Positions 1 through 64,000 of a stretch of 64,000 nt of DNA are shown piece by piece (position 1 is the stretch's first letter; the number at the start of each line of letters is the position of its first letter). Under the pieces are notes generated by a model. That model did not search any database, had not been told where the DNA came from, and worked only from the letters and a program-made list of their open reading frames with translations. The DNA lies in the NCBI GenBank assembly GCA_020428105.1, contig JAGQNK010000001.1, forward strand, positions 1,830 to 65,829. Reading direction: 5' to 3'. Both the position numbers and the translations under genes were made by a program. Source of the DNA: Candidatus Saccharimonadota bacterium. GTDB lineage: Bacteria; Patescibacteriota; Saccharimonadia; Saccharimonadales; JAGQNK01.

Positions 1-564
1 TTCAATATCAGCGAAGCCAGTGCCGTGGAATGTACAGAAATTAACCAATCGTTCACCTCTGTATATCAGTCCTTCGTCCCACATTTTTTTGAATGTGGCA
101 TAAGCTTGCTCAACGACCTTTTGATCGAGCGTGAATACATATCGACTCCAGTCTACACTGTCGCCTAGTTTACGGAACTGAGATTCGTAGTTATCTTTGT
201 TTTGGGCGACAAAATCCCAAACCTGTTGGTATAGTTCTTCTCTGGAGTAGTCGAAACGGCTTCTGCCTTGTTTGGCTAATTCTCTTTCATAAACAACTTG
301 AGTTTCAAATCCGGCGTGGTCTGCGCCAGGAATAAAGACAGTAGAGGCCCCTTTCATGCGGTGGTAGCGAGTTGCTACATCCATAATGGCGTGATTTAAC
401 GCATGTCCGACATGCAAGTTGCCATTGGCATTTGGTGGTGGTACTACAACACTAAAATTAGCTTCCCTACCCCTTTTAGCAGGAGCAAACGCTTCGCTTT
501 TTTCCCAGAGGGCATATATATCTTCTTCGTACTGACTTGGCTCGTATACCTTAGGCAATGTCAT
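1..564 (-). CDS. valS: Valine--tRNA ligase, N-terminal part (gene runs off the left edge)
   Basis: Own minus-strand translation from ATG at 562-564: MTLPKVYEPSQYEEDIYALWEKSEAF..VVVPPPNANGNLHVGHALNHAIMDVATRYHRMKG..PGADHAGFETQ. It has a class-I HIGH motif in a ValRS-type N-terminus. It is absent from the ORF track because it is open-ended. Confidence 0.85.
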   Translation of the reverse strand, partial: MTLPKVYEPSQYEEDIYALWEKSEAFAPAKRGREANFSVVVPPPNANGNLHVGHALNHAIMDVATRYHRMKGASTVFIPGADHAGFETQVVYERELAKQGRSRFDYSREELYQQVWDFVAQNKDNYESQFRKLGDSVDWSRYVFTLDQKVVEQAYATFKKMWDEGLIYRGERLVNFCTFHGTGFADIE

Positions 565-918
565 AAATGTAATTTCCGTTTTGATTATCAAATGAACTAG
601 AGCGATTAAGCTTCAGACACTTTAAGTATTGACATATGAGTACATCAAACTTTGAGGCAACTGTCACAAACAACACTTTAACACTTTTGAGTGAATACTT
701 CCACCCCTGTTTATTTCATGTGAAATTGGATCAAACAAATACAAGGCTTTTCTACAAAAAGCATCATATCTATTCCCAATGCTGATGTTTTGTTTGGTAT
801 GTGCTTGTCGTAATGACAATAATTCAAACGTTTTTATTTTCATTTTTATTATATTGCTAACCGATTATAAACGCAAGAACTTTACAACAACACTGAAGCA
901 TGATATAATATACCAACT

Positions 919-1212
919 ATGGTCAAAGATATTCGTACAGAAACATTTACTGTTGCTGAGATATCGATTGATGAACTGAAGGCACCATCTGGTGTTGTTG
1001 ATGAGCAGGGTAGAGAAGTTAGCACAGAGCAAATGGTCAGAGATATACTTGATGTTCAGGGCTATCGTACCTGGACTAGCATGAATGGGGCTTTGAGTCC
1101 GGAGGCTAAGCAAGTCAACTCGGCAGTAACCAATAACTCTGACATGTCGCCTCGACAAAAGGCTGGTGCCTATCTGGTAGCGGTACGTGCTGAACGCCCA
1201 GTGGAAGAGTAG
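919..1212 (+). CDS. Hypothetical small protein (97 aa)
   Basis: ORF sits 9 nt downstream of a TATAAT box (gatataatataccaactATG). No recognisable motif. Confidence 0.4.
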   Translation: MVKDIRTETFTVAEISIDELKAPSGVVDEQGREVSTEQMVRDILDVQGYRTWTSMNGALSPEAKQVNSAVTNNSDMSPRQKAGAYLVAVRAERPVEE

Positions 1213-1216
1213 TGAA

Positions 1217-1245
1217 TTGACAAAATGCTAATGTTTTGCTATAAA
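1217..1245 (+). promoter_or_regulatory. Sigma-70 type promoter (TTGACA, 17 nt spacer, TGcTATAAA)
   Basis: ttgaca at 1217-1222, a 17-nt spacer ending in tgc, and tataaa at 1240-1245, upstream of the LOG-family gene. Confidence 0.6.
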
Positions 1246-1337
1246 TAGGCTATGCAAACTATGCAAATTAAAAATAAAAACAAAAAACGAATTCACTTAA
1301 CACAGTTGTCGTTGAGTTTGTTCTAGACAGGCGCACC

Positions 1338-2060
1338 TTGCAAACAAAGTTTATCCCAAATCAGCCGTTTGTATCTCACCGTGACGCAATCGTGAGTCTG
1401 ATCGATCACGAGACAGAGGAGCGGGTTGATCGTATCGAGAAAGAGTTTACCGATGGTTTTAACTTAGTCAATGATAATCACTATACAGTGACAGTGTTTG
1501 GTTCGGCTCGTGCGACAGAGAAGGACAAGTCGTACCAAGATGCTAGGCAATTGGGAAAGCTTTTGGCTAACGAAGGGTTTGCGGTGGTGACAGGCGGCGG
1601 CGGCGGCATCATGGAAGCAGCTAATCGGGGTGCATTTGAGGCTGGTGGACGTTCCATTGGTTTGAATATCCAGCTGCCTCATGAACAGCAACTGAATGCA
1701 TACACGACTGAATCGATGGGTTTTCATTACTTTTTTGCACGAAAGGTGATGCTAGTATATGCGGCAAGTGCGCTCGTGGTATTTCCGGGAGGTTTTGGAA
1801 CACTCGATGAATTGTTTGAAGTTATCACGCTTGTACAGACAGGCAAAATGCCAAGCTTGCCAATAATTTTGGTTGGAACTGAATTCTGGGAACCGCTTGA
1901 CGAATATATTCGCAATAGCATGCTTCATGAGAAGTTGATTAGTCCCGGAGATGAGGCACTTTACTACATAACTGATAGCCTAGAAGAGATAGCTCAGATT
2001 GTGAGCTACCACCGCGATGCCACCTCTGTCCTCGCCACGGCAAACGCAGCAAGGGCATAG
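1338..2060 (+). CDS. LOG-family / TIGR00730 Rossmann protein (cytokinin riboside 5'-monophosphate phosphoribohydrolase-like)
   Basis: GGGGGIMEAANRGA and PGGFGTLDELFE motifs are typical of the LOG / lysine-decarboxylase-like family. TTG start. Confidence 0.8.
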   Translation: MQTKFIPNQPFVSHRDAIVSLIDHETEERVDRIEKEFTDGFNLVNDNHYTVTVFGSARATEKDKSYQDARQLGKLLANEGFAVVTGGGGGIMEAANRGAFEAGGRSIGLNIQLPHEQQLNAYTTESMGFHYFFARKVMLVYAASALVVFPGGFGTLDELFEVITLVQTGKMPSLPIILVGTEFWEPLDEYIRNSMLHEKLISPGDEALYYITDSLEEIAQIVSYHRDATSVLATANAARA

Positions 2061-2062
2061 AA

Positions 2063-2527
2063 ATGGCGGCGGTAAAATCTATTCGTGAAACGATTGACCC
2101 TGAGGATACTTTGCCTCCAGTAGAACTGATTGTAGACCCAAGCAAAAGGAGCTCTAGAGGCACAGTACAGCCGCGTGGGATGCTTATAGTCTCTGATGGC
2201 GAAATCATAGGTAGTGCAACTATCGTCACGCATATAAGAGGGGGGTTCGAGCACTTCAATGGCGTGAAACTTGACTCGCGATATAGAGGGAAGGGGTATG
2301 GTATGGCTACCTATCTGGCAGCAATCGAGCATGCTCATAGTGAAGGAAGGGAGTGGCGGTCGCATGACTGGACACAAACCGGAGCAGCAGCAAAAGTTTG
2401 GCAGCAGTTTATTGATAGTGGTATTGCAGAGGTTGTAGAGCCATTAACCTATGTGGGTACTGAAGAAAATGGTATCGAAAAATATACCTCTGACATCAGG
2501 ATACCTCCAAGCAGTCCGACTACATAG
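2063..2527 (+). CDS. Probable GNAT-family N-acetyltransferase
   Basis: RYRGKGYGMATYL resembles GNAT motif A (R/Q-x-x-G-x-G/A). The gene starts 2 nt after the LOG stop. Confidence 0.45.
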   Translation: MAAVKSIRETIDPEDTLPPVELIVDPSKRSSRGTVQPRGMLIVSDGEIIGSATIVTHIRGGFEHFNGVKLDSRYRGKGYGMATYLAAIEHAHSEGREWRSHDWTQTGAAAKVWQQFIDSGIAEVVEPLTYVGTEENGIEKYTSDIRIPPSSPTT

Positions 2528-3581
2528 ATAAGTTGGGTTTGATGTCGAGTGAATAAGGGTCGGCGGCTGGTCGACCTTTTTGTATGTGGAAGAATCCCAG
2601 GGTGGCAATCATAGCACCGTTGTCGGTGCAGAGCTTGGGGTCGGTGTATTCGATATCCACTGGCAAACGTTCTGCTAACTGCTTTCGTAACTCTTGGCTG
2701 GCTGCTACACCACCGCCGATGACCACGCTACGCGGCTGAAACTCCTCAAATGCCTGGATTGTCTTGTCGACGACTGTCTCGACGGCTATACGCTGGAAGC
2801 TAGCAGCGATGTCGGCTTTTTGCATGTCTGATAAATGGTGCTGGAGTTCGAAGGAAGGGAAGGTGTGGTCTTTGCCGATTACTTTCTGGGCGGCGCGTAG
2901 CACGGCTGTTTTCACACCACTGTAGGAGTAGTCATATTTTGCCTGAAGTTTGGCCTTCGGAAAGTTGTAAGCGTATGGATCGCCAGCCTCGGCTTGCTTG
3001 GCAATACTTGGTCCGCCAGGGTAGGGGAGTCCTAAAATCTTTGCTACTTTGTCGAACGCTTCGCCAATAGCATCGTCATGTGTCTGGCCAAGTAGGGTAT
3101 ATTCGAAGTGATCGCGCCAGATCACTAATTGACTGTGGCCACCCGAAACAATTAGTCCAAGTAGTGGAAATTCTGGCTGCTTTTGGGGCAAAATGAAGCC
3201 TTCTAGGCCGGTTTTGGTCAAAAAGTTGGCGTATATATGCCCCTCAACGTGATTAACGGCGTACAAGGGCTTATGCTGGGTAATGGCAAGTGTTCGTGCT
3301 GTCATAACCCCAACAAGCAGCGAGCCTCCCAGGCCCGCACCATAGGTAACAGAAATTGCGTCGATATCTTTCCAGGTAAGGTTTGCTTGGGTGAATGCTG
3401 CCTCTAGAGTTGGTGTTATGGCCTGGATGTGCTCGCGGGCAGCTAGTTCGGGTACTACTCCACCATACTGGGCATGGATGTCCATGCTACTGGCGGTTTT
3501 ACAGGCTAACAGGTCTATGCCATCTCGAACAATACCTACGCTGGTTTCATCACAGCTGGTTTCTATCCCAATTACTATCAT
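2520..3581 (-). CDS. tsaD: tRNA N6-adenosine threonylcarbamoyltransferase
   Basis: N-terminus MIVIGIETSCDETSVGIV plus a Kae1/Gcp-type length and layout. Confidence 0.9.
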   Translation of the reverse strand: MIVIGIETSCDETSVGIVRDGIDLLACKTASSMDIHAQYGGVVPELAAREHIQAITPTLEAAFTQANLTWKDIDAISVTYGAGLGGSLLVGVMTARTLAITQHKPLYAVNHVEGHIYANFLTKTGLEGFILPQKQPEFPLLGLIVSGGHSQLVIWRDHFEYTLLGQTHDDAIGEAFDKVAKILGLPYPGGPSIAKQAEAGDPYAYNFPKAKLQAKYDYSYSGVKTAVLRAAQKVIGKDHTFPSFELQHHLSDMQKADIAASFQRIAVETVVDKTIQAFEEFQPRSVVIGGGVAASQELRKQLAERLPVDIEYTDPKLCTDNGAMIATLGFFHIQKGRPAADPYSLDIKPNLSM

Positions 3582-3643
3582 CTCTAGTCAGTATAACAGA
3601 AGTTTGTTTGGTAAGGCAGGAAAAAAATTGTATAATATATGAC

Positions 3644-4213
3644 ATGAGCATGGATGCTTATGGGCAAAATCCGCATATGTCTGGCGTGCCTCTTTCTGAA
3701 GCAGAGTTTCAGATTTTTAGCGAAATCCGCCAAGAGTTTGCAGAGAGTGAGCATCGAACTTGTGCGTTTGCTTTGGAAAAGCCTGGCTCGGTGTTTGCGA
3801 TGGAAACTCTTGCTGGCTCTATCGAGTTCTCAATCCATGCGTGGGGTACTCGAACAAAGATTCACCCCAATACTCCGGTGCTCGCAAGGGCCGTATTGAA
3901 TGAAATTTCAGAGATCTGCACGACAGAATTCCAAATAATAGGCGCATCCGAGGAAGATGTAGTTAGTGGCCAAGGAATAGTTCAGGAAGCGGCCGATTTG
4001 GTTGTCGATCCTTTGACGCTAAGGCCACTTTGGGAAGAGGATATGGCTTTGCGTGAACATGACTTCCAGCTGCATATTGCCGAAGGTTCCATAGTACCTA
4101 CGCAGATGGGGTATTTACGAAGAGTATCGCTTGGGCGAGTTGTTCTACCCGGTGTAGTTTCGTTGAGTCGTCTGTCTACGGCGGGTGATGTTGTTGAAAC
4201 GTTTTTTGATTAA
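3644..4213 (+). CDS. Hypothetical protein (189 aa)
   Basis: In-frame ATG 7 nt after TATAAT at 3631-3636. The longer track ORF (from 3395) would overlap tsaD antisense. Confidence 0.5.
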   Translation: MSMDAYGQNPHMSGVPLSEAEFQIFSEIRQEFAESEHRTCAFALEKPGSVFAMETLAGSIEFSIHAWGTRTKIHPNTPVLARAVLNEISEICTTEFQIIGASEEDVVSGQGIVQEAADLVVDPLTLRPLWEEDMALREHDFQLHIAEGSIVPTQMGYLRRVSLGRVVLPGVVSLSRLSTAGDVVETFFD

Positions 4214-4264
4214 ATTCGCTGTTATTAGCTAACAAAGTGTCGATGACTAAAGTATCATAATGGT

Positions 4265-5626
4265 ATGAACCCACGGAAGTTAATCAAAAAGGTAATACCA
4301 ACAGATGTTTTCAAAACTGTTGCGCCTCTTGGACATAAAGTTGAAGCCATGGCATATGCAACTATCAACGGTTTTCCTGCTAGGGGTCTGACGGTGATCG
4401 GTGTGACAGGTACCAACGGAAAGACTAGTACCTGTTTTATGATTCACAAGATGCTGACAGAGGCCGGTTACAAGGTTGGGTTGATGACAACCGTGGCTTA
4501 TGGTGTTGGTGATGATATTAAGCCGCAGGTTGCCCATATGACAACAGTGTCTGTACCGTTACTCAACAAGCGTATTAAAGCGATGAAGGAGCAGGGTGCT
4601 GAGCACCTGGTGCTGGAAGTTACTAGTCACGCACTGGCCCAGCATCGTGTTTGGGGAGTGCCGTTTTCGGTGGCGGTTATGACAAATGTGACACACGAAC
4701 ATTTGGATTATCACGGTACTTTTGAACGATATCTTGATGCAAAACGGATGTTATTCAAGCAGACTAGCAGAAATCTTAAAGGGTTTAGAGTGGGTATTGT
4801 AAACGCTGATGATCCAAGTGCCGAATTGTTTGCTAGTGACATAGAGAACCCTGTTTCCTATGGGCTAAAAAACGGTGATATTCGAGCTACAAAGATCAAG
4901 TTGACACCGTCGGGTAGTCGCTATGTGGCGAAAATCGATGATGACGAATACCGTATTACATGCCACCTGCCGGGGAGTTTCAACGTCAGTAACTCTTTGG
5001 CTTCTGTGGCGGTTGGGCGAACACTCGGACTGAGTAAAGACCAGATTCAGAAAGGCATCGCGGCACTTCGTACGGTCGAGGGACGCATGGAGCGTATTGA
5101 CGAAGGGCAGGATTTTGATGTGATTGTTGACTACGCACATACTCCAGATAGCTTTGAGAAGTTGTTTCGGGATCTCAAGCCTGTCGTGCAAGGGAAGCTG
5201 ATTGCACTATTTGGTTCGGCTGGCCGGCGTGATGAAGCCAAGCGAGCAGAGCAGGGGCGGATTACTGGCGAATATGCAGACGAAGTTATTGTGACCGAAG
5301 AAGATGACCGCGATATGGACGGCCAGGAAATTATGGAACAGATCGCAAAAGGAGCGAAAGAGTCGGGCAAAGTGCAGGATAAAGACTTATTCCTTGTGCA
5401 TGATCGTGCCAAAGCGATCGCATTTGCGTTTAGACGAGCAAAAAAGGGTGACACCGTGATATTACTTGGCAAAGGCCACGAAAAGGACATTCTGCGCAAC
5501 GGGCCGCGAGCCGCCGAACTCCGCCACCTACCCCAGGACGACCACGACCCACAAAGAGTTATTGAACACAAGTGGAATGAAGTAGCCGAAGCTAAAAAAA
5601 TTCTCAAAGACCAGTCCATTGACTAA
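4265..5626 (+). CDS. murE: Mur ligase, MurE-like (UDP-MurNAc-L-Ala-D-Glu--diamino acid ligase)
   Basis: GVTGTNGKTS P-loop, TNVTHEHLDYHGTFERYLDAKRMLF and VVDYAHTPDS motifs. Confidence 0.8.
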   Translation: MNPRKLIKKVIPTDVFKTVAPLGHKVEAMAYATINGFPARGLTVIGVTGTNGKTSTCFMIHKMLTEAGYKVGLMTTVAYGVGDDIKPQVAHMTTVSVPLLNKRIKAMKEQGAEHLVLEVTSHALAQHRVWGVPFSVAVMTNVTHEHLDYHGTFERYLDAKRMLFKQTSRNLKGFRVGIVNADDPSAELFASDIENPVSYGLKNGDIRATKIKLTPSGSRYVAKIDDDEYRITCHLPGSFNVSNSLASVAVGRTLGLSKDQIQKGIAALRTVEGRMERIDEGQDFDVIVDYAHTPDSFEKLFRDLKPVVQGKLIALFGSAGRRDEAKRAEQGRITGEYADEVIVTEEDDRDMDGQEIMEQIAKGAKESGKVQDKDLFLVHDRAKAIAFAFRRAKKGDTVILLGKGHEKDILRNGPRAAELRHLPQDDHDPQRVIEHKWNEVAEAKKILKDQSID

Positions 5627-5653
5627 ACTACAATAATATGCTACTGTAATAGT

Positions 5654-6175
5654 ATGTCAATTGAACAAACAGCAGAAATAACGAGAAGAACGGATGTTGC
5701 TGAAGCAGCAGCCATTGAGACCATCGGAACTGGCTCAGTAGAAGTGGGCAGCGAGATGCTCCCTTGGGTGAAAAGCGAATTAAGTGAGATTCCTACGGCT
5801 GAGGTAGTGTCAGATGCGGGAAATTTCCGTTTTGGTAATATTATTGGCGAGAATCCAAAGCTCATGTCACTTGCTCAAAGAGAAATGAGAGGCAATGAAC
5901 ACATGGATGACCAGCTTAACCGATTAATGTATACGGGTATTCAAAAAATTCTTCAAGGTAACCCAGGGTCACTAAAAAGAGTTCAAAATGCTCCAGCAGG
6001 CACCGCTATTTACTACGATGGCTTGAGAAGTGGTGCTCGAATATTTTTTACAGACATTGGATCCGATGAAGACGGGAAACGAATATTTCTGAAAACAGCT
6101 ATTTGCGCGAGCAAAAAGTCTGAAGCCGTTGTGCTTGGCACGTTGTCAGGTAAAGGCAAAAAGGAAAAAGTGTAG
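5654..6175 (+). CDS. Hypothetical protein; C-terminal part is RelE/HigB(Gp49)-like by eye
   Basis: C-terminus LRSGARIFFTDIGSDEDGKRIFLKTAICASKKSE resembles the R-x-yRi-fy...ivll..f.KK pattern of RelE/HigB-fold toxins. This is a weak call. Confidence 0.4.
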   Translation: MSIEQTAEITRRTDVAEAAAIETIGTGSVEVGSEMLPWVKSELSEIPTAEVVSDAGNFRFGNIIGENPKLMSLAQREMRGNEHMDDQLNRLMYTGIQKILQGNPGSLKRVQNAPAGTAIYYDGLRSGARIFFTDIGSDEDGKRIFLKTAICASKKSEAVVLGTLSGKGKKEKV

Positions 6176-6180
6176 TCAGT

Positions 6181-6552
6181 ATGCAAGCCGGCGGATTTGA
6201 ATGTCAGCCACCAGACGACTGCGTAAACCCTGCGTCTATTGATATCTGGGGAGCAAGCGTTAACCCAGATGGAACTTACGGTGAGGTGGATGTTAGCTTC
6301 CGAGATTCATACGACAGGATGTGGTATCTCACGCTCATTACGCCGGATAGATATATGGCACAGATACTCGATGAGATTGAAACGACACTGCCGTCTGATG
6401 TTGCTAATATGGCCATTGGCCCTGAACATGAAGTTAAGAAGATGGTATGGAACGGTGTGCTTACGACTGAAAGTACAAAAGAGATTTTGAGTAATACGAA
6501 CCCAAGTATACTCAAAGATTTCGCTGTTGAAATTGAGGCTCCAGAAGAATAG
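6181..6552 (+). CDS. Hypothetical acidic protein (123 aa)
   Basis: Starts 5 nt after the preceding stop. Acidic composition, no motif recognised. Confidence 0.45.
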   Translation: MQAGGFECQPPDDCVNPASIDIWGASVNPDGTYGEVDVSFRDSYDRMWYLTLITPDRYMAQILDEIETTLPSDVANMAIGPEHEVKKMVWNGVLTTESTKEILSNTNPSILKDFAVEIEAPEE

Positions 6553-6553
6553 A

Positions 6554-7444
6554 TTACCCAATCGTCAGACTGGTGCAGCGGATGTAGCCACCGCCTTTGG
6601 CGAGTTCGGATATCTCCGGCATAATTACCTTGAAGCCCTGCTCCTCGAGCTCGGCTTTTAGCTTTGGCGCCTTGGCACTCATGACGACCGTTTCACCGGT
6701 AGAAACCAGATTACAGGCAAAGCCCTTGGTTGCTTCGGAGCGACTTACCTCGATTTTGTCCACCCCATTGTAGTCGCGGAGTTTACGACGACTTTCTCTG
6801 GTAAATGCTTCTGGACACCAAGCAATCAAGCCTTTTTGACCGTCACTCGGCGCACGAAGAATAGCTATGGCTAAGTCAATATCGTAGTAAAAGCTATCTG
6901 GCCAGCCGGTAGTTTTGTTGATAATTCTAGGGCCGAAGCCGTGCAGTTGACGTTCCGGACGTGTTTCTAGGCTAATAACGTTGTAACCGAGCTTGTCGGC
7001 CAGGAATTCGTGCACAGCGCGGTCGGTGCGATATGTGGAGCCAACAAATAAGTCATTGCCACAAGGTAGGGCGTCGCCTTGGCCGCTAAAGCGTAGATTA
7101 TCTGGAGTATGGATTATCTCTTTGCCCAGATTACGTAGCACCTGTTCAGCGTAGGGTTCTTCAGCTTGGCGTTTGTTGGGTAGTCGCGACATCACGGCTT
7201 TGTTGCCACGGCAAAGCGCCCAATTGGCGGTATAAACACCGTCTTGGCAGCTGACTGGCGGTGGTACAGGAATGACGTTCACCCCGGCGTTTTCGAGCGC
7301 TTGGCGAATCGATGAATGTTCTTGTCGGGCTTTTTCTATATCTACAGGTATCTGAGCGTTCATGTAGGCATTTATTGGGAAAGAATCATCGAAATAATCA
7401 ACTCCAGACATAAGAACGGTGTTGTTTAGCAAGGTCGTTGTCAT
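6554..7444 (-). CDS. Guanidino-group-modifying enzyme (DDAH / amidinotransferase / arginine-deiminase superfamily)
   Basis: C-terminal GGGYIRCTSLTIG is the Cys-nucleophile signature of this superfamily. At 296 aa it is closer in size to DDAH/amidinotransferase than to ArcA. Confidence 0.65.
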   Translation of the reverse strand: MTTTLLNNTVLMSGVDYFDDSFPINAYMNAQIPVDIEKARQEHSSIRQALENAGVNVIPVPPPVSCQDGVYTANWALCRGNKAVMSRLPNKRQAEEPYAEQVLRNLGKEIIHTPDNLRFSGQGDALPCGNDLFVGSTYRTDRAVHEFLADKLGYNVISLETRPERQLHGFGPRIINKTTGWPDSFYYDIDLAIAILRAPSDGQKGLIAWCPEAFTRESRRKLRDYNGVDKIEVSRSEATKGFACNLVSTGETVVMSAKAPKLKAELEEQGFKVIMPEISELAKGGGYIRCTSLTIG

Positions 7445-7519
7445 TATGCAAAATTATAACAAAAGTTGAACGGATAAAGTATTGCAAAATAGTATAAAAA
7501 ATGCTATAATTTGTCGACT

Positions 7520-8218
7520 ATGAGTATTGCTCCAGGTGACTCGTTCGAAAATCCAGCCTCCATCAATCTGGAGAGGTTATTTGACGGTAGTTTTAAGGAA
7601 GTAGATATTCAGTTTAATCTTGCGCGAACTGAAGGTATGGAATCGCGCGGTATTGACGTTATCAATCGGGACCTCGGACGTTATCTGATAACTCCACCTA
7701 GCAGTATTGATAGTGAAGAGTGCATCAACCTAGCGCTAGGCGATCAAGTAACTTTGGGCGTCGTTGAGCGGGATGATGAGCATGTTATATATAAAGTGCC
7801 CCAAGGTGCGAGATTGCTTGCCCGCACACTTCAGAATCCACCGTATGAAGCTCCTTATATGAGATTTTTGGCAGCGCGTGCCGACAGGATGCTGACTAGA
7901 CTAGAAAAACTGGACAATAATGCATTTGGTGTAACACCTGATAAAATAGCTATAGGACATAACGGTGACAATAAAGAGACGTCAGAGGACGATACATTTC
8001 TAGTAGTTGTTCCGCCGTTGACAGAGCCTAGTGTTGTTCAGGGTCTTGAGGGCAAAGATCGGGTTGACGCGCTTAATTTACTGAGGGAAAAAGCAAGAGG
8101 AATCCGGTCGAGTGTTCAAAGACACTTGGGTGCGGTTGCTCTGGGTACCGATGAATATGTCGAGCTTATGCAAACAGAACGATCCGACATCTGGAGTTGG
8201 CTCAACGAAAGGCACTAA
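7520..8218 (+). CDS. Hypothetical protein, upstream partner of the kinase-like gene
   Basis: ATG lies 9 nt after TATAAT (7505-7510). The stop overlaps the next start as TAATG. Confidence 0.5.
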   Translation: MSIAPGDSFENPASINLERLFDGSFKEVDIQFNLARTEGMESRGIDVINRDLGRYLITPPSSIDSEECINLALGDQVTLGVVERDDEHVIYKVPQGARLLARTLQNPPYEAPYMRFLAARADRMLTRLEKLDNNAFGVTPDKIAIGHNGDNKETSEDDTFLVVVPPLTEPSVVQGLEGKDRVDALNLLREKARGIRSSVQRHLGAVALGTDEYVELMQTERSDIWSWLNERH

Positions 8219-9258
8219 TGATGACGCGAGTTAAGGGTTTTGTACAAGAAGTGGCAACAGAGCAAATCAGTTCTGGTCAGCTTTATGTGCCAAGTTTACA
8301 AAATATTCGCCAAGCGGAAGTTTATGATGGTGAGATCTCTGAGGTGCACAGAGATGCTCTTAGGGCTGGCGTGCCTGTCGTTGCTCTGGCGTTGGCCGAA
8401 ACATTAAACCCGGCTCATGCTTTTGAAGTATACCCAACCAAAACCATCGACAGCCAACGGTCTGCCCACGGTGTTAGCTTTGGACGATTTGTCGCACGAG
8501 CGCCGCATGCCAGAAAGGGACTGCGCACATTGGTTGATGTAGCCGTAAAACCATTTGACGACGCACCTACTGCTTTGAACGAAATGCACGGCTATCATGT
8601 ACTTGATGAATTGGGCGTAGAAACCTTTCAGCCGGTCGGGATATTCCCGGCACAACACGGCGATCATTTTATTGCTATGTCACGAACACGTCGAGACATG
8701 CAGAGCCTTGACCGTGATACATGGGTGGTCGGTAGGCGAGTAAACTCGGCTGCTACCGCCGAGACCGCTGAGCGCAATACGCAAACTATTATTGAGATTG
8801 CTGAAACGATGGCTTATATACATGCCAACGGTGTTTTTCACCCAGATGGTCAGATAAAGAACTGGTCGGTCACCGCAGACGGTACTGTTGGGGTTATCGA
8901 CACAGAAAACTTGACCCAAGTAGAGATTGGGTCGGTAGATGCCCCTGAACTGGCCTGGTATGACATTAGTAAGCTCGTAAAGTCATTGATTTTGGAAAAC
9001 CAGGACGAAGAAGACAAGATGTTTGGCGTTGGCATGTTGGCTGGAATGGCTATTGGTCAGGTGCGCGAAAACATTCAAGAATTAATAGTTGCACCATATG
9101 TTGATGCTTTAGTTGGTATGATATCTGACGACAATTTACAGCAATACCAACATATCGAGAACTTGGTGGAATCAGTAACGAACCGTTTTCACGTCTTAGA
9201 GCCAAACTGGCCTGAGCATTTGGTGAGTCTTCAGCAAGTTGCATTTGAATACCAATAA
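8218..9258 (+). CDS. Protein-kinase-like fold protein (atypical kinase)
   Basis: VAVK (Lys codon 8548-8550), a downstream Glu (LNEMHGY), HPDGQIKN (HxDxxxxN, 8839-8862) and VIDTE (Asp 8899-8901) appear in the order expected for a PKL catalytic core. Confidence 0.55.
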   Translation: MMTRVKGFVQEVATEQISSGQLYVPSLQNIRQAEVYDGEISEVHRDALRAGVPVVALALAETLNPAHAFEVYPTKTIDSQRSAHGVSFGRFVARAPHARKGLRTLVDVAVKPFDDAPTALNEMHGYHVLDELGVETFQPVGIFPAQHGDHFIAMSRTRRDMQSLDRDTWVVGRRVNSAATAETAERNTQTIIEIAETMAYIHANGVFHPDGQIKNWSVTADGTVGVIDTENLTQVEIGSVDAPELAWYDISKLVKSLILENQDEEDKMFGVGMLAGMAIGQVRENIQELIVAPYVDALVGMISDDNLQQYQHIENLVESVTNRFHVLEPNWPEHLVSLQQVAFEYQ

Positions 9259-9281
9259 ATCACCCAGCGCAAAAGCGACGC

Positions 9282-9311
9282 TTGACACACGAATTAGCAC
9301 TCGGCTATTAT
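9282..9311 (+). promoter_or_regulatory. groESL promoter (TTGACA, 18 nt spacer, TATTAT)
   Basis: ttgaca at 9282-9287 and tattat at 9306-9311; the promoter overlaps the CIRCE element. Confidence 0.6.
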
Positions 9312-9320
9312 GAGTGCTAA
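9294..9320 (+). promoter_or_regulatory. CIRCE operator (HrcA binding site)
   Basis: Perfect TTAGCACTC-N9-GAGTGCTAA inverted repeat upstream of groES. Confidence 0.95.
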
Positions 9321-9384
9321 TGGGTGTTGCGTAAATGTTCTTCGCTTCACCCTCTCTAGGAAACATATCTAAACGGAGGAAAAT

Positions 9385-9654
9385 ATGGCTGTAAAGATTC
9401 AACCATTGGCGGACTATGTTGTTGCTCAACAAGAGGAAGCCGAAACTAAGACCGCTAGTGGTTTGTACATTCCTGGTGGCGCCCAGGAAAAACCAAAGGT
9501 TGCAAAGGTGCTAGCCGCAGGCAAGGAAGTAAAGAATGTCAAAGTCGGTGACCGCATCATCTATGGCGGTTATAGCAACACGGACGTCAAGATGGACGGC
9601 GAAACCTACATGTTAGTCAAAGAAGAAAACATTTACGCAACGGTAAAGGGGTAG
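9385..9654 (+). CDS. groES: Co-chaperonin GroES
   Basis: 89 aa, KIQPLADYVVAQQEEAETKTASGLYIP; GGAGG Shine-Dalgarno sequence; immediately upstream of groEL. Confidence 0.95.
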   Translation: MAVKIQPLADYVVAQQEEAETKTASGLYIPGGAQEKPKVAKVLAAGKEVKNVKVGDRIIYGGYSNTDVKMDGETYMLVKEENIYATVKG

Positions 9655-9657
9655 CAA

Positions 9658-11310
9658 ATGGCAAAGAAAGTTTTTTATGACGAAGATGCCCGCAAGCGTG
9701 TGCTTGGCGGCGCAGAGATTTTGTACAACGCGGTCAAAACAACTATGGGACCGAAAGGTCGCAACGTTGTCATCAGTAAGGGCTACGGCGGACCGACAGT
9801 TACACACGACGGTGTTACGGTTGCCAAAGGCGTAGAAATTGCCGATGTAGACGACGAAACACTCGGCTACAAAGTCGGTGCCGAGCTTATCAAGCAGGCA
9901 GCCAACAAGATGAATGACGTCGCCGGTGACGGTACCACGACAGTTACTGTGTTGACCTATCATATCTTGAATGAAGCCAACAAGCTGATTGCCGCCGGAC
10001 ATAATCCAATGCTTCTGCGCAAAGGTCTAGAAAGAGCTGCTCAGGATGTTATCAAGCAACTTAGCGGTATGGCTGAGGACATTAAGGCGAACAAAAAACG
10101 TGTGGCTGAGGTTGCTACAATTTCGGCTGGTGATGCTGAGATTGGCGAGCTGATTGCTGATGTTATTGACAAAGTTGGCAAGGAAGGTGTAGTGACCGTC
10201 GAAGAAGGTCAAGGTTTGGCGCTGGAGAGTGAAGTTGTCGAGGGCTTTACCTTTGACAAAGGATTCGTTAGCCCGTACATGGTTACAGATGCTAATCGTA
10301 TGGAAGCGGTTTCTGACAAGCCAGCTATTGTGGTGACCGACAAAAAGATTAGTTCTATCCAGGAATTCTTGCCACTACTAGAAAAGTTGGCTCAGGCTGG
10401 TAAGAAAGAGCTAGTTTTGATTGCCGAAGACGTAGAAGGCGAAGCACTCGGAACATTCGTACTCAATAAGCTAAAAGGTGTGTTTAATACGATTGCGGTC
10501 AAGGCGCCAGCATTTGGTGACCGACGTAAGGACGTCTTGAATGACATTGCAATTCTGACTGGCGCCGAGGTGATCACCGAGGACCGAGGAATGACCTTTG
10601 AAAACGTTGAGTTGGATGTTGTTGGTTCAGCTAGAAAGGTGATTGTTACCAAGGATGAGACTACTATCATTGAAGGTGCTGGCGCTTCTTCGTCAATCAA
10701 GGCTCGCATAGACCAGATTGCTTTGCAAGCAGATAGCGCATCTAGCGAGTACGACAAGGAAAACTTGGACAAGCGACGAGCAGCACTTAGTGGTAAAGTT
10801 GCAGTCATCAAAGTTGGTGGCGCCACAGAAACTGAGATAGAAGAGAAGAAATTCCGTGTAGATGACGCTGTTGCCGCTGTAAAAGCTGCCATGGATGAAG
10901 GTATCGTAGCCGGTGGTGGCGTAACCTTAGTTAACCTTAGCGAAGCTATCAAGGTTTCTGGCTCTGACTCCGAAGAAGCTGGTGTACAGTTGCTTAAGAA
11001 TGCGCTACAACAGCCATTCAGAATCCTGATGACCAACAGTGGTTTGAACGCTGATGAGTGGTTACCACAAGTCAAAGCAGCCAAAGCCGGTCAGGGTGTG
11101 AACGTGAATAACCCCGACAAGCTGGTTGATATGAAGGTAGCCGGAATCGTAGATCCAGCTCGAGTAACCAAAGAGGCAGTGCTGAATGCTGTATCGATTG
11201 CCGGTACTAGCATGACCATGGGCGCGCTGGTGGTAGACGTGCCAGAACCAGAAGCCGCAGCACCAATGGGCGGTGGCGGTGGCATGCCTGGTGGCATGAT
11301 GGGCATGTAA
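9658..11310 (+). CDS. groEL: Chaperonin GroEL
   Basis: 550 aa, AGDGTTTVTVL motif and a C-terminal GGGGMPGGMMGM tail. Confidence 0.98.
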   Translation: MAKKVFYDEDARKRVLGGAEILYNAVKTTMGPKGRNVVISKGYGGPTVTHDGVTVAKGVEIADVDDETLGYKVGAELIKQAANKMNDVAGDGTTTVTVLTYHILNEANKLIAAGHNPMLLRKGLERAAQDVIKQLSGMAEDIKANKKRVAEVATISAGDAEIGELIADVIDKVGKEGVVTVEEGQGLALESEVVEGFTFDKGFVSPYMVTDANRMEAVSDKPAIVVTDKKISSIQEFLPLLEKLAQAGKKELVLIAEDVEGEALGTFVLNKLKGVFNTIAVKAPAFGDRRKDVLNDIAILTGAEVITEDRGMTFENVELDVVGSARKVIVTKDETTIIEGAGASSSIKARIDQIALQADSASSEYDKENLDKRRAALSGKVAVIKVGGATETEIEEKKFRVDDAVAAVKAAMDEGIVAGGGVTLVNLSEAIKVSGSDSEEAGVQLLKNALQQPFRILMTNSGLNADEWLPQVKAAKAGQGVNVNNPDKLVDMKVAGIVDPARVTKEAVLNAVSIAGTSMTMGALVVDVPEPEAAAPMGGGGGMPGGMMGM

Positions 11311-11328
11311 CTCGATTTCCGCGAATTA

Positions 11329-11358
11329 AAAAGCTCCGGATATTTCCGGAGCTTTTTA
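11329..11358 (+). terminator. Rho-independent terminator after groEL
   Basis: aagctccgga-tatt-tccggagctt hairpin followed by a T-run. Confidence 0.85.
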
Positions 11359-11476
11359 TAATACAGTTTTACCTGTTCATATGAATAATTTAACGCATAA
11401 CCACTACCATTAATGAATACTTGCCAGAAGTGCTAGTATGTAGTATTGTTTTACTAGATATCGGAGAGAGGAATTT

Positions 11477-12067
11477 ATGGCTATATTCCAAAAAGGCAAC
11501 AATCAGACCAGTATCCCTGCAGAAATACAGGAATACTACGAGACGGGCAAACGCGATCGGACTGGCGTTGCGTGGCTTTTGGCAATCGGAACACTATTGT
11601 TGACTATTATTTTGGCGGCTGGCATATTCTTTGCAGGTAGGTGGACGTACCGGAAAATTGCTGGCAGCGATAACAAAGCGCCGGTAGTTACTCAGAATGA
11701 AAACAAGCAGCAAGAAACTACTGATCCCGAAGTAACAACGCCTAGTGAAACCGAAAAGCATAATTCAGAAGCCGAGCGAAAAGCTGAAGAACAACGCAAG
11801 GCAGAGGCAGAAGCTCAAAAGTTGAAAGAAGAGCAAAAAGCTGCCGAACAGCTAAAGCAGGAAGCCGAGCGCAAAACTGCAGAAGAGCTTGCTGCCAAAA
11901 AGAAAGCAGAACAGCAGAACATCGCAAGTAGTAGTCCGGTGGCTGGAAGTAGCGTTGCCACAGGAAAAGATATACCCGAGACAGGCCCTGGTGATACCTT
12001 GGCGATTTTCGTAGCAGTTTCTTTCCTAGGATATGTAGTTCACAGATTCCGTTTTGCTAAAAGGTAA
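11477..12067 (+). CDS. Sortase-anchored surface protein (IPETG sorting signal) with Lys/Glu/Ala-rich coiled-coil region
   Basis: C-terminus is IPETG (11972-11986), then the hydrophobic stretch LAIFVAVSFLGYVV, then the basic tail HRFRFAKR. An N-terminal TM helix is also present. GGAGAGAGG Shine-Dalgarno sequence. Confidence 0.7.
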   Translation: MAIFQKGNNQTSIPAEIQEYYETGKRDRTGVAWLLAIGTLLLTIILAAGIFFAGRWTYRKIAGSDNKAPVVTQNENKQQETTDPEVTTPSETEKHNSEAERKAEEQRKAEAEAQKLKEEQKAAEQLKQEAERKTAEELAAKKKAEQQNIASSSPVAGSSVATGKDIPETGPGDTLAIFVAVSFLGYVVHRFRFAKR

Positions 12068-12088
12068 TGTGATAGCAATTGCTTGAGA

Positions 12089-12120
12089 CATAAAACAGCT
12101 TCAAATGAAGCTGTTTTATG
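12089..12120. terminator. Bidirectional terminator between convergent genes
   Basis: cataaaacagcttc-aaat-gaagctgttttatg: a perfect 14-bp stem flanked by A/T runs on both sides. Confidence 0.85.
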
Positions 12121-12135
12121 GTTGCATCAGAAAGA

Positions 12136-12828
12136 CTATTCGGCGTCTTCAGTCTTTTGTTGCTGAGTGAAGTAGTTAATTTCGTTCACTACATCTAAAA
12201 GTGCCTGGGCACGAATTTTTTCATCCTCTATGCTCTGGGCCGCCTCGTATGCGGTACGAATTTTACTAGAGTCATCTGTAGCTTGAATCATCATCATAGT
12301 TGTACGGAAGCGTTCTTCAGGAGTTTGGTCTAGCTTCTCGACTAGTGGTGAGAGGCTTTGGAGTGCTTCTTGTTTGAGGTCGATTAAGTCGCCAGATACA
12401 GGGGTACTGATGTCACCGGTGACAGAGGCAGTATCTTCGGTATTGGTGTCTGTTTCCTCGTATAGCTCAGGAGTTGGCGCTGTTGTTGCGGGCTCTGGTG
12501 CGGCAGATTCATCAGCTGATGGCTCTGATAGCGAAAGTCCACCTGGCAAAGTTGGTGATTCTGGTAATTCTAGAGCACTCTCTGCGGATACGTCTAGCGT
12601 AGTGCTTGGCGTTATGTCTGAATCAGTTGATTCTGTCTCAGTAACTGACTCACTACTTGTGTCATTGCTACTAGTAGTATCATCTGCGTTAATGACGGCC
12701 GGATCGGCTGGCGGTGGCGTAAAGCCCTGCATATCTGTTGCTGGCTCCGCTACCGTTGGCTGAATTGTTGCAGCCTCATCGTTATCTTTTGCTTGTTGAT
12801 TGTTGTCGTGACCGAACATATTTCCCAC
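12136..12828 (-). CDS. Hypothetical acidic low-complexity protein (230 aa)
   Basis: S/T/D/E/P-rich N-terminal two-thirds and a helical C-terminal third. No motif recognised. Confidence 0.5.
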   Translation of the reverse strand: MGNMFGHDNNQQAKDNDEAATIQPTVAEPATDMQGFTPPPADPAVINADDTTSSNDTSSESVTETESTDSDITPSTTLDVSAESALELPESPTLPGGLSLSEPSADESAAPEPATTAPTPELYEETDTNTEDTASVTGDISTPVSGDLIDLKQEALQSLSPLVEKLDQTPEERFRTTMMMIQATDDSSKIRTAYEAAQSIEDEKIRAQALLDVVNEINYFTQQQKTEDAE

Positions 12829-12894
12829 CCTCTTGATTAATCACTATCGGTTAGTAGATAGTATATAACATAAATACTGTGAGGGAGAAATACT

Positions 12895-13938
12895 TTGTTA
12901 GACGATCTGAAATATATTCATCAACGTGACGCTCAAGATGCTCTTGGTATTGCCGAAAAACAATGGCAGCAGTACCAAAATGATTTTGGTTTTGCATGGG
13001 AGCCACCAAAGGAAATACACGATGTAGTTGTTGCGGGTATGGGCGGATCAGGGCTTGCAGCTAAGGCATATCAAACAGTCGGCAACCTAGGCGTCCCGTT
13101 TAGTATTGTGCAAGACTATGATTTACCAAGCCGGGTAAACCAAAATACTTTACTGGTTTGCTCTAGTTATTCTGGCAACACCGAAGAAACCTTAAGCGTA
13201 TTTGATACCGCGCTCAGTAAGGGTGATGGGGCAGAAAGGCCTATGATTGTCGTAATTGCGTCTGGCGGCAAATTATTAGATCAGGCAAAAGAGCATCATT
13301 TGCCGTACATTCAGCTGCCAAACGGCTACCAGCCACGCTTTACCTTCGGATATCAATATCGGGCTTTGATGGAAGTGTTATCACAGACGCCATTTGTGAC
13401 TGACGAACTTGCCGTTATAGCTGATTCTGCTGATTGGCTCAAGGACCAAATGCTGGATTGGCTTGCCATAGAGCCGGTCAGCAAGAATCCAGCTAAGCAA
13501 TTAGCGTTGGAGATTATGGGTAAATCACCAGTGATCTATGCAAGTTCGAAGCTTTTTCCAGCAGCTTACAAGTGGAAAATCAGCTTCAATGAAAATGCCA
13601 AGAATGTTGCTTGGTGCAACCAGTTACCAGAATTTAACCACAATGAGTTTTTGGGGTGGACTAGTCACCCCGTAGACAAACCTTATGCAGTTGTTGATTT
13701 GCGCAGTAGCTTGGATCACCCACAGGTGATTAAGCGGTTTGAGGCCACTGATAGGCTATTGTCTGGCAAAAGACCAGCAGCAAATGTCATTCAGGCACAG
13801 GGTGATACTCTGTTGAAGCAGTTGATGTGGACAATTGCCTATGGTGATTTCGTGAGTTTGTACCTTGCTTTACTGAACGGGCTAAACCCAACACCCGTGG
13901 ACCTCATCGAGAATCTCAAGAAGGCCCTGGCAGAATAA
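12895..13938 (+). CDS. Bifunctional phosphoglucose/phosphomannose isomerase (SIS domain, archaeal-type PGI/PMI)
   Basis: GMGGSGLAAKAY and the SSYSGNTEETL SIS motif, with family-typical length. TTG start. Confidence 0.75.
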   Translation: MLDDLKYIHQRDAQDALGIAEKQWQQYQNDFGFAWEPPKEIHDVVVAGMGGSGLAAKAYQTVGNLGVPFSIVQDYDLPSRVNQNTLLVCSSYSGNTEETLSVFDTALSKGDGAERPMIVVIASGGKLLDQAKEHHLPYIQLPNGYQPRFTFGYQYRALMEVLSQTPFVTDELAVIADSADWLKDQMLDWLAIEPVSKNPAKQLALEIMGKSPVIYASSKLFPAAYKWKISFNENAKNVAWCNQLPEFNHNEFLGWTSHPVDKPYAVVDLRSSLDHPQVIKRFEATDRLLSGKRPAANVIQAQGDTLLKQLMWTIAYGDFVSLYLALLNGLNPTPVDLIENLKKALAE

Positions 13939-13947
13939 AGGCTATGT

Positions 13948-14676
13948 ATGGATACGGTAAACCACCTCGGTGACATTTTGGGTCTATGGGCACACCCAGA
14001 TGACGAAACGTTTTGCTGTGGTGGCTTGGCTGCTCTGGCGAGCAGTAACGGTCAACGAGTTGGCTGTATTACGGCCACCAGGGGTGAGGCTGGTGTGTAT
14101 CACCCTGAAAAGTGGTCAAAGGAGAAAATAGGGCAAATTCGCACTCTTGAACTCAGCGCAGCCCAGAGTATTTTAGGCATCAATGAGCATTATTGGTTAG
14201 ATTTTGCTGATGGTGGCTGTGCGCAGGTATCTGATGAGAAGGCACTAACCAAGATTCGGGCAATCGTGAAAGAGTTTCGTCCGAACACAATCGTGACTTT
14301 TGCTCCAATTGGCCTTACTGGCCACGGAGATCACCGGGCTGTTTCCCGCTGGGCTACTTTAGTTGCTCGACAGGTGGATTTTCGTGTTCGCGTGCTTTAT
14401 GCAGTTGTCTCGGAGGATGCTTACAAGCGCCACCTAAGAGACATGGACAAGGAATTGAATATATTTTTCGATGTCGATGAACCAGATTTGTATGCATCTG
14501 ACGAGTGCTACCTAGCGCTCAGATTATCTAAGGATCTTCGTCGGCAAAAGGGTAAAGCCTTGCGGGCTATGCCGTCACAGACTTTGGATATGCTTGAAAA
14601 TTTTTCTATCGATCAAGTCTGCCAAGCATTTGGTGATGAATATTTTGTACTGTCTGGAAATGAGCATAGACTCTAG
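13948..14676 (+). CDS. PIG-L / LmbE family deacetylase
   Basis: AHPDDETF and GHGDHRAV metal-binding motifs. Confidence 0.8.
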   Translation: MDTVNHLGDILGLWAHPDDETFCCGGLAALASSNGQRVGCITATRGEAGVYHPEKWSKEKIGQIRTLELSAAQSILGINEHYWLDFADGGCAQVSDEKALTKIRAIVKEFRPNTIVTFAPIGLTGHGDHRAVSRWATLVARQVDFRVRVLYAVVSEDAYKRHLRDMDKELNIFFDVDEPDLYASDECYLALRLSKDLRRQKGKALRAMPSQTLDMLENFSIDQVCQAFGDEYFVLSGNEHRL

Positions 14677-15197
14677 ATTGGAGTTTTTTTGAAACCAATC
14701 AAATAACCAATGTAGCTAGTAATTAGGTGTAGGCCAAAATATATGACCAAAACACGCAGTACATCATCTATTTGCAGGCTAACGAATGGAGATACAGCCA
14801 ACAGTCCACCAATGATGTAATCTATCTGATCAAAAGGGAACCATTTATCCCCGGGCTTAACGCCGATTTGTCGTTTGAAGAAGCTTTCTACAGCATCGCC
14901 GGCTAACGCTCCAAAGCCAAGTGCGGCAGTGCTAATGACGATAAAGAAGGTCGACTCAACACTGCTAGTTATCACGCGGTATTGCAGCAAGCCAACCAAG
15001 GCTGCAACAAATGTGCCAAATAACAGTCCACGCCATGTTTTGTTGGCTCCAAATATTGGTTTGCCACGCCATGTCTTGCCAAGGTCTATAGGCGTGTTCC
15101 AGTCTTTTAATATAGGTAGACGGCAAGCAAACAAAGGAGCCGCATTGGCTATGCCAGCGGGTAAAAAGAACCAAAATGCTGCCCACCAATCGCTCAT
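14673..15197 (-). CDS. CarS-like (DUF46, CDP-archaeol synthase family) CTP-transferase
   Basis: FLPAGIANAAPLF..PIDLGKTWRGKPIFGANKTWRGLLFG and GDAVESFFKRQIGVKPGDKWFPFDQIDY match the conserved blocks of the CarS family as I recall them. Confidence 0.7.
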   Translation of the reverse strand: MSDWWAAFWFFLPAGIANAAPLFACRLPILKDWNTPIDLGKTWRGKPIFGANKTWRGLLFGTFVAALVGLLQYRVITSSVESTFFIVISTAALGFGALAGDAVESFFKRQIGVKPGDKWFPFDQIDYIIGGLLAVSPFVSLQIDDVLRVLVIYFGLHLITSYIGYLIGFKKTPI

Positions 15198-15856
15198 AGA
15201 TTACCTCGAGCTTTGCGGACCTTTTTGCGCAAGCGGTTTAGTTTGGGGTAGAGCAGAGCTCTAACACTGGGCCGCCCAGTCATTGGGATTCCGCTATACA
15301 TTAGTTTTAGAAAATTTTCTGGTGTCGGTATTTCAGTTAGTGAGGTGTAGGTGGATCCAAGGCCTTGATATCCGTGAGCATCGCTGCTGGCAGCGCCAAT
15401 CTTACCGTTTATCCTAGTCCAGACTACTGCTTGCTCACTCTTGTTTTGGAAGAATGCTCGACCATTACAGACTTCTATGATGTCGACGTAATCGACTAGT
15501 TCGTCTAGTACGGCGGGATGCATGCCTTTGCGAATTGTTTCGAACGGATGAGGTATGTAGACGATACCATGTTGTTCCTTGATGCGTTTGATAGTTTCCT
15601 GGGGGGTTAGTCCGGGCTGGATTGTCCTGGTGAGGAATAAGCCTACGATTTCTCCTGCGGAGGTCATTATTTCTTCGCCGACAATAATAGAATCACCGAG
15701 CTGACGGCGCATTTCTAGGGCAAAGTCTGCAGTGTTATGGTCGGTTATTGCTACGACATCCAGCAGTTTTGCTCCTAGGGCGCGACGATACTGATCGGCG
15801 GTTATGCCACCGTCTGGCGAAGCAACTGAATGGGTGTGTAGGTCGATTTTGTACAT
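15194..15856 (-). CDS. PHP-domain phosphoesterase
   Basis: The N-terminal IDLHTHSVASPDG PHP motif; its stop overlaps the CarS-like start (ATGA). Confidence 0.75.
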   Translation of the reverse strand: MYKIDLHTHSVASPDGGITADQYRRALGAKLLDVVAITDHNTADFALEMRRQLGDSIIVGEEIMTSAGEIVGLFLTRTIQPGLTPQETIKRIKEQHGIVYIPHPFETIRKGMHPAVLDELVDYVDIIEVCNGRAFFQNKSEQAVVWTRINGKIGAASSDAHGYQGLGSTYTSLTEIPTPENFLKLMYSGIPMTGRPSVRALLYPKLNRLRKKVRKARGNL

Positions 15857-16488
15857 TAGCCAAGCTTCTTTGTTATCTTGATAAGGCGCTCCAAAGCAGT
15901 GTAGGTAGACAGGATGGTAATGATGACAAGGATTATTCCGAGCCGACCAAGGACTAAGCCAATGACAAGCAAGGCCATACGAATTTCGAAACGCCCCAGA
16001 CCATCTTGGAAGAGGCGATTTACTTCGTTGGCAGTCAGTTTTCCGCCGGCAACCGCAGTCTCGCCCTTGGCCTTGACGTAGCTAACACAGATACTAGAGC
16101 CACACGCTGCAACCGCCCAGACTGCCCAGTACGGTTTGGTCATATTGACTAGCGCAAGGGCCGAACCGGTGTAGAGGATGATTTCTTTCATCCGATCAGT
16201 ACTGGCGTCTAGCAACATGCCTGCGTTGCTAGCCTTTTTTTGAAGGCGAGCCAAAGACCCGTCCAGGGCGTCGAATAGCCCAAAAATTACCAGCAGGATA
16301 GCCGCGTAACCAAAGTAACCACAGGCTATAAGATATGCAATTGGTAAATGCATCAGCAACCCAAATATTGTTATATGATTTGGTAAAATCTTGCCACCAC
16401 TTAGGGAATTTATTTGTTTGGCAACCAAGTTCATGAACGTCCTGACGGCGTCGCGGATGGCGTCAAGAGAAGTGTTTAATTGCTTCAT
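15856..16488 (-). CDS. CDP-alcohol phosphatidyltransferase
   Basis: Complete D-G-x2-A-R-x8-G-x3-D-x3-D signature: DALDGSLARLQKKASNAGMLLDASTD. Multi-TM protein. Confidence 0.85.
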   Translation of the reverse strand: MKQLNTSLDAIRDAVRTFMNLVAKQINSLSGGKILPNHITIFGLLMHLPIAYLIACGYFGYAAILLVIFGLFDALDGSLARLQKKASNAGMLLDASTDRMKEIILYTGSALALVNMTKPYWAVWAVAACGSSICVSYVKAKGETAVAGGKLTANEVNRLFQDGLGRFEIRMALLVIGLVLGRLGIILVIITILSTYTALERLIKITKKLG

Positions 16489-16562
16489 TGAGTAATATTA
16501 TAATCTATCGAGCAGAGATTTGTTTATCATTGGCCGGAAAACGAAGCTGATACAATAGGCAC

Positions 16563-17255
16563 ATGAGTACCAAACAAGCGAAGGTAAAAGTATGGTCTCG
16601 TTACAATCGACTTGTTGCAGCGCTGGTTGCATCGAACGGCGTGACATTACTGTTGTTTTTGATGCGTTCGGCCGAATCGCAAACTGATAGATACTGGTTT
16701 TTGCTGTGGAATTTGTTTCTAGCGTGGTTGCCGTTGCTTTTTGCGGTGTGTTTGGTGGATAGACTGCGAACCACTGCATGGTCTACTTGGCAAAACATCA
16801 TACTAACAGTGTTTTGGGTCGGGCTACTGCCCAATAGCTTTTATCTTGTGAGTGATCTGATACATTTACATGAAACTGGCGAGGTAAGTTTGCTGTATGA
16901 CATCGTGATGTTTTGTTCGTTTATCTTCAACGCCTACATTGCTGGATTTATGAGTGTTTTCATTGTTCACCAGCGATTACTCAAACGATTTGCCGCCAAG
17001 TGGGCGTACTTAATTATTGCCGTGGTGTTGTTGGCGTGCAGTTTTGCGATTTATCTCGGTCGGAGCTTACGGTGGAATAGTTGGGATATATTAGTTAATC
17101 CTGCGGGATTGATTTTTGATGTGTCTGACAGAGTAGTAAATCCGGCTGCCCATACCCAATCATTTGTAACGACTATAACATTCTTTTTACTACTGATGAG
17201 TACGTATGCCGTTTTTTGGGAATTGGCAAGACTATCCAATCCAAAACATAAGTAG
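16563..17255 (+). CDS. DUF1361-family membrane protein
   Basis: WNLFLAWLPLLFA and LLPNSFYLVSDLIHL blocks; polytopic. Confidence 0.6.
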   Translation: MSTKQAKVKVWSRYNRLVAALVASNGVTLLLFLMRSAESQTDRYWFLLWNLFLAWLPLLFAVCLVDRLRTTAWSTWQNIILTVFWVGLLPNSFYLVSDLIHLHETGEVSLLYDIVMFCSFIFNAYIAGFMSVFIVHQRLLKRFAAKWAYLIIAVVLLACSFAIYLGRSLRWNSWDILVNPAGLIFDVSDRVVNPAAHTQSFVTTITFFLLLMSTYAVFWELARLSNPKHK

Positions 17256-17288
17256 AATAATCTGGCTATCAGGGGTAATATAGATACA

Positions 17289-18956
17289 GTGAAAGATTTA
17301 CTAATTCAGGCTATCCAGTCTGCCTGCAAAGATTTGTTCGAGATCGAGGTCAGTATTGAGTTGTCGAGACCTGATGAGCAATTTGGTGATTTTACAACTA
17401 ATGTTGCGTTGAAGCTAGCTAAACAAGTGGGTAAAAGTCCTAGGGACATTGGTCAGGCGTTGGCGGACAAACTGCGTGACCACGAGCTCTTGAAGGATGT
17501 TCAGGTTGCCGGACCGGGCTTTTTGAACCTAGTAATTTCCGACAAAGCATTGGTGGAGTTGGCAAGCCAAGACCCAGAACAGCCACTTACCGGCAAAAAG
17601 GTTCTTGTAGAATACTCTGACCCAAACCCTTTCAAGCCACTTCATGCCGGACATTTATATACTACGTTGGTTGGAGATATGATTGCACGATTGGTCGAAA
17701 GCGCTGGTGCAGAGACGGTTCGTATCAATTATGGTGGTGATGTAGGCTTGCACGTAGGGAAATGTATGTGGTCAATTATCAAACACATAGGTGGTGAGTT
17801 GCCAGAAAAGCTTGACGAAGTTGCAGAAGCGGAAAGACCAGTGTGGCTGGGTAAGCGTTATGTAGAGGGTAACAATGCCTACGAGGACGATGAAAAGTCG
17901 CGTCGGGAGATCATTGAGACGAACAAAAGAGTGTATCAATTACATGAACAAGGTGATCATGACTCACTGTTTGCGCAAATATATTGGACATGCCGTCAGT
18001 GGAGCTATGATTATTTTGCCGAGCTGTACAAACAATTACAGGTTGTGCCGTTTGACCGCTACATTCCCGAGAGCGAAGTTACACAGCTTGGTGTACAAAC
18101 AGTTCAGGCTCAGCTAAAAAAGGGTATTTTTGAAGAGAGCGAAGGCGCTATAATCTTTGATGGCGAGAAGCAGGGTCTACACAAACGGGTTTTCATTAAT
18201 TCCGAAGGCTTACCAACTTACGAAACCAAGGATATCGGGCTAAGCTTGACCAAGTGGCAGGAATATCATTTTGGTCAGTCAATAATTATTACTGCCAACG
18301 AACAAGCACAGTATATGCAAGTCGTGATTGCGGCTATAAAGCAGTTTGCGCCGGAACCTGCGGAACGTACACGTCACCTGACACATGGTGTCGTGAAGCT
18401 GCAGGGTGGAGTAAAAATGAGCTCACGCAAAGGCAATGTGGTGACAGCGTTGGAAATACTAGAGGCTGCACACCAAGCAGGCACGGAGAATGGAACGGTT
18501 GCCAATGAACAAACAATTCTTGCAGCGGTAAAGTATGCTTTTGCCAAAAACCGTATAGGTGGCGATATTGTGTATGATCCTAAAGAGTCAATAGCTCTCG
18601 AAGGAAATAGTGGACCTTACCTACAATACGCTCATGCACGCGCTAGAAGTATCCTCACCAAAGTAGTTGGGCGAAATGATGTAGCCATGACAAACTTGCA
18701 ATCTGATGAACGCAGCTTGCTGCGCAAAATTGGCGAGTACTCAGAAATACTAGAAAAGACAACAGCCGAGCTTATGCCACATCACATATGCACCTACCTA
18801 TATGAGTTGGCTCAGACCTTCAACAGGTTTTACGAAAAGAACCGGGTAATTGATGATCCGCGTCAAGACACTCGGCTGTATTTGGTAGAGTGTTATGCAA
18901 ATAGGCTAAAGACCGGTTTGCAGCTTTTGGGAATTCACGCACCGGATAAAATGTAG
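17289..18956 (+). CDS. argS: Arginine--tRNA ligase
   Basis: 555 aa, SDPNPFKPLHAGHL (HIGH region) and a C-terminal anticodon-binding region ending ..GIHAPDKM. GTG start. Confidence 0.9.
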   Translation: MKDLLIQAIQSACKDLFEIEVSIELSRPDEQFGDFTTNVALKLAKQVGKSPRDIGQALADKLRDHELLKDVQVAGPGFLNLVISDKALVELASQDPEQPLTGKKVLVEYSDPNPFKPLHAGHLYTTLVGDMIARLVESAGAETVRINYGGDVGLHVGKCMWSIIKHIGGELPEKLDEVAEAERPVWLGKRYVEGNNAYEDDEKSRREIIETNKRVYQLHEQGDHDSLFAQIYWTCRQWSYDYFAELYKQLQVVPFDRYIPESEVTQLGVQTVQAQLKKGIFEESEGAIIFDGEKQGLHKRVFINSEGLPTYETKDIGLSLTKWQEYHFGQSIIITANEQAQYMQVVIAAIKQFAPEPAERTRHLTHGVVKLQGGVKMSSRKGNVVTALEILEAAHQAGTENGTVANEQTILAAVKYAFAKNRIGGDIVYDPKESIALEGNSGPYLQYAHARARSILTKVVGRNDVAMTNLQSDERSLLRKIGEYSEILEKTTAELMPHHICTYLYELAQTFNRFYEKNRVIDDPRQDTRLYLVECYANRLKTGLQLLGIHAPDKM

Positions 18957-19003
18957 TTGACTAAGCGCGTATAATATTTGTCAACAGTTAATGGAGGTTG
19001 AAA

Positions 19004-19411
19004 ATGGCAAATAGTAAAATGTCTCAGACGGCTCAGTCCAGGGCAAAGGCGGCAGCTACTCGAGCCGCAAAGCTTAAGGAAACTAGGGCAGGTAGTGCAA
19101 TGAACGGTTTTATGGATTTTGTGCGCAAACAAGGGGTTGTTGGCTTGGCTGTAGGTTTGGCGATCGGTACCCAGGCTGGTGTCTTGGTCAAAGACATAGT
19201 AGCTAGTATTATCACACCTATAGTTGATTTGTTGGTTGGTAAGGGTGGGCTGAATGGGTTGACCTGGAATGTACAAATCGGTAATCGTTCTGCGGTCTTT
19301 AACTTTGGCTTGTTGATCAATTCGGTTATTGTCTTTTTGGCTGTAGCTTTCGTGATCTATTTTGTTGTCACTGGGCTGAAGCTAGATAAATTGGATAAAG
19401 CCAAAGAGTAG
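19004..19411 (+). CDS. mscL: Large-conductance mechanosensitive channel
   Basis: FMDFVRKQGVVGLAVGLAIGTQAG..IITPIV; GGAGG Shine-Dalgarno sequence at 18993-18997 favours ATG at 19004. Confidence 0.85.
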   Translation: MANSKMSQTAQSRAKAAATRAAKLKETRAGSAMNGFMDFVRKQGVVGLAVGLAIGTQAGVLVKDIVASIITPIVDLLVGKGGLNGLTWNVQIGNRSAVFNFGLLINSVIVFLAVAFVIYFVVTGLKLDKLDKAKE

Positions 19412-19414
19412 TGC

Positions 19415-19810
19415 ATGCAACTCTCAGATGATGAATGGCGCAAGAAGTTGACTTCTGAGCAATATACTGTCCTTCGTCAAAAGGGCACGGAAGTGCCATT
19501 TTCTGGCGATTTACTGAACAATGACAAGACAGGGGAGTACCGGTGCGTAGCATGCGGAAACCTACTCTTTCGTAGTGATGCCAAGTACGAGTCTGATGTT
19601 GCTGGACTTGCTGGTTGGCCAAGTTTTGCGGATGTTGCTCAGAACGGGGCGATTGAACTAAAAGACGATGATAGCCACGGTATGCAACGCATTGAGGTGG
19701 TTTGTGCAAAGTGCGGCGGCCACCTCGGACACTTGTTCGATGATGCAGGCTCTCCAACCAATAAACATTACTGCATAAATTCCTGTGCCCTAGACTTCAC
19801 CAAGGGTTAA
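19415..19810 (+). CDS. msrB: Peptide-methionine (R)-S-oxide reductase
   Basis: Two CxxC pairs (CVACG, CAKCGGHLGHLFDD) and the C-terminal YCINSCAL catalytic region. Confidence 0.92.
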   Translation: MQLSDDEWRKKLTSEQYTVLRQKGTEVPFSGDLLNNDKTGEYRCVACGNLLFRSDAKYESDVAGLAGWPSFADVAQNGAIELKDDDSHGMQRIEVVCAKCGGHLGHLFDDAGSPTNKHYCINSCALDFTKG

Positions 19811-20541
19811 ATACCAAAGAATTCCTCAAGTGTTTGGATATTTGTTTTTTTCATCTCAGAGGCTAGTTCTTTGCCGACGTAGCGGATATGCCAAGGCTCA
19901 TATCGATAGCCTGTAATTTGATCTTTACTCTCTGGGTAGCGAACAATAAAACCGAACTTGTAGGCATTGGCGGCGACCCATTTACCTTCGGCTGTATTAC
20001 CAAAACAATCCTCGATCCCACAGCCTCCGCCGCCAATGTCGATACTCAGGCCGGTCTGGTGTTCGCTGTGTCCTGGCTTCGCGCTTTGAGTATCGGCCAC
20101 AGTTTGGCCGTACGTTTCAACTTCGCGGGCGTAAACCACCTGTTGAGTTTGATATGAGCGATAGCCACTCATAGGTTGCAGTGTAAGGTTTTCGGCACTT
20201 GCAGCTTTGAGCATTTTTGTAAGTGCGTTTGCTGCTTCTTGTCGCATCTGCTGTCCGTTGCCAACGGAAACTAAATCCTGAGGGGTGTAGGTTATAGGAT
20301 CAAATGACCTCTGTTTATTGACGATTATCCAAATACTCTGTGGGTCGTTAATTGAATGCGTAGTTTTGTCGAATACTGGTTTGGCCACGGGCTTATCGAC
20401 ATTATCGGGAGCTGTTGTATTAGAATGGATTGGATTTGTTTGTGTTTGTTCTGGCGGATTCTTGCGAAGCAAAAGTACCACTGTCGCACATACAATTATG
20501 AGTATGAAAAGTATTACGAACGTTTGATGGCGTTTAGTCAT
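19807..20541 (-). CDS. M15-family D-Ala-D-Ala carboxypeptidase (VanY-like)
   Basis: SGYRSYQTQ, SEHQTGLSIDI and EPWHIRYVG motifs with an N-terminal TM anchor. Confidence 0.8.
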   Translation of the reverse strand: MTKRHQTFVILFILIIVCATVVLLLRKNPPEQTQTNPIHSNTTAPDNVDKPVAKPVFDKTTHSINDPQSIWIIVNKQRSFDPITYTPQDLVSVGNGQQMRQEAANALTKMLKAASAENLTLQPMSGYRSYQTQQVVYAREVETYGQTVADTQSAKPGHSEHQTGLSIDIGGGGCGIEDCFGNTAEGKWVAANAYKFGFIVRYPESKDQITGYRYEPWHIRYVGKELASEMKKTNIQTLEEFFGI

Positions 20542-20601
20542 TACACTATCTAGTATATCGACAAGACGCTTGATTGCGAAAGGTGCGGTATAATATCACT
20601 A

Positions 20602-21156
20602 ATGGCCGACAAGAACACAATACCAACTCGTTTGCTCTGGGTCGACCTAGAGATGACTGGACTTGAGCCAGCTAAAGACGTGTTGCTGGAGATAGCGGTA
20701 GAGATTACGGATTTTAACTTCAAGACTTTAGCGAACTATGAAGCGCGTATCAAGCAGAAAAGAGATGTCGTAATTGACCGAATGCAAAAGAATATCTGGT
20801 GGCGTGATTATCCGGCCAATAGGGATGACTTTGTAAATAAGCTGGACTCTGGTAAGCCACTGGCAGAGGTTGAACAAGATATGCTGGTTCTGGTTGGCGA
20901 GCATTTCGGTAACGAACTAGCTGTGCTGGCTGGTAATTCCATATACAATGACCGACTATTTATCAAGCAGTGGATGCCTGCGTTTGATTTAAAATTACAC
21001 TATCGAATGCTCGATGTCAGTAGCTTCAAGATATTGATGCAGGGCAAACACGGTGAGGTGTTTGAAAAGGATTCAACGCACCGAGCCTTTGACGATATTC
21101 AGGCTTCAATTGCCGAACTACAGCATTACCTGGAATGGTTTCGTCACAACTCGTAA
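20602..21156 (+). CDS. orn: Oligoribonuclease
   Basis: LLWVDLEMTGL DEDD exonuclease motif, 184 aa. ATG lies 7 nt after TATAAT (20589-20594). Confidence 0.85.
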   Translation: MADKNTIPTRLLWVDLEMTGLEPAKDVLLEIAVEITDFNFKTLANYEARIKQKRDVVIDRMQKNIWWRDYPANRDDFVNKLDSGKPLAEVEQDMLVLVGEHFGNELAVLAGNSIYNDRLFIKQWMPAFDLKLHYRMLDVSSFKILMQGKHGEVFEKDSTHRAFDDIQASIAELQHYLEWFRHNS

Positions 21157-21226
21157 CTCTCTCGATACACAATATTGTAATATCCGCACAACTGTAGTAT
21201 AATATACTAGATTTAGTGGAGTTTTC

Positions 21227-22351
21227 ATGCAAGGAAACAACGAAGTTTTTGTGACCCAGCCAACAGACTTACGTCAACTTAAGCACAATGCTTTGCAAGC
21301 AAAGCTGGATGCTGTCGTTCAGTTGGGCGCTCTGGGGTCTGTGGTTGATGAAAGTGCTTGGCGCACAGTTGAGGATGAAGCATATTCAGCAATTCACGAG
21401 TATGCAGATGTGTATGGTGTAGCTGTTGACGAAGAAGGTATGGCTTTTAGGCGAGATTTTGCTACAGCGCTGAATACTAGGCTGAGAATAGGCATAAATC
21501 CATTAAAAAGTCAGATGATAGATGATCCTGCGACCTTTACGGAGCATGCGCGTCGGAAGGGTCTGTTGAGTGATCCAGCTAATGCAATTCCTGATAATGT
21601 TGTTGTGCGTTTTGATCGCGCAGTAGACGGCGTGGATGAAGTTGGCCTGTTTGGCAGACGCAGTGCCACAGGGGCGGTAGATACTGGGTCTGGGTTATTT
21701 AATGCCGTTGGGCCATTGACAGGCGCAGAGCACAGCATGCAAGCAACCCACAGCCAGACTATTCGCCAGAAGCTTGGCACTTTTGTGAGCAATATCTGGA
21801 CCGAAAGAAACGTCAGTAGTCGACAGGATAAAATAAAAGGTTATGTGGTAAAGGGTATCGCTGCGGTCGCTCTTGCCGGAGTGGCGGTGTTTGGTGTTGC
21901 GAAATGTAGCGACACGGTTGAAATGAAGTCAAGTGAAGAAGGAATTGCGACCATTTCAACAGTCCCTTCTACTACAGAGCCAGACTGGCAAATAGATTTG
22001 CCCACAACTACAACGTCGATATTGTCAGAAGTTATTCCCAATTCGCCAGTATCATCATCTGATATCACGACAGACGGACAAATAGAGACACTCACACCTG
22101 CGCCGGCTGAGATGATTGATTCTGTATCTGTCATGATCATACCGGAAGGCAGTAGCGTGTGGCGAGAATTAAAAAAATCATACTCGCAGCCAGGCATTTG
22201 TGATGAAGAAATGGACATGCGTATATTGGCCGCTTTGCCATCTTTGCGTCGAGACAATACACACATAAGTAATCTTAGCGAGATAAATATAGGGCAAGCT
22301 ATTACTATTGGCCCAGAGGCAATGAGTATTCTGGCGGGTACTCGCGTTTAG
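21227..22351 (+). CDS. Hypothetical single-pass membrane protein with C-terminal LysM-like segment
   Basis: Central TM (GIAAVALAGVAVFGVA) and an S/T/P-rich linker. The C-terminus IIPEGSSVWRELKKSY...INIGQAITIG resembles LysM. Confidence 0.45.
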   Translation: MQGNNEVFVTQPTDLRQLKHNALQAKLDAVVQLGALGSVVDESAWRTVEDEAYSAIHEYADVYGVAVDEEGMAFRRDFATALNTRLRIGINPLKSQMIDDPATFTEHARRKGLLSDPANAIPDNVVVRFDRAVDGVDEVGLFGRRSATGAVDTGSGLFNAVGPLTGAEHSMQATHSQTIRQKLGTFVSNIWTERNVSSRQDKIKGYVVKGIAAVALAGVAVFGVAKCSDTVEMKSSEEGIATISTVPSTTEPDWQIDLPTTTTSILSEVIPNSPVSSSDITTDGQIETLTPAPAEMIDSVSVMIIPEGSSVWRELKKSYSQPGICDEEMDMRILAALPSLRRDNTHISNLSEINIGQAITIGPEAMSILAGTRV

Positions 22352-22374
22352 GGTTGGTGTAAAATACGATTAGT

Positions 22375-22701
22375 ATGGACCATCAAACTGTCGAAACATA
22401 TTTGTTGAGTATGCCAAATTCTAGGTTAGATTATCCTTTTGGTGAAGGAGTGGCTGTATATAAAGTCAAAGATAAGATGTTTGCTCTGATTGCAGAGGGC
22501 AAGATGCCTGTGCGTATTAGTCTGAAGTGTGACCCGGAACTTTCGAAAGTATTACGCGAAAAGTATACCGAAGTCATGGAAGGTTACCATCTAAACAAGA
22601 AGCACTGGAATACTATTATTCTGAGTGGTCAGCTGGATTGGGATGAGGTTCAGGGTTTAATACGACACTCGTATGACTTAGTTGCAAAGCAGCTTAGTTA
22701 G
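22375..22701 (+). CDS. MmcQ/YjbR family DNA-binding protein
   Basis: DYPFGE..VYKV..KMFALI...ISLKCDPE...HLNKKHWNTI pattern. Confidence 0.7.
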   Translation: MDHQTVETYLLSMPNSRLDYPFGEGVAVYKVKDKMFALIAEGKMPVRISLKCDPELSKVLREKYTEVMEGYHLNKKHWNTIILSGQLDWDEVQGLIRHSYDLVAKQLS

Positions 22702-23290
22702 CATTGCCTTCAAGTTCAGGGTCGACCCCGATAATGATCGAAGCATTTTGGTATTGGATGCCTATTGCTTCTTTGAGGTTCTTGTTTACGCTTGTCTTAT
22801 AGGCGGTGTTGAGCTTTTTTTGGTAATCTACTAGCTCAGCCTGAATAAATTTCAGATAGACTTCATCAAAGCGGTTATTTTGAGTGGCATTGGTTAACAT
22901 CGCATCGGTTTTGGGATTCTCGGCGGCTTTGGGGATCTTTACCTTTTGAGACTTCAGCACAGTAGTTAGTGACGATTGGTCGCTTCGCAGGCTGAGCTTG
23001 GTAGTCATGGCTAAATTACGCGCCTCAATACCTTTGGCTTCTTTGATAGCAATATCAGATACGCGAATTATTTCACTCTGCTTGGCGGCTACGGCTAGCA
23101 GATAATCGGTGTTGGTTGGTTGATTCCCGGTTATCGACACGACTACGGAAATAATGATTCCAAGGATCAATATTCCACCACCTGCAAAAAGAGCAATTTT
23201 CTTCTTACTCATACCACTGCCGATACTTTTCTTTGGTGTGGCTTGCGGGTTAGTTATGAAATCATACTGATCATTCGGTTCCATATTCAC
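22694..23290 (-). CDS. Hypothetical membrane-anchored protein (198 aa)
   Basis: N-terminal TM (IALFAGGGILILGIIISVVV) followed by a soluble domain. No motif. Confidence 0.5.
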   Translation of the reverse strand: MNMEPNDQYDFITNPQATPKKSIGSGMSKKKIALFAGGGILILGIIISVVVSITGNQPTNTDYLLAVAAKQSEIIRVSDIAIKEAKGIEARNLAMTTKLSLRSDQSSLTTVLKSQKVKIPKAAENPKTDAMLTNATQNNRFDEVYLKFIQAELVDYQKKLNTAYKTSVNKNLKEAIGIQYQNASIIIGVDPELEGNAN

Positions 23291-23418
23291 ATATATTTAA
23301 CCACAAAAGGAAACATTTAAACAAACCAAGACTACTGTAATACATTATTGACAAATAAGCACTAGTGTGATAATATGATTCTATCAATAAATAAACAAAC
23401 AGAAGCAAATAAAACAAA

Positions 23419-24750
23419 ATGAAAGATAGAGATTCATCCATTCCAACATTAGAAGTACAGGGTCGTATGCTAACGCCTCAGCAAATGCTAGTAATAGGCG
23501 CATTGGCTACTACGTTGTACTCCGGTGCAGCCAATTATTTCAACGGTGAAAACGGCAAGCCAAAACTACCAGCGATTGACATAGAAATGGAAAGTCATCA
23601 TAAGGTTGTTGCTGAGCACGAAACTCCAATCACCGTTCAAGATCAGGATGGTTCTACTACTACAGTTGTTGACGGCAGACATGGTAGCGGTGATACAGTC
23701 GATTCATCTAGTAGGCAAACTCAAATAATTGCTGACACTATGACAGAGAGGTGGGCTCGACAGTTTGCTGATGATGCTGAGTCGGGTAGGTTGATTGATC
23801 CTGGAGAGATTGATATATTTGCTTCATCTGTAAAAACAGAGCTGGACCAAGGGTGGGTTATTGATGGAATGTCGTTTCGCGGAACGGCATCTGCTGAAGA
23901 TGATTCGGTAAATGAACGAGGAGTTAGGACGGCGGGCTTGCAGGTAACTACACCAGAAGCTGCCGCCAAACAGGATGAACTAGGAAATGAGCGACGTGAC
24001 ATAGGCACAATGCAACTTGCTGCGGCCTTGCAAGAAAGAGGCGTATCTGTAGACCCTGCGATGATTGACTTACTACCGTCTATAGAGGATGTTCTGACTG
24101 ATGACGAAGTAATTATGGTAGATCAATTGGCGCAGAGTTTTGGACATGTATCAACGACGCAAATGATAGAACAGTGGAACCGCGATCCAGCCTCGGTTGA
24201 TCCTGCCGTTGATATAGTGCTGACAGAATTTCTGGCTCAGGAACGAACTTTTCAGGTAGAAGTATCTATGTCTAGGACAAGCAGTGCTGAAGAAAGAAGT
24301 GTGCCGGAGTCAGAACAGGATACTGGTGATGATGGTGGCACTATTAAAGAACACAGTGAACATGAAGAAAGTGAAACCAGCAAATTCAGGTTCTTGCCAA
24401 TCATCATACCTGGCTATATTGCTTTTGCCATAGGTAGACGAAAGTTACCAAGCAACCCAACTCCACATATCGTTACTGAGGTGCCCGGCGCTGGCCCATT
24501 GCCCCCTAGAAAGACACCAGTTGAAGCGCCACCAACGCACAAACCACCAAAGCCTCCAGTTCCACCGACTCAGCGTGAACGATTCCCTCATCCAAAATCT
24601 GACCAAATGCCAAAATCACAAGTGACTGATACTGCTTTCCATCGAAAACAGCCTCGAAACCATAACTTTCATGGACGAGCAGGGCATATAGCAGGTGGTC
24701 CTGGACGAATGAGTCGTAGCAGGGGCGGCAATAGATCTGGCAAACGTTAG
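23419..24750 (+). CDS. Hypothetical protein with TM segment and Pro/basic-rich tail (443 aa)
   Basis: TTGACA/TGtGATAAT promoter at about 23349-23376. TM FRFLPIIIPGYIAFAIG, then a PPKPPVPP-rich basic tail. Confidence 0.5.
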   Translation: MKDRDSSIPTLEVQGRMLTPQQMLVIGALATTLYSGAANYFNGENGKPKLPAIDIEMESHHKVVAEHETPITVQDQDGSTTTVVDGRHGSGDTVDSSSRQTQIIADTMTERWARQFADDAESGRLIDPGEIDIFASSVKTELDQGWVIDGMSFRGTASAEDDSVNERGVRTAGLQVTTPEAAAKQDELGNERRDIGTMQLAAALQERGVSVDPAMIDLLPSIEDVLTDDEVIMVDQLAQSFGHVSTTQMIEQWNRDPASVDPAVDIVLTEFLAQERTFQVEVSMSRTSSAEERSVPESEQDTGDDGGTIKEHSEHEESETSKFRFLPIIIPGYIAFAIGRRKLPSNPTPHIVTEVPGAGPLPPRKTPVEAPPTHKPPKPPVPPTQRERFPHPKSDQMPKSQVTDTAFHRKQPRNHNFHGRAGHIAGGPGRMSRSRGGNRSGKR

Positions 24751-24861
24751 CTCGTGAACTGCATTACCGTGCAGTGCGCAATGACTTGACGACTGGTGCA
24801 CACCGGCTCTTTAACACGCTCATACTTGCCACTAGACGCTATCTGCTTGATACTTATCAAT

Positions 24862-26610
24862 ATGGATGCGGTAGAAGAGGTAAAATCCAGATTAGCCATA
24901 GAGGACGTCATCGGTGAGTATGTCCAGCTCAAACGTGCTGGGCGCAACTACAAAGGTCTTAGTCCTTTTGGTGCTGAAAAGACACCTAGTTTCATTGTTA
25001 GTCCCGAAAAGCAGATTTGGCATGATTTTTCGTCTGGTCGGGGTGGTGACATGTTTAGTTTTGTTATGGAGATGGAAGGACTAGACTTCAAGAGCGCACT
25101 CGAGCATCTGGCGCGCAAAGCCGGAGTTGATCTAGAGCAGTTTCAGACTGGCAGGAGAGCAGACTTCGGCAAGGTAAAAGAGCGGTTACACGAAGCCCAT
25201 GAGTTGGCCACCAAGTTTTATCAAGCACAGTTCAAACAGAACCAAACAGCGCTTGATTATATTTTCAAACAGCGCAAGTTTACCAAAGACGTAGCGTTGG
25301 CATTTCGGATTGGCTACTCACCAAACAATGGCACTGCGCTGTTGGACTTTTTGAAGAAAAAAGGCTTTACGGAAGCAGAGCTAGTGAAGTCAGGTCTGGT
25401 TACCAAGCGTTATCGAACGGCTAATGACATGTTCCGTGGGCGGATTCAGATTCCACTGATGAATGCGCAGGGTAGGGTTATTGGCTTTACGGCTAGACTG
25501 CTCGAAGACGCACCGAATGCTCCAAAGTATCTGAACACTCCTCAAACGCTTTTGTACGATAAAGGACGTCATGTGTATGGGTTACATTTGGCCAAAGACA
25601 GTATTCGCCGTTGTGGTTATGTTGTTGTAGTGGAGGGAAATTTGGATGTTATTGCCAGTCATCAGGCGGGTATTGCTCAGGTTGTCGCTACGGCGGGTAC
25701 GGCAATGACCGAGATGCATCTAAAAGCTTTAAATCGCTTTACGGGTGATATTCGACTAGCATTTGATCAGGATAGGGCAGGTTTGACAGCAGCCGAACGG
25801 GCAATTCCAATTGCTGGCAAGGTTGGCGTTAATCTGAGTATGATTACCGTACCTGAAGGTAAAGATCCTGATGAATTGGTAAAGAAAGACCCGGCGCTGT
25901 GGCGTAGCGTGATTGAAGACCAACAGTATGCCGTGGACTGGTTGATGGACCGCTATGCAGCGGAATTGGACCTGAGTACGGCCATGGGCAAACGTAAGTT
26001 TAGTGATGTTGTGCTTCGTGTGGTGCGTCAACTGCCTGACCAGGTGGAGCAAGAACATTACATCGGTGAAATAGCCAAAAGTGTTGGCGTTAGCAGACAG
26101 GCTCTTGAACAAAAAATGAATTCAAGCGAAGCTGTCCAGCGAGTAAGCCTCAAAAAGGGCAAGGCAACTCCTCGGACATTGGACCCAGCCCTTATTGACC
26201 GCAAAAAAACCCAGGATCAATTTATGTCATTGGTTTTGATGCAGCCACCACTGAGACATTATCTAAAGCCAATCACTTATGACATGCTGATGAACGAACA
26301 GGCTCATCAGTTACTTCGGTTTTTGCAGGACAATCCATTGTTCAATGGCGATTCCAAGGAAGCCGAGGCCTTGAGTGATGTGGCGGATTATGTTAAAATC
26401 TTAGGATTACAGTTCGATGAATTATATCGACGCCACGAGCTATTGGAACTTCGTAACGAAGCCGCTCGACTGCAGGAAAAACTCATAAAACAATACGTTC
26501 AAGCAAAAAAACAACCAATAACAGAGGCGCTGGCTCATGCTGAAGGCGATGAGTTAAAGCGTTTGCTGCAGCAGGTGAAAGACCTGGACAATCTACTAGG
26601 CAAATTTTAA
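24862..26610 (+). CDS. dnaG: DNA primase
   Basis: The N-terminal block AIEDVIGEYVQLKRAGRNYKGL.PF..EKTPSF and the TOPRIM block VVVEGNLDVIASHQAG. Start taken at MDAVEE. Confidence 0.9.
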   Translation: MDAVEEVKSRLAIEDVIGEYVQLKRAGRNYKGLSPFGAEKTPSFIVSPEKQIWHDFSSGRGGDMFSFVMEMEGLDFKSALEHLARKAGVDLEQFQTGRRADFGKVKERLHEAHELATKFYQAQFKQNQTALDYIFKQRKFTKDVALAFRIGYSPNNGTALLDFLKKKGFTEAELVKSGLVTKRYRTANDMFRGRIQIPLMNAQGRVIGFTARLLEDAPNAPKYLNTPQTLLYDKGRHVYGLHLAKDSIRRCGYVVVVEGNLDVIASHQAGIAQVVATAGTAMTEMHLKALNRFTGDIRLAFDQDRAGLTAAERAIPIAGKVGVNLSMITVPEGKDPDELVKKDPALWRSVIEDQQYAVDWLMDRYAAELDLSTAMGKRKFSDVVLRVVRQLPDQVEQEHYIGEIAKSVGVSRQALEQKMNSSEAVQRVSLKKGKATPRTLDPALIDRKKTQDQFMSLVLMQPPLRHYLKPITYDMLMNEQAHQLLRFLQDNPLFNGDSKEAEALSDVADYVKILGLQFDELYRRHELLELRNEAARLQEKLIKQYVQAKKQPITEALAHAEGDELKRLLQQVKDLDNLLGKF

Positions 26611-26628
26611 TAGGAGAAGCGCTAATTT

Positions 26629-27732
26629 ATGGCTGAAGATGATCAGAAAAAAGCCGAAGCTAAGGCTGCACTTATAGAAAAAGCTAAAAAAGACGGTAAA
26701 ATTAACCAACAAGATATTTTCGCAAGTATTCCTGAAACACCCGAAAATGCAAACATTCTTGATGAGCTGTATACCGAGCTGGCCGATGCAAACATTATGG
26801 TTGTAGCGCCCAACGAGCCAAAAGCAGCGCTTTCTGGTGATTGGGTAGACGAGGATGGAGATGAAGAAATTGACCTTAGTGAAAAGGTCATCATGGACGA
26901 TATCGCTGACGACTCGGTCCGTCTGTATTTGCGTGAAATCGGAAAAATACCTCTACTGAAAGCCGACGAAGAATTAGCGCTAGCACAACGTGTAGTAGCT
27001 GGTGACAAAGCTGCAAAAGACGAGATGGCCGAAGCGAATATGCGTCTGGTTGTTTCTATAGCCAAGCGTTATGTTGGTCGTGGCTTGGATCTACTCGACC
27101 TTATTCAGGAAGGTAACACCGGTCTTCTTAGAGCAGTCGAAAAGTTCGATCCTGATAAAGGATTTAAGTTCTCTACATATGCTACATGGTGGATACGACA
27201 GGCAATTACTCGCGCAATTGCTGACCAGGCTCGAACTATTCGTATTCCGGTTCATATGGTGGAAACTATCAACAAACTCTTGCGTACCCAGCGTCGCTTG
27301 ACTCAGGATCTTAACCGCGAACCGACCAACGAAGAAATCGCCAAAGAGATGGAGATTGATGTTGAAAAAGTTGAGCATATCATGAAGATCAAGCAGGATA
27401 TCAGTTCGCTAGATGCTAGTGTACGTGATGATGAAGAAGATTCTGTGTTGGCAGATTTCATCGAAGACGAAGACACAATCAGTCCTGAAGAATCTGCCAC
27501 CAATCAGCTGCTAAAAGAGCACGTCAAGGATATGCTAGGCAGCCTTACTGAGCGTGAGCAAAAGATTCTTAAGCTCCGTTTTGGGCTAGAAGATGGCAAG
27601 AGCCATACCCTCGAGGAAGTTGGCCAAGAATTTTCTGTGACCCGCGAGAGAATTCGTCAGATAGAAGCCAAAGCACTTGCAAAGCTACGCAAGCACAAGG
27701 ATTCCAAAAAATTACATGATTACATCAAATAA
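26629..27732 (+). CDS. rpoD: RNA polymerase sigma factor RpoD (primary sigma-70)
   Basis: Region 2 ([41 protein letters not shown]), RIPVHMVE, and region 4 ([24 protein letters not shown]). Confidence 0.95.
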
Positions 27733-28300
27733 ACTAGAGATTATTGGACTGGCTGGAACGAATGGTAGCGGCAAAGACACGGTTGGTGAGATGCTGGCCG
27801 AGAAACACGGATATTTGTTTGTATCGGTTAGTGATTTGCTGCGCGTAGAACTAAAGCGGCGAGGGCTGCCAATAGAGCGCGAAAATCTACGCACACTGAG
27901 TGCAGGGTGGCGCCGTGAAAGTGGGCTAGGCGTTCTTGTCATTAAGGCGGTTGAATTCTACGAACAACAAAAGGCCAACTACAAAGGCATAGTCATGGCA
28001 AGCCTACGTAACCCTGGCGAAGCCGACGAGATTCACAAACTTGGTGGCACCTTGGTCTGGGTGGATGCCGATCCAAAAGTTCGCTATAACAGAGTATTTT
28101 CTAGGCAGAGAACTGCTGAAGACCGTAAGACTTTTGAACAATTCATAGCAGAAGAACAAGCGGAGATGCAGCATAATGGTGATGAAGCGACGCTGAACAT
28201 GTCTGCCGTGAAAGACAAAGCTGATATTATGCTACTGAACGACGGAAACGATATCAGTGCCTTCAAAAAATACGCTGAAAAAGTACTAAATTTGACATAA
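27716..28300 (+). CDS. P-loop nucleotide kinase (dephospho-CoA kinase / dNMP kinase-like)
   Basis: [12 protein letters not shown] Walker A motif. The start overlaps the rpoD 3' end by 17 nt. Confidence 0.5.
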
Positions 28301-28326
28301 ACACATATTTGTGATAATATTTGTTC

Positions 28327-29097
28327 ATGAGTAAAAACGAAGCAATTACAAATATTGACACCAAGAAACCAATTAAGCCATCAACTCTGCGCAAGGCAGC
28401 ATTAGCTCTTGTTGGTGCTGGGGTGCTTGTAGCTGGTTGTGTCGACCAGTCTGACAAAGAGATTGCAAAACCAATGCCGGCAGAAGCAACTAGTAATATT
28501 CCTAAAAAAACCAATGATGGTAAAGTGCCAGGTCCTATCAACGAACCAGGCTCTCCAGATAATGCGAGTCTTGCTCCCGAGATCGGTAGTGCGGCTATGG
28601 TTGAAATGGCTACTACACCGGAGCAAAACGCAGAGTTCCAGATGTCAGCTACGACGCTCGCTACTTCAATTGTAGATTTGTACAACCAGGGCATAGGCAG
28701 TAAGAACTTTATTCATACTGACGAACAAAGCGGACGACAATATTTAAACGTTATTAACAATGCAACTGATAATAGTGGCTACTATGTGTTGGTGGTGGGA
28801 CTTCCTGCGCACTCACTTAACCCTAGCGAGGCAACAAGTGTCCATGTGTCAATGGTACAAGGTGAGGTAGATGACAACAGAACTGTTGATGTAGATGGCG
28901 ATGGTAATGTTGATAATCGACAAGCGTTGTATTCATTAAGATTACAGAACTCAGACAACGGCTGGATGATGAGTACCGAGGTTGATCCATCTGTAGATAC
29001 CTCTGGCTTGGATCCAAACGCATCAACTGTATCTCAGCAAACGAGCTTCGCTAAACAATTAGTACTTCGTGCTGCTGACGGTGCGCCGGTAGCGTAA
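28327..29097 (+). CDS. Putative lipoprotein
   Basis: Signal peptide ending in the lipobox LVAGC (ALVGAGVLVAGCVDQS). TGtGATAAT lies 8 nt upstream of the ATG. Confidence 0.6.
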   Translation: MSKNEAITNIDTKKPIKPSTLRKAALALVGAGVLVAGCVDQSDKEIAKPMPAEATSNIPKKTNDGKVPGPINEPGSPDNASLAPEIGSAAMVEMATTPEQNAEFQMSATTLATSIVDLYNQGIGSKNFIHTDEQSGRQYLNVINNATDNSGYYVLVVGLPAHSLNPSEATSVHVSMVQGEVDDNRTVDVDGDGNVDNRQALYSLRLQNSDNGWMMSTEVDPSVDTSGLDPNASTVSQQTSFAKQLVLRAADGAPVA

Positions 29098-29128
29098 GTG
29101 ATCGTCGATAAACAACTGGGATAGCTTT

Positions 29129-30220
29129 GTGAGTGAGGTAATACAACAAACAGACAGTTTATCTGGGGGTGACTTGGACCACGGGTATGGGCAAGATATT
29201 GCTAACGAAATGCACCGCAACCTGATGATATGGGCGCGAGAGTATGTAGGTAGTATGGATGCTCCTGTCAATGATATTCTGGATCCAGTAGGACCGGAAA
29301 CTTCGTATACGGGCGAGCTGGATTCATATAGGCAGATACTGCGAGATATTCCGGTGCTGGGTAAAGATGAAGAACGTGCATTGTTTGAAAAGATTGACAA
29401 GGCCAAACTGGCAACCGCAAAGGTAGTCATAGATGGCATATGTTTTGCTAATGGTATGCCAGGCATGTTTGAACCTGCGGAAAAAGATCTATCTGATATT
29501 GCTGATGGAGTAGCTGCAAAGAAGTCCTTGGCATATCACAATCTTCGACTTGTGGCGTGGTTGGTTAGTCGCTATCAGTTCAAGACAGACTCAATTCTAG
29601 AAGCTGGCGATTTACTATCTGAGGGCATGTTTGGGTTAGACAACGCAATTGATAGATTTGATGTTTCAACGGGTAATGCGTTTAGTACTTTTGCTGTGCC
29701 TTGGGTACGCAATGGTATAACGCGTGCTGCCCGATCCGTTAGTATTATTCCAGAACATCACCACGTCAAGATTAAACCGATAAAAAGCCTGCTAAAAGCC
29801 GGTATGACACATGAAGAGATAGCCAAAGAACTCCACATGACAACAAGATCAGTAACAAGCATTATTGATTTTATCAGTACGCCCAAGTCTCTAGACGTGC
29901 CGATATCGAACGGTTCTTCTGATAAAGTGCTTGGTGATATGATTGCCGACTCGAATTCAGAAGATCCTTACAATATTATTGAACAACAGATTTCAATTAT
30001 GGGGTTGTTCGACGAGCTGAACGAAAGACAAAGTAGGGTATTGCGGCTGAGGTATGGTATTGGCTCACCTGAAGGTCCTATGACCCTAGAGGAGATTGCT
30101 AAGCTAGAGGGTTGTTCTGGGCCGAGAATTAGACAGATCGAAAAATCAGCTTTGGAAAAATTACGCCTGATTGTCGAGCGAAAGGGTTTAACCCAGGAAG
30201 AGCATCTCGTTTCTAGCTAA
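29129..30220 (+). CDS. Alternative sigma-70 family sigma factor
   Basis: Region 2 (LLSEGMFGLDNAIDRFDVSTGNAFSTFAVPWVRNGITRAA) and region 4 (MTLEEIAKLEGCSGPRIRQIEKSALEKLR). GTG start. Confidence 0.8.
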   Translation: MSEVIQQTDSLSGGDLDHGYGQDIANEMHRNLMIWAREYVGSMDAPVNDILDPVGPETSYTGELDSYRQILRDIPVLGKDEERALFEKIDKAKLATAKVVIDGICFANGMPGMFEPAEKDLSDIADGVAAKKSLAYHNLRLVAWLVSRYQFKTDSILEAGDLLSEGMFGLDNAIDRFDVSTGNAFSTFAVPWVRNGITRAARSVSIIPEHHHVKIKPIKSLLKAGMTHEEIAKELHMTTRSVTSIIDFISTPKSLDVPISNGSSDKVLGDMIADSNSEDPYNIIEQQISIMGLFDELNERQSRVLRLRYGIGSPEGPMTLEEIAKLEGCSGPRIRQIEKSALEKLRLIVERKGLTQEEHLVSS

Positions 30221-30320
30221 ATCTAGATTGACGGTTTCACCAGCCAGAACTCAAAAGGTTTTAGGTAAATGCTTTATGCTATTGCTTGCGTCTTTAGCCC
30301 AGTAGTGTCATGCTTGCATC

Positions 30321-30794
30321 ATGAACAGAGGTGCAAGCAAGTTTGAGCAACCACTAACAGAGCATATGGTTGATGTGGTGGTCCTGTTGCACGAAGTTGG
30401 GATACAAGAAGAGATGGGCGGTAAGTATATTTCTTTCCTAGGAGAAGATCATTGTGCTGTCGATACTGACATACAATATTCTTCACTAGCTATCGGTAGA
30501 CTGTATATGGCCAGTCTGAGGAAGTCGTTGACAGAGGAGTATTCTATTCTCGAACAAACAATGATCGGGTTGGTTACTGGCCAGGCCAGCAAAGATCAGC
30601 CGATGTCAATTGCCGAAGCGGCTCGTGAGTATGCCCTTCGATTTGGTGATTCTGAAATTGTCCGGCAAGAATGTGTACAAATGTTTTTCTCTGGTATACG
30701 TAAAGTTCGCCAGAGGATAAACGCTTACCCAGAGCTTGCGCATTTGGGACGAATTGACTTGGAGCAGCGCTGGCAGCAACGAGGTTCGAGATAA
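30321..30794 (+). CDS. Hypothetical protein (157 aa)
   Basis: ORF follows the alternative sigma gene. No motif recognised. Confidence 0.4.
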   Translation: MNRGASKFEQPLTEHMVDVVVLLHEVGIQEEMGGKYISFLGEDHCAVDTDIQYSSLAIGRLYMASLRKSLTEEYSILEQTMIGLVTGQASKDQPMSIAEAAREYALRFGDSEIVRQECVQMFFSGIRKVRQRINAYPELAHLGRIDLEQRWQQRGSR

Positions 30795-30804
30795 TAGGAC
30801 AGAC

Positions 30805-31599
30805 TCACCGCGTTTCCGGCTTTTTGCGTGGTAGTTGGCTGTAGTAAGGCATAGAGCGCAGACAGGAATCTAGAACATGCCAAATCTGCCTAAAAGCATC
30901 GGCAACAACAGGGTTTGTAATGGTGATTGCATGTGGTTCGGATCCAAATACTACGATTAGTAGGGTAGAGCCGCTGACGCTCCATTCTACAGGGGCAGTG
31001 TAGTCCTCTTGTTTTATCCATGTGCGTGTTAGATTACTGCGATCGTCTCCGTTGCTAGACGTAGTGCCTGTCCCTAGATCTGGTGTGATCCCAAATCGTT
31101 GAACATTGTGTCTTGACGGTGCTATACGTATCTCGTGCATAGTGTCGAATCCCATTACAGGTATATCGGAGCGGGATCTGATAAAAAAAAGTGGTTCAAG
31201 TTGATCTATTTGTTGGCGGTAAGCATCTGCGACTTTTGGGCGCCCAGTAACAATCTGAGTAGAAGGCTGGTCCGTGTGAGTATGGTAGGCGGTGAGCAAA
31301 TCTTTCAGAACGTGCTTGACTGCATTCTCTCGTGCTGTGGCAATGTTTCGTTGGTCGGCCACTATATTGCTTAATGCCATCGGGTTGTCAGGATAATATA
31401 TATACTTACCTTTTTCCTCTTTGCGAATAGCCAACCCCATATCAGTTATCTGGTCTAATACTTTGTATGCATTTGTGCGCGAAAGACCTAGATGTTTGGC
31501 TAGGATAGGTGGCAAAGCGCTACCATTTTCTAGCAGAAAGACATAAGTTCGTGCTTGTACTGGGTTTAACCCAGTCGCGACAAGGTCATTGAAATTCAT
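30805..31599 (-). CDS. TrmB-family transcriptional regulator
   Basis: N-terminal wHTH LNPVQARTYVFLLENGSALPPILAKHLGLSRTNAYKVLDQITDMGLAIRKEE. Start taken at MNFNDL. Confidence 0.7.
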   Translation of the reverse strand: MNFNDLVATGLNPVQARTYVFLLENGSALPPILAKHLGLSRTNAYKVLDQITDMGLAIRKEEKGKYIYYPDNPMALSNIVADQRNIATARENAVKHVLKDLLTAYHTHTDQPSTQIVTGRPKVADAYRQQIDQLEPLFFIRSRSDIPVMGFDTMHEIRIAPSRHNVQRFGITPDLGTGTTSSNGDDRSNLTRTWIKQEDYTAPVEWSVSGSTLLIVVFGSEPHAITITNPVVADAFRQIWHVLDSCLRSMPYYSQLPRKKPETR

Positions 31600-31757
31600 A
31601 ATTTCAGCATAACACAGTAACATGAATTTGTGAAGTGATATTTCACAAAATAAATACAACAGAGAAACAATTGCAAAATCATGTGAAACATTGTTGACAA
31701 ACAATGTAATATAGCTTATAATCCTGTTGAATATTTTGTGAGTAAGGAGTAAGTATT

Positions 31758-32609
31758 ATGGCCGAACAATTGATTACTTTTGAAAAATTTAATCCTAGTA
31801 CGGATAGCGTGTATTCGATTGGTGACGGGGTAATATCAGAAATGTCTGAAGCTTTTGGGCATGATCTTACTATTGTGCCGGACGTAGACAATATTGGTCA
31901 GTTGATTGGCGCGGTTGGCCCAGCCAAAGAGCTACAGGAAAATATTGGACTTGTACAGGAAAAACTCGGTACATCTAGAAATTCCGTCGAGATAGCTACA
32001 GACTGGGTTGATCGATCGGGGCTGTTATTGCCGGTCGCACGTTCGTATATGGATGTAGAGATTGATGCCGATGAATACAATTTCGATACTGCGGTTATAA
32101 CTGGTGGAGTACGAAACTGGATGATGCGTCGCGCAGAACGACTCATGCCAGAGCTTGACAGAGTTGGTCGTGTCGCATTGGTCGCAGGTAATCGTTTGAT
32201 GAAAACCACCGAAGGGTCCGATGTACAAGAAGGCATGACTGAAGCAGATTTCATGGAGTCTGTAGTTGGTGGCTTGCTGAGTCAGGCTGGGGTCGAGGTG
32301 GAAGTTGTGCATGTAGACTCTGGGGTAGGCGACGAAGTAATGAATGCCGTGGCTAAACACATCGATGCATCTGATAGTATTCTGATTGCTTCGAATGCTG
32401 GTGCATGGGTACAAAATGCCGGTCAGTTGCGACGGGCAGTCAGGAGTTTACACCAAGGATTTGATGATGACTGCTCACAATTGTATGTAGTGAGTGATTC
32501 ATTTCCACTTGGTACAGGCGAGGAGCCAACGACTACGCATCAGAATCCTTTTACAGCGCTTGGCCAGATTGCCCGAAATGCCCAGGAACTCGTTCGCCAA
32601 CAGTCGTAA
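31758..32609 (+). CDS. Hypothetical protein (283 aa)
   Basis: AAGGAG Shine-Dalgarno sequence at 31744-31749 and a TTGACA/TG-TAATAT promoter at 31694-31722. It looks vaguely YdcF/DUF218-like, but I am not confident. Confidence 0.5.
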   Translation: MAEQLITFEKFNPSTDSVYSIGDGVISEMSEAFGHDLTIVPDVDNIGQLIGAVGPAKELQENIGLVQEKLGTSRNSVEIATDWVDRSGLLLPVARSYMDVEIDADEYNFDTAVITGGVRNWMMRRAERLMPELDRVGRVALVAGNRLMKTTEGSDVQEGMTEADFMESVVGGLLSQAGVEVEVVHVDSGVGDEVMNAVAKHIDASDSILIASNAGAWVQNAGQLRRAVRSLHQGFDDDCSQLYVVSDSFPLGTGEEPTTTHQNPFTALGQIARNAQELVRQQS

Positions 32610-32656
32610 CATAAGCAATATCTACAGTATATATTCTGGCGTATACTGTAGATAGT

Positions 32657-35290
32657 ATGAACAAGTTGACGGGCAAGAAGGTGCTAGCGATTATCGACGG
32701 AAAATCGGTTTTTTACCGTGGCTACTATGCGATGTCGAATTTGAGTACCAAAGACGGTACGCCTACGGGTGGTGTGTTTGGTTTTGCGTCGATGGCGCTG
32801 GAGGTCATCAAGCGCCTTGAGCCGGATTATGTCTGTGTGGCGTGGGACAAACCCAAGACAAATATTCGCCGTAGGTTGGAGCTGTATCCGGCATACAAGG
32901 CGGGTCGTAAGCCAGCTCCACCAGATTTTTACGAACAAATTCCATTGCTACACGAATTGCTCGAAGCTTTTGGTTGGCCGCTATACGAGCTAGATGATTA
33001 TGAAGCGGACGATATCATGGGTTCACTGGCTGTACAGGCGACCACCAAGGATATTGAAACCATGTTGATTACCTCTGATATGGATATGTTGCAGTTAATT
33101 AATCCGCACGTACATGTTTATGCACTCAAGACGGGTTTGAGTAACATAGAATTGTATTCACCAAAGAGCTTTGAGGCAAAATATGGTATCCGGGTGGATC
33201 AATTTCTTGACCTAAAGGCTTTGAAGGGTGATTCGTCAGACAATATTCCTGGTGTTCCGGGTATTGGCGAGAAGGGTGCGTTAGACCTGTTGAAGCAGCA
33301 CGGAACCCTTGATGGAGTATACGAGAACATTGAGCTAATACGCGATAGCGTGAAGAAAAAGCTAGTTGCAGGCAAGGAGTTGGCATATCTGAGTAAACAA
33401 TTGGCTGCTATATGGACCGATGCACCAATTGAATTGGATTTGAAAAAACTCGATGTGGCTCACTGTAATCCCGAACAAGTCAAACACGTTTTGACCAAGC
33501 TAGAATTTACCAGTCTGGTGAAACGTTTGCCAGATGTGATGCAGGTGGCGGCTAGCGAAGAGCAGGCGGCTATTCGGCAGTCTGGCCTGAAGTCATATGA
33601 ATTGTCATTATTCAATACTGGTGACAAGTTAGATCATGGAAAAAATACGGATACATATTTTGTACTACCTGTTTATTCTGACTCTCACAAGAAGACATTA
33701 ACCCATTTGGCGATAGCCAACGAACATGGCAAGGGTTCGATTATTTTGGCCGATCAGCTGACTGATTCTGAGGTGCAGAAAGCACTTATTAATCTCAGCG
33801 GAACGATAGTGACATACGATGCCAAGGCATTGCTCAAGCAGTTTGTGGCATGGCTAGATACCGAGCGCACGATATTTGATATTCAGATAGCGGCTTTTAT
33901 GCTGAATTCCTTGACCCGGGATCAATCCATTGCTGGCCTGGCCCGCGAATGGCTTGATCTTGAGACAGAAGCCGAGGAGATGGACGAGTTGGCGCGTTTA
34001 CGCTTGGATACGGCAGTATTGGCAAAACTACATAGTCTATTCAAGCGAGAATTGGCAAAATCAGATAATGCTCAGTTGCAGAAGCTTTTTAACGATGTGG
34101 AGATGCCGCTTATACCGGTGCTGGCTCGCATGGAACACGAGGGAATTCAGCTTGATACTGGCTATCTAGCTAGCATGGCCGATCAGATTGAAGATATGGT
34201 TTCGGATTTGGAACAGCAGATTTATGGACACGCTGACGCGGAGTTTAATATTGGCTCTCCGGCACAACTGGCAGAGATTTTGTTTGAAAAATTGGGCTTA
34301 CCCAAAGATGGTATCAAGAAAGGAAAGACTGGATATTCTACGGCCGCTACGGAGCTTGATAAACTGCGCAGTCTACACCCGATTATCGACTTGATTAGCC
34401 AGTGGCGAGAGGTTACTAAGCTCAAGAACACTTATGTTGATACTTTACCCAAAATGATAGACTCTCATTCCAGACTGCACACAACTTATGCCCTGACGGT
34501 TGCAGCAACGGGTAGATTGAGTAGCAATGACCCAAACCTACAAAATATTCCGGTACGTACAGAGCTCGGTAGGCAAATTCGCACTGCCTTTGTGGCCGGG
34601 CCTGGTAAAATGCTGGTCAGCGCCGATTATTCTCAGCAAGAACTGCGTTTAGCGGCATATTTATCAAATGATGAAAAGCTAATTGAATTGTTTAATGATG
34701 ATATCGATGTTCACACGGTAACGGCGGCAGAGGTTTATGGACGCGCCCCAGAAGATGTGACCAAAAACATGCGACGCGACGCAAAAGTTGTGAATTTTGG
34801 CATTATGTACGGCCTTAGTACCCATGGATTGGTTGCGGCAACAGGTATGACATACGAGCAGGCTAAGCATTTTATAAAAAAGTATTTCGAAGTTCGCCCA
34901 AAGCTAGTAGATTATATCGATAGCGTCAAAGAGAAGGCTAAGGCTGAAGGTTATGTCGAAACAATTATGGGACGACGTCGCCCGACACCAGATGTGAAGT
35001 CAAGTAATTTTATGGTTCGTGAGTCAGCTTTGCGCGCGGCAGTCAATATGCCTTTTCAGGGTAGCGCCGCAGATATTATGAAACTTGCCATGGTTCAAGT
35101 TGCAAATAAATTGAAGGGTAGCGATAGCCAGATGTTGCTACAAATTCATGATTCAATCATTGTCGAATGTCCTGAAGAAGAGGCTGAAGATGTAGCAAAG
35201 CTAATAAAGACAACTATGGAGAATGCCTATCCATTGCCTATCAAGCAGACTGTCGATACAAGTATTGGCAGAAACTGGGGGGAGTTATAA
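32657..35290 (+). CDS. polA: DNA polymerase I
   Basis: 877 aa with a 5'-nuclease N-terminus (GDSSDNIPGVPGIGEKGA) and pol motifs (SADYSQQELRLAA, RRDAKVVNFGIMYG, QIHDSIIVE). Confidence 0.95.
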   Translation: MNKLTGKKVLAIIDGKSVFYRGYYAMSNLSTKDGTPTGGVFGFASMALEVIKRLEPDYVCVAWDKPKTNIRRRLELYPAYKAGRKPAPPDFYEQIPLLHELLEAFGWPLYELDDYEADDIMGSLAVQATTKDIETMLITSDMDMLQLINPHVHVYALKTGLSNIELYSPKSFEAKYGIRVDQFLDLKALKGDSSDNIPGVPGIGEKGALDLLKQHGTLDGVYENIELIRDSVKKKLVAGKELAYLSKQLAAIWTDAPIELDLKKLDVAHCNPEQVKHVLTKLEFTSLVKRLPDVMQVAASEEQAAIRQSGLKSYELSLFNTGDKLDHGKNTDTYFVLPVYSDSHKKTLTHLAIANEHGKGSIILADQLTDSEVQKALINLSGTIVTYDAKALLKQFVAWLDTERTIFDIQIAAFMLNSLTRDQSIAGLAREWLDLETEAEEMDELARLRLDTAVLAKLHSLFKRELAKSDNAQLQKLFNDVEMPLIPVLARMEHEGIQLDTGYLASMADQIEDMVSDLEQQIYGHADAEFNIGSPAQLAEILFEKLGLPKDGIKKGKTGYSTAATELDKLRSLHPIIDLISQWREVTKLKNTYVDTLPKMIDSHSRLHTTYALTVAATGRLSSNDPNLQNIPVRTELGRQIRTAFVAGPGKMLVSADYSQQELRLAAYLSNDEKLIELFNDDIDVHTVTAAEVYGRAPEDVTKNMRRDAKVVNFGIMYGLSTHGLVAATGMTYEQAKHFIKKYFEVRPKLVDYIDSVKEKAKAEGYVETIMGRRRPTPDVKSSNFMVRESALRAAVNMPFQGSAADIMKLAMVQVANKLKGSDSQMLLQIHDSIIVECPEEEAEDVAKLIKTTMENAYPLPIKQTVDTSIGRNWGEL

Positions 35291-35291
35291 C

Positions 35292-35705
35292 ATGGATCAC
35301 GAAGTACGAACATTTCAGTTTAGGAAATTGGTGCGTAGTGGGGTGCTGGAGAGCATGATACAGAATAACCAGAGAGTGAATGCAGAGTATCTGACCGGAC
35401 AGAGGCATCTAGAGGCAATGGAAGACAAGTTCCGCGAAGAAACAGACAGGCTATCTTTGGCCAAGGGATCTGAACAAGCCTTAAATGAGCTAGCAGACAT
35501 ACAGCAGCTGATTGATGATTCACTAACGTTGTTAGGACAGACTCCAGAGGATCTCGCACGGGTTCAGGCCGAGAAACGAAACAAGGCTGGTGACTTCTTG
35601 AGAGGAGCTTTCGTCCGGACGGTTGAGGTTGACTCAGGAATAGACCCGGATCGATATACCTACTTCATAGAGCACCCTGACTGTTATCCTACGCAGCTGG
35701 ATTGA
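35292..35705 (+). CDS. All-alpha NTP pyrophosphohydrolase (PRA-PH / MazG-like)
   Basis: RKLVRSGVLE...EDKFREETDRL...ELADIQQLI...AEKRNKAGDF matches the KLVRDKI..EE..E..ElaD..K..rGgF pattern. Starts 1 nt after the polA stop. Confidence 0.55.
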   Translation: MDHEVRTFQFRKLVRSGVLESMIQNNQRVNAEYLTGQRHLEAMEDKFREETDRLSLAKGSEQALNELADIQQLIDDSLTLLGQTPEDLARVQAEKRNKAGDFLRGAFVRTVEVDSGIDPDRYTYFIEHPDCYPTQLD

Positions 35706-36977
35706 TTATTTTTGTGCTAATTCGGCTAGCCTTTTGGCGCGATAGTTTTGGAGCATTTGGACCGCTTCGCTCGGCATATCAGGACGTTGATCTCCGTTAT
35801 CAAATTGATCACCTTGTTTAAACAAAATACCTCGGCTTACTAGAAACTCTAGAAATTTACCAAAAGGCGCATCGATTAATTTATTGACACCTTCACGCAT
35901 AGAGTATGCGATTTTCTCTGGATGATCATGATGTACGCGTTGACCACCAACTTCATCTAATGTGGCGAAGCTTAGACGTTTGTCATCTGATGCGTATGTA
36001 CCGTCTGATTTAGGGTGGACCTTACCGGCTAGGAATTCCCTTAGGGTCAAACGGTTGATGTCGCCAGCGTGTCCAAGTGAATTGGTAATGTTGCCACCGG
36101 CTATAAGTGCTAGAACTGCTGCACCACTTGCTGCTGCTCCTGCTAGCGCACCTGCCGTAGCTTCTTTGGTCGTGCGAGGCCTAGCTAGCAGTATGCCAGC
36201 TAACGCCATACCGCCAACATACCCAATGCGAAGCTTTGCTCGGTTATCACGTATCCAGGTGTCTGTTGGATCTGGCTGTAGATCGTCGGGACGGAAACCG
36301 GGATCTTCAAAATTATGCTCCGCATAGCTATATAATGGCACATTTGATCGCATAATTCCCGGTATTCCCATTTTGTGCAAGGGTGGTGAATGGGGGTCAC
36401 GTAACATGAACCTTACTCGCCTCAGGCTTGGCAAGTTGTTGGGGTCAAAACGTACTGGATGTTTGCGATCTTGCTTCATTTGCTCTGGGTTTTCATACAT
36501 AAATCTAGGGTTTTTATCGTACAGAATACGCGTGCCTTCATCCACTGTATATTCTTCAGCCGGTTGATATAAATCGCGAACTAATTCACGGGCAAGACTA
36601 CCTATTGCATAGGCGGTTTCGGTGTCTATAGACTCAACTGCCGGGTCAAGACCGTATATTTCGTCCGGTGTTTCTGGGTGATCGGCGTTATTTGCAGAAG
36701 GATCGTTAAGCCAATCTATATAATCTGTGAGTTCGACAAAGCTAGTTAGGTTGGCATCTGGAGTGCTGTGATGTATACGATGAACGGCCGCCCAACGTTT
36801 GGTATCAGTCAAGTGTCCGCCGGCAATTCTGGCAGTCTTACCCACTGCATCACCCTCGAATTCGAGCGAACGATGGGTCCATACGCGGTGGTCACGAATG
36901 GCAGTGTTTGCCAGTGATGTAAACGCGGTTATTCCAGTTAGAATAGCTGCATTTTGTAGGTGTTCTCCAGTACTCAT
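35706..36977 (-). CDS. Acyl-CoA/acyl-lipid desaturase-family protein (divergent)
   Basis: Three His boxes in order: HRVWTHRS, HRIHHSTPD, RVHHDHPE (compare HRLWSHRS / HRxHH / HNxHH of Delta-9 desaturases). Confidence 0.6.
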   Translation of the reverse strand: MSTGEHLQNAAILTGITAFTSLANTAIRDHRVWTHRSLEFEGDAVGKTARIAGGHLTDTKRWAAVHRIHHSTPDANLTSFVELTDYIDWLNDPSANNADHPETPDEIYGLDPAVESIDTETAYAIGSLARELVRDLYQPAEEYTVDEGTRILYDKNPRFMYENPEQMKQDRKHPVRFDPNNLPSLRRVRFMLRDPHSPPLHKMGIPGIMRSNVPLYSYAEHNFEDPGFRPDDLQPDPTDTWIRDNRAKLRIGYVGGMALAGILLARPRTTKEATAGALAGAAASGAAVLALIAGGNITNSLGHAGDINRLTLREFLAGKVHPKSDGTYASDDKRLSFATLDEVGGQRVHHDHPEKIAYSMREGVNKLIDAPFGKFLEFLVSRGILFKQGDQFDNGDQRPDMPSEAVQMLQNYRAKRLAELAQK

Positions 36978-37042
36978 ATATCTATAATAACACCTATTTT
37001 AGCGTTGATATTTGTTTAAGAATGTGCTATAATAGTTTGGTT

Positions 37043-37627
37043 ATGAAATACGTTTTGGGAATCTTCGGCGTTATCTTTGTAGCAATCATTGCGATTGTAC
37101 TGATTACGCATGGTGGTGGTGACAAGCGACCGGTTGTTAAACCTCTCGTAGTGTCAGAGGAGGCAAGGGAAGGCGTTTCGGCTGTATATACCGTACAGGG
37201 AGCGGTAGTTGGTGAAAATCAACGTCGCGCTATTCGCATTATTGTCAACCAAGACGAACGCCGTTTGGAAATCCTTTCTGGTTACGGTGAGGCAGTAGAA
37301 CGCTCAAACACGTTCTCAAATACTAATGCTGGCTTCGAGAACTTTTTGGTTGCATTAGACCAAGCTGGCTACAACACTAAACGTCCAACAAGAATTGATG
37401 ATGAACGTGGCGCATGTCCACTTGGCCGTAGGTATATATACGAACTGCGCGAATATAGCCAAGAAATGTTGCGTTTATGGAATACGAGTTGTGGTGGCAA
37501 GCTGGGTAACTTCAATGGCCGATCTACAACAGTTCGTAGACTATTTGAGCGACAAATACCTAACTATCAAAAACTAGTTAGTGGCGTTGATTTGACTGGC
37601 ACAAAAGTTGCCAAGGAATCTAACTAG
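37043..37627 (+). CDS. Hypothetical membrane-anchored protein
   Basis: TGcTATAAT (37025-37033) lies 9 nt upstream of the ATG. N-terminal TM LGIFGVIFVAIIAIVLI. Confidence 0.5.
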   Translation: MKYVLGIFGVIFVAIIAIVLITHGGGDKRPVVKPLVVSEEAREGVSAVYTVQGAVVGENQRRAIRIIVNQDERRLEILSGYGEAVERSNTFSNTNAGFENFLVALDQAGYNTKRPTRIDDERGACPLGRRYIYELREYSQEMLRLWNTSCGGKLGNFNGRSTTVRRLFERQIPNYQKLVSGVDLTGTKVAKESN

Positions 37628-37632
37628 AATTC

Positions 37633-38226
37633 TTGTACACTGATAGTGTGACGAAAGTAAAAGCAATAATTTTTGACTGTTTCGGTGTGCTGACTTCGGC
37701 AAGGTGGCACGCGTTTTTAGACAGTTTGCCGGACGGTGTTGATATCGAGGCTGCACGAGCAGTTCATAGGGCTTATGACGCCGGAATAATTTCAAAAGAG
37801 GTAAACGCGTCACAGATCGAAGAAATTACTGGACATTCATATGCAGAGATTGACGACATATCAAGCGAAGAAATCGTCAAGAACTCGCTCCTACTCGAAT
37901 ACATCCGTGAGCTAAAAGATCGGGGTTACAAGATAGGACTACTGAGCAATATAGCATCGAACTGGATTCGTGACAGCTTCCTTGCCGATCAAGAGCAGGC
38001 ACTATTTGATGTCATGATCATGAGTTTTGAGACTGGTATTATAAAGCCCGATCCCAGGATGTTTGAGATGGTCTGCGAAAAATTGGATGTGCTTCCCGAG
38101 GAGGCAATTATGGTTGATGATATCGATCGCTACTGTGCGGCAGCCGAGGCCGTAGGTATGCAAGCCGTTATATATAGAGACTTCAAACAAGCCAAGCAAC
38201 AAATAGAAGAACAAATAGCAGGATAA
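37633..38226 (+). CDS. HAD-family hydrolase (subfamily IA-like)
   Basis: AIIFDCFGVL (FDxGGVL-type motif I), LLSN, and MVDDI motif IV. TTG start. Confidence 0.65.
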   Translation: MYTDSVTKVKAIIFDCFGVLTSARWHAFLDSLPDGVDIEAARAVHRAYDAGIISKEVNASQIEEITGHSYAEIDDISSEEIVKNSLLLEYIRELKDRGYKIGLLSNIASNWIRDSFLADQEQALFDVMIMSFETGIIKPDPRMFEMVCEKLDVLPEEAIMVDDIDRYCAAAEAVGMQAVIYRDFKQAKQQIEEQIAG

Positions 38227-38344
38227 TATACCACAAGCGATATAAATATTCTGAATAATCAATCTACGTCGAACTGGATTTGACAAGCTACCTTAAGGGG
38301 GATTAAATGGTAGATACTATTCTCCAAAACAGAAAGGAAAAACC

Positions 38345-38584
38345 ATGGCATCTTATGAATTAGTTGATAACAGCAGCATGCACGGGATGATAGTGGTAGG
38401 TCCTGGTGGCTTAGACGAGACATTCGATATTTCATACGGCACAACCGACAAACATTTAGTGTCTGTCAGAGATCCTCTGAGTCTAGTAGATTCAACGCCT
38501 TTTGAGGTAGCAGCAAGTTCTTTAGGTCAGGTTCATGAAACACCCCCCCCATGTTCGTTTTGGTGGAGGTGTAGCCGTTACTGA
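38345..38584 (+). CDS. Questionable small ORF (79 aa) carrying a C8 tract near its 3' end
   Basis: Weak Shine-Dalgarno sequence (aaagga); no homology recognised. May be non-coding or a phase-variable/pseudogene remnant. Confidence 0.25.
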   Translation: MASYELVDNSSMHGMIVVGPGGLDETFDISYGTTDKHLVSVRDPLSLVDSTPFEVAASSLGQVHETPPPCSFWWRCSRY

Positions 38585-38589
38585 GTATA

Positions 38590-38832
38590 TCAGGAACCAA
38601 TCCTAAGGATCAGGCGTTTATTGGTTTGGCATAGTTGTTGAAGATTGTGTAGGTGTACGCGGAGTGCCCCGGCAAGCGCAGAGCTTGGTACCTGAATAAT
38701 GATTTGTGTAGTATGCACACTAACTTTGGCGGTTTGCTGATAGTTTTTCCAGATGAAATCTTTGATAATACGTACTTCCGACGGTTCTTCGAAACGTTCT
38801 TTTGGCAGTAGATCAGCAATCGAGTTAGTCAT
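38590..38832 (-). CDS. DUF721 (DciA-like) small protein
   Basis: ..IIIQVPSSALAGALRVHLHNLQQL....KRLILRIG resembles the DUF721 C-terminal pattern (L.V.v.ss.wa.eL...l...i..i). Confidence 0.4.
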   Translation of the reverse strand: MTNSIADLLPKERFEEPSEVRIIKDFIWKNYQQTAKVSVHTTQIIIQVPSSALAGALRVHLHNLQQLCQTNKRLILRIGS

Positions 38833-38871
38833 AACTGTTTCTATGCTATCAGATAAGCTACAATTGAGGCT

Positions 38872-39753
38872 ATGCCAGAATTGCCAGAAGTAGAGACAGT
38901 CAGAACCGGACTTAGCCAGCTTTTACTCGGGAAGCTAATAGCTAAAGAAGAACATGATTGGCCAAAGGGCTTTCCTAACACTGACTTTGATGTCCAAAGT
39001 TTCATGATTGGCGTAGAAATACTGGGAATTCGCCGCCGAGCAAAAGTCTTGATCATCGACCTGAGTAGTGCCTATTCGCTTGTAGTTCACCTTAAGATGA
39101 CTGGTCAATTGGTTTTTGTCGGACGTGATTATAGGTTTGGCGCCGGTCACCCAAATGATTCGCTAGTAGGTAGTCTGCCAGACAAATCCACTCGTGTGAC
39201 GCTGACATTTGACGATGGAAGTAGACTGTTCTTTAACGACCAGCGCAAGTTTGGCTGGATGCGCTTATTGCCAACGGCCGAAGTGCCCAATATAGATTTT
39301 TTCAAACGTGTCGGGCCTGAACCGCTGGCAGATGATTTTACGGCCACGGCGTTTAGGGAACGTCTAAAGGTACGCCAAAACAGTATGATTAAAGCAGTGT
39401 TATTGGATCAATCGGTTATAGCTGGGGTGGGTAATATTTATGCTGATGAGTCACTTTGGGCTGCAAAAATTCATCCCGCTGAGCGAGTAAAGAACATCGG
39501 TGACAGGAAAATGAACACATTATTTAACGAACTCCGCGCAATATTGAAGCTATCCATAGATAAGGGCGGCTCATCAGACAAAAACTACGTCAACGCCGAA
39601 GGTAAACGTGGTAGTTATTTGAGCTTTGCTAATGTCTTTCGCCGCGAAGGCAAGCCGTGCTTCAGACATCCAGACACACTGATCGAAAAATCACGTGTTG
39701 CAGGACGTGGCACGCACACTTGTCCAAAATGTCAAAAGCTAAAAGCTGCGTAG
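38872..39753 (+). CDS. mutM: Formamidopyrimidine-DNA glycosylase
   Basis: The MPELPEVETVR N-terminus, the H2TH region (LLDQSVIAGVGNIYADESLW) and the C-terminal CPKCQ. Confidence 0.9.
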   Translation: MPELPEVETVRTGLSQLLLGKLIAKEEHDWPKGFPNTDFDVQSFMIGVEILGIRRRAKVLIIDLSSAYSLVVHLKMTGQLVFVGRDYRFGAGHPNDSLVGSLPDKSTRVTLTFDDGSRLFFNDQRKFGWMRLLPTAEVPNIDFFKRVGPEPLADDFTATAFRERLKVRQNSMIKAVLLDQSVIAGVGNIYADESLWAAKIHPAERVKNIGDRKMNTLFNELRAILKLSIDKGGSSDKNYVNAEGKRGSYLSFANVFRREGKPCFRHPDTLIEKSRVAGRGTHTCPKCQKLKAA

Positions 39754-39927
39754 ACTATCACCAACGGTGTGTCGGCCAGCAACACATAAGAAATTAAATG
39801 AGTACTTTGCTTCAACAGTGCGTTCTTTCGTTTCGAGCAGCGAAAACCAGTTGGTCAAGAACCAAGCACGAGAATTGGCAAAATCTCAAAATATTGTTAG
39901 AGTGTATATATTAAATCAAAAATCAAC

Positions 39928-40671
39928 ATGTCAGAAAAGTTAAAATTTCCTAATCGTACCGAAGACGCAACTCAACTTGTAGAAGACTACAGCCTCAGAG
40001 AAGATGCGGAATACTTCAGTGATCCGGCCACACGTCTAGAGTTCTTAAGGTCACTTCAGTTTAACGAATTTTTTGATATTGCCCAGCACATCAATGCACG
40101 TGTTAGGGGCTATGAACCACGGGATAGGTCAACTGTGAATGAGTCAGGTGGGTATTTGCCTATGCTAAAGACGCCGAAGGCAGACGAAAAGCAGGAAGCA
40201 ATGCGTCGAGGGTTCGAAACCATCCAGCGATACTTAGGTGAATCTAGCGATACTGATGATCAGAAGGTCAGGGGTGCTGGCATGGCGACTGAAGCGTTGC
40301 TGATTTGGGTTCATCCGTTCAATGATGGCAACGGCCGGACAAGCAGATTTCTGGGCAAATTTATAGAAGACGGAACTATTGATACAGAACAGCTCATAAC
40401 CGAGACGGCTGATGGTAATGAGCGTATGCGCATGTATCCGGAATATCTACGAGTTGACGATGTTACCGACCTGAGTAATCAAGATATTCTTTTGGATGAC
40501 GATGAAATCGAACAGATAAAAATAGCCCAAGAAAAACTCCCTATCACAGAAGGAATAGCTCTTAGTTTAGAGATGTTGTTGAAAGATAAGTCACTTCAAG
40601 ATAGAGTAGAGGCTGATTCACAGCGCTATCACGATATGCGTGAGCAAGCGATTGAGCGCAAAGCGGCATAG
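39928..40671 (+). CDS. Fic-domain protein
   Basis: Canonical Fic motif HPFNDGNGRTSR (HxFx[D/E]GNGRxxR). Confidence 0.8.
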   Translation: MSEKLKFPNRTEDATQLVEDYSLREDAEYFSDPATRLEFLRSLQFNEFFDIAQHINARVRGYEPRDRSTVNESGGYLPMLKTPKADEKQEAMRRGFETIQRYLGESSDTDDQKVRGAGMATEALLIWVHPFNDGNGRTSRFLGKFIEDGTIDTEQLITETADGNERMRMYPEYLRVDDVTDLSNQDILLDDDEIEQIKIAQEKLPITEGIALSLEMLLKDKSLQDRVEADSQRYHDMREQAIERKAA

Positions 40672-40709
40672 ACAATAGGCCGACAGGAAATAGCGTATAA
40701 TCAAACCAC

Positions 40710-41630
40710 GTGATTACTGTATTGACGGGAGAAAATGCATATTTATTGCAAGCTGAACTACGACAGCGTATTGCTGATTTTGTCGTTGAATATACAGACA
40801 TGGGTTTAGAGCAACTGGACGGGGAAGAAGTATCTTACGACCGGATGCGCGAGGCGCTGGAAAGCCTGCCGTTTCTAGCTAGCAAGAAACTAGTTTTGTT
40901 AAGGAGCCCATCTGCTAATAAGCAGTTCATTGAAAAAGCCGCAGACTTACTGGCGAATGTGGCAGAAACAACAGATGTGATTATTGTCGAGCCAAAGCCA
41001 GATAAGCGGACGTCTTATTATAAATTCCTGAAAAAGTCCGCAGACGTGAAGGATTTCCCTCAGATGGATGAAAGTAGTCTGTCGCGTTGGCTGACCGAGC
41101 AGGCGAAAGGTCAGGGCGGTTCAGTGTCGCTTGCAGACGCACGTTATTTGGTGGATCGGGTCGGCGCCAACCAACAGTTGCTCTATAACGAAATTACTAA
41201 ACTGCTCAATTACAACCCAAAGGTTACTCGCCAGACTATCGAGCTGCTGACAGATCACACACCCCAGAGTACGATCTTTGAATTGCTAGAGGCGGCTCTG
41301 GGCGGTAACGAGAAAAAAGCACTAAGCTTATATACAGATCAGCGTGCAATGAAGGTTGAGCCACAGTACATTCTGGCAATGCTTGCCTGGCAACTTCATA
41401 TTATGGCTGTTGTGAGCGCAGCTGATGGTCGTGATGCTACGGAAATTGCTAAAGTTGCCAAGATTAATCCGTTCGTAGTGCGCAAAACACAGAATTTGGT
41501 GCAGCAAATGAGCATGGTGCAAATTAAGCAGCTTGTTAGAAGGGCGCTAGAGCTAGATATTGCATTAAAGAGCCAGCCAATTGATGCAGACGAGGCTTTA
41601 CGGGACTTCATCATGAATATTGGTCAGTAA
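40710..41630 (+). CDS. holA: DNA polymerase III delta subunit
   Basis: ITVLTGENAYLL.. N-terminus, 306 aa. GTG start 8 nt after TATAAT (40696-40701). Confidence 0.75.
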   Translation: MITVLTGENAYLLQAELRQRIADFVVEYTDMGLEQLDGEEVSYDRMREALESLPFLASKKLVLLRSPSANKQFIEKAADLLANVAETTDVIIVEPKPDKRTSYYKFLKKSADVKDFPQMDESSLSRWLTEQAKGQGGSVSLADARYLVDRVGANQQLLYNEITKLLNYNPKVTRQTIELLTDHTPQSTIFELLEAALGGNEKKALSLYTDQRAMKVEPQYILAMLAWQLHIMAVVSAADGRDATEIAKVAKINPFVVRKTQNLVQQMSMVQIKQLVRRALELDIALKSQPIDADEALRDFIMNIGQ

Positions 41631-41654
41631 AAAACCGCCCAGAAGGCGGTTTTA
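41631..41654. terminator. Bidirectional terminator (holA / rpsT)
   Basis: aaaaccgcc-caga-aggcggtttt hairpin flanked by A- and T-runs. Confidence 0.8.
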
Positions 41655-41672
41655 GTAGAAATTTGCACTAAA

Positions 41673-42083
41673 CTATTTTTTGCCAGCTGGCTTTTTGGCT
41701 GGAGCTTTCTTCACAGTAGCTTTTGTTGCTGCTGGCTTTTTAGTAACAACCATTTTGGTTGCTGCTGGCTTCTTTGCGGCAATTTTCTTGGTTGCTGGTT
41801 TGGTGGTGGTTGTTTTTTTGCCACCATTGGCCTTCTTGGCTGCGGCGGCTAGTTGGCGTTGCTTGCGAGCAACCTTGTTTTTATGCATAACGTTCTTCTT
41901 GCCGGCTTTGTCGATGGCACTCTGAGCTTTACTCTGTGCTTCTGTAGCTTTCTTGCCTCCACCAGTTAGGTTAGCATGAAAGGCTTTCATAGCCTCTTTC
42001 AGGCTACGTTTGGTTTTTACGTTGCGAATTGTTGCCTTACGGGCAACGCGGACACGTTTTTTGGCTGATTTAATAATTGGCAT
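41673..42083 (-). CDS. rpsT: 30S ribosomal protein S20 with Lys/Ala-rich C-terminal extension
   Basis: MPIIKSAKKRVRVARKATIRNVKTKRSLK.. S20 N-terminus. 136 aa against the usual ~87. Confidence 0.9.
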   Translation of the reverse strand: MPIIKSAKKRVRVARKATIRNVKTKRSLKEAMKAFHANLTGGGKKATEAQSKAQSAIDKAGKKNVMHKNKVARKQRQLAAAAKKANGGKKTTTTKPATKKIAAKKPAATKMVVTKKPAATKATVKKAPAKKPAGKK

Positions 42084-42240
42084 TGTTAACTTATTCCTTA
42101 TTTTAATTAGTTATTGTATAAGTCGACAGTCAATATAACCTTTTTGACCGAAGTTGTAAAGTGATCATGTTAATTTGTTGTAGACATGCTTGTGTTTATG
42201 TGGTACATTTGCCTTGAATAATTGTAAACAAAAATCAAAC

Positions 42241-44736
42241 ATGGAAAACCCCAAGAACCAATTAGCCGACAAGCTCAAAGAAGCAAATAATGTACTCGTT
42301 ACGGTAAGTGCCAATCCAACCGTTGATCAACTATCGGCGGCCATTGGTTTAACCTTGTTTCTAACAAAGCTTAAAAAGCACGCAACAACCGTATTTAGCG
42401 GACAGGTGCCGTCAACAATTGATTTCTTGAAGCCCGAAGAAACGATCGAGACCAACACTGACTCACTCCGTGACTTTATTATTTCGTTGGACAAGAACAA
42501 AGCCGACAAGATTCGCTACAAAGTCGAAGACACAATGGTGAAGATTTTTATCACGCCTTACCGAACCTCGATCAACGATACCGATCTGGTGTTTAGCCAA
42601 GGCGATTTTAATGTCGATGTTGTCGTGGCTATCGGCATACAAAAGAGAGAGGACATCGATCAGGCTATTATGGCGCACGGTCGTATTTTGCACGATGCAG
42701 TTGTTGCTACGGTAAACATCGATAGTGGGTCTGATCTGGGCACATTGAACTGGTCTGACCAAAAAGCTAGCAGTTTGTGTGAAATGGTAGTTGGCTTAAC
42801 TGATCTACTCAAGACAAACACCTTGGATGGGCAAATGGCAACTGCATTCTTGACAGGTATTGTGGCTGAAACCGAGCGTTTTAGTAACGAAAAGACAACT
42901 TCTACAACAATGAATGCCAGTGCCAAGCTTATGACTGCTGGCGCCAACCAACAGCTGGTAGCGACCAAACTGAAATCTGCAGTCCCAGAACAACAGGCCA
43001 CTAGCCCACAGCAAAGCCCTGCGGAGGATGCCGAATCTGAAACTCCAAAAGACGCAGTTATGGATGACGATGGTTCATTGCGAATTAATCATCCAAGCAG
43101 TATTCCGGAGACTGATGAAACTCAGACAGATGCACCGCTTAAGCCTGTTGCGCCTGCGGCATCTCCGGCCGCACCACCATCTAATTTACCAGAACCATGG
43201 GTTCCTGATTCTCATGTTCCTGCTGGGTCAAATATTGCAGCAGAGGCTGTATCAAACGAATCTACGAACAACACGAACCCCTCCGCGTCTACAGAAGTAG
43301 GGGTGCCAAATACTCCCAATAGTCAGTTTGGCACATCGTTGGTCACTGAGCCGCCGCGCTTTGGCGGACAGTTAAGCGCTGCAGCAGATGATTCTAGCAA
43401 CGAAACTAACCCTCTAAATCTGCCATCCAGCACAGAAACACCGCTGTTGAATCACAAGCCCAGTCCAGCACAGGGCGCACCGGTAGCACCACCTGCTACT
43501 CCAGCACCGATCAATAATGGCCCGCCAGAACCATATACGGTCTTTGAGCCAGAGGCACAAAAGACGAGCCCTGAGCCAAAGGATCTGCCACCCGTCTTAC
43601 CCAAATCGGCCGAACCTCGTTCCAACCCGCCAATAGATTTTCCCAAGGCGGTTGATTCAGCAAGTCTGGATCTACCAACACCGCCGCAACTACCAGCCGC
43701 ACCGCAGCCCATAGCTCAGGCGCCACAAAAGCCGGTCTCAACTGGCCAGCCTTATGTTGATATGGGCAATAAGACCCTTGATGATATTGAGAAGAGGGTT
43801 GACAGTAGGCATCAAGATCTTGATGAGCCATTTAAGCTTCCCGAACAGTTTGTTCGCACTCTAGATCATACGACGCTTTCTGGTATCGAAGAAAAGGTTG
43901 ACAGTCCACACACTATACAGCCTAAGCCTGAAGCCCCAAAGGCTACACCTGACAATGAAGACTATCACAAGGTGGCGGCTAGCCAGGTAGCCAAGGCAAT
44001 GTCTGGGACTACTCTGGACAAAATAGAAGAAAAAGTCGATAGTCCACACTTACAGGATAGGCAAGCGCAGGCTTTGGAAGCTTCAGAAGAAATAGTAGAA
44101 GATAAGACGCTTGGACTTAGCTACGAATCCCACGAGTCAGAGCCAGCCGAGCAAGTAGATCCGCCCAAAGAAGAGCCCGTAAGCAGTGAGCCGGTAATTG
44201 ATAAAAGCACTTCGACACCTTCAGTAGATGCATTGCAACAATCCGTGACAGAAGCTTCATCGATAGTCGAAGACTCCAAGCGACCAGTAGCACAAACAGC
44301 AACAACTAGTGAAGCGGATAAGCCTGGAGAAGAAGATACCCTCGAAAAGCAAGAAAAAGCTCGTGAGGCGGTGATGCGAGCAATCAACTCTGGTGGGGAT
44401 GGGCGTTCGGCGTTACCACCATTGGCGGGCATAGGTACTACTGGGGTTATGGAAGTAGGTCATAAAGATGATTCAGCTCAGACGGCCACTACAACAGATC
44501 CTCCAGCGGTACCGCCACCACTGAAGCCAGTCCCTCACAGCGGTCCTTCGCCAAATATTAGTATTGATCCCGAAGACGGTAGCTTTGTACCATTACCGCC
44601 TAGCCTACTACCAAATAGTGACGAATTGCCCGTAGATGCAACTGCCTCTGGTTCAGATGAGGCAAGTGCTCCACCAGAAGTACCACCACCTATGATGCCT
44701 CCGGTTGCAGCTCCTGCCAGTAGTGCAAAGTCATAG
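42241..44736 (+). CDS. DHH-like (NrnA-like) N-terminal domain protein with degenerate catalytic motifs and a long Pro-rich disordered tail
   Basis: LVTVSANPTVDQLSAAIGLTLFL aligns by eye to the NrnA motif I/II region (H..PDGDaiGS) but lacks the Asp/His ligands. The C-terminal ~550 aa are P/S/T/A-rich. Confidence 0.55.
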   Translation: MENPKNQLADKLKEANNVLVTVSANPTVDQLSAAIGLTLFLTKLKKHATTVFSGQVPSTIDFLKPEETIETNTDSLRDFIISLDKNKADKIRYKVEDTMVKIFITPYRTSINDTDLVFSQGDFNVDVVVAIGIQKREDIDQAIMAHGRILHDAVVATVNIDSGSDLGTLNWSDQKASSLCEMVVGLTDLLKTNTLDGQMATAFLTGIVAETERFSNEKTTSTTMNASAKLMTAGANQQLVATKLKSAVPEQQATSPQQSPAEDAESETPKDAVMDDDGSLRINHPSSIPETDETQTDAPLKPVAPAASPAAPPSNLPEPWVPDSHVPAGSNIAAEAVSNESTNNTNPSASTEVGVPNTPNSQFGTSLVTEPPRFGGQLSAAADDSSNETNPLNLPSSTETPLLNHKPSPAQGAPVAPPATPAPINNGPPEPYTVFEPEAQKTSPEPKDLPPVLPKSAEPRSNPPIDFPKAVDSASLDLPTPPQLPAAPQPIAQAPQKPVSTGQPYVDMGNKTLDDIEKRVDSRHQDLDEPFKLPEQFVRTLDHTTLSGIEEKVDSPHTIQPKPEAPKATPDNEDYHKVAASQVAKAMSGTTLDKIEEKVDSPHLQDRQAQALEASEEIVEDKTLGLSYESHESEPAEQVDPPKEEPVSSEPVIDKSTSTPSVDALQQSVTEASSIVEDSKRPVAQTATTSEADKPGEEDTLEKQEKAREAVMRAINSGGDGRSALPPLAGIGTTGVMEVGHKDDSAQTATTTDPPAVPPPLKPVPHSGPSPNISIDPEDGSFVPLPPSLLPNSDELPVDATASGSDEASAPPEVPPPMMPPVAAPASSAKS

Positions 44737-44764
44737 AAACTTTTGCATCCGAATACGTTAGGGT

Positions 44765-45451
44765 ATGCTTTCATACATGAATGGTATTCTATTGGTTGAT
44801 AAACCTTCCGGCTGGACGAGTTTTGACGTAGTGGCAAAAGTCCGGGGTATTGTTCGTAGGCAGACGGGGCTCAAAAAACCCAAAGTTGGGCATACGGGCA
44901 CATTAGACCCATTGGCCACCGGTTTGTTGGTGCTGGTTGTAGGATCGTACACCAAACGCGTACCAGAGCTTACAAAGCTAGATAAGACATACGAAGTGTC
45001 CATGACATTGGGTCAAGTAAGTACGACTGGCGATGAAGAGGGCGAGAAGACAGCTATTTCAGATCGGATGCCCCAGGAGGTGGACATTCAACAATGCTTA
45101 CAAAATCTTGAAGGGGAGATGGAGCAAACTCCCCCTATTTTTTCTGCAATAAAAGTTAACGGCCAACGTGCATACAAACTAGCAAGAGCCGGCAAACCAG
45201 TAGTGATTGAACCGCGCAAAGTTGAGATATATTCAATAACAGATGTTGAGTATACTTACCCACTTGTGAAGTTCACCACCGAGGTAAGTAGTGGAACTTA
45301 CATCCGAACACTCGTAGAGGATATCGGCAAACAATTGGATGTAGGAGCTTATATGTCTGGGTTACGGCGTACTAAGGTCGGTGACTTTAATATTATTGGC
45401 GCACAGACAGTGGATGATCTACAAGATAAAGGGTTAAACTTGTTGAAGTAG
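44765..45451 (+). CDS. truB: tRNA pseudouridine(55) synthase
   Basis: NGILLVDKPSGWTSFDVV and GHTGTLDPLATGLLVL. An alternative start is at 44777. Confidence 0.92.
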   Translation: MLSYMNGILLVDKPSGWTSFDVVAKVRGIVRRQTGLKKPKVGHTGTLDPLATGLLVLVVGSYTKRVPELTKLDKTYEVSMTLGQVSTTGDEEGEKTAISDRMPQEVDIQQCLQNLEGEMEQTPPIFSAIKVNGQRAYKLARAGKPVVIEPRKVEIYSITDVEYTYPLVKFTTEVSSGTYIRTLVEDIGKQLDVGAYMSGLRRTKVGDFNIIGAQTVDDLQDKGLNLLK

Positions 45452-45452
45452 A

Positions 45453-45902
45453 TTATCTGGTTGATTGTAATGCTTTAAGATCGGCTATGACTTGATCTCC
45501 ATGACCTAGTGGAGTAACGCGTCCGTAGGTTTTGACGATTTCCCCTGAGGGGCTGATTATGAATGTCTTGCGTAAAATGCCCTCGCGTCCAAACATTTTC
45601 TTGCCCCAGGCACCGTAGGCTTCGATGGTTGCGCCGTCAGAATCAGAGAGCAGGGTGAAATTTAGCTGATGTTTGGCTTTGAACTTGCGGTGGCTCTCGG
45701 TGTCGTCTTTACTAATGCCAACAACCTGCGCGCCAAGGTCTATGAGATCGTCATTCGCGTTGCGAAGTGAACAGGCTTCGACCGTGCAACCAGGTGTGTC
45801 ATCCTTGGGGTAGAAGTACAGCACCAGCCACCTACCGGTAAAATCCGCTAAAGTTCGAGTCTTACCATTTTGGTCTTTGAGTGAAAAATCAGTAGCTTTC
45901 AT
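45453..45902 (-). CDS. bcp: Thiol peroxidase / peroxiredoxin Bcp
   Basis: FYPKDDTPGCTVEAC active-site motif. Confidence 0.9.
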   Translation of the reverse strand: MKATDFSLKDQNGKTRTLADFTGRWLVLYFYPKDDTPGCTVEACSLRNANDDLIDLGAQVVGISKDDTESHRKFKAKHQLNFTLLSDSDGATIEAYGAWGKKMFGREGILRKTFIISPSGEIVKTYGRVTPLGHGDQVIADLKALQSTR

Positions 45903-45987
45903 ACCTATTACTTATTAGTGTACGCTAAAGGCAAAATACGGACTATTGACAAAAATTATAAAGTTTGTTATAATATGATACATATCT

Positions 45988-46533
45988 ATGGTTGAAATGA
46001 TACAAACATACAAAAAAGCTGAAGCAAAAGTTAAGCACAGTGTCCTACGCTATAGTGTTATAGCTACATCTGCATTGGCTGCCGTTGTTTTAAAAGAGGT
46101 TCCAGGATCGAGAGATCGTTTACCAGAGCCGCTTGATATTTCTGATCACGCAGGCAACATAAATATTTCATTGCAACTCGGTTATGCAAGTGGCTTAGCG
46201 GCTGGAGAAATTTACAGCCGTTTCGTGGAGGCTTCTGAGCCAAAAGAAGCAGCAAGAAAGACTCGCGCTGTCATGGCGCTCGCCGGGTTTTGCGTAGGGC
46301 TAGCAGCCAATACTGCTACCGAAACGAAATTTGGGTTAAGCGTTGTGCCGGGGGCGTATGGAACTCCAGACGCCACAGATTTATTTTATGGAGTTGCTGC
46401 TTCGACATTTGCGGCTGCTACGGGTCCTAGTATCCGAGGGGTTGATATGAGCCACTTTACAAATGTGGACTATATAGCCCCTGAGCGTCTTGAGGAATTA
46501 CAGGCTCAAGGTGCTGAAATTAAGGATTACTGA
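45988..46533 (+). CDS. Hypothetical membrane protein (181 aa)
   Basis: TGtTATAAT at 45966-45974 lies upstream. Several hydrophobic segments. Confidence 0.45.
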   Translation: MVEMIQTYKKAEAKVKHSVLRYSVIATSALAAVVLKEVPGSRDRLPEPLDISDHAGNINISLQLGYASGLAAGEIYSRFVEASEPKEAARKTRAVMALAGFCVGLAANTATETKFGLSVVPGAYGTPDATDLFYGVAASTFAAATGPSIRGVDMSHFTNVDYIAPERLEELQAQGAEIKDY

Positions 46534-46629
46534 TCCGTTGTGTATTGATAGCTTGCGTAACAGAGACGGGTGTGATATCATCTTAGTAACGCCATCGATC
46601 TCTTAGTAAATTTAAGCAAGGAAGAAACA

Positions 46630-46896
46630 TTGATTTCAGCAGAGAAGAAGCAAAAGGTCATCGCTGACCTGCAAAATGACAAAAAAGATACCGGCAGCCC
46701 TGCTGTGCAGGTCGGTATCCTAACCGAGCGCATCAAAGAACTCACTGAGCATCTGAAGGCAAACAAACACGATTTCATGGCTCGCCGTGGGTTATTGCAA
46801 ATGGTTGGTAAACGCAAGCGCTTGCTCAAATATATAGCGGCTAATGATAGCCAAGAGTACCTAGCGCTCATCAAAAAGCTCGGAATTCGCAGGTAG
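46630..46896 (+). CDS. rpsO: 30S ribosomal protein S15
   Basis: DTGSPAVQVGILTERIKELTEHLKANKHDFMARRGLLQMVGKRKRLLKY. TTG start. Confidence 0.95.
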   Translation: MISAEKKQKVIADLQNDKKDTGSPAVQVGILTERIKELTEHLKANKHDFMARRGLLQMVGKRKRLLKYIAANDSQEYLALIKKLGIRR

Positions 46897-47062
46897 AAAT
46901 TAGAGATTGGACATTGGATGTTAGCCGCAAAAAGCCTAGCATCCAAAATCTAGAATCTAAGTTCTAGTGAAACTTAAACTAAAGTGGGGTGGCAGAGCGC
47001 AGCTTTCCGTTAGAATTATTGCGGACAGTTGAACCTTGCTACTCCTGTAAAGAAAGGAAATT

Positions 47063-49201
47063 ATGGGAAGCACAATAAACCCATTTGGAAAAGAAATAAC
47101 AACAGTAGAAACAGAGCTTTGTGGCCGCAAGCTGTCGCTAGAAGTTGGCAGGGTTGGGTTTCGATCTTCGTCTTCCGTACTTGTTCGCTATGGCGACACA
47201 GTTGTCTTGGGTACAGCTATGGTTGGTGAGAAAGCTGTTCAGGGGATGGACTATTTCCCGCTAAGTATTGATTATGAAGAAAAAATGTATGCAGCTGGCA
47301 AGATTAGTGGTAGTCGATTTATCAAGCGAGAGGGGCGACCCAGTGATGACGCAGTGCTGATTGGTCGCATTATCGACCGTCCGATTCGTCCGCTGTGGCC
47401 AAAGGGCTATCGTCACGAAGTACAGGGCATTGCTACTGTTCTTAGTATGGATCCGGCTTTTCGACCGGATATGATTGCTATGATTGCAGTCAGCGCGGCT
47501 CTGACACTAACCGGCGCACCATATGATGGTCCAGTGGCTGGTTTGCGTGTTGGTATCAACAAAGACGGTCAATATGAAGCATTTATGTCGGCCGAGGAGC
47601 TGGATAGTGGCAAGCTTGATCTTGTTGTTGCGGCCAAGGAATCCGGCGTGATGATGGTTGAGGCCGGGGCCGATGAGGCTACTGAGGATGAGGTAGCCGG
47701 AGCTATTGAATGGGCTTTTGAGGCCATGCAGCCAGCAATCCAGTTGCAAAAAGAACTAGCCGAAAAGATTGGTGTTACCTCGCAAGAGTATGAACTTTTG
47801 TTACCAGATGAAGAGATTCAGACGGAAGTGGACACATGGCTATCCGGCAAGTTAGGCAAAAATCTGCACAGGCCATATCCTGAACGTAATGCTTTGGTGG
47901 CTGAGTTGCGTGAAGCTTTCCACGAAAATTTTGCCGAACGTTATGAGGAGGATTATGAAGAGAAACGTCGTGAGTTTGACGATGCCTTTACCATGGCTCT
48001 GCACAAGGACGTTCGTACCCAGATTGTTGAAGCGGCAATTCGCCCGGATGGTCGCAAGCTAACAGAGATACGACAGCTGTCGAGTGAGGTTGGCATATTG
48101 CCAAGAACTCACGGATCATCGCTATTTACTCGTGGTGTAACCCAAGCTATGAATGTTGTCACTTTAGCGCCCTTGAGCTATGCACAGATTGTTGACACTA
48201 TGGAACGTGAGGGTGAACGCCGCTACTTACATCACTACAATGCTCCAGGTTGGACAGTTGGCGAGGTTAGGCGTCTTGGCAGCCCTGGTCGCCGCGAAAT
48301 TGGTCATGGTTATTTGGCGGAGCGTGCACTGACTGCTGTGTTGCCAAACGAAGCAGACTTTCCCTATACGATTCGCTCAGTAACAGAGATAATGAGCCAG
48401 AATGGATCAACTTCCATGGCGGCAACCTGCAGTAGCTGTTTGGCTCTTATGGATGCAGGCGTGCCATTGAAGCGTCCTGTTAGCGGCATCGCTATGGGAT
48501 TGATGATGGAGGGTGATAAGCCTTACATCATGAGCGACATTGCTGATGCAGAGGATTTTGCTGGTGACATGGACTTTAAGGTTACCGGTACAACAGAAGG
48601 TATTACGGCTTTACAGATGGATATGAAGGTTCATGGTCTGAGTCCGAATATATTGCGCCAAGCTCTTGCTCAAGCGAAGGAAGGACGTGCATATATTCTG
48701 GACCATATGCTGAGTGTACTGAGTGGGCCGCGCAAAGAGATGAGTCAATATGCGCCACGTGTAGAATCTATCAAGATAAACCCTGATAAGATCCGCGAAG
48801 TGATTGGCAAGGGTGGCGAGACCATCAACAAGATTATTGCCGAAACAGGTGCCGAGATTGATATCAAAGACGACGGAACTGTTGTGATTGCTAGCCCAAA
48901 CAAGACCAGTATTGATGGAGCAATCAAGTACATTCAGTTACTTACAGCTGAGCCAGAAGTCGGTAAAATCTACGAGAACGTACCAGTCGTTAGCGTGATG
49001 GACTTTGGCGCTTTTGTGCAGATTATGCCTGGAAAAGACGGCTTGGTGCACGTTAGCGAGATGAAAGAAGAGCGAGTAAACAAGCCAAGTGACGTCGTTA
49101 AAGAGGGTGACCACGTGACAGTTAAACTCGTCGCAATAGATGACAAGGGTCGTTTACAGCTGAGTATGAAACAGGTCGCTAGGGAGCGGGGGAAGAAGTA
49201 A
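47063..49201 (+). CDS. pnp: Polyribonucleotide nucleotidyltransferase (PNPase)
   Basis: 712 aa with two RNase PH domains, a KH domain (GKGGETINKI) and an S1 domain (DFGAFVQI..GKDGLVHVSE). Confidence 0.97.
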   Translation: MGSTINPFGKEITTVETELCGRKLSLEVGRVGFRSSSSVLVRYGDTVVLGTAMVGEKAVQGMDYFPLSIDYEEKMYAAGKISGSRFIKREGRPSDDAVLIGRIIDRPIRPLWPKGYRHEVQGIATVLSMDPAFRPDMIAMIAVSAALTLTGAPYDGPVAGLRVGINKDGQYEAFMSAEELDSGKLDLVVAAKESGVMMVEAGADEATEDEVAGAIEWAFEAMQPAIQLQKELAEKIGVTSQEYELLLPDEEIQTEVDTWLSGKLGKNLHRPYPERNALVAELREAFHENFAERYEEDYEEKRREFDDAFTMALHKDVRTQIVEAAIRPDGRKLTEIRQLSSEVGILPRTHGSSLFTRGVTQAMNVVTLAPLSYAQIVDTMEREGERRYLHHYNAPGWTVGEVRRLGSPGRREIGHGYLAERALTAVLPNEADFPYTIRSVTEIMSQNGSTSMAATCSSCLALMDAGVPLKRPVSGIAMGLMMEGDKPYIMSDIADAEDFAGDMDFKVTGTTEGITALQMDMKVHGLSPNILRQALAQAKEGRAYILDHMLSVLSGPRKEMSQYAPRVESIKINPDKIREVIGKGGETINKIIAETGAEIDIKDDGTVVIASPNKTSIDGAIKYIQLLTAEPEVGKIYENVPVVSVMDFGAFVQIMPGKDGLVHVSEMKEERVNKPSDVVKEGDHVTVKLVAIDDKGRLQLSMKQVARERGKK

Positions 49202-49205
49202 GACA

Positions 49206-49415
49206 ATGACCACCAAGAAGAGGGTACCAAAACGGAAGAACGCACTATTGTTAGACGGTGGACGCGGTCTCATTGGTGTCGTGCTTGCATATGCTTTTGC
49301 ATCACGCGCCTTTAGTACCGGTAGCTTTTTGCAGTATGGCGTGGCGATTCTGTTTTTGGTACTGGGGGTGAAGCTTCTGGTTCGAGCGCACAAAAGTTAT
49401 GGTAGTAGCAACTAA
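49206..49415 (+). CDS. Small two-TM membrane protein (69 aa)
   Basis: Starts 4 nt after the pnp stop. Basic N-terminus and two hydrophobic helices. Confidence 0.45.
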   Translation: MTTKKRVPKRKNALLLDGGRGLIGVVLAYAFASRAFSTGSFLQYGVAILFLVLGVKLLVRAHKSYGSSN

Positions 49416-49974
49416 ACAACAGCAGCTAGACGAGTTAATGGCTCAAATATTAGTCAATAATCCCTGTCCAGATTTGGCGGCACAGGCTACTCAACTCGTG
49501 TTTGGTGCCGGCAACCCTAATGCCGACGTTGTGTTCATTGGTGAAGCTCCAGGCAAGAATGAGGATATTCAAGGAAGGCCATTTGTTGGCGCGGCCGGAA
49601 GGTTTCTGGATGAGATGCTTGATAGTATAACGCTGTCTCGCGATGATATTTACATTACCAACATCGTCAAGTATCGTCCTCCAGAGAATCGTGACCCATA
49701 TCTAGTAGAGAAGGCAGAATTTTTGCCTTATTTACAGTCCCAGCTGGGAATAATTCAACCCAAAGTTGTAGTGACGCTAGGTCGTCACAGTATGAATTGT
49801 TTCTTGCCGGATCTGCAAATTAGTCAGGTCCATGGTCAGCCGATTCAATCAGAAGGGCGAATTTATTTGCCACTGTATCATCCTGCGGCGGCCTTGTATA
49901 ACGGAGGTATGCGTCAAACTTTGATTGATGATTTTGCGCGTATTCCCAGTATTTTGAACAACATTAAACAATAA
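49399..49974 (+). CDS. Uracil-DNA glycosylase, family 4
   Basis: VFIGEAPGKNEDIQGRPFVGAAGRFL signature. Confidence 0.85.
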   Translation: MVVATKQQQLDELMAQILVNNPCPDLAAQATQLVFGAGNPNADVVFIGEAPGKNEDIQGRPFVGAAGRFLDEMLDSITLSRDDIYITNIVKYRPPENRDPYLVEKAEFLPYLQSQLGIIQPKVVVTLGRHSMNCFLPDLQISQVHGQPIQSEGRIYLPLYHPAAALYNGGMRQTLIDDFARIPSILNNIKQ

Positions 49975-50004
49975 AATTACTCAGAAAGTGAAAGGAAAAA
50001 TTTT

Positions 50005-52128
50005 ATGAACAACAATAAACCAAATAATCAGAACAGACAAAATAGACCAACTGGAAAAGCCAGTGGTAGACGAAACAACACTGGGGCCAATCGACGTCCT
50101 AAGAACCAATCTGTTTCAGCAATTGCGCCAGCTCGTACAGTTAGTCGAGGGGCGGCTATTCGTGCTCAGCGACGAACACATGACGACGCCCAGCGAGTAA
50201 TTGATCAGTATCTAGACACACCAGAAGTGACTGTCGACGAAATGCCCCGACGGGCAAATAGTATTGACGATTCTCCTAGACTGAAAGTTATTGGTCTTGG
50301 CGGCATGGATGGTGGTGGTTCCAAGAACATGATGCTAGTAGAGTATATGAACGATGCGATTGTAATCGATGCTGGCAACGACCTTAGCGTAGACCTGCCG
50401 GGTATCAACTATGGTATCTGTGATGTTAGCTATCTCGAGAGCATCAAACATAAGCTGCGTGGCTATGTAATTACCCACGGTCACCTGGATCATATAGGTG
50501 GGTTGCCGCACATCGTACCGAAATTACCAGCGCCGATTTATGGATCAAACTTCACCATTGGTCGTGTAGAAGAAATTTTTCAGAACTTTGGTTTGCCAAT
50601 GCCCGAAGGCTTTGAGCTCAAAACAGTCATCATGAACGAGGATACTCATGAGCGTCTCAAATTAGGTTCGTTCTTTGTTGAGCTTGTTCGGGTAACACAT
50701 TCTATACCTGGCAGTACCATTGTTGTGGTTGATACTCCTGTCGGGAGAATTATCAATACTGGTGATTTTCGATTAGATCCAAACCCGCTTGATCATGAGC
50801 GAACAGATGTTGAGAGACTTAAGCAGCTTGGTGACGAAGGTGTTCTAGCGTTGTTTAGCGAAAGTACAACCACGGAACGTATGGGCAGAACTCCATCGGA
50901 AAGTACTATCGAACAGAGCTTCGTCGATATTATGGATCAAGCACCCGGGAGAATCTTCATTGGGCTGTTCTCAACCAATATGAACCGAGTACAGATGATT
51001 GTTAACGCTGCCGTACACCATAATAAAAAGGTTGCTATGGATGGGCGCAGTATGGTCAGCACTCTGGAGATGGCGGTTCGCCATGGCTTCATGAAGATTC
51101 CAAAGGGAACTTTTGTACCGATTGCCAGCGTGCCAAATATGAAAGATAGCGAAGTTGTTGTTGTTGCGACTGGCAGTCAAGGCGAGCCAAGTTCTGCCCT
51201 GCAGCGTATGGCTAGCGGCGACCATCGCCATATCAAGCTGAAAGAGCAGGACACTGTCGTACTTTCGAGTACACCTATACCAGAGTCTGGTAATGATTCG
51301 CTCATCGGTCATATGGTAGATGGTTTAACACGCAAGGGTGTGCATGTTTTTGAACATCGTCACCATGAACTAGACGGCATTGGTCCACTGCACGTTTCTG
51401 GCCACGCTAGTCGTGATGAATATGCAGATATGATCAACTACACTCGTCCGAAGTTCTTCGTACCTATATATGGTGCTTATCGCTCCAAGCAACGACACAT
51501 AGACATAGCTATCGAACAAGGTATTCCGCGCAAAGACTGTGTGAACGTAGATAACGGTGAGGTTATTGAGTTTACGGCTGATACAATGCAAACTGGCGGT
51601 AAAGTACCAGTTGGAACGGTACTAGTAGACCAAACCGGTTCAATTGTTAGTAGCGTGGTGATAAAAGATCGTCTCATGCTTGCTGAAGAGGGCTTGGTGG
51701 CTGTGATCCTGACTATCGACAAGAAGTCTGGTAGTCTGATGACCAGCCCCGACATCATTAGCCGAGGATTCATCTACATGAGGGATAGTGAAGAGCTCAT
51801 GAATGCCTTTCGTATTGAGCTGAAGCGGGCAGTACAGCAACGCTTCAAGCGTGTTGATCTGGATCGATTTAAGCAAGAGCTCAAAGAGCACGTAACACAT
51901 TTCTTGTTTGAGTACACTCAGCGTAGCCCAATTGTAATACCGGTAATCAATGTTATTGGCGGCAGTAAGACTGGTGGTAATGCGCAGGGTCAGGCACAGC
52001 CCAAGAGACAGGGTGACAACAAGCCAGCCAAAACTGAGCCAACGCCAGAAGAAATTGCCGCAGAGCAGCAACGAAGGTTCGAGGAAATGCGCGCCAAACT
52101 ACTGGGCCAAGATGCTCGTACTGATTAA
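50005..52128 (+). CDS. rnj: Ribonuclease J with basic N-terminal and C-terminal extensions
   Basis: The HGHLDHIGG metallo-beta-lactamase motif, a beta-CASP layout, and the segment HVSGHASRDE. Confidence 0.9.
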   Translation: MNNNKPNNQNRQNRPTGKASGRRNNTGANRRPKNQSVSAIAPARTVSRGAAIRAQRRTHDDAQRVIDQYLDTPEVTVDEMPRRANSIDDSPRLKVIGLGGMDGGGSKNMMLVEYMNDAIVIDAGNDLSVDLPGINYGICDVSYLESIKHKLRGYVITHGHLDHIGGLPHIVPKLPAPIYGSNFTIGRVEEIFQNFGLPMPEGFELKTVIMNEDTHERLKLGSFFVELVRVTHSIPGSTIVVVDTPVGRIINTGDFRLDPNPLDHERTDVERLKQLGDEGVLALFSESTTTERMGRTPSESTIEQSFVDIMDQAPGRIFIGLFSTNMNRVQMIVNAAVHHNKKVAMDGRSMVSTLEMAVRHGFMKIPKGTFVPIASVPNMKDSEVVVVATGSQGEPSSALQRMASGDHRHIKLKEQDTVVLSSTPIPESGNDSLIGHMVDGLTRKGVHVFEHRHHELDGIGPLHVSGHASRDEYADMINYTRPKFFVPIYGAYRSKQRHIDIAIEQGIPRKDCVNVDNGEVIEFTADTMQTGGKVPVGTVLVDQTGSIVSSVVIKDRLMLAEEGLVAVILTIDKKSGSLMTSPDIISRGFIYMRDSEELMNAFRIELKRAVQQRFKRVDLDRFKQELKEHVTHFLFEYTQRSPIVIPVINVIGGSKTGGNAQGQAQPKRQGDNKPAKTEPTPEEIAAEQQRRFEEMRAKLLGQDARTD

Positions 52129-52206
52129 ATATCGCTATAAGTTGTCGAAATAGGAGTTTAGGTTTATGATTAACTTAAAGTTAGACATAACCGAAAAAGG
52201 CACATC

Positions 52207-53379
52207 ATGGACAATAAACCCGAAGCAACAAACAACAAAAAAGAAGATCAGGATTCCTTAGTTCACCAAAACACACCAGATCAGCAAAACCCGACCAACA
52301 ACCAGTTCTCGACACCCCAGTCTGGTACCACGCCTGTTGTGCCTCAGCCACCGTCAAGCCAGGTTGCCGTAAATACCATCCCTCCAAACAATACAACCGT
52401 GCTACAAGATTCTACACCACCTCAGGTTTCGTCCACCAATAAACCAGAAGGTTCACACAGCGGCGCGGGTTTAGTGGTGTTGCAGTGGCTCACTTATGCA
52501 TTCTGGGGCTGGGCAGTACTAGCGCTGTCCTCGCTTACGGCAGCGATTATAGCAAATTACATTAACAAAGCTGATGTCGGAACATTTACACCGTTTGCCA
52601 TAGCTGCGTTAGTCGTTTTATTGCCAGTAGCTTTTGTTTGCGACTACTTTTATAGTAAAAAAGAGCCAGTCAAAAAAACTGGTGGGGCGACAGCGGTGAT
52701 GCTTATCCATGCAGTAATCTTTGCTTTGTTTGGTGTAGGTGCGTTGATTGCTGCCGTTGTTTCTATATTTATGCTAATTTTAGGTACGGATGACGATTCC
52801 AGAGGTTTGATCACGACATTGTTGTGCGCCTTGATTGTCAGTGCTTATTATGCGGCTGTCTTGGTACGAACGTTAAACCCTTCTCGTTTTCCCGGCTTAT
52901 CAAAGATATTTCGTCTGGGGATGGCAATTACGATAGGTATTATTATTGTACTGGGAATTATTGGTCCTGTTGCGCGAGAGAGATCATTGCGTAACGATAG
53001 ACTTTTAGAGAAGAACCTGGATTTTCTGTCGAGTGCAATCGACAGCTATGCTACTAAAAATGACAAGTTGCCGAATAGCTTAAGTGATTTGAGCAATCCG
53101 GAAGAAGGGGTCAAGAAGCTCATCGATAAGAAGCTCGTAGAATACAAGCCTGAAACAAGTAAATCGAGTAATACTTATGATCGTGATACATTTGGCGGAG
53201 GGTATAAATACAATTCTAGTCGAGAATACTTTACATACGAACTTTGCGTAACTTTCAAGGAAGAGTCCCCTAACTACAGCTCTTATTCGACAAACAACAG
53301 TGAATTCAGCTCATATATAGCTGGCTATAGTCATCCAAAAGGCTATCATTGTTACAAGAAAAAGACTTACGCATACTAG
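52207..53379 (+). CDS. Polytopic membrane protein with disordered N-terminus and pseudopilin-like C-terminal domain
   Basis: Q/P/T-rich N-terminus and about 5-6 TM segments. The C-terminus LDFLSSAIDSYATKNDKLPNSLSDL resembles the GspG/pilin pattern (i..Al..Y....g.yP.sL..L). Confidence 0.5.
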   Translation: MDNKPEATNNKKEDQDSLVHQNTPDQQNPTNNQFSTPQSGTTPVVPQPPSSQVAVNTIPPNNTTVLQDSTPPQVSSTNKPEGSHSGAGLVVLQWLTYAFWGWAVLALSSLTAAIIANYINKADVGTFTPFAIAALVVLLPVAFVCDYFYSKKEPVKKTGGATAVMLIHAVIFALFGVGALIAAVVSIFMLILGTDDDSRGLITTLLCALIVSAYYAAVLVRTLNPSRFPGLSKIFRLGMAITIGIIIVLGIIGPVARERSLRNDRLLEKNLDFLSSAIDSYATKNDKLPNSLSDLSNPEEGVKKLIDKKLVEYKPETSKSSNTYDRDTFGGGYKYNSSREYFTYELCVTFKEESPNYSSYSTNNSEFSSYIAGYSHPKGYHCYKKKTYAY

Positions 53380-53403
53380 CACTCAGACCTTCGCGACTAT
53401 CCC

Positions 53404-53432
53404 TTGACATCAAGGAACAGATACGCTAAACT
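53404..53432 (+). promoter_or_regulatory. Putative transposase promoter (TTGACA, 17 nt spacer, TAAACT) inside a CCTTGA..TCAAGG palindrome
   Basis: ttgaca at 53404-53409, a 17-nt spacer, then taaact, 6 nt upstream of the ATG at 53439. Confidence 0.4.
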
Positions 53433-53438
53433 GTAAGT

Positions 53439-54332
53439 ATGAAAGTTGAACGCTACACCGTAGACACCTTTCATCTGGACTTTCCAGATGACGCTACGTG
53501 TCTTGACTACATGTTCAACCTGGCCTACGGCAATCTCCCGGCCTGCCCTCAATGCGGTGTTACTAAACCTCGTTACTACCGCGTCCGCAACCGCAAATGC
53601 TACGCCTGTAACGACTGCGGCTACCAAATAAGTCCACTAGCTAACACTATATTCCACAAGTCTGAAACACCACTGACTAAATGGTTTTACGCTATCTACC
53701 TATTCAGTGTCGGTAAGAACGGTGTATCAGCTAAAGAATTAGAACGACACTTAGGCGTGACGTATAAGACTGCCTGGCGTATGGCTAAACAAATCCGCCT
53801 GATGATGCAACAAGGCGGTTCGCCACTTACCGGAACGGTTGAGGCTGATGAAACGTATATAGGCGGTAAAACCCGTCGCGATCGTATGTACGACAACAAA
53901 ACAGCCGTTGTCGGTATTGTTGAAAAGCAAAAAGGCACAGGCCAAGTTAAGGCGTTCGCTACCAAACAAGCAGACGCTACTGTAACATTGCCATTTCTGC
54001 GAGCCAGCATAACTCCCGGCTCAACTCTGCACACGGACGACAGCCGTATCTACTCACGTGTTAAGCGCGACTTCTCCCACGAGTTTGTTAATCACAGTAA
54101 GTTAGAATACGTAAAATCTGGCGTACACACCAACACCATTGAAGGCTTTTGGGGTCAGCTTAAGCGGTCACTCGACGGTACGTACCACTGTGTTAGTCCG
54201 AAGTATCTTCAGCTTTACGTGAACGAATTCGTTTACCGGTATAACCACCGGAACGTCGCGGCTTTCCCGGCTTTGATTCAAGCGGCTGCGCGGCCTGTTT
54301 TAACATCTTCTCGAAATCTTCCTTTGCGTTAG
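53439..54332 (+). mobile_element. IS1595-family (ISXO2-like) transposase gene
   Basis: N-terminal zinc ribbon (CPQCG..CNDCGYQISPLANTIFHKSETPLTKWF), then VEADETYIGGK, HTDDSRIY and NTIEGFWGQLKRS..YVNEFVYRYNHRN. A sampled 60-nt stretch is about 57% GC by hand count. Confidence 0.85.
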
Positions 54333-54813
54333 GGTTGCGCTCAGACTCTGGCAGGTTTTTCTCCCACTGCTTGATACTCTTGCGAATTTCATCATTGCTT
54401 TTTGGCATAGTTCAAGTATACCGCACCAATCAAAATCACCTGATGTAGTATGCCGATCGGTTGGAATACTATCTACCGAAACGCCATCTGTTAATTGTCC
54501 TCATTTAAACTCTTTACTATATTGTTACAGTATCAGGGGCATGCAATTCTAATCTTACCCACCGACACCCAATCTATCTAGTTTTACTGTTCTCTATATT
54601 TTTCCTCTTCCTTTTCTCCCTATCTTTTTATATAAATATAAAGGAGAAGATATGAAGCAAGTGATGTATGGCTATGTGTAGATGTGTTGATGTCGGTATA
54701 GTGAGTTATGTTGTTAGGTGTATGAGTGACAATTTAGCTGGTTATGTGAGTAATTGTGGTAATGAGTTGAACATTGGTTTGGTAAATATTGGAGTGAGTT
54801 AGTAGGTAGATGT

Positions 54814-55692
54814 ATGAATGAAGCTAAGGTTAATAAAGGCAGCCAGGTCAAGTACCGCAGACCCCTCAATGCTCAGCAGCTCAAAACCCTACACCTGTTG
54901 TATTGGTACCGCTTTTGCACTGCCAAGCAGCTGGCTCGTTCGCTGGATAAATCCAGTCATAAAGCTATACAAAATAAATTGCAGATACTAGAAGCTCAGG
55001 GACTCATTGGCAAACGCTATGACAGGTCGTACAAGCTGGCTGGTCGTCCAGCAGAGTACTTCATCACCCCCAAGGGTGCACGGGTACTTGAAAAGGCAAA
55101 ACCAGGCACAACCAACCAATGGGCAACCAGAAGCCTGTACAAGAACAAAACGGTCTCAGATGACTTCCTGAGACACTGCATAGCTGTAACTGAAACGTCT
55201 CAGCAGCTCCGCAACCTATACGGAGACAGTAGCAAGCTCCGTAGACTCTCCAAAAGCTACATGGCACAGTACGGCTACTACCCTACTTGGACACCGGATT
55301 TACACCTAGAGATACCAGCAAAAGGTGAAATACCAGCCAGACATTACTTTGTAGATGTTTGGGACAATACCAAACCGTTCTTTGTCAGTGTCAGGAAAAC
55401 CAGGAACTACGTGAACTTCAAAGACAGCGGCGGCAAGGATGGCAATGAATGGCAAGAGAACGAACAGTTCCCGGCAATACTGGCTGTCTGTGAAGATGAA
55501 CGGGCTCAAAAGAAGCTGAACCGGCAGATGAAGCGTATTTTGGACGAGCAGTGGGATGAGGAACTGGTGTTTGGGACTACTACCAGCCAAAGGCTTATGG
55601 AATCCACGAAACCAGCCAACAAGATTTGGAGCAGGATACTTGCAGACGATAGCCCCGAGGTAGTGAGCTTAAGAGGTTTGTTGGTATACTAG
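54814..55692 (+). CDS. Replication-relaxation-family-like protein (N-terminal wHTH)
   Basis: LNAQQLKTLHLLYWYRFCTAKQLARSL...LQILEAQGLIGKRY...YFITPKGARVL wHTH, then TPDLHLE...HYFVDVWDNT, which resembles the PDa...ffvE.D.gt block of this plasmid/ICE family. Confidence 0.5.
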   Translation: MNEAKVNKGSQVKYRRPLNAQQLKTLHLLYWYRFCTAKQLARSLDKSSHKAIQNKLQILEAQGLIGKRYDRSYKLAGRPAEYFITPKGARVLEKAKPGTTNQWATRSLYKNKTVSDDFLRHCIAVTETSQQLRNLYGDSSKLRRLSKSYMAQYGYYPTWTPDLHLEIPAKGEIPARHYFVDVWDNTKPFFVSVRKTRNYVNFKDSGGKDGNEWQENEQFPAILAVCEDERAQKKLNRQMKRILDEQWDEELVFGTTTSQRLMESTKPANKIWSRILADDSPEVVSLRGLLVY

Positions 55693-55700
55693 GTCATATT

Positions 55701-56084
55701 ATGGCAAAATACCGTGTTATTCTTCCAACTCATCTCAAACCATCACCTGCCCGGTATGAACTGACTGCGGCTCAGCTACTTGCTGAATACTTTAAGACCG
55801 ATGTTGAGTTTATTTCGCGCTCCAACCATAAGGCACCGGATTTTATTATTGACGACGTGAAGTGGGAACTTAAGAGCCCGACTGGTACTGGCAAGCGAAA
55901 CATTGAACGCCAACTACAGACTGGCATTAAGCAGTCAAAGAACATTGTGTTTGATGCACGGCGTTCCAAAATACATATCGCTAGAATAAAAAATATCCTT
56001 AACTATCAATTTCGTTTAGCTAAGAGCATTAAGAGAATTGTGCTGATCGATAAAAGCAAAAATGTTATTGAACTAACTAGGTAA
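55701..56084 (+). CDS. Small PD-(D/E)xK nuclease-fold protein (CdiA-CT / polymorphic-toxin nuclease-like)
   Basis: YELTAAQLLAEY..KAPDFIIDDVKWELKSP..IKQSKNIVFDAR..IKRIVLIDKSKNVIEL: a PD...ExK core followed by a Q/K block, as in Bp1026b-type CdiA-CT nuclease domains. Confidence 0.45.
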   Translation: MAKYRVILPTHLKPSPARYELTAAQLLAEYFKTDVEFISRSNHKAPDFIIDDVKWELKSPTGTGKRNIERQLQTGIKQSKNIVFDARRSKIHIARIKNILNYQFRLAKSIKRIVLIDKSKNVIELTR

Positions 56085-56106
56085 GCTGTGCTATACTACA
56101 AGCATT

Positions 56107-56153
56107 GAAGGCTCGGCAGCGTTGGATTACGCAGGTTCTGAACCTTCTTTTTT
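56107..56153 (+). terminator. Rho-independent terminator after the island genes
   Basis: gaaggctcgg...ctgaaccttc stem (one mismatch, one G-U pair) followed by ttttttatt. Confidence 0.55.
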
Positions 56154-56505
56154 ATTTGAAATACCTTCTTTTGACCGTCCAGTAGTAAATAGTTAGTAAA
56201 ATTAACGGTAAGAAAACAGTGGAAGTTTTTACCGCTGCGTCTGTTTGATCTTTAGGGGTATAGTACGCAAAAGTTGCTATGACTAGCCCCACCACAGTAA
56301 TGCTATATCCGATTAGACCCCATAGCCTTCCTATGAAAAGCCCAACAACAAAAATAAATTGCATGATTCCGATTACTGGAACTAAAAAGTCATAAGTATT
56401 ATGCACATCAGCGAAACTAAATAAAGTAAGTGACCCTAGTGCTATGAATGGACTTATAACCATTAAAACAAATGTTGAGATTACTGGACGTGAAGGTTCA
56501 TTCAT
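56152..56505 (-). CDS. Small four-TM membrane protein (117 aa)
   Basis: Four hydrophobic helices. No motif. Confidence 0.5.
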   Translation of the reverse strand: MNEPSRPVISTFVLMVISPFIALGSLTLFSFADVHNTYDFLVPVIGIMQFIFVVGLFIGRLWGLIGYSITVVGLVIATFAYYTPKDQTDAAVKTSTVFLPLILLTIYYWTVKRRYFK

Positions 56506-56606
56506 AGACCAATCTTAGCATAAACTTATTAGGCTGTAATCTACTAATATATTTTGCATCCGATTTCATTCCTTGATGTTAGGGTATACTCTCGCAGACC
56601 TTCCAC

Positions 56607-56635
56607 TTGACAAGTGATGTAAAAATTGCTATAAT
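56607..56635 (+). promoter_or_regulatory. Consensus promoter TTGACA-17-TGcTATAAT driving a leaderless ORF
   Basis: ttgaca at 56607-56612, tgc at 56627-56629, tataat at 56630-56635. The ATG at 56642 is 6 nt downstream. Confidence 0.7.
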
Positions 56636-56641
56636 TAGCAC

Positions 56642-56938
56642 ATGTCAATAAATCCCGAGCACCAAGGAAATCAAAAACCCACACTAGCCGATAATCCTTG
56701 GCTACGACGCGAGGCCGGCGAAGGCTGGCTACCGCAAGGAATGAACGAGACGCTGCTCGAGACCTTAGTTGCCCGCGAAGAGGCGATAGATCGATTAGCC
56801 GAGGGTGATAGCTCTGACGAGACCCTGAGGAATACTTATCAAGCAAAAATTGAACACGTACGAGAAACAAAAGAAAAGCTGGGGATTGGCGAGCCCTCAG
56901 CATTAGGCGAAGACAAAGACCCTAGCATAACAGAGTAA
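56642..56938 (+). CDS. Hypothetical acidic protein (98 aa)
   Basis: ORF immediately downstream of a consensus promoter. No motif. Confidence 0.5.
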   Translation: MSINPEHQGNQKPTLADNPWLRREAGEGWLPQGMNETLLETLVAREEAIDRLAEGDSSDETLRNTYQAKIEHVRETKEKLGIGEPSALGEDKDPSITE

Positions 56939-56962
56939 AAGCATGTAAACTAAAAAACGCAT

Positions 56963-59167
56963 ATGGCAAAAAAGAAAAAACAAACCCGCAAGAAAAAAAT
57001 CGAACCAGAAATTGTTGAGCGTTCAACTTTTTGGCCGATGGCTGGTGCTATTTTTCTGATAATTACTGCGTTTTTTTTGTTGCTTGGCGGTTTTGGCACT
57101 GGCGGACCACTTCCGGTCGGTATGTTTCGCGGTACATATGCTGTTTTGGGCTGGATGGCGTACTTGGCGCCAGTTGCTTTGACTTTTTTTGGCATCTGGA
57201 AGTTCACTAGCGAAGACCGCCAGATTCCGCTTACTAAGTTTGCGAGCATGATTGCATTTATAACTTTTGCATCAGCGTGGGCGCATGTTGCGTTTGTGAG
57301 CAAGGATGAACTAGGTGAGTTTATGGGTGGTCATGGTGGTTTTCTGGGTAGTATTGTTGGTGGACTTATGCTGAATGCACTAGACACCATTCCGGCTTCT
57401 GTGTTGTTCTTTGTGCTAGGGCTACTGATGTTTTTCTTGGCTTTTGGTATTTCACCAAAGGTGATTTTGGATTTGGCAGATATGTTCAAAAAGCCTAAGC
57501 GTGAGGATACGGATCTGGCTGAACTCAAGACAAAAGCGGCAGACAGTGGATTTAAGCTTAATGAAGGTGTTCCGGTTGAGCATCATACTCCAAAAGAGCG
57601 GGCTAGGCTCACTACACTCAAAAACACTGCCGTTAAGCTAACGCCTACAGAGGATCACGCCGCACTAACAGCCGTGAGTGATCCAGATTGGAAATTTCCG
57701 GGACTTAATTTGTTGAATCAAAAACAGGACAAAGCAGATGCAGGTGACGTTGAGGGAAATGCTGAGACTATTCGGGAGACATTCAACAACTTCAACATTG
57801 ATGTCGAGATGGAGGGGGCCAATATTGGTCCGCGCGTGACACAGTTTACCCTAAAGCCACCAACAGGGGTTAAACTGACCAAAATAACAGCTCTAGAGAA
57901 CAACCTAGCTCTCGACCTTGCGGCTCATTCTATCCGTATGGAGGCGCCAATTCCTGGCAAACGAGCAGTTGGAATCGAGGTGCCTAATATCAAATCAGCA
58001 ACGGTGCGTATCAGCTCATTGCTGCAGTCCAATGAATGGGCTCGGCTCGATAGTCCACTCGGGTTTGTGATTGGTAAAGACATTTCTGGTACGCCTGTTG
58101 TGGGTAACTTGGCGAAAATGCCTCACTTGCTAGTAGCTGGGCAGACTGGCTCTGGTAAGTCTGTGATGATCAATACTATTCTGACTAGCTTGTTGTACCG
58201 TAATAGCCCGTCGGATTTGAAGCTTATTCTTGTTGATCCCAAGCAGGTTGAGCTTAAGCCTTATGATGACATACCTCATCTGTTAACACCTGTAATTACT
58301 GAACCAGAGAAATGTATTAGCGCGCTTAAATGGACAGTCGCAGAGATGGAGAGACGTTATAAAGCGCTCAGTGAGGTACGGGTAAGAAATATTGTTGAGT
58401 ACAATAACAAAAAGAATGAAGAAGGTATGCCCTACATCGTGGTGGTCATTGATGAGCTCGCTGACTTGATGATGATGGCTGCAAGAGACGTTGAGTCACT
58501 AATTGTGCGCATAGCACAAAAGGCGCGTGCTGTTGGCATTCACCTTATTTTGGCTACTCAGCGCCCCTCAGTGGACGTCATTACTGGTTTGATTAAAGCT
58601 AATGTTCCTGCCCGTATTGCCTTTACTGTGGCTAGTCAGGTCGACTCTCGTACGATTATTGACCAAATGGGTGCAGAAAAGCTGCTCGGTATGGGTGACA
58701 TGCTACTGTATACGGCGGATATGCCAAAGCCAAAACGCGTACAAGGAGCATTTATTGATGATAACGAAACAAACAAGGTTACTGATTTCATAAGGGATCA
58801 ACGAGAACCACAGTTTGATGACGAGATTATTTCTCAGCCGGTACAGATTGGCAAAGGTGGCGTCGTTGCTGATATGAGCGGTGGAAACGATGCAGATGAT
58901 CCGGTCTACAAAGAAGCGGTTCGGGCAGTGATTGAAGGACGCAAAGCTAGCACTAGCTTGTTGCAACGCCGACTACGAATTGGATACGGTAAGGCAGCTA
59001 GATTTATGGAAACTATGGAAGAGCAGGGCATAATCAGCTCAGCAGATGGCAACCGACCTCGTGAGGTGTTGGTAAACTCTGTGGACGAAGTGTTTGGTGG
59101 CGGTAGCCCAAGCAGTTTAGCGATGGATGCGGTACTCGACGAGAACTTCCCATCACAGGATGCCTAG
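56963..59167 (+). CDS. ftsK: DNA translocase FtsK/SpoIIIE
   Basis: N-terminal TM domain, Walker A AGQTGSGKS, VVVIDELADLMM, and a C-terminal gamma wHTH (STSLLQRRLRIGYGKAARFME). Confidence 0.95.
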   Translation: MAKKKKQTRKKKIEPEIVERSTFWPMAGAIFLIITAFFLLLGGFGTGGPLPVGMFRGTYAVLGWMAYLAPVALTFFGIWKFTSEDRQIPLTKFASMIAFITFASAWAHVAFVSKDELGEFMGGHGGFLGSIVGGLMLNALDTIPASVLFFVLGLLMFFLAFGISPKVILDLADMFKKPKREDTDLAELKTKAADSGFKLNEGVPVEHHTPKERARLTTLKNTAVKLTPTEDHAALTAVSDPDWKFPGLNLLNQKQDKADAGDVEGNAETIRETFNNFNIDVEMEGANIGPRVTQFTLKPPTGVKLTKITALENNLALDLAAHSIRMEAPIPGKRAVGIEVPNIKSATVRISSLLQSNEWARLDSPLGFVIGKDISGTPVVGNLAKMPHLLVAGQTGSGKSVMINTILTSLLYRNSPSDLKLILVDPKQVELKPYDDIPHLLTPVITEPEKCISALKWTVAEMERRYKALSEVRVRNIVEYNNKKNEEGMPYIVVVIDELADLMMMAARDVESLIVRIAQKARAVGIHLILATQRPSVDVITGLIKANVPARIAFTVASQVDSRTIIDQMGAEKLLGMGDMLLYTADMPKPKRVQGAFIDDNETNKVTDFIRDQREPQFDDEIISQPVQIGKGGVVADMSGGNDADDPVYKEAVRAVIEGRKASTSLLQRRLRIGYGKAARFMETMEEQGIISSADGNRPREVLVNSVDEVFGGGSPSSLAMDAVLDENFPSQDA

Positions 59168-59192
59168 CCAGTTGACGGCAAAAGAGCATATG

Positions 59193-59221
59193 TTGACTAA
59201 CAGAGGTAGATAAGATATACT
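59193..59221 (+). promoter_or_regulatory. rpsF operon promoter (TTGACT, 17 nt spacer, TATACT)
   Basis: ttgact at 59193-59198 and tatact at 59216-59221, about 66 nt upstream of the rpsF ATG. Confidence 0.55.
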
Positions 59222-59287
59222 TGTACTGATATTAACTCAGCTCGTATCCAAAGTGAGTGCGGGCTTTAACCAAAGGAGATGCTATTT

Positions 59288-59668
59288 ATGGCACAATACG
59301 AGATTGCCGTACTTTACCACCCGGACCTAGAAGTCGATTTGACCAAGGCAGAGGAAAAGGTCACCAAGCTTTTCACCGATAACGGTGGCAAAGTAATTGC
59401 AACAGACAATTGGGGCAAGAAAAAGCTTGCTTACAAAATTGCCAAGCAAGATTTTGCTGTATATGTCTTCTATACCGTAGAATTGCCCGGCGAGAACGTC
59501 AAGAAGGTAGAGAGTACGCTTAATATTACCGACGAAGTAATGCGCTTTCTTATTACCAAGCCAGATCTCAAGGCTATTGCAAAGGCAGAAGCAGCCAAGG
59601 CCGACAAGGCCAAAAAAGCTGCCGAGCGTGGCGATAGGGCCGACGATTCTGACGACGACGAAGAATAG
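59288..59668 (+). CDS. rpsF: 30S ribosomal protein S6 (acidic C-terminal tail)
   Basis: MAQYEIAVLYHPDLE.. with an AAAGGAG Shine-Dalgarno sequence and a tail of ..DDSDDDEE. Confidence 0.93.
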   Translation: MAQYEIAVLYHPDLEVDLTKAEEKVTKLFTDNGGKVIATDNWGKKKLAYKIAKQDFAVYVFYTVELPGENVKKVESTLNITDEVMRFLITKPDLKAIAKAEAAKADKAKKAAERGDRADDSDDDEE

Positions 59669-59722
59669 GTTACAATAAGGACACAAATTAACAAGACATA
59701 GTTCTTATAAGGAGGGAAACGA

Positions 59723-60178
59723 ATGGCACGTTCATTCAATCAAGTCATCTTAATGGGAAATCTTACGCGAGATCCTGAGCTGAGACAGACACCAAATGGT
59801 ACTTCTGTTACAAGCTTTAGCCTTGCGCTGAACCGCAGTTACAAAGGGGCTGACGGTAATTGGCAAGAGGCTACAGACTATATCGATATAGTCGCATGGG
59901 GGCCACTTGGGGAGCGCGTAGCGCAGTATCTAAGCAAAGGTCGCCCATGTTTGGTCAACGGTCGACTTCAGTCACGCAGTTGGGACGACAAAGAATCTGG
60001 TGCAAAACGAAGTAAAGTAGAAGTAGTCGCACAAGATGTAACCTTCCTAGGTGGTCCAGGTGGAGACAACGGTGGTGAAGGCGGATCGGCTAGTAGTAAG
60101 CCAGCCGGCAAAAAAGACGATGTTGTAGTGGAGGACATTGGTGACGAGCCAATCAACTTAGACGACATCCCCTTTTAA
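59723..60178 (+). CDS. ssb: Single-stranded DNA-binding protein
   Basis: SFNQVILMGNLTRDPELRQTPNG OB-fold N-terminus, a Gly-rich linker, and the C-terminal DDIPF tip. Confidence 0.95.
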   Translation: MARSFNQVILMGNLTRDPELRQTPNGTSVTSFSLALNRSYKGADGNWQEATDYIDIVAWGPLGERVAQYLSKGRPCLVNGRLQSRSWDDKESGAKRSKVEVVAQDVTFLGGPGGDNGGEGGSASSKPAGKKDDVVVEDIGDEPINLDDIPF

Positions 60179-60327
60179 CAAATTTTAGGCTACACGGTTC
60201 AGGCGAAAGTTTGCGTCAAAAATCTTCACTGTAGATGACTACAGTTCGGATTTTGTGCTCGGCTTTCATCCCGAACCGCGCTAACCAAAATTCGTTAAAA
60301 ATAATCAACGAAGAAAGGAATAAACTT

Positions 60328-60531
60328 ATGGCAAAGATTTTTAAACACCGAACAGACGTAGCATATTTTGACTACAAGGACTTCAAGACCTTGCAGCGAT
60401 ATGTTAATCAATTTGGTCAGATTGAAACACGCAAAAAGACTGGTCTCAAAGAGCATGAACAACGACGTTTGGCTGTGGCCATCAAGCGTGCAAGACACAT
60501 TGCATTACTGCCCTTTGTAGCTAATAATTAA
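60328..60531 (+). CDS. rpsR: 30S ribosomal protein S18
   Basis: [47 protein letters not shown]. Start taken at MAKIF with a GAAAGGAA Shine-Dalgarno sequence. Confidence 0.93.
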
Positions 60532-60561
60532 ATTATTATTTGAGCAAAGCGGAGGCAAGTT

Positions 60562-60873
60562 ATGGATGATTATCATCGAAATCTAGAAAGACAGCTACAG
60601 GACTTACGGTTTAAGGTTCATGATAGCTTTGACAATATAAATCATCCGACAGCTCGGCTGATTAGCAATGAGCTAAAAAACGCAGAAGATGCAGCACAGG
60701 GCAACCAAAATCTCCGATCAATAGAAGACCGTCTAAAGGTCGTACAGAGGCAGCTTCAACAATCACAACAACTGAATAGTCAGGAAAGGTTTATCAACCC
60801 TGATCATTCAGACCAGTTTTACCACCACCTAGAGAACATGCGTATGGACATGCGTCGACAACCTCATTATTAA
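60562..60873 (+). CDS. Hypothetical helical protein (103 aa)
   Basis: GGAGG Shine-Dalgarno sequence; Q/R/E-rich helical sequence. No motif. Confidence 0.5.
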   Translation: MDDYHRNLERQLQDLRFKVHDSFDNINHPTARLISNELKNAEDAAQGNQNLRSIEDRLKVVQRQLQQSQQLNSQERFINPDHSDQFYHHLENMRMDMRRQPHY

Positions 60874-60885
60874 GGAGATAGTTAA

Positions 60886-61173
60886 TTGTCACAAGAAAGA
60901 TATGTTCAACAGTTAGTTGCCAGGATTCATAGCATAGGACAGACCCACGAATCACTCACGGTAGCTAGAGCAACTAGCCAAAAAGAGAGCCTGTTGCTTG
61001 AGCTTAAGAAAACTGCCTCTATGCTATTTGGCGCAGCTTCTTCTGGCCAGGATGTTAAGGAGTTGGTAGATAAGCTTGAAGCGGAGTTGATGATGGCGCG
61101 TACTCTAGATGTTGTGGGTGACAAGGACTATAAAGAGTTACAGGATTTGATAATAACCGTGAAGGAATCATAG
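60886..61173 (+). CDS. Hypothetical helical protein (95 aa)
   Basis: AAGGAG Shine-Dalgarno sequence (60872-60877) 8 nt upstream of the TTG start, overlapping the previous stop. Confidence 0.5.
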   Translation: MSQERYVQQLVARIHSIGQTHESLTVARATSQKESLLLELKKTASMLFGAASSGQDVKELVDKLEAELMMARTLDVVGDKDYKELQDLIITVKES

Positions 61174-61175
61174 AT

Positions 61176-61739
61176 ATGGCATTAGGAGTTACAGATCTCA
61201 AGAAAGGTCAAGTATTCCAGATGGATGGTACGCCGTACCGTGTCGTGGAATATGCACAAAAGGTTGTGGGTCGGGGCGGATCTATTGTCAATGTCAAGAT
61301 CAAGAGCCTTACGGACGGCAAGGTACTCGCCAAGACGTTCAAGGGCAACGAATCGATTGAACCAGCAGATATTACCAACAAGTCTGTACAGTACCTTTAC
61401 AATGATGGTTCAACATTTTTCTTTATGGATGAAGACACCTATGAACAGTTTGAGCTATCATCCGAAGATATGGCAGATCAAGCAGGATACATGAAAGAAG
61501 GCGACAAGGTTCAGGCGCAATTCTTTGATGGGCGTGTTATCAATATTGAACTCTCCAAGAATGTACCCCTTAAGGTTACCTATACGGAGGATGTGGTCAA
61601 AGGCGACACTACATCGAGTGTCCTGAAGGACGCAACGGTCGAAACAGGCATTGCCGTAAAGGTCCCGGCGTTTGTAAAAGTCGGTGATGTAATTAGTGTA
61701 GATACGACTACGGGCGCTTACCGCGAACGTGTCAAATAG
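61176..61739 (+). CDS. efp: Elongation factor P
   Basis: 187 aa; aligns by eye along E. coli EF-P (DGTPYRVVEY..KVVGRGGSIVNVKIKSLTDGKVLAKTF). Confidence 0.93.
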   Translation: MALGVTDLKKGQVFQMDGTPYRVVEYAQKVVGRGGSIVNVKIKSLTDGKVLAKTFKGNESIEPADITNKSVQYLYNDGSTFFFMDEDTYEQFELSSEDMADQAGYMKEGDKVQAQFFDGRVINIELSKNVPLKVTYTEDVVKGDTTSSVLKDATVETGIAVKVPAFVKVGDVISVDTTTGAYRERVK

Positions 61740-61750
61740 GGGGTTATAGC

Positions 61751-62017
61751 ATGAATGGAATGATTGCTTTTTTAGGTACCGGGCCTTGCAATTCAGCAGA
61801 TGTCCTCAAGGGCAGGATTGGTCAGTGGGCACTAGTTATTGTTTTTGTTGTTGCCAGTATTGTTATTGTCAGAAATAAAATTCTGAATAAAAATCTCAGC
61901 TTATTAAGGAAATTAATTTATATTGTCTGTCTTGTCGCACTGGGTATAGTTGCCGCATTAGCCATATTTATTATCGGTATTGGCACCGCATGCTCGGGTT
62001 ATGGTGGATACTTGTAG
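61751..62017 (+). CDS. Small membrane protein (88 aa)
   Basis: Two long hydrophobic helices. No motif. Confidence 0.4.
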   Translation: MNGMIAFLGTGPCNSADVLKGRIGQWALVIVFVVASIVIVRNKILNKNLSLLRKLIYIVCLVALGIVAALAIFIIGIGTACSGYGGYL

Positions 62018-62133
62018 CGTCTTGGGTTGTTGTACATCGATGGTAGATTGGCTTTATAGACAATAGTTGTCTTGATACGAGACAGACTAGATAACCGGCA
62101 CAAGAATGAGAGTAATTAAGAATATAGAAAACT

Positions 62134-62592
62134 ATGAAATTTGAAGTTCATCAATCAGTTGGAGCGATTATTATCGATGGTGATGATTGTGTATTGCAAG
62201 TTCGTGACAATAAGGACGGTGTGCTCTGGCCAGGAAAAATTCATTATTGGGGTGGTGCAGTTGAGCCAGATGATGAATCTAGCCCAGAAAAGGCTATCTT
62301 GCGTGAACTCAAGGAAGAACTAGACATTGATCTACGTGAAGTGGATCTTGTACCATTTCATCGTATGTCGGTGGCGTACAATAACCCAGACAATAAACAC
62401 GGCGAAATGTCGGTGCATTTGTATATCGCTAACTTGACCACACGGCGAGCTCTACATGCCTATGAAGGTTCAAATATTTTCAGGTTGAACAAGAATTATC
62501 TTGTATCGGAACTAGATAGTTTAGAGATTACCCCATATCTTCACGAAGCACTGATAGGACTAAGAGATTATTTTGAAAAATACTATGAATAA
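62134..62592 (+). CDS. NUDIX hydrolase
   Basis: Nudix box GGAVEPDDESSPEKAILRELKEELDI (GX5EX7REUXEEXGU). Confidence 0.85.
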   Translation: MKFEVHQSVGAIIIDGDDCVLQVRDNKDGVLWPGKIHYWGGAVEPDDESSPEKAILRELKEELDIDLREVDLVPFHRMSVAYNNPDNKHGEMSVHLYIANLTTRRALHAYEGSNIFRLNKNYLVSELDSLEITPYLHEALIGLRDYFEKYYE

Positions 62593-63313
62593 ACATCGCT
62601 TAGATCTTGAGCTGGTGTCGCGTGGCATTATAGCTACTCGTAGTCAGGCTGAAAGCTACATTCGACTTGGTAAAGTAGTTGTGAACAAGAAAATTGTTAC
62701 CAAAGCTGGCACTTTAGTGACAGCAGACGACAAAATTCGATTGATTGCCAAACAGCAGTATGTTAGTCGGGCGGGACTGAAACTTGCTAGTGTTACTAAA
62801 GTACTTGGCTTGGACTTTCGTAAAAAAGTTGTACTTGATGTAGGTAGTAGTACGGGCGGTTTCACTGATTTTGCTTTGCAGCATGGCGCTAGTTGGGTGA
62901 TAGGTGTCGAGTTAGGTACAAAGCAGCTACACCCTAGCTTAGTTGGACATCCAAAGATTGAGCTCTATGAGAAGACCGATATTCGTGATGTCAGATCTCT
63001 GTCACAAACACCGCAGATAGTTGTTATTGACGTTTCTTTCGTTTCGCTCAGAGATATTTTGCCCAGTGTGGCACGCTTGTGCGATAAGAATACGCAGATT
63101 ATAGCGATGGTAAAGCCGCAGTTCGAGGCTCAAATGAGTGGTCAGAAGCACAAAGGTGTGATAAAAAATGATGCAATGCGCCGTAAGATACTGCGGGATT
63201 TTGAAACATGGGTAAAAACATTATTCGTCATATCAGATAAAGCAGATTCAGAAGTTGCTGGATTCAAGGGCAATAGAGAGCGATTTTATTTGCTGAAAAA
63301 GAACTCTAACTAA
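62585..63313 (+). CDS. tlyA: TlyA-family rRNA 2'-O-methyltransferase
   Basis: S4-like N-terminus (RLDLELVSRGIIATRSQAESYIRLGKVVVN) and the FtsJ SAM motif VLDVGSSTGGFTDF. The start overlaps the NUDIX stop by 8 nt. Confidence 0.85.
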   Translation: MNKHRLDLELVSRGIIATRSQAESYIRLGKVVVNKKIVTKAGTLVTADDKIRLIAKQQYVSRAGLKLASVTKVLGLDFRKKVVLDVGSSTGGFTDFALQHGASWVIGVELGTKQLHPSLVGHPKIELYEKTDIRDVRSLSQTPQIVVIDVSFVSLRDILPSVARLCDKNTQIIAMVKPQFEAQMSGQKHKGVIKNDAMRRKILRDFETWVKTLFVISDKADSEVAGFKGNRERFYLLKKNSN

Positions 63314-63384
63314 CCAGTTAGTATAATTACTAAGACACTTATATCCCCTGAATCTACGCTTTTGCTTATGTTATACTCAAGAAG

Positions 63385-64000
63385 ATGTACTTTAGGAGTA
63401 GAGCAGAGGCCGGCAGGATGCTGGCCAAGAAGCTTGAGCAATACAAACAATCAAACACAACCATAGTAGCGCTCAGCCCGGGTGCGGTAATTATTGGCGC
63501 GCAGATTGCCATGCAGCTTCATTCGGCGCTGACGATGTTGCTTACCGAAAATATCGTATTGCCAGGGGAGAATGATGCTTTGGCAGTAATTGCTTCGAAC
63601 AATACATTCACCTACAACGACAAGTTTTCTACAGGTGAACTTGAAGAAATGCGTAGCGAATACCTTGGCGTGATAGAGGGGCAAAGAATAGAAAAATTGC
63701 ACAAATTGCATGCCCTTCTGGGTCACGGCGGAGAAATACACAGAGAACTACTACAGCGACGTACGGTTATTTTGGTGTCGGATGGCTTGAGCAGCGGGCT
63801 TTCGCTGGATCTTGCGAGCGACTACCTCAAGCCCGTAAGGGTAAATAAACTGATAGTCGTAACTCCCATAGCCAGTATCCAGGCTGTCGACAAGATGCAC
63901 TTGGTCGGTGACGAGATTATTTGCCTCAGCGTATTAGAGAATTATATGGACACAAATCATTACTACGACGACAACAATATTCCTCCCATGGATGACCTGA
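63385..64000 (+). CDS. Phosphoribosyltransferase-family protein (runs off the right edge)
   Basis: Own translation: MYFRSRAEAGRMLAKKLEQYK...RRTVILVSDGLSSGLS (PRPP-binding loop). ATG lies 7 nt after TATACT. Absent from the ORF track because it is open-ended. Confidence 0.7.
   Translation, partial: MYFRSRAEAGRMLAKKLEQYKQSNTTIVALSPGAVIIGAQIAMQLHSALTMLLTENIVLPGENDALAVIASNNTFTYNDKFSTGELEEMRSEYLGVIEGQRIEKLHKLHALLGHGGEIHRELLQRRTVILVSDGLSSGLSLDLASDYLKPVRVNKLIVVTPIASIQAVDKMHLVGDEIICLSVLENYMDTNHYYDDNNIPPMDDL

Follow-up and report, generated by a model that had tools for sequence, protein, structure and literature searches.

The dnaG locus

The window, by which we mean the whole 64-kb stretch of DNA analyzed here, carries on its forward strand (24862..26610) an uninterrupted open reading frame for a DnaG primase of 582 amino acids plus stop. 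The start is placed at the ATG at 24862 because every homolog opens with MDAVEE. The TIGR01391 dnaG model reports a score of 382.8 bits against a cut-off of 283.6, with profile positions 6-413/414 covered, and Pfam identifies the domains Zn_ribbon_DnaG, DNAG_N, Toprim, and DnaB_bind. The protein is identical to P0001, 'DNA primase [Candidatus Saccharibacteria bacterium]', which is found on 5 public contigs.

Reading from the N-terminus, with all features on the forward strand, we find a zinc-binding domain (ZBD) without Cys or His ligands (24868..25140, amino acids 3-93; PF01807, E=1.3e-29), then the RNA-polymerase domain (RPD) with its Toprim fold (25216..25881; Pfam DNAG_N and Toprim), the DnaB_bind helical subdomain (25936..26100; PF10410, E=2.5e-12), and a C-terminal helical domain presumed to interact with the helicase (26185..26607), for which AF2 predicts helices over residues 442-581 with pLDDT 83-95. 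The acidic catalytic motifs EGNLD (25633-25647), DQD (25765-25773), and DPD (25864-25872) are all intact. These three, as well as PKYLNTP and FRGRIQIP, align to the solved DnaG cores 5GUJ and 4E2K and are invariant among homologs, and the AF2 model of the catalytic core superposes on solved DnaG cores with TM 0.86-0.89 and rmsd ~2.5 A. The extreme C-terminus of the protein has no specific family match; poorly conserved C-terminal domains are usual for DnaG (PMC8928506).

The open reading frame of rpoD, the primary sigma-70 (26629..27732, forward strand), lies 19 bases downstream of the dnaG stop, and the two genes form the classical dnaG-rpoD operon, which is intact here. Upstream there is a syntenic block with MsrB, RNase_T, and YjbR (19415..22701, forward strand, assigned by Pfam). 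Rfam and tRNA scans of the 64-kb window report nothing relevant.

Two relatives with different residues at the ligand positions tell us what kind of gene this is. P0135 (L081), which bears the canonical CHCC, and P0139 (L083), which bears S-T-C-S-S, are found in the same neighborhood as the dnaG in the window, that is, MsrB...RNase_T...YjbR...dnaG-rpoD-AAA-sigma70...PolA...Fpg. The order dnaG-rpoD-AAA_17/18-sigma70 of the window is also that of L081, L083, and L084, and the window RpoD is 73-76% identical to the RpoD of L081 and L083. In the relatives with CHCC and with S-x-C-S-S, dnaG is found at this same place in the gene order, and therefore the zinc-less gene is the ortholog, as opposed to an extra copy.

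Replacement of the zinc ligands

A phmmer comparison aligns the ZBD to that of B. stearothermophilus (PDB 1D0Q) without gaps, with E=2.9e-31 and ~59% identity over 92-93 residues. In the gap-free alignment to 1D0Q and 2AU3, residues Ser34, Gly37, Asp55, and Ser58 fall exactly under the Cys, His, Cys, and Cys that bind zinc. Where the solved domain reads nyfglCpfHgektpsf...kqifhCfgCgagg, the sequence here reads nykglSpfGaektpsf...kqiwhDfsSgrgg. The CHC2 pattern (Cys-x2-His...Cys-x2-Cys) is absent, and we are left with two knuckles without any Cys or His ligand.

On the forward strand, Ser34 (codon agt, 24961..24963) replaces ligand 1, a Cys; Gly37 (codon ggt, 24970..24972), at a variable position, replaces ligand 2, the His; Asp55 (codon gat, 25024..25026) replaces ligand 3, a Cys; and Ser57-Ser58 (25030..25035) replace a Gly and ligand 4, the last Cys, with Ser58 encoded by tct at 25033-25035. 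The second knuckle changes in this way from CFGC to DFSS. A preliminary description of this DNA had reported the same four replacements with the same codons, and the alignment to the two solved structures bears it out.

Could a different alignment bring other ligands into place? Residues 1-100 include no Cys and only two His, His54 and His82, and therefore there is no alternative ligand set; the whole 582-residue DnaG has a single Cys, Cys251. A shifted alignment that recruits other Cys or His residues, which the preliminary description had raised as a possible refutation, is rejected, the alignment being gap-free and the ZBD without Cys. Some relatives give the appearance of 'CHCS', 'CHCA', or 'CHCG', and these are CFGxC spacing variants in which the four ligands are still present. 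The replacement of the CHC2 ligands in this DnaG is real.

Zinc sites elsewhere in the window are retained. MsrB has its two CxxC motifs, Fpg its C-x2-H...C-x2-C finger, and the IS1595 transposase its zinc ribbon. Thus, a genome-wide avoidance of cysteine or zinc is rejected, and the change is specific to DnaG. The Cys content of the window open reading frames is lowish, at 0.61%.

Conservation across Saccharibacteria

Comparison with relatives, which the preliminary description had recommended as a way to learn how widespread the loss is, finds it clade-wide. The pattern S-x-D-S-S is present in 120/120 of the closest 90%-identity clusters. Of the best 80 species loci of Saccharibacteria in GTDB, 79 have it, the remaining 1 being unparsed. 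Among 78 species, Asp55 is invariant (78/78), no or almost no variation is seen at Ser57 and Ser58, and Ser34 is present in 77/78, with an AGY codon in 75/77, one step from the TGY of Cys. The Ser58 codons come from both serine families (TCN 53, AGY 24), which implies selection for Ser itself. Position 37 varies between species (S/G/T/N/A), and residues 25-44 as a whole are almost invariant.

The mean pairwise identity in those 78 species is higher for the ZBD (81-85%) than for the RPD (67.5%), and higher for the RPD than for the CTD (45%). Within an otherwise intact, orthologous dnaG, no part is more conserved than the ZBD, so this domain has to function in the absence of a Cys/His zinc site, and here we agree with the preliminary description. 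Its suggestion of relaxed selection does not survive, given that Ser34, Asp55, Ser57, and Ser58 show little or no variation, and that the same residues appear in parallel in three lineages.

Parallel origin in other lineages

Inside the Paceibacteria/Parcubacteria, and again inside the Dojkabacteria, we find Cys replaced by Ser, Cys by Asp, Gly by Ser, and Cys by Ser, just as in Saccharibacteria. Paceibacteria provide 12 zinc-less clusters (SHDSS, SNDSS, and similar) nested among CHCC relatives, and most of these zinc-less forms keep the ligand-2 His. In Dojkabacteria, the zinc-less forms retain the lineage-specific flank 'LQIFK-DFSSG', their sisters having 'LQI[YF]K-CFGCG'.

When analyzing the origin of the zinc-less state, we used a bootstrapped NJ tree of the catalytic domain alone, a distance-based tree of metagenome-derived sequences with taxon names as in the source records. 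In this tree each mixed-state lineage has 100% support, and a single zinc-less clade is recovered 0/100 times. A single origin with later horizontal spread of the ZBD is rejected by this tree, and also because the zinc-less forms retain lineage-specific flanking residues, and because outside the ligand columns the zinc-less ZBDs are closer to their own CHCC sisters. Using a per-lineage threshold, parallel change is mainly at positions 34, 55, 57, and 58; the first three are above the threshold in 3/3 lineages, and position 58 in 2/3. Position 58 in Paceibacteria is Ser in 4/7, and the rest are Ala and Leu.

A Gln-to-His change at position 286 is also observed in two lineages.

The sequences indicate that the zinc-less state arose separately in Saccharibacteria, in subclades of Paceibacteria (Parcubacteria), and in subclades of Dojkabacteria. 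And because the replacement is lineage-wide and has arisen independently in at least two other ultra-small bacterial groups, it has the appearance of a zinc-free design that functions, as opposed to one in decay.

A probable zincless zinc ribbon

What would hold the two knuckles together? We consider it probable that this is the single, orthologous replicative DnaG doing the normal primase job, with a metal-free ZBD held by an Asp/Ser hydrogen-bond core. The tetrahedral CHCC zinc site that normally clamps the two knuckles has been exchanged for the polar set Ser34, Asp55, Ser57, and Ser58, and the result would be a 'zincless zinc ribbon'. The three Ser hydroxyls, together with backbone amides of the knuckles, would donate hydrogen bonds to the carboxylate of Asp55, and those bonds would tie the knuckles together without a metal, as happens in the hydrogen-bonded lids of adenylate kinase and in further zincless fingers. 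Position 37, where the His used to be, would be dispensable, and hence drifting. The changes probably occurred stepwise, from CHC-G-C to S-x-C-S-S and then to S-x-D-S-S, which would have been fixed in Saccharibacteria under strong purifying selection. DNA-facing residues, linker, Toprim active site, and putative helicase-binding parts are unchanged, and therefore we expect normal Okazaki-fragment priming, which would be independent of zinc and of oxidisable thiolates.

In the AF2 model of the ZBD, the helices are retained, as are strands 44-47, 52-55, and 60-62, and confidence is low in the first knuckle (pLDDT ~40-53), with values <50 at residues 27-41 in the full-length model, and of 53 at residues 31-40 in the ZBD-only model. 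The superposition to 1D0Q is loose, with TM 0.65-0.69 and rmsd ~7 A.

In three lineages, an invariant carboxylate and three invariant hydroxyls have taken over from the soft ligands, at the same four positions each time, and this could also describe a site that has swapped its metal for a 'hard' one (Mg2+, Mn2+, Ca2+, or Na+), bound by the Asp55 carboxylate, the Ser hydroxyls, and backbone carbonyls. Primase reactions need Mg2+ or Mn2+ anyway, and 4EDG is a DnaG core with Mn. But one carboxylate with Ser hydroxyls makes a weak site for a divalent ion. Moreover, ligand 4 is sometimes Ala, Thr, or Leu, and ligand 2 sometimes Gly or Ala, to which packing and hydrogen bonding are a better fit than coordination. 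We think that such a metal swap is unlikely.

Another reading starts from the AlphaFold confidence, which is low precisely at residues 27-41. The first knuckle could be flexible without zinc, and fold on the template DNA, on the RPD, or on DnaB, resulting in a changed preference for initiation sites or in a stronger dependence on a partner, as the preliminary description had suggested; the ZBD of known primases does dock on the RPD and the template (PMC2910064). The low pLDDT may, however, be a modelling artefact, and the near-invariance of residues 25-44 in 78 species is what we expect of a folded functional hairpin. There is no extra conserved partner gene either, as the neighbors, with the exception of rpoD, differ between L081/L083, L084, and the window. 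As for initiation, the two residues before ligand 3 set the trinucleotide specificity in Gram-positive primases (PMC8928506). The equivalent residues here, Ile52-Trp53 (25015..25020, forward strand), are invariant in the 78 species, and they are I-W as well in canonical CHCC relatives within the Candidate Phyla Radiation (CPR), for instance 'IWHCFGCG', and the remainder of the ZBD surface motif is unchanged. The altered initiation specificity proposed in the preliminary description is thus not upheld, and we regard the flexible knuckle as improbable.

Ligand loss can mean function loss. The ZBD of T7 primase recognizes a trinucleotide, and the form without it loses template-directed synthesis (PMC2910064); in metazoan Twinkle, both the cysteines and the primase activity are absent (PMC3610141). 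Given also that Saccharibacteria genomes are small, one could propose that the ZBD is a decaying relic, or that this dnaG is a non-priming Twinkle-like paralog in a cell with another priming enzyme. We find this very hard to believe. The N-terminal domain of Twinkle is a member of the DnaG/T7 gp4 primase superfamily that has lost its zinc-finger cysteines (PMC3610141), and to that extent the two are alike; but Twinkle lost motif IV/V residues together with its primase activity, whereas here the Toprim acidic motifs (IV-VI) have been kept and no domain is more constrained than the ZBD. The gene occupies the ancestral dnaG-rpoD slot, syntenic with CHCC orthologs, no second dnaG-like sequence is found in the 64-kb window, and identical replacement residues have been fixed in parallel in three lineages.

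Finally, a sequencing, assembly, or frame artefact, which the preliminary description had listed as a possible refutation, can be dismissed with near certainty, as the identical protein is on 5 independent contigs, the open reading frame is uninterrupted, and the same pattern appears in all 120 clusters and in 79 of the best 80 species loci.

Comparison with other zinc sites

The DnaG in the window resembles the canonical CHC2 DnaG (1D0Q, 2AU3) in the PF..EKTPSF and GGD motifs, in the ZBD-RPD-CTD position, and in the dnaG-rpoD operon. It is unlike the canonical protein in that all four ligands and the intervening Gly have been replaced, in a ZBD without Cys.

Adenylate kinase is an example of how such a fold could be held together. 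The lid network of the E. coli enzyme is His-Ser-Asp-Thr, an Asp plus hydroxyls, as here. Adenylate kinase lids are either of a Zn-binding (Cys4) type or of a hydrogen-bond-network type, so evolution has been able to exchange a structural zinc site for a polar hydrogen-bond network in the same place, and the reverse (PMC11526920), and this is the exchange we propose for DnaG. On the other hand, the lids have another fold and another function, and in DnaG we infer the network.

As a second example, human NEIL1, of the Fpg/Nei family, reportedly has a 'zincless finger' (Doublie and coworkers are said to have described it in 2004, as Doublie et al.), in which the fold of a DNA-binding zinc finger is kept without the metal ligands. 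NEIL1 is from an unrelated protein family, and the Fpg in the window keeps its own zinc finger.

Zinc-independent (C-) paralogs are known for the zinc-ribbon ribosomal proteins L31, L33, L36, S14, and S18, where the ligands are lost and the function is kept (PMC5912738). Those are extra copies turned on under zinc limitation, in contrast with the zinc-less DnaG, which is the ortholog at the ancestral locus and is constitutive for the lineage.

What a zinc-free primase would mean

To our knowledge, every bacterial DnaG is taken to have the CHC2 zinc site, which is regarded as central to recognizing the template, and the debate over whether the zinc has a structural or a functional role goes back to the 1990s. 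A literature search for DnaG zinc loss in Saccharibacteria, Patescibacteria, or CPR found no prior report. Our judgement is evenly balanced on the more general claim that several CPR lineages (all Saccharibacteria, and subclades of Paceibacteria and Dojkabacteria) independently rebuilt the template-recognition domain of their primase into the same metal-free Ser/Asp/Ser/Ser module.

If that is the case, these lineages would be a natural experiment showing that the zinc of DnaG is purely structural and can be replaced. They would provide a natural zinc-free primase to compare with close CHCC orthologs (P0135) and with one-Cys intermediates (P0139), and a recipe of five positions (C to S, H to x, C to D, G to S, and C to S) for turning a zinc ribbon into a metal-free fold. 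The finding also supplies a sequence marker for these CPR clades.

Why would replication, but not MsrB or Fpg, be freed from zinc in these episymbionts? The chromosome replication of these CPR organisms would be independent of zinc and of oxidisable zinc-thiolates, and episymbiotic cells with poor biosynthetic capacity may have adapted in this way to scarcity of zinc or cysteine, or to oxidative stress.

A complete DnaG without its zinc ligands

The dnaG gene is an ORF of 582 codons (24862-26610, + strand). We favor the ATG start at 24862 because MDAVEE begins every homologue, a GTG at 24796 being a mechanically possible longer start. Pfam reports the full DnaG architecture, that is, Zn_ribbon_DnaG (residues 3-93, E = 1.3e-29), DNAG_N, Toprim and DnaB_bind, and the NCBIfam dnaG equivalog scores 382.8 bits, above its cut-off of 283.6. 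An identical protein is public on five contigs under the name "DNA primase [Candidatus Saccharibacteria bacterium]". The G+C content of the window is 45.6%.

We read the ligand positions from a gap-free profile alignment to the solved DnaG zinc-binding domains (ZBDs) 1D0Q (E = 2.9e-31) and 2AU3. Ser34, Gly37, Asp55 and Ser58 align with the zinc-holding Cys, His, Cys and Cys of those structures, and the Gly that separates ligands 3 and 4 is likewise replaced (CFGC to DFSS). The preliminary description had reported that all four ligands are replaced; its four codons match ours exactly, and together with the gap-free alignment they confirm the observation. Shifting the alignment does not produce a Cys/His site, as Cys is absent from residues 1-100 and His occurs there just twice (54 and 82); the single Cys of the entire protein is at position 251.

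The remainder of the enzyme, judged by motifs and by a predicted structure, appears intact. The acidic Toprim motifs EGNLD, DQD and DPD, as well as FRGR and PKYLNTP, align to solved DnaG cores and show no variation among homologues. Superposing the AlphaFold catalytic domain on the cores of E. coli, S. aureus, B. subtilis and M. tuberculosis gives TM 0.86-0.89 at an rmsd of ~2.5 Å. In metazoan Twinkle, on the other hand, cysteines, motif IV/V residues and primase activity were all lost together (PMC3610141); the intact catalytic motifs set this DnaG apart. It is a true DnaG in all tested respects save the defining metal ligands.

The ancestral locus

Searching 1.84 billion cluster representatives retrieved 148 ZBD-bearing relatives, 108 canonical and 40 without the ligands (36 S-x-D and 4 S-x-C). 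We write the residues at ligand 1, ligand 2, ligand 3, the former Gly and ligand 4 (here 34, 37, 55, 57 and 58) as, for instance, S-x-D-S-S. Among the nearest relatives that are not zinc-less are P0135, which is CHCC, and P0139, which is S-T-C-S-S and retains the ligand-3 Cys alone. Both genes were located on contigs, in the same neighborhood as the window dnaG: MsrB ... RNase_T ... YjbR ... dnaG-rpoD-AAA_17/18 kinase-second sigma-70 ... PolA ... Fpg, with neighboring proteins 35-76% identical to those of the window (RpoD 73-76%). Because it shares this neighborhood, the zinc-less gene occupies the ancestral dnaG slot and is the orthologue rather than an additional copy. The locus may plausibly have changed stepwise, from CHCC through S-x-C-S-S to S-x-D-S-S. 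We found no second dnaG within the 64-kb window.

The primary sigma factor gene rpoD (26629-27732, +) begins 19 bases 3′ of dnaG, and a second sigma-70 gene with regions 2, 3 and 4 (29129-30220, +) lies 1.4 kb from it. Between the two are the AAA_17/18 kinase-like gene and an unannotated ORF (28321-29097); the order rpoD-AAA-sigma is kept in the comparison locus L081. Directly upstream of dnaG is a 443-aa ORF with a Pro/Lys-rich tail (23419-24750, +), in place of which L081 and L083 carry a baeRF-family gene and a short minus-strand gene. Neither this ORF nor another large one (42190-44736, +, 848 aa) has a Pfam match, and no tRNA, tmRNA or Rfam family reaches the gathering threshold across the window (1-64000).

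Conservation in Saccharibacteria

Each of the 120 nearest clusters at 90% identity, which are 62-100% identical to the query, has S-x-D-S-S or S-x-D-S-T. Scanning one genome per GTDB species gave at least 570 related loci, and we analyzed the best 80, nearly all labeled Saccharibacteria, Saccharimonadales or Saccharimonadia and including complete chromosomes. The pattern is present in 79 of these 80; the other locus could not be parsed. Across 78 species the ZBD is the most conserved region of DnaG, with mean pairwise identity of 81-85%, compared with 67.5% in the RNA-polymerase domain and 45% in the C-terminal domain. Ile52, Trp53, Asp55, Phe56, Ser57 and Ser58 are invariant, position 34 is Ser in 77 of the 78, and the former His position (37; S, G, T, N or A) is the sole site of the ligand region that varies. 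The Ser34 codon is nearly always AGY, one step from the TGY of Cys. Ser58 is encoded by TCN as well as AGY codons, which argues for selection for serine itself. Relaxed selection, offered in the preliminary description as the alternative to a working zinc-free primase, is refuted by a pattern this widespread and this strongly constrained.

Some contigs with a Saccharibacteria-type zinc-less dnaG are labeled Limnocylindria, Pristimantibacillus, Bacillota, Dormiibacterota, Parcubacteria or Verrucomicrobiae (L002, L031, L034, L037, L070; P0010, P0018). These are probably binning or labeling errors.

Parallel origins in other CPR lineages

Zinc-less forms also occur in two other lineages of the Candidate Phyla Radiation (CPR). 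P0189 (S-N-D-S-S) belongs to the DnaG family of Paceibacteria/Parcubacteria (source names include Paceibacterota, Nealsonbacteria and Minisyncoccales). The 12 clusters closest to it are zinc-less (SHDSS, SHDSL, SHDSA, SNDSS, SNDSA), and the next neighbors read IWHCFGCG. The Dojkabacteria proteins P0182, P0395 and P0410 read LQIFKDFSSG, and LQI[YF]KCFGCG is found in 108 of the 120 sequences nearest to them, their closest Dojkabacteria relatives included. The lineage-specific flank is retained, with the change limited to the ligand positions.

A single event followed by transfer is rejected. In the catalytic domain, and in the ZBD outside the ligand columns, the Paceibacteria and Dojkabacteria forms resemble their CHCC sisters more closely than they do those of Saccharibacteria. 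In a neighbor-joining tree of the catalytic domain alone (100 bootstraps), mixed-state Dojkabacteria and Paceibacteria clades each have 100% support, the zinc-less subclade within the latter has 92%, and a single zinc-less clade appears in 0 of 100 replicates. A column-by-column comparison singles out positions 34, 55, 57 and 58; positions 34, 55 and 57 pass in all three lineages and 58 in two (in Paceibacteria Ser is mixed with Ala and Leu). Together these comparisons indicate parallel evolution toward one specific residue set. At least three independent events are well supported, the exact number being uncertain because the trees are distance-based and the taxon labels come from source records. 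Additional zinc-less or one-Cys DnaGs (P0152, S-K-D-S-S; P0240, P0241 and P0262, S-x-C-S-S/T) among CHCC relatives of unnamed taxonomy suggest further independent losses.

At residue 286 of the catalytic domain (25717-25719), Gln changes to His with the zinc-less state in Saccharibacteria and Paceibacteria, not in Dojkabacteria. This may be coincidence.

A probable way of working without zinc

In a zinc ribbon, two knuckles are tied together by the metal. In this DnaG the ligand positions stay polar, with an invariant carboxylate at ligand 3 and invariant hydroxyls at ligand 1, the former Gly and ligand 4. The former His position drifts, and early Paceibacteria forms still have the His. The simplest mechanism would be an Asp-centered hydrogen-bond core in place of the metal. 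Adenylate kinase lids offer a likeness, as they come in a hydrogen-bond type, with a polar network where Zn lids hold metal (PMC11526920); comparable too are the zinc-independent versions of zinc-ribbon ribosomal proteins (PMC5912738).

The AlphaFold models do not decide for or against such a core: pLDDT at the first knuckle is <50 over residues 27-41 of the full-length model and ~53 when the ZBD is modeled alone, and the ZBD model superposes on 1D0Q with TM 0.65-0.69 but rmsd ~7 Å. A hard-metal site made of Asp plus hydroxyls is possible, as is a first knuckle that folds only upon binding. One part of the earlier interpretation, that the domain works without zinc, is supported; most likely it would do so by way of the hydrogen-bond core. 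Its other part, altered initiation specificity, finds no evidence: trinucleotide specificity in Gram-positive primases is set by the residue pair before ligand 3 (PMC8928506), this pair is Ile-Trp in zinc-less and CHCC CPR relatives alike, and the DNA-facing residues are unchanged.

Possible selective pressure and significance

Zinc or cysteine economy, or the shielding of replication from thiol oxidation, can be offered as a reason only as speculation. The Cys content of the window ORFs is low (0.61%). A general purge of zinc sites is contradicted by three proteins that keep theirs. MsrB (SelR; 19415-19810, +) has both structural-zinc CxxC motifs (CVAC, CAKC), so the genome still makes Cys4 zinc proteins. 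The Fpg/MutM glycosylase (38872-39753, +) ends in PCFRH, 17 residues and CPKC, a C-x2-H...C-x2-C finger unlike the usual four-Cys one; it has no Pfam zf-FPG_IleRS match at E ≤ 1e-5, and its L081 orthologue does. An IS1595-family transposase (53439-54332, +), a mobile element within a small genome, has its N-terminal zinc ribbon intact (CxxC at residues 36, 54, 57). At a Paceibacteria-type zinc-less dnaG locus (L084, 7024-8077; GCA_040961665.1), rubrerythrin and desulfoferrodoxin genes lie just upstream, oxidative-stress defence genes of an anaerobe that are relevant if thiol oxidation is the proposed pressure.

The C-H-C-C ligands count as conserved in a recent survey of DnaG ZBDs (PMC8928506), and our full-text search found nothing relevant linking Saccharibacteria, Patescibacteria or CPR with DnaG or primase and zinc. 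What appears to be new is a natural DnaG without zinc ligands, fixed across Saccharibacteria and, by the sequence comparisons, convergently evolved elsewhere in CPR.
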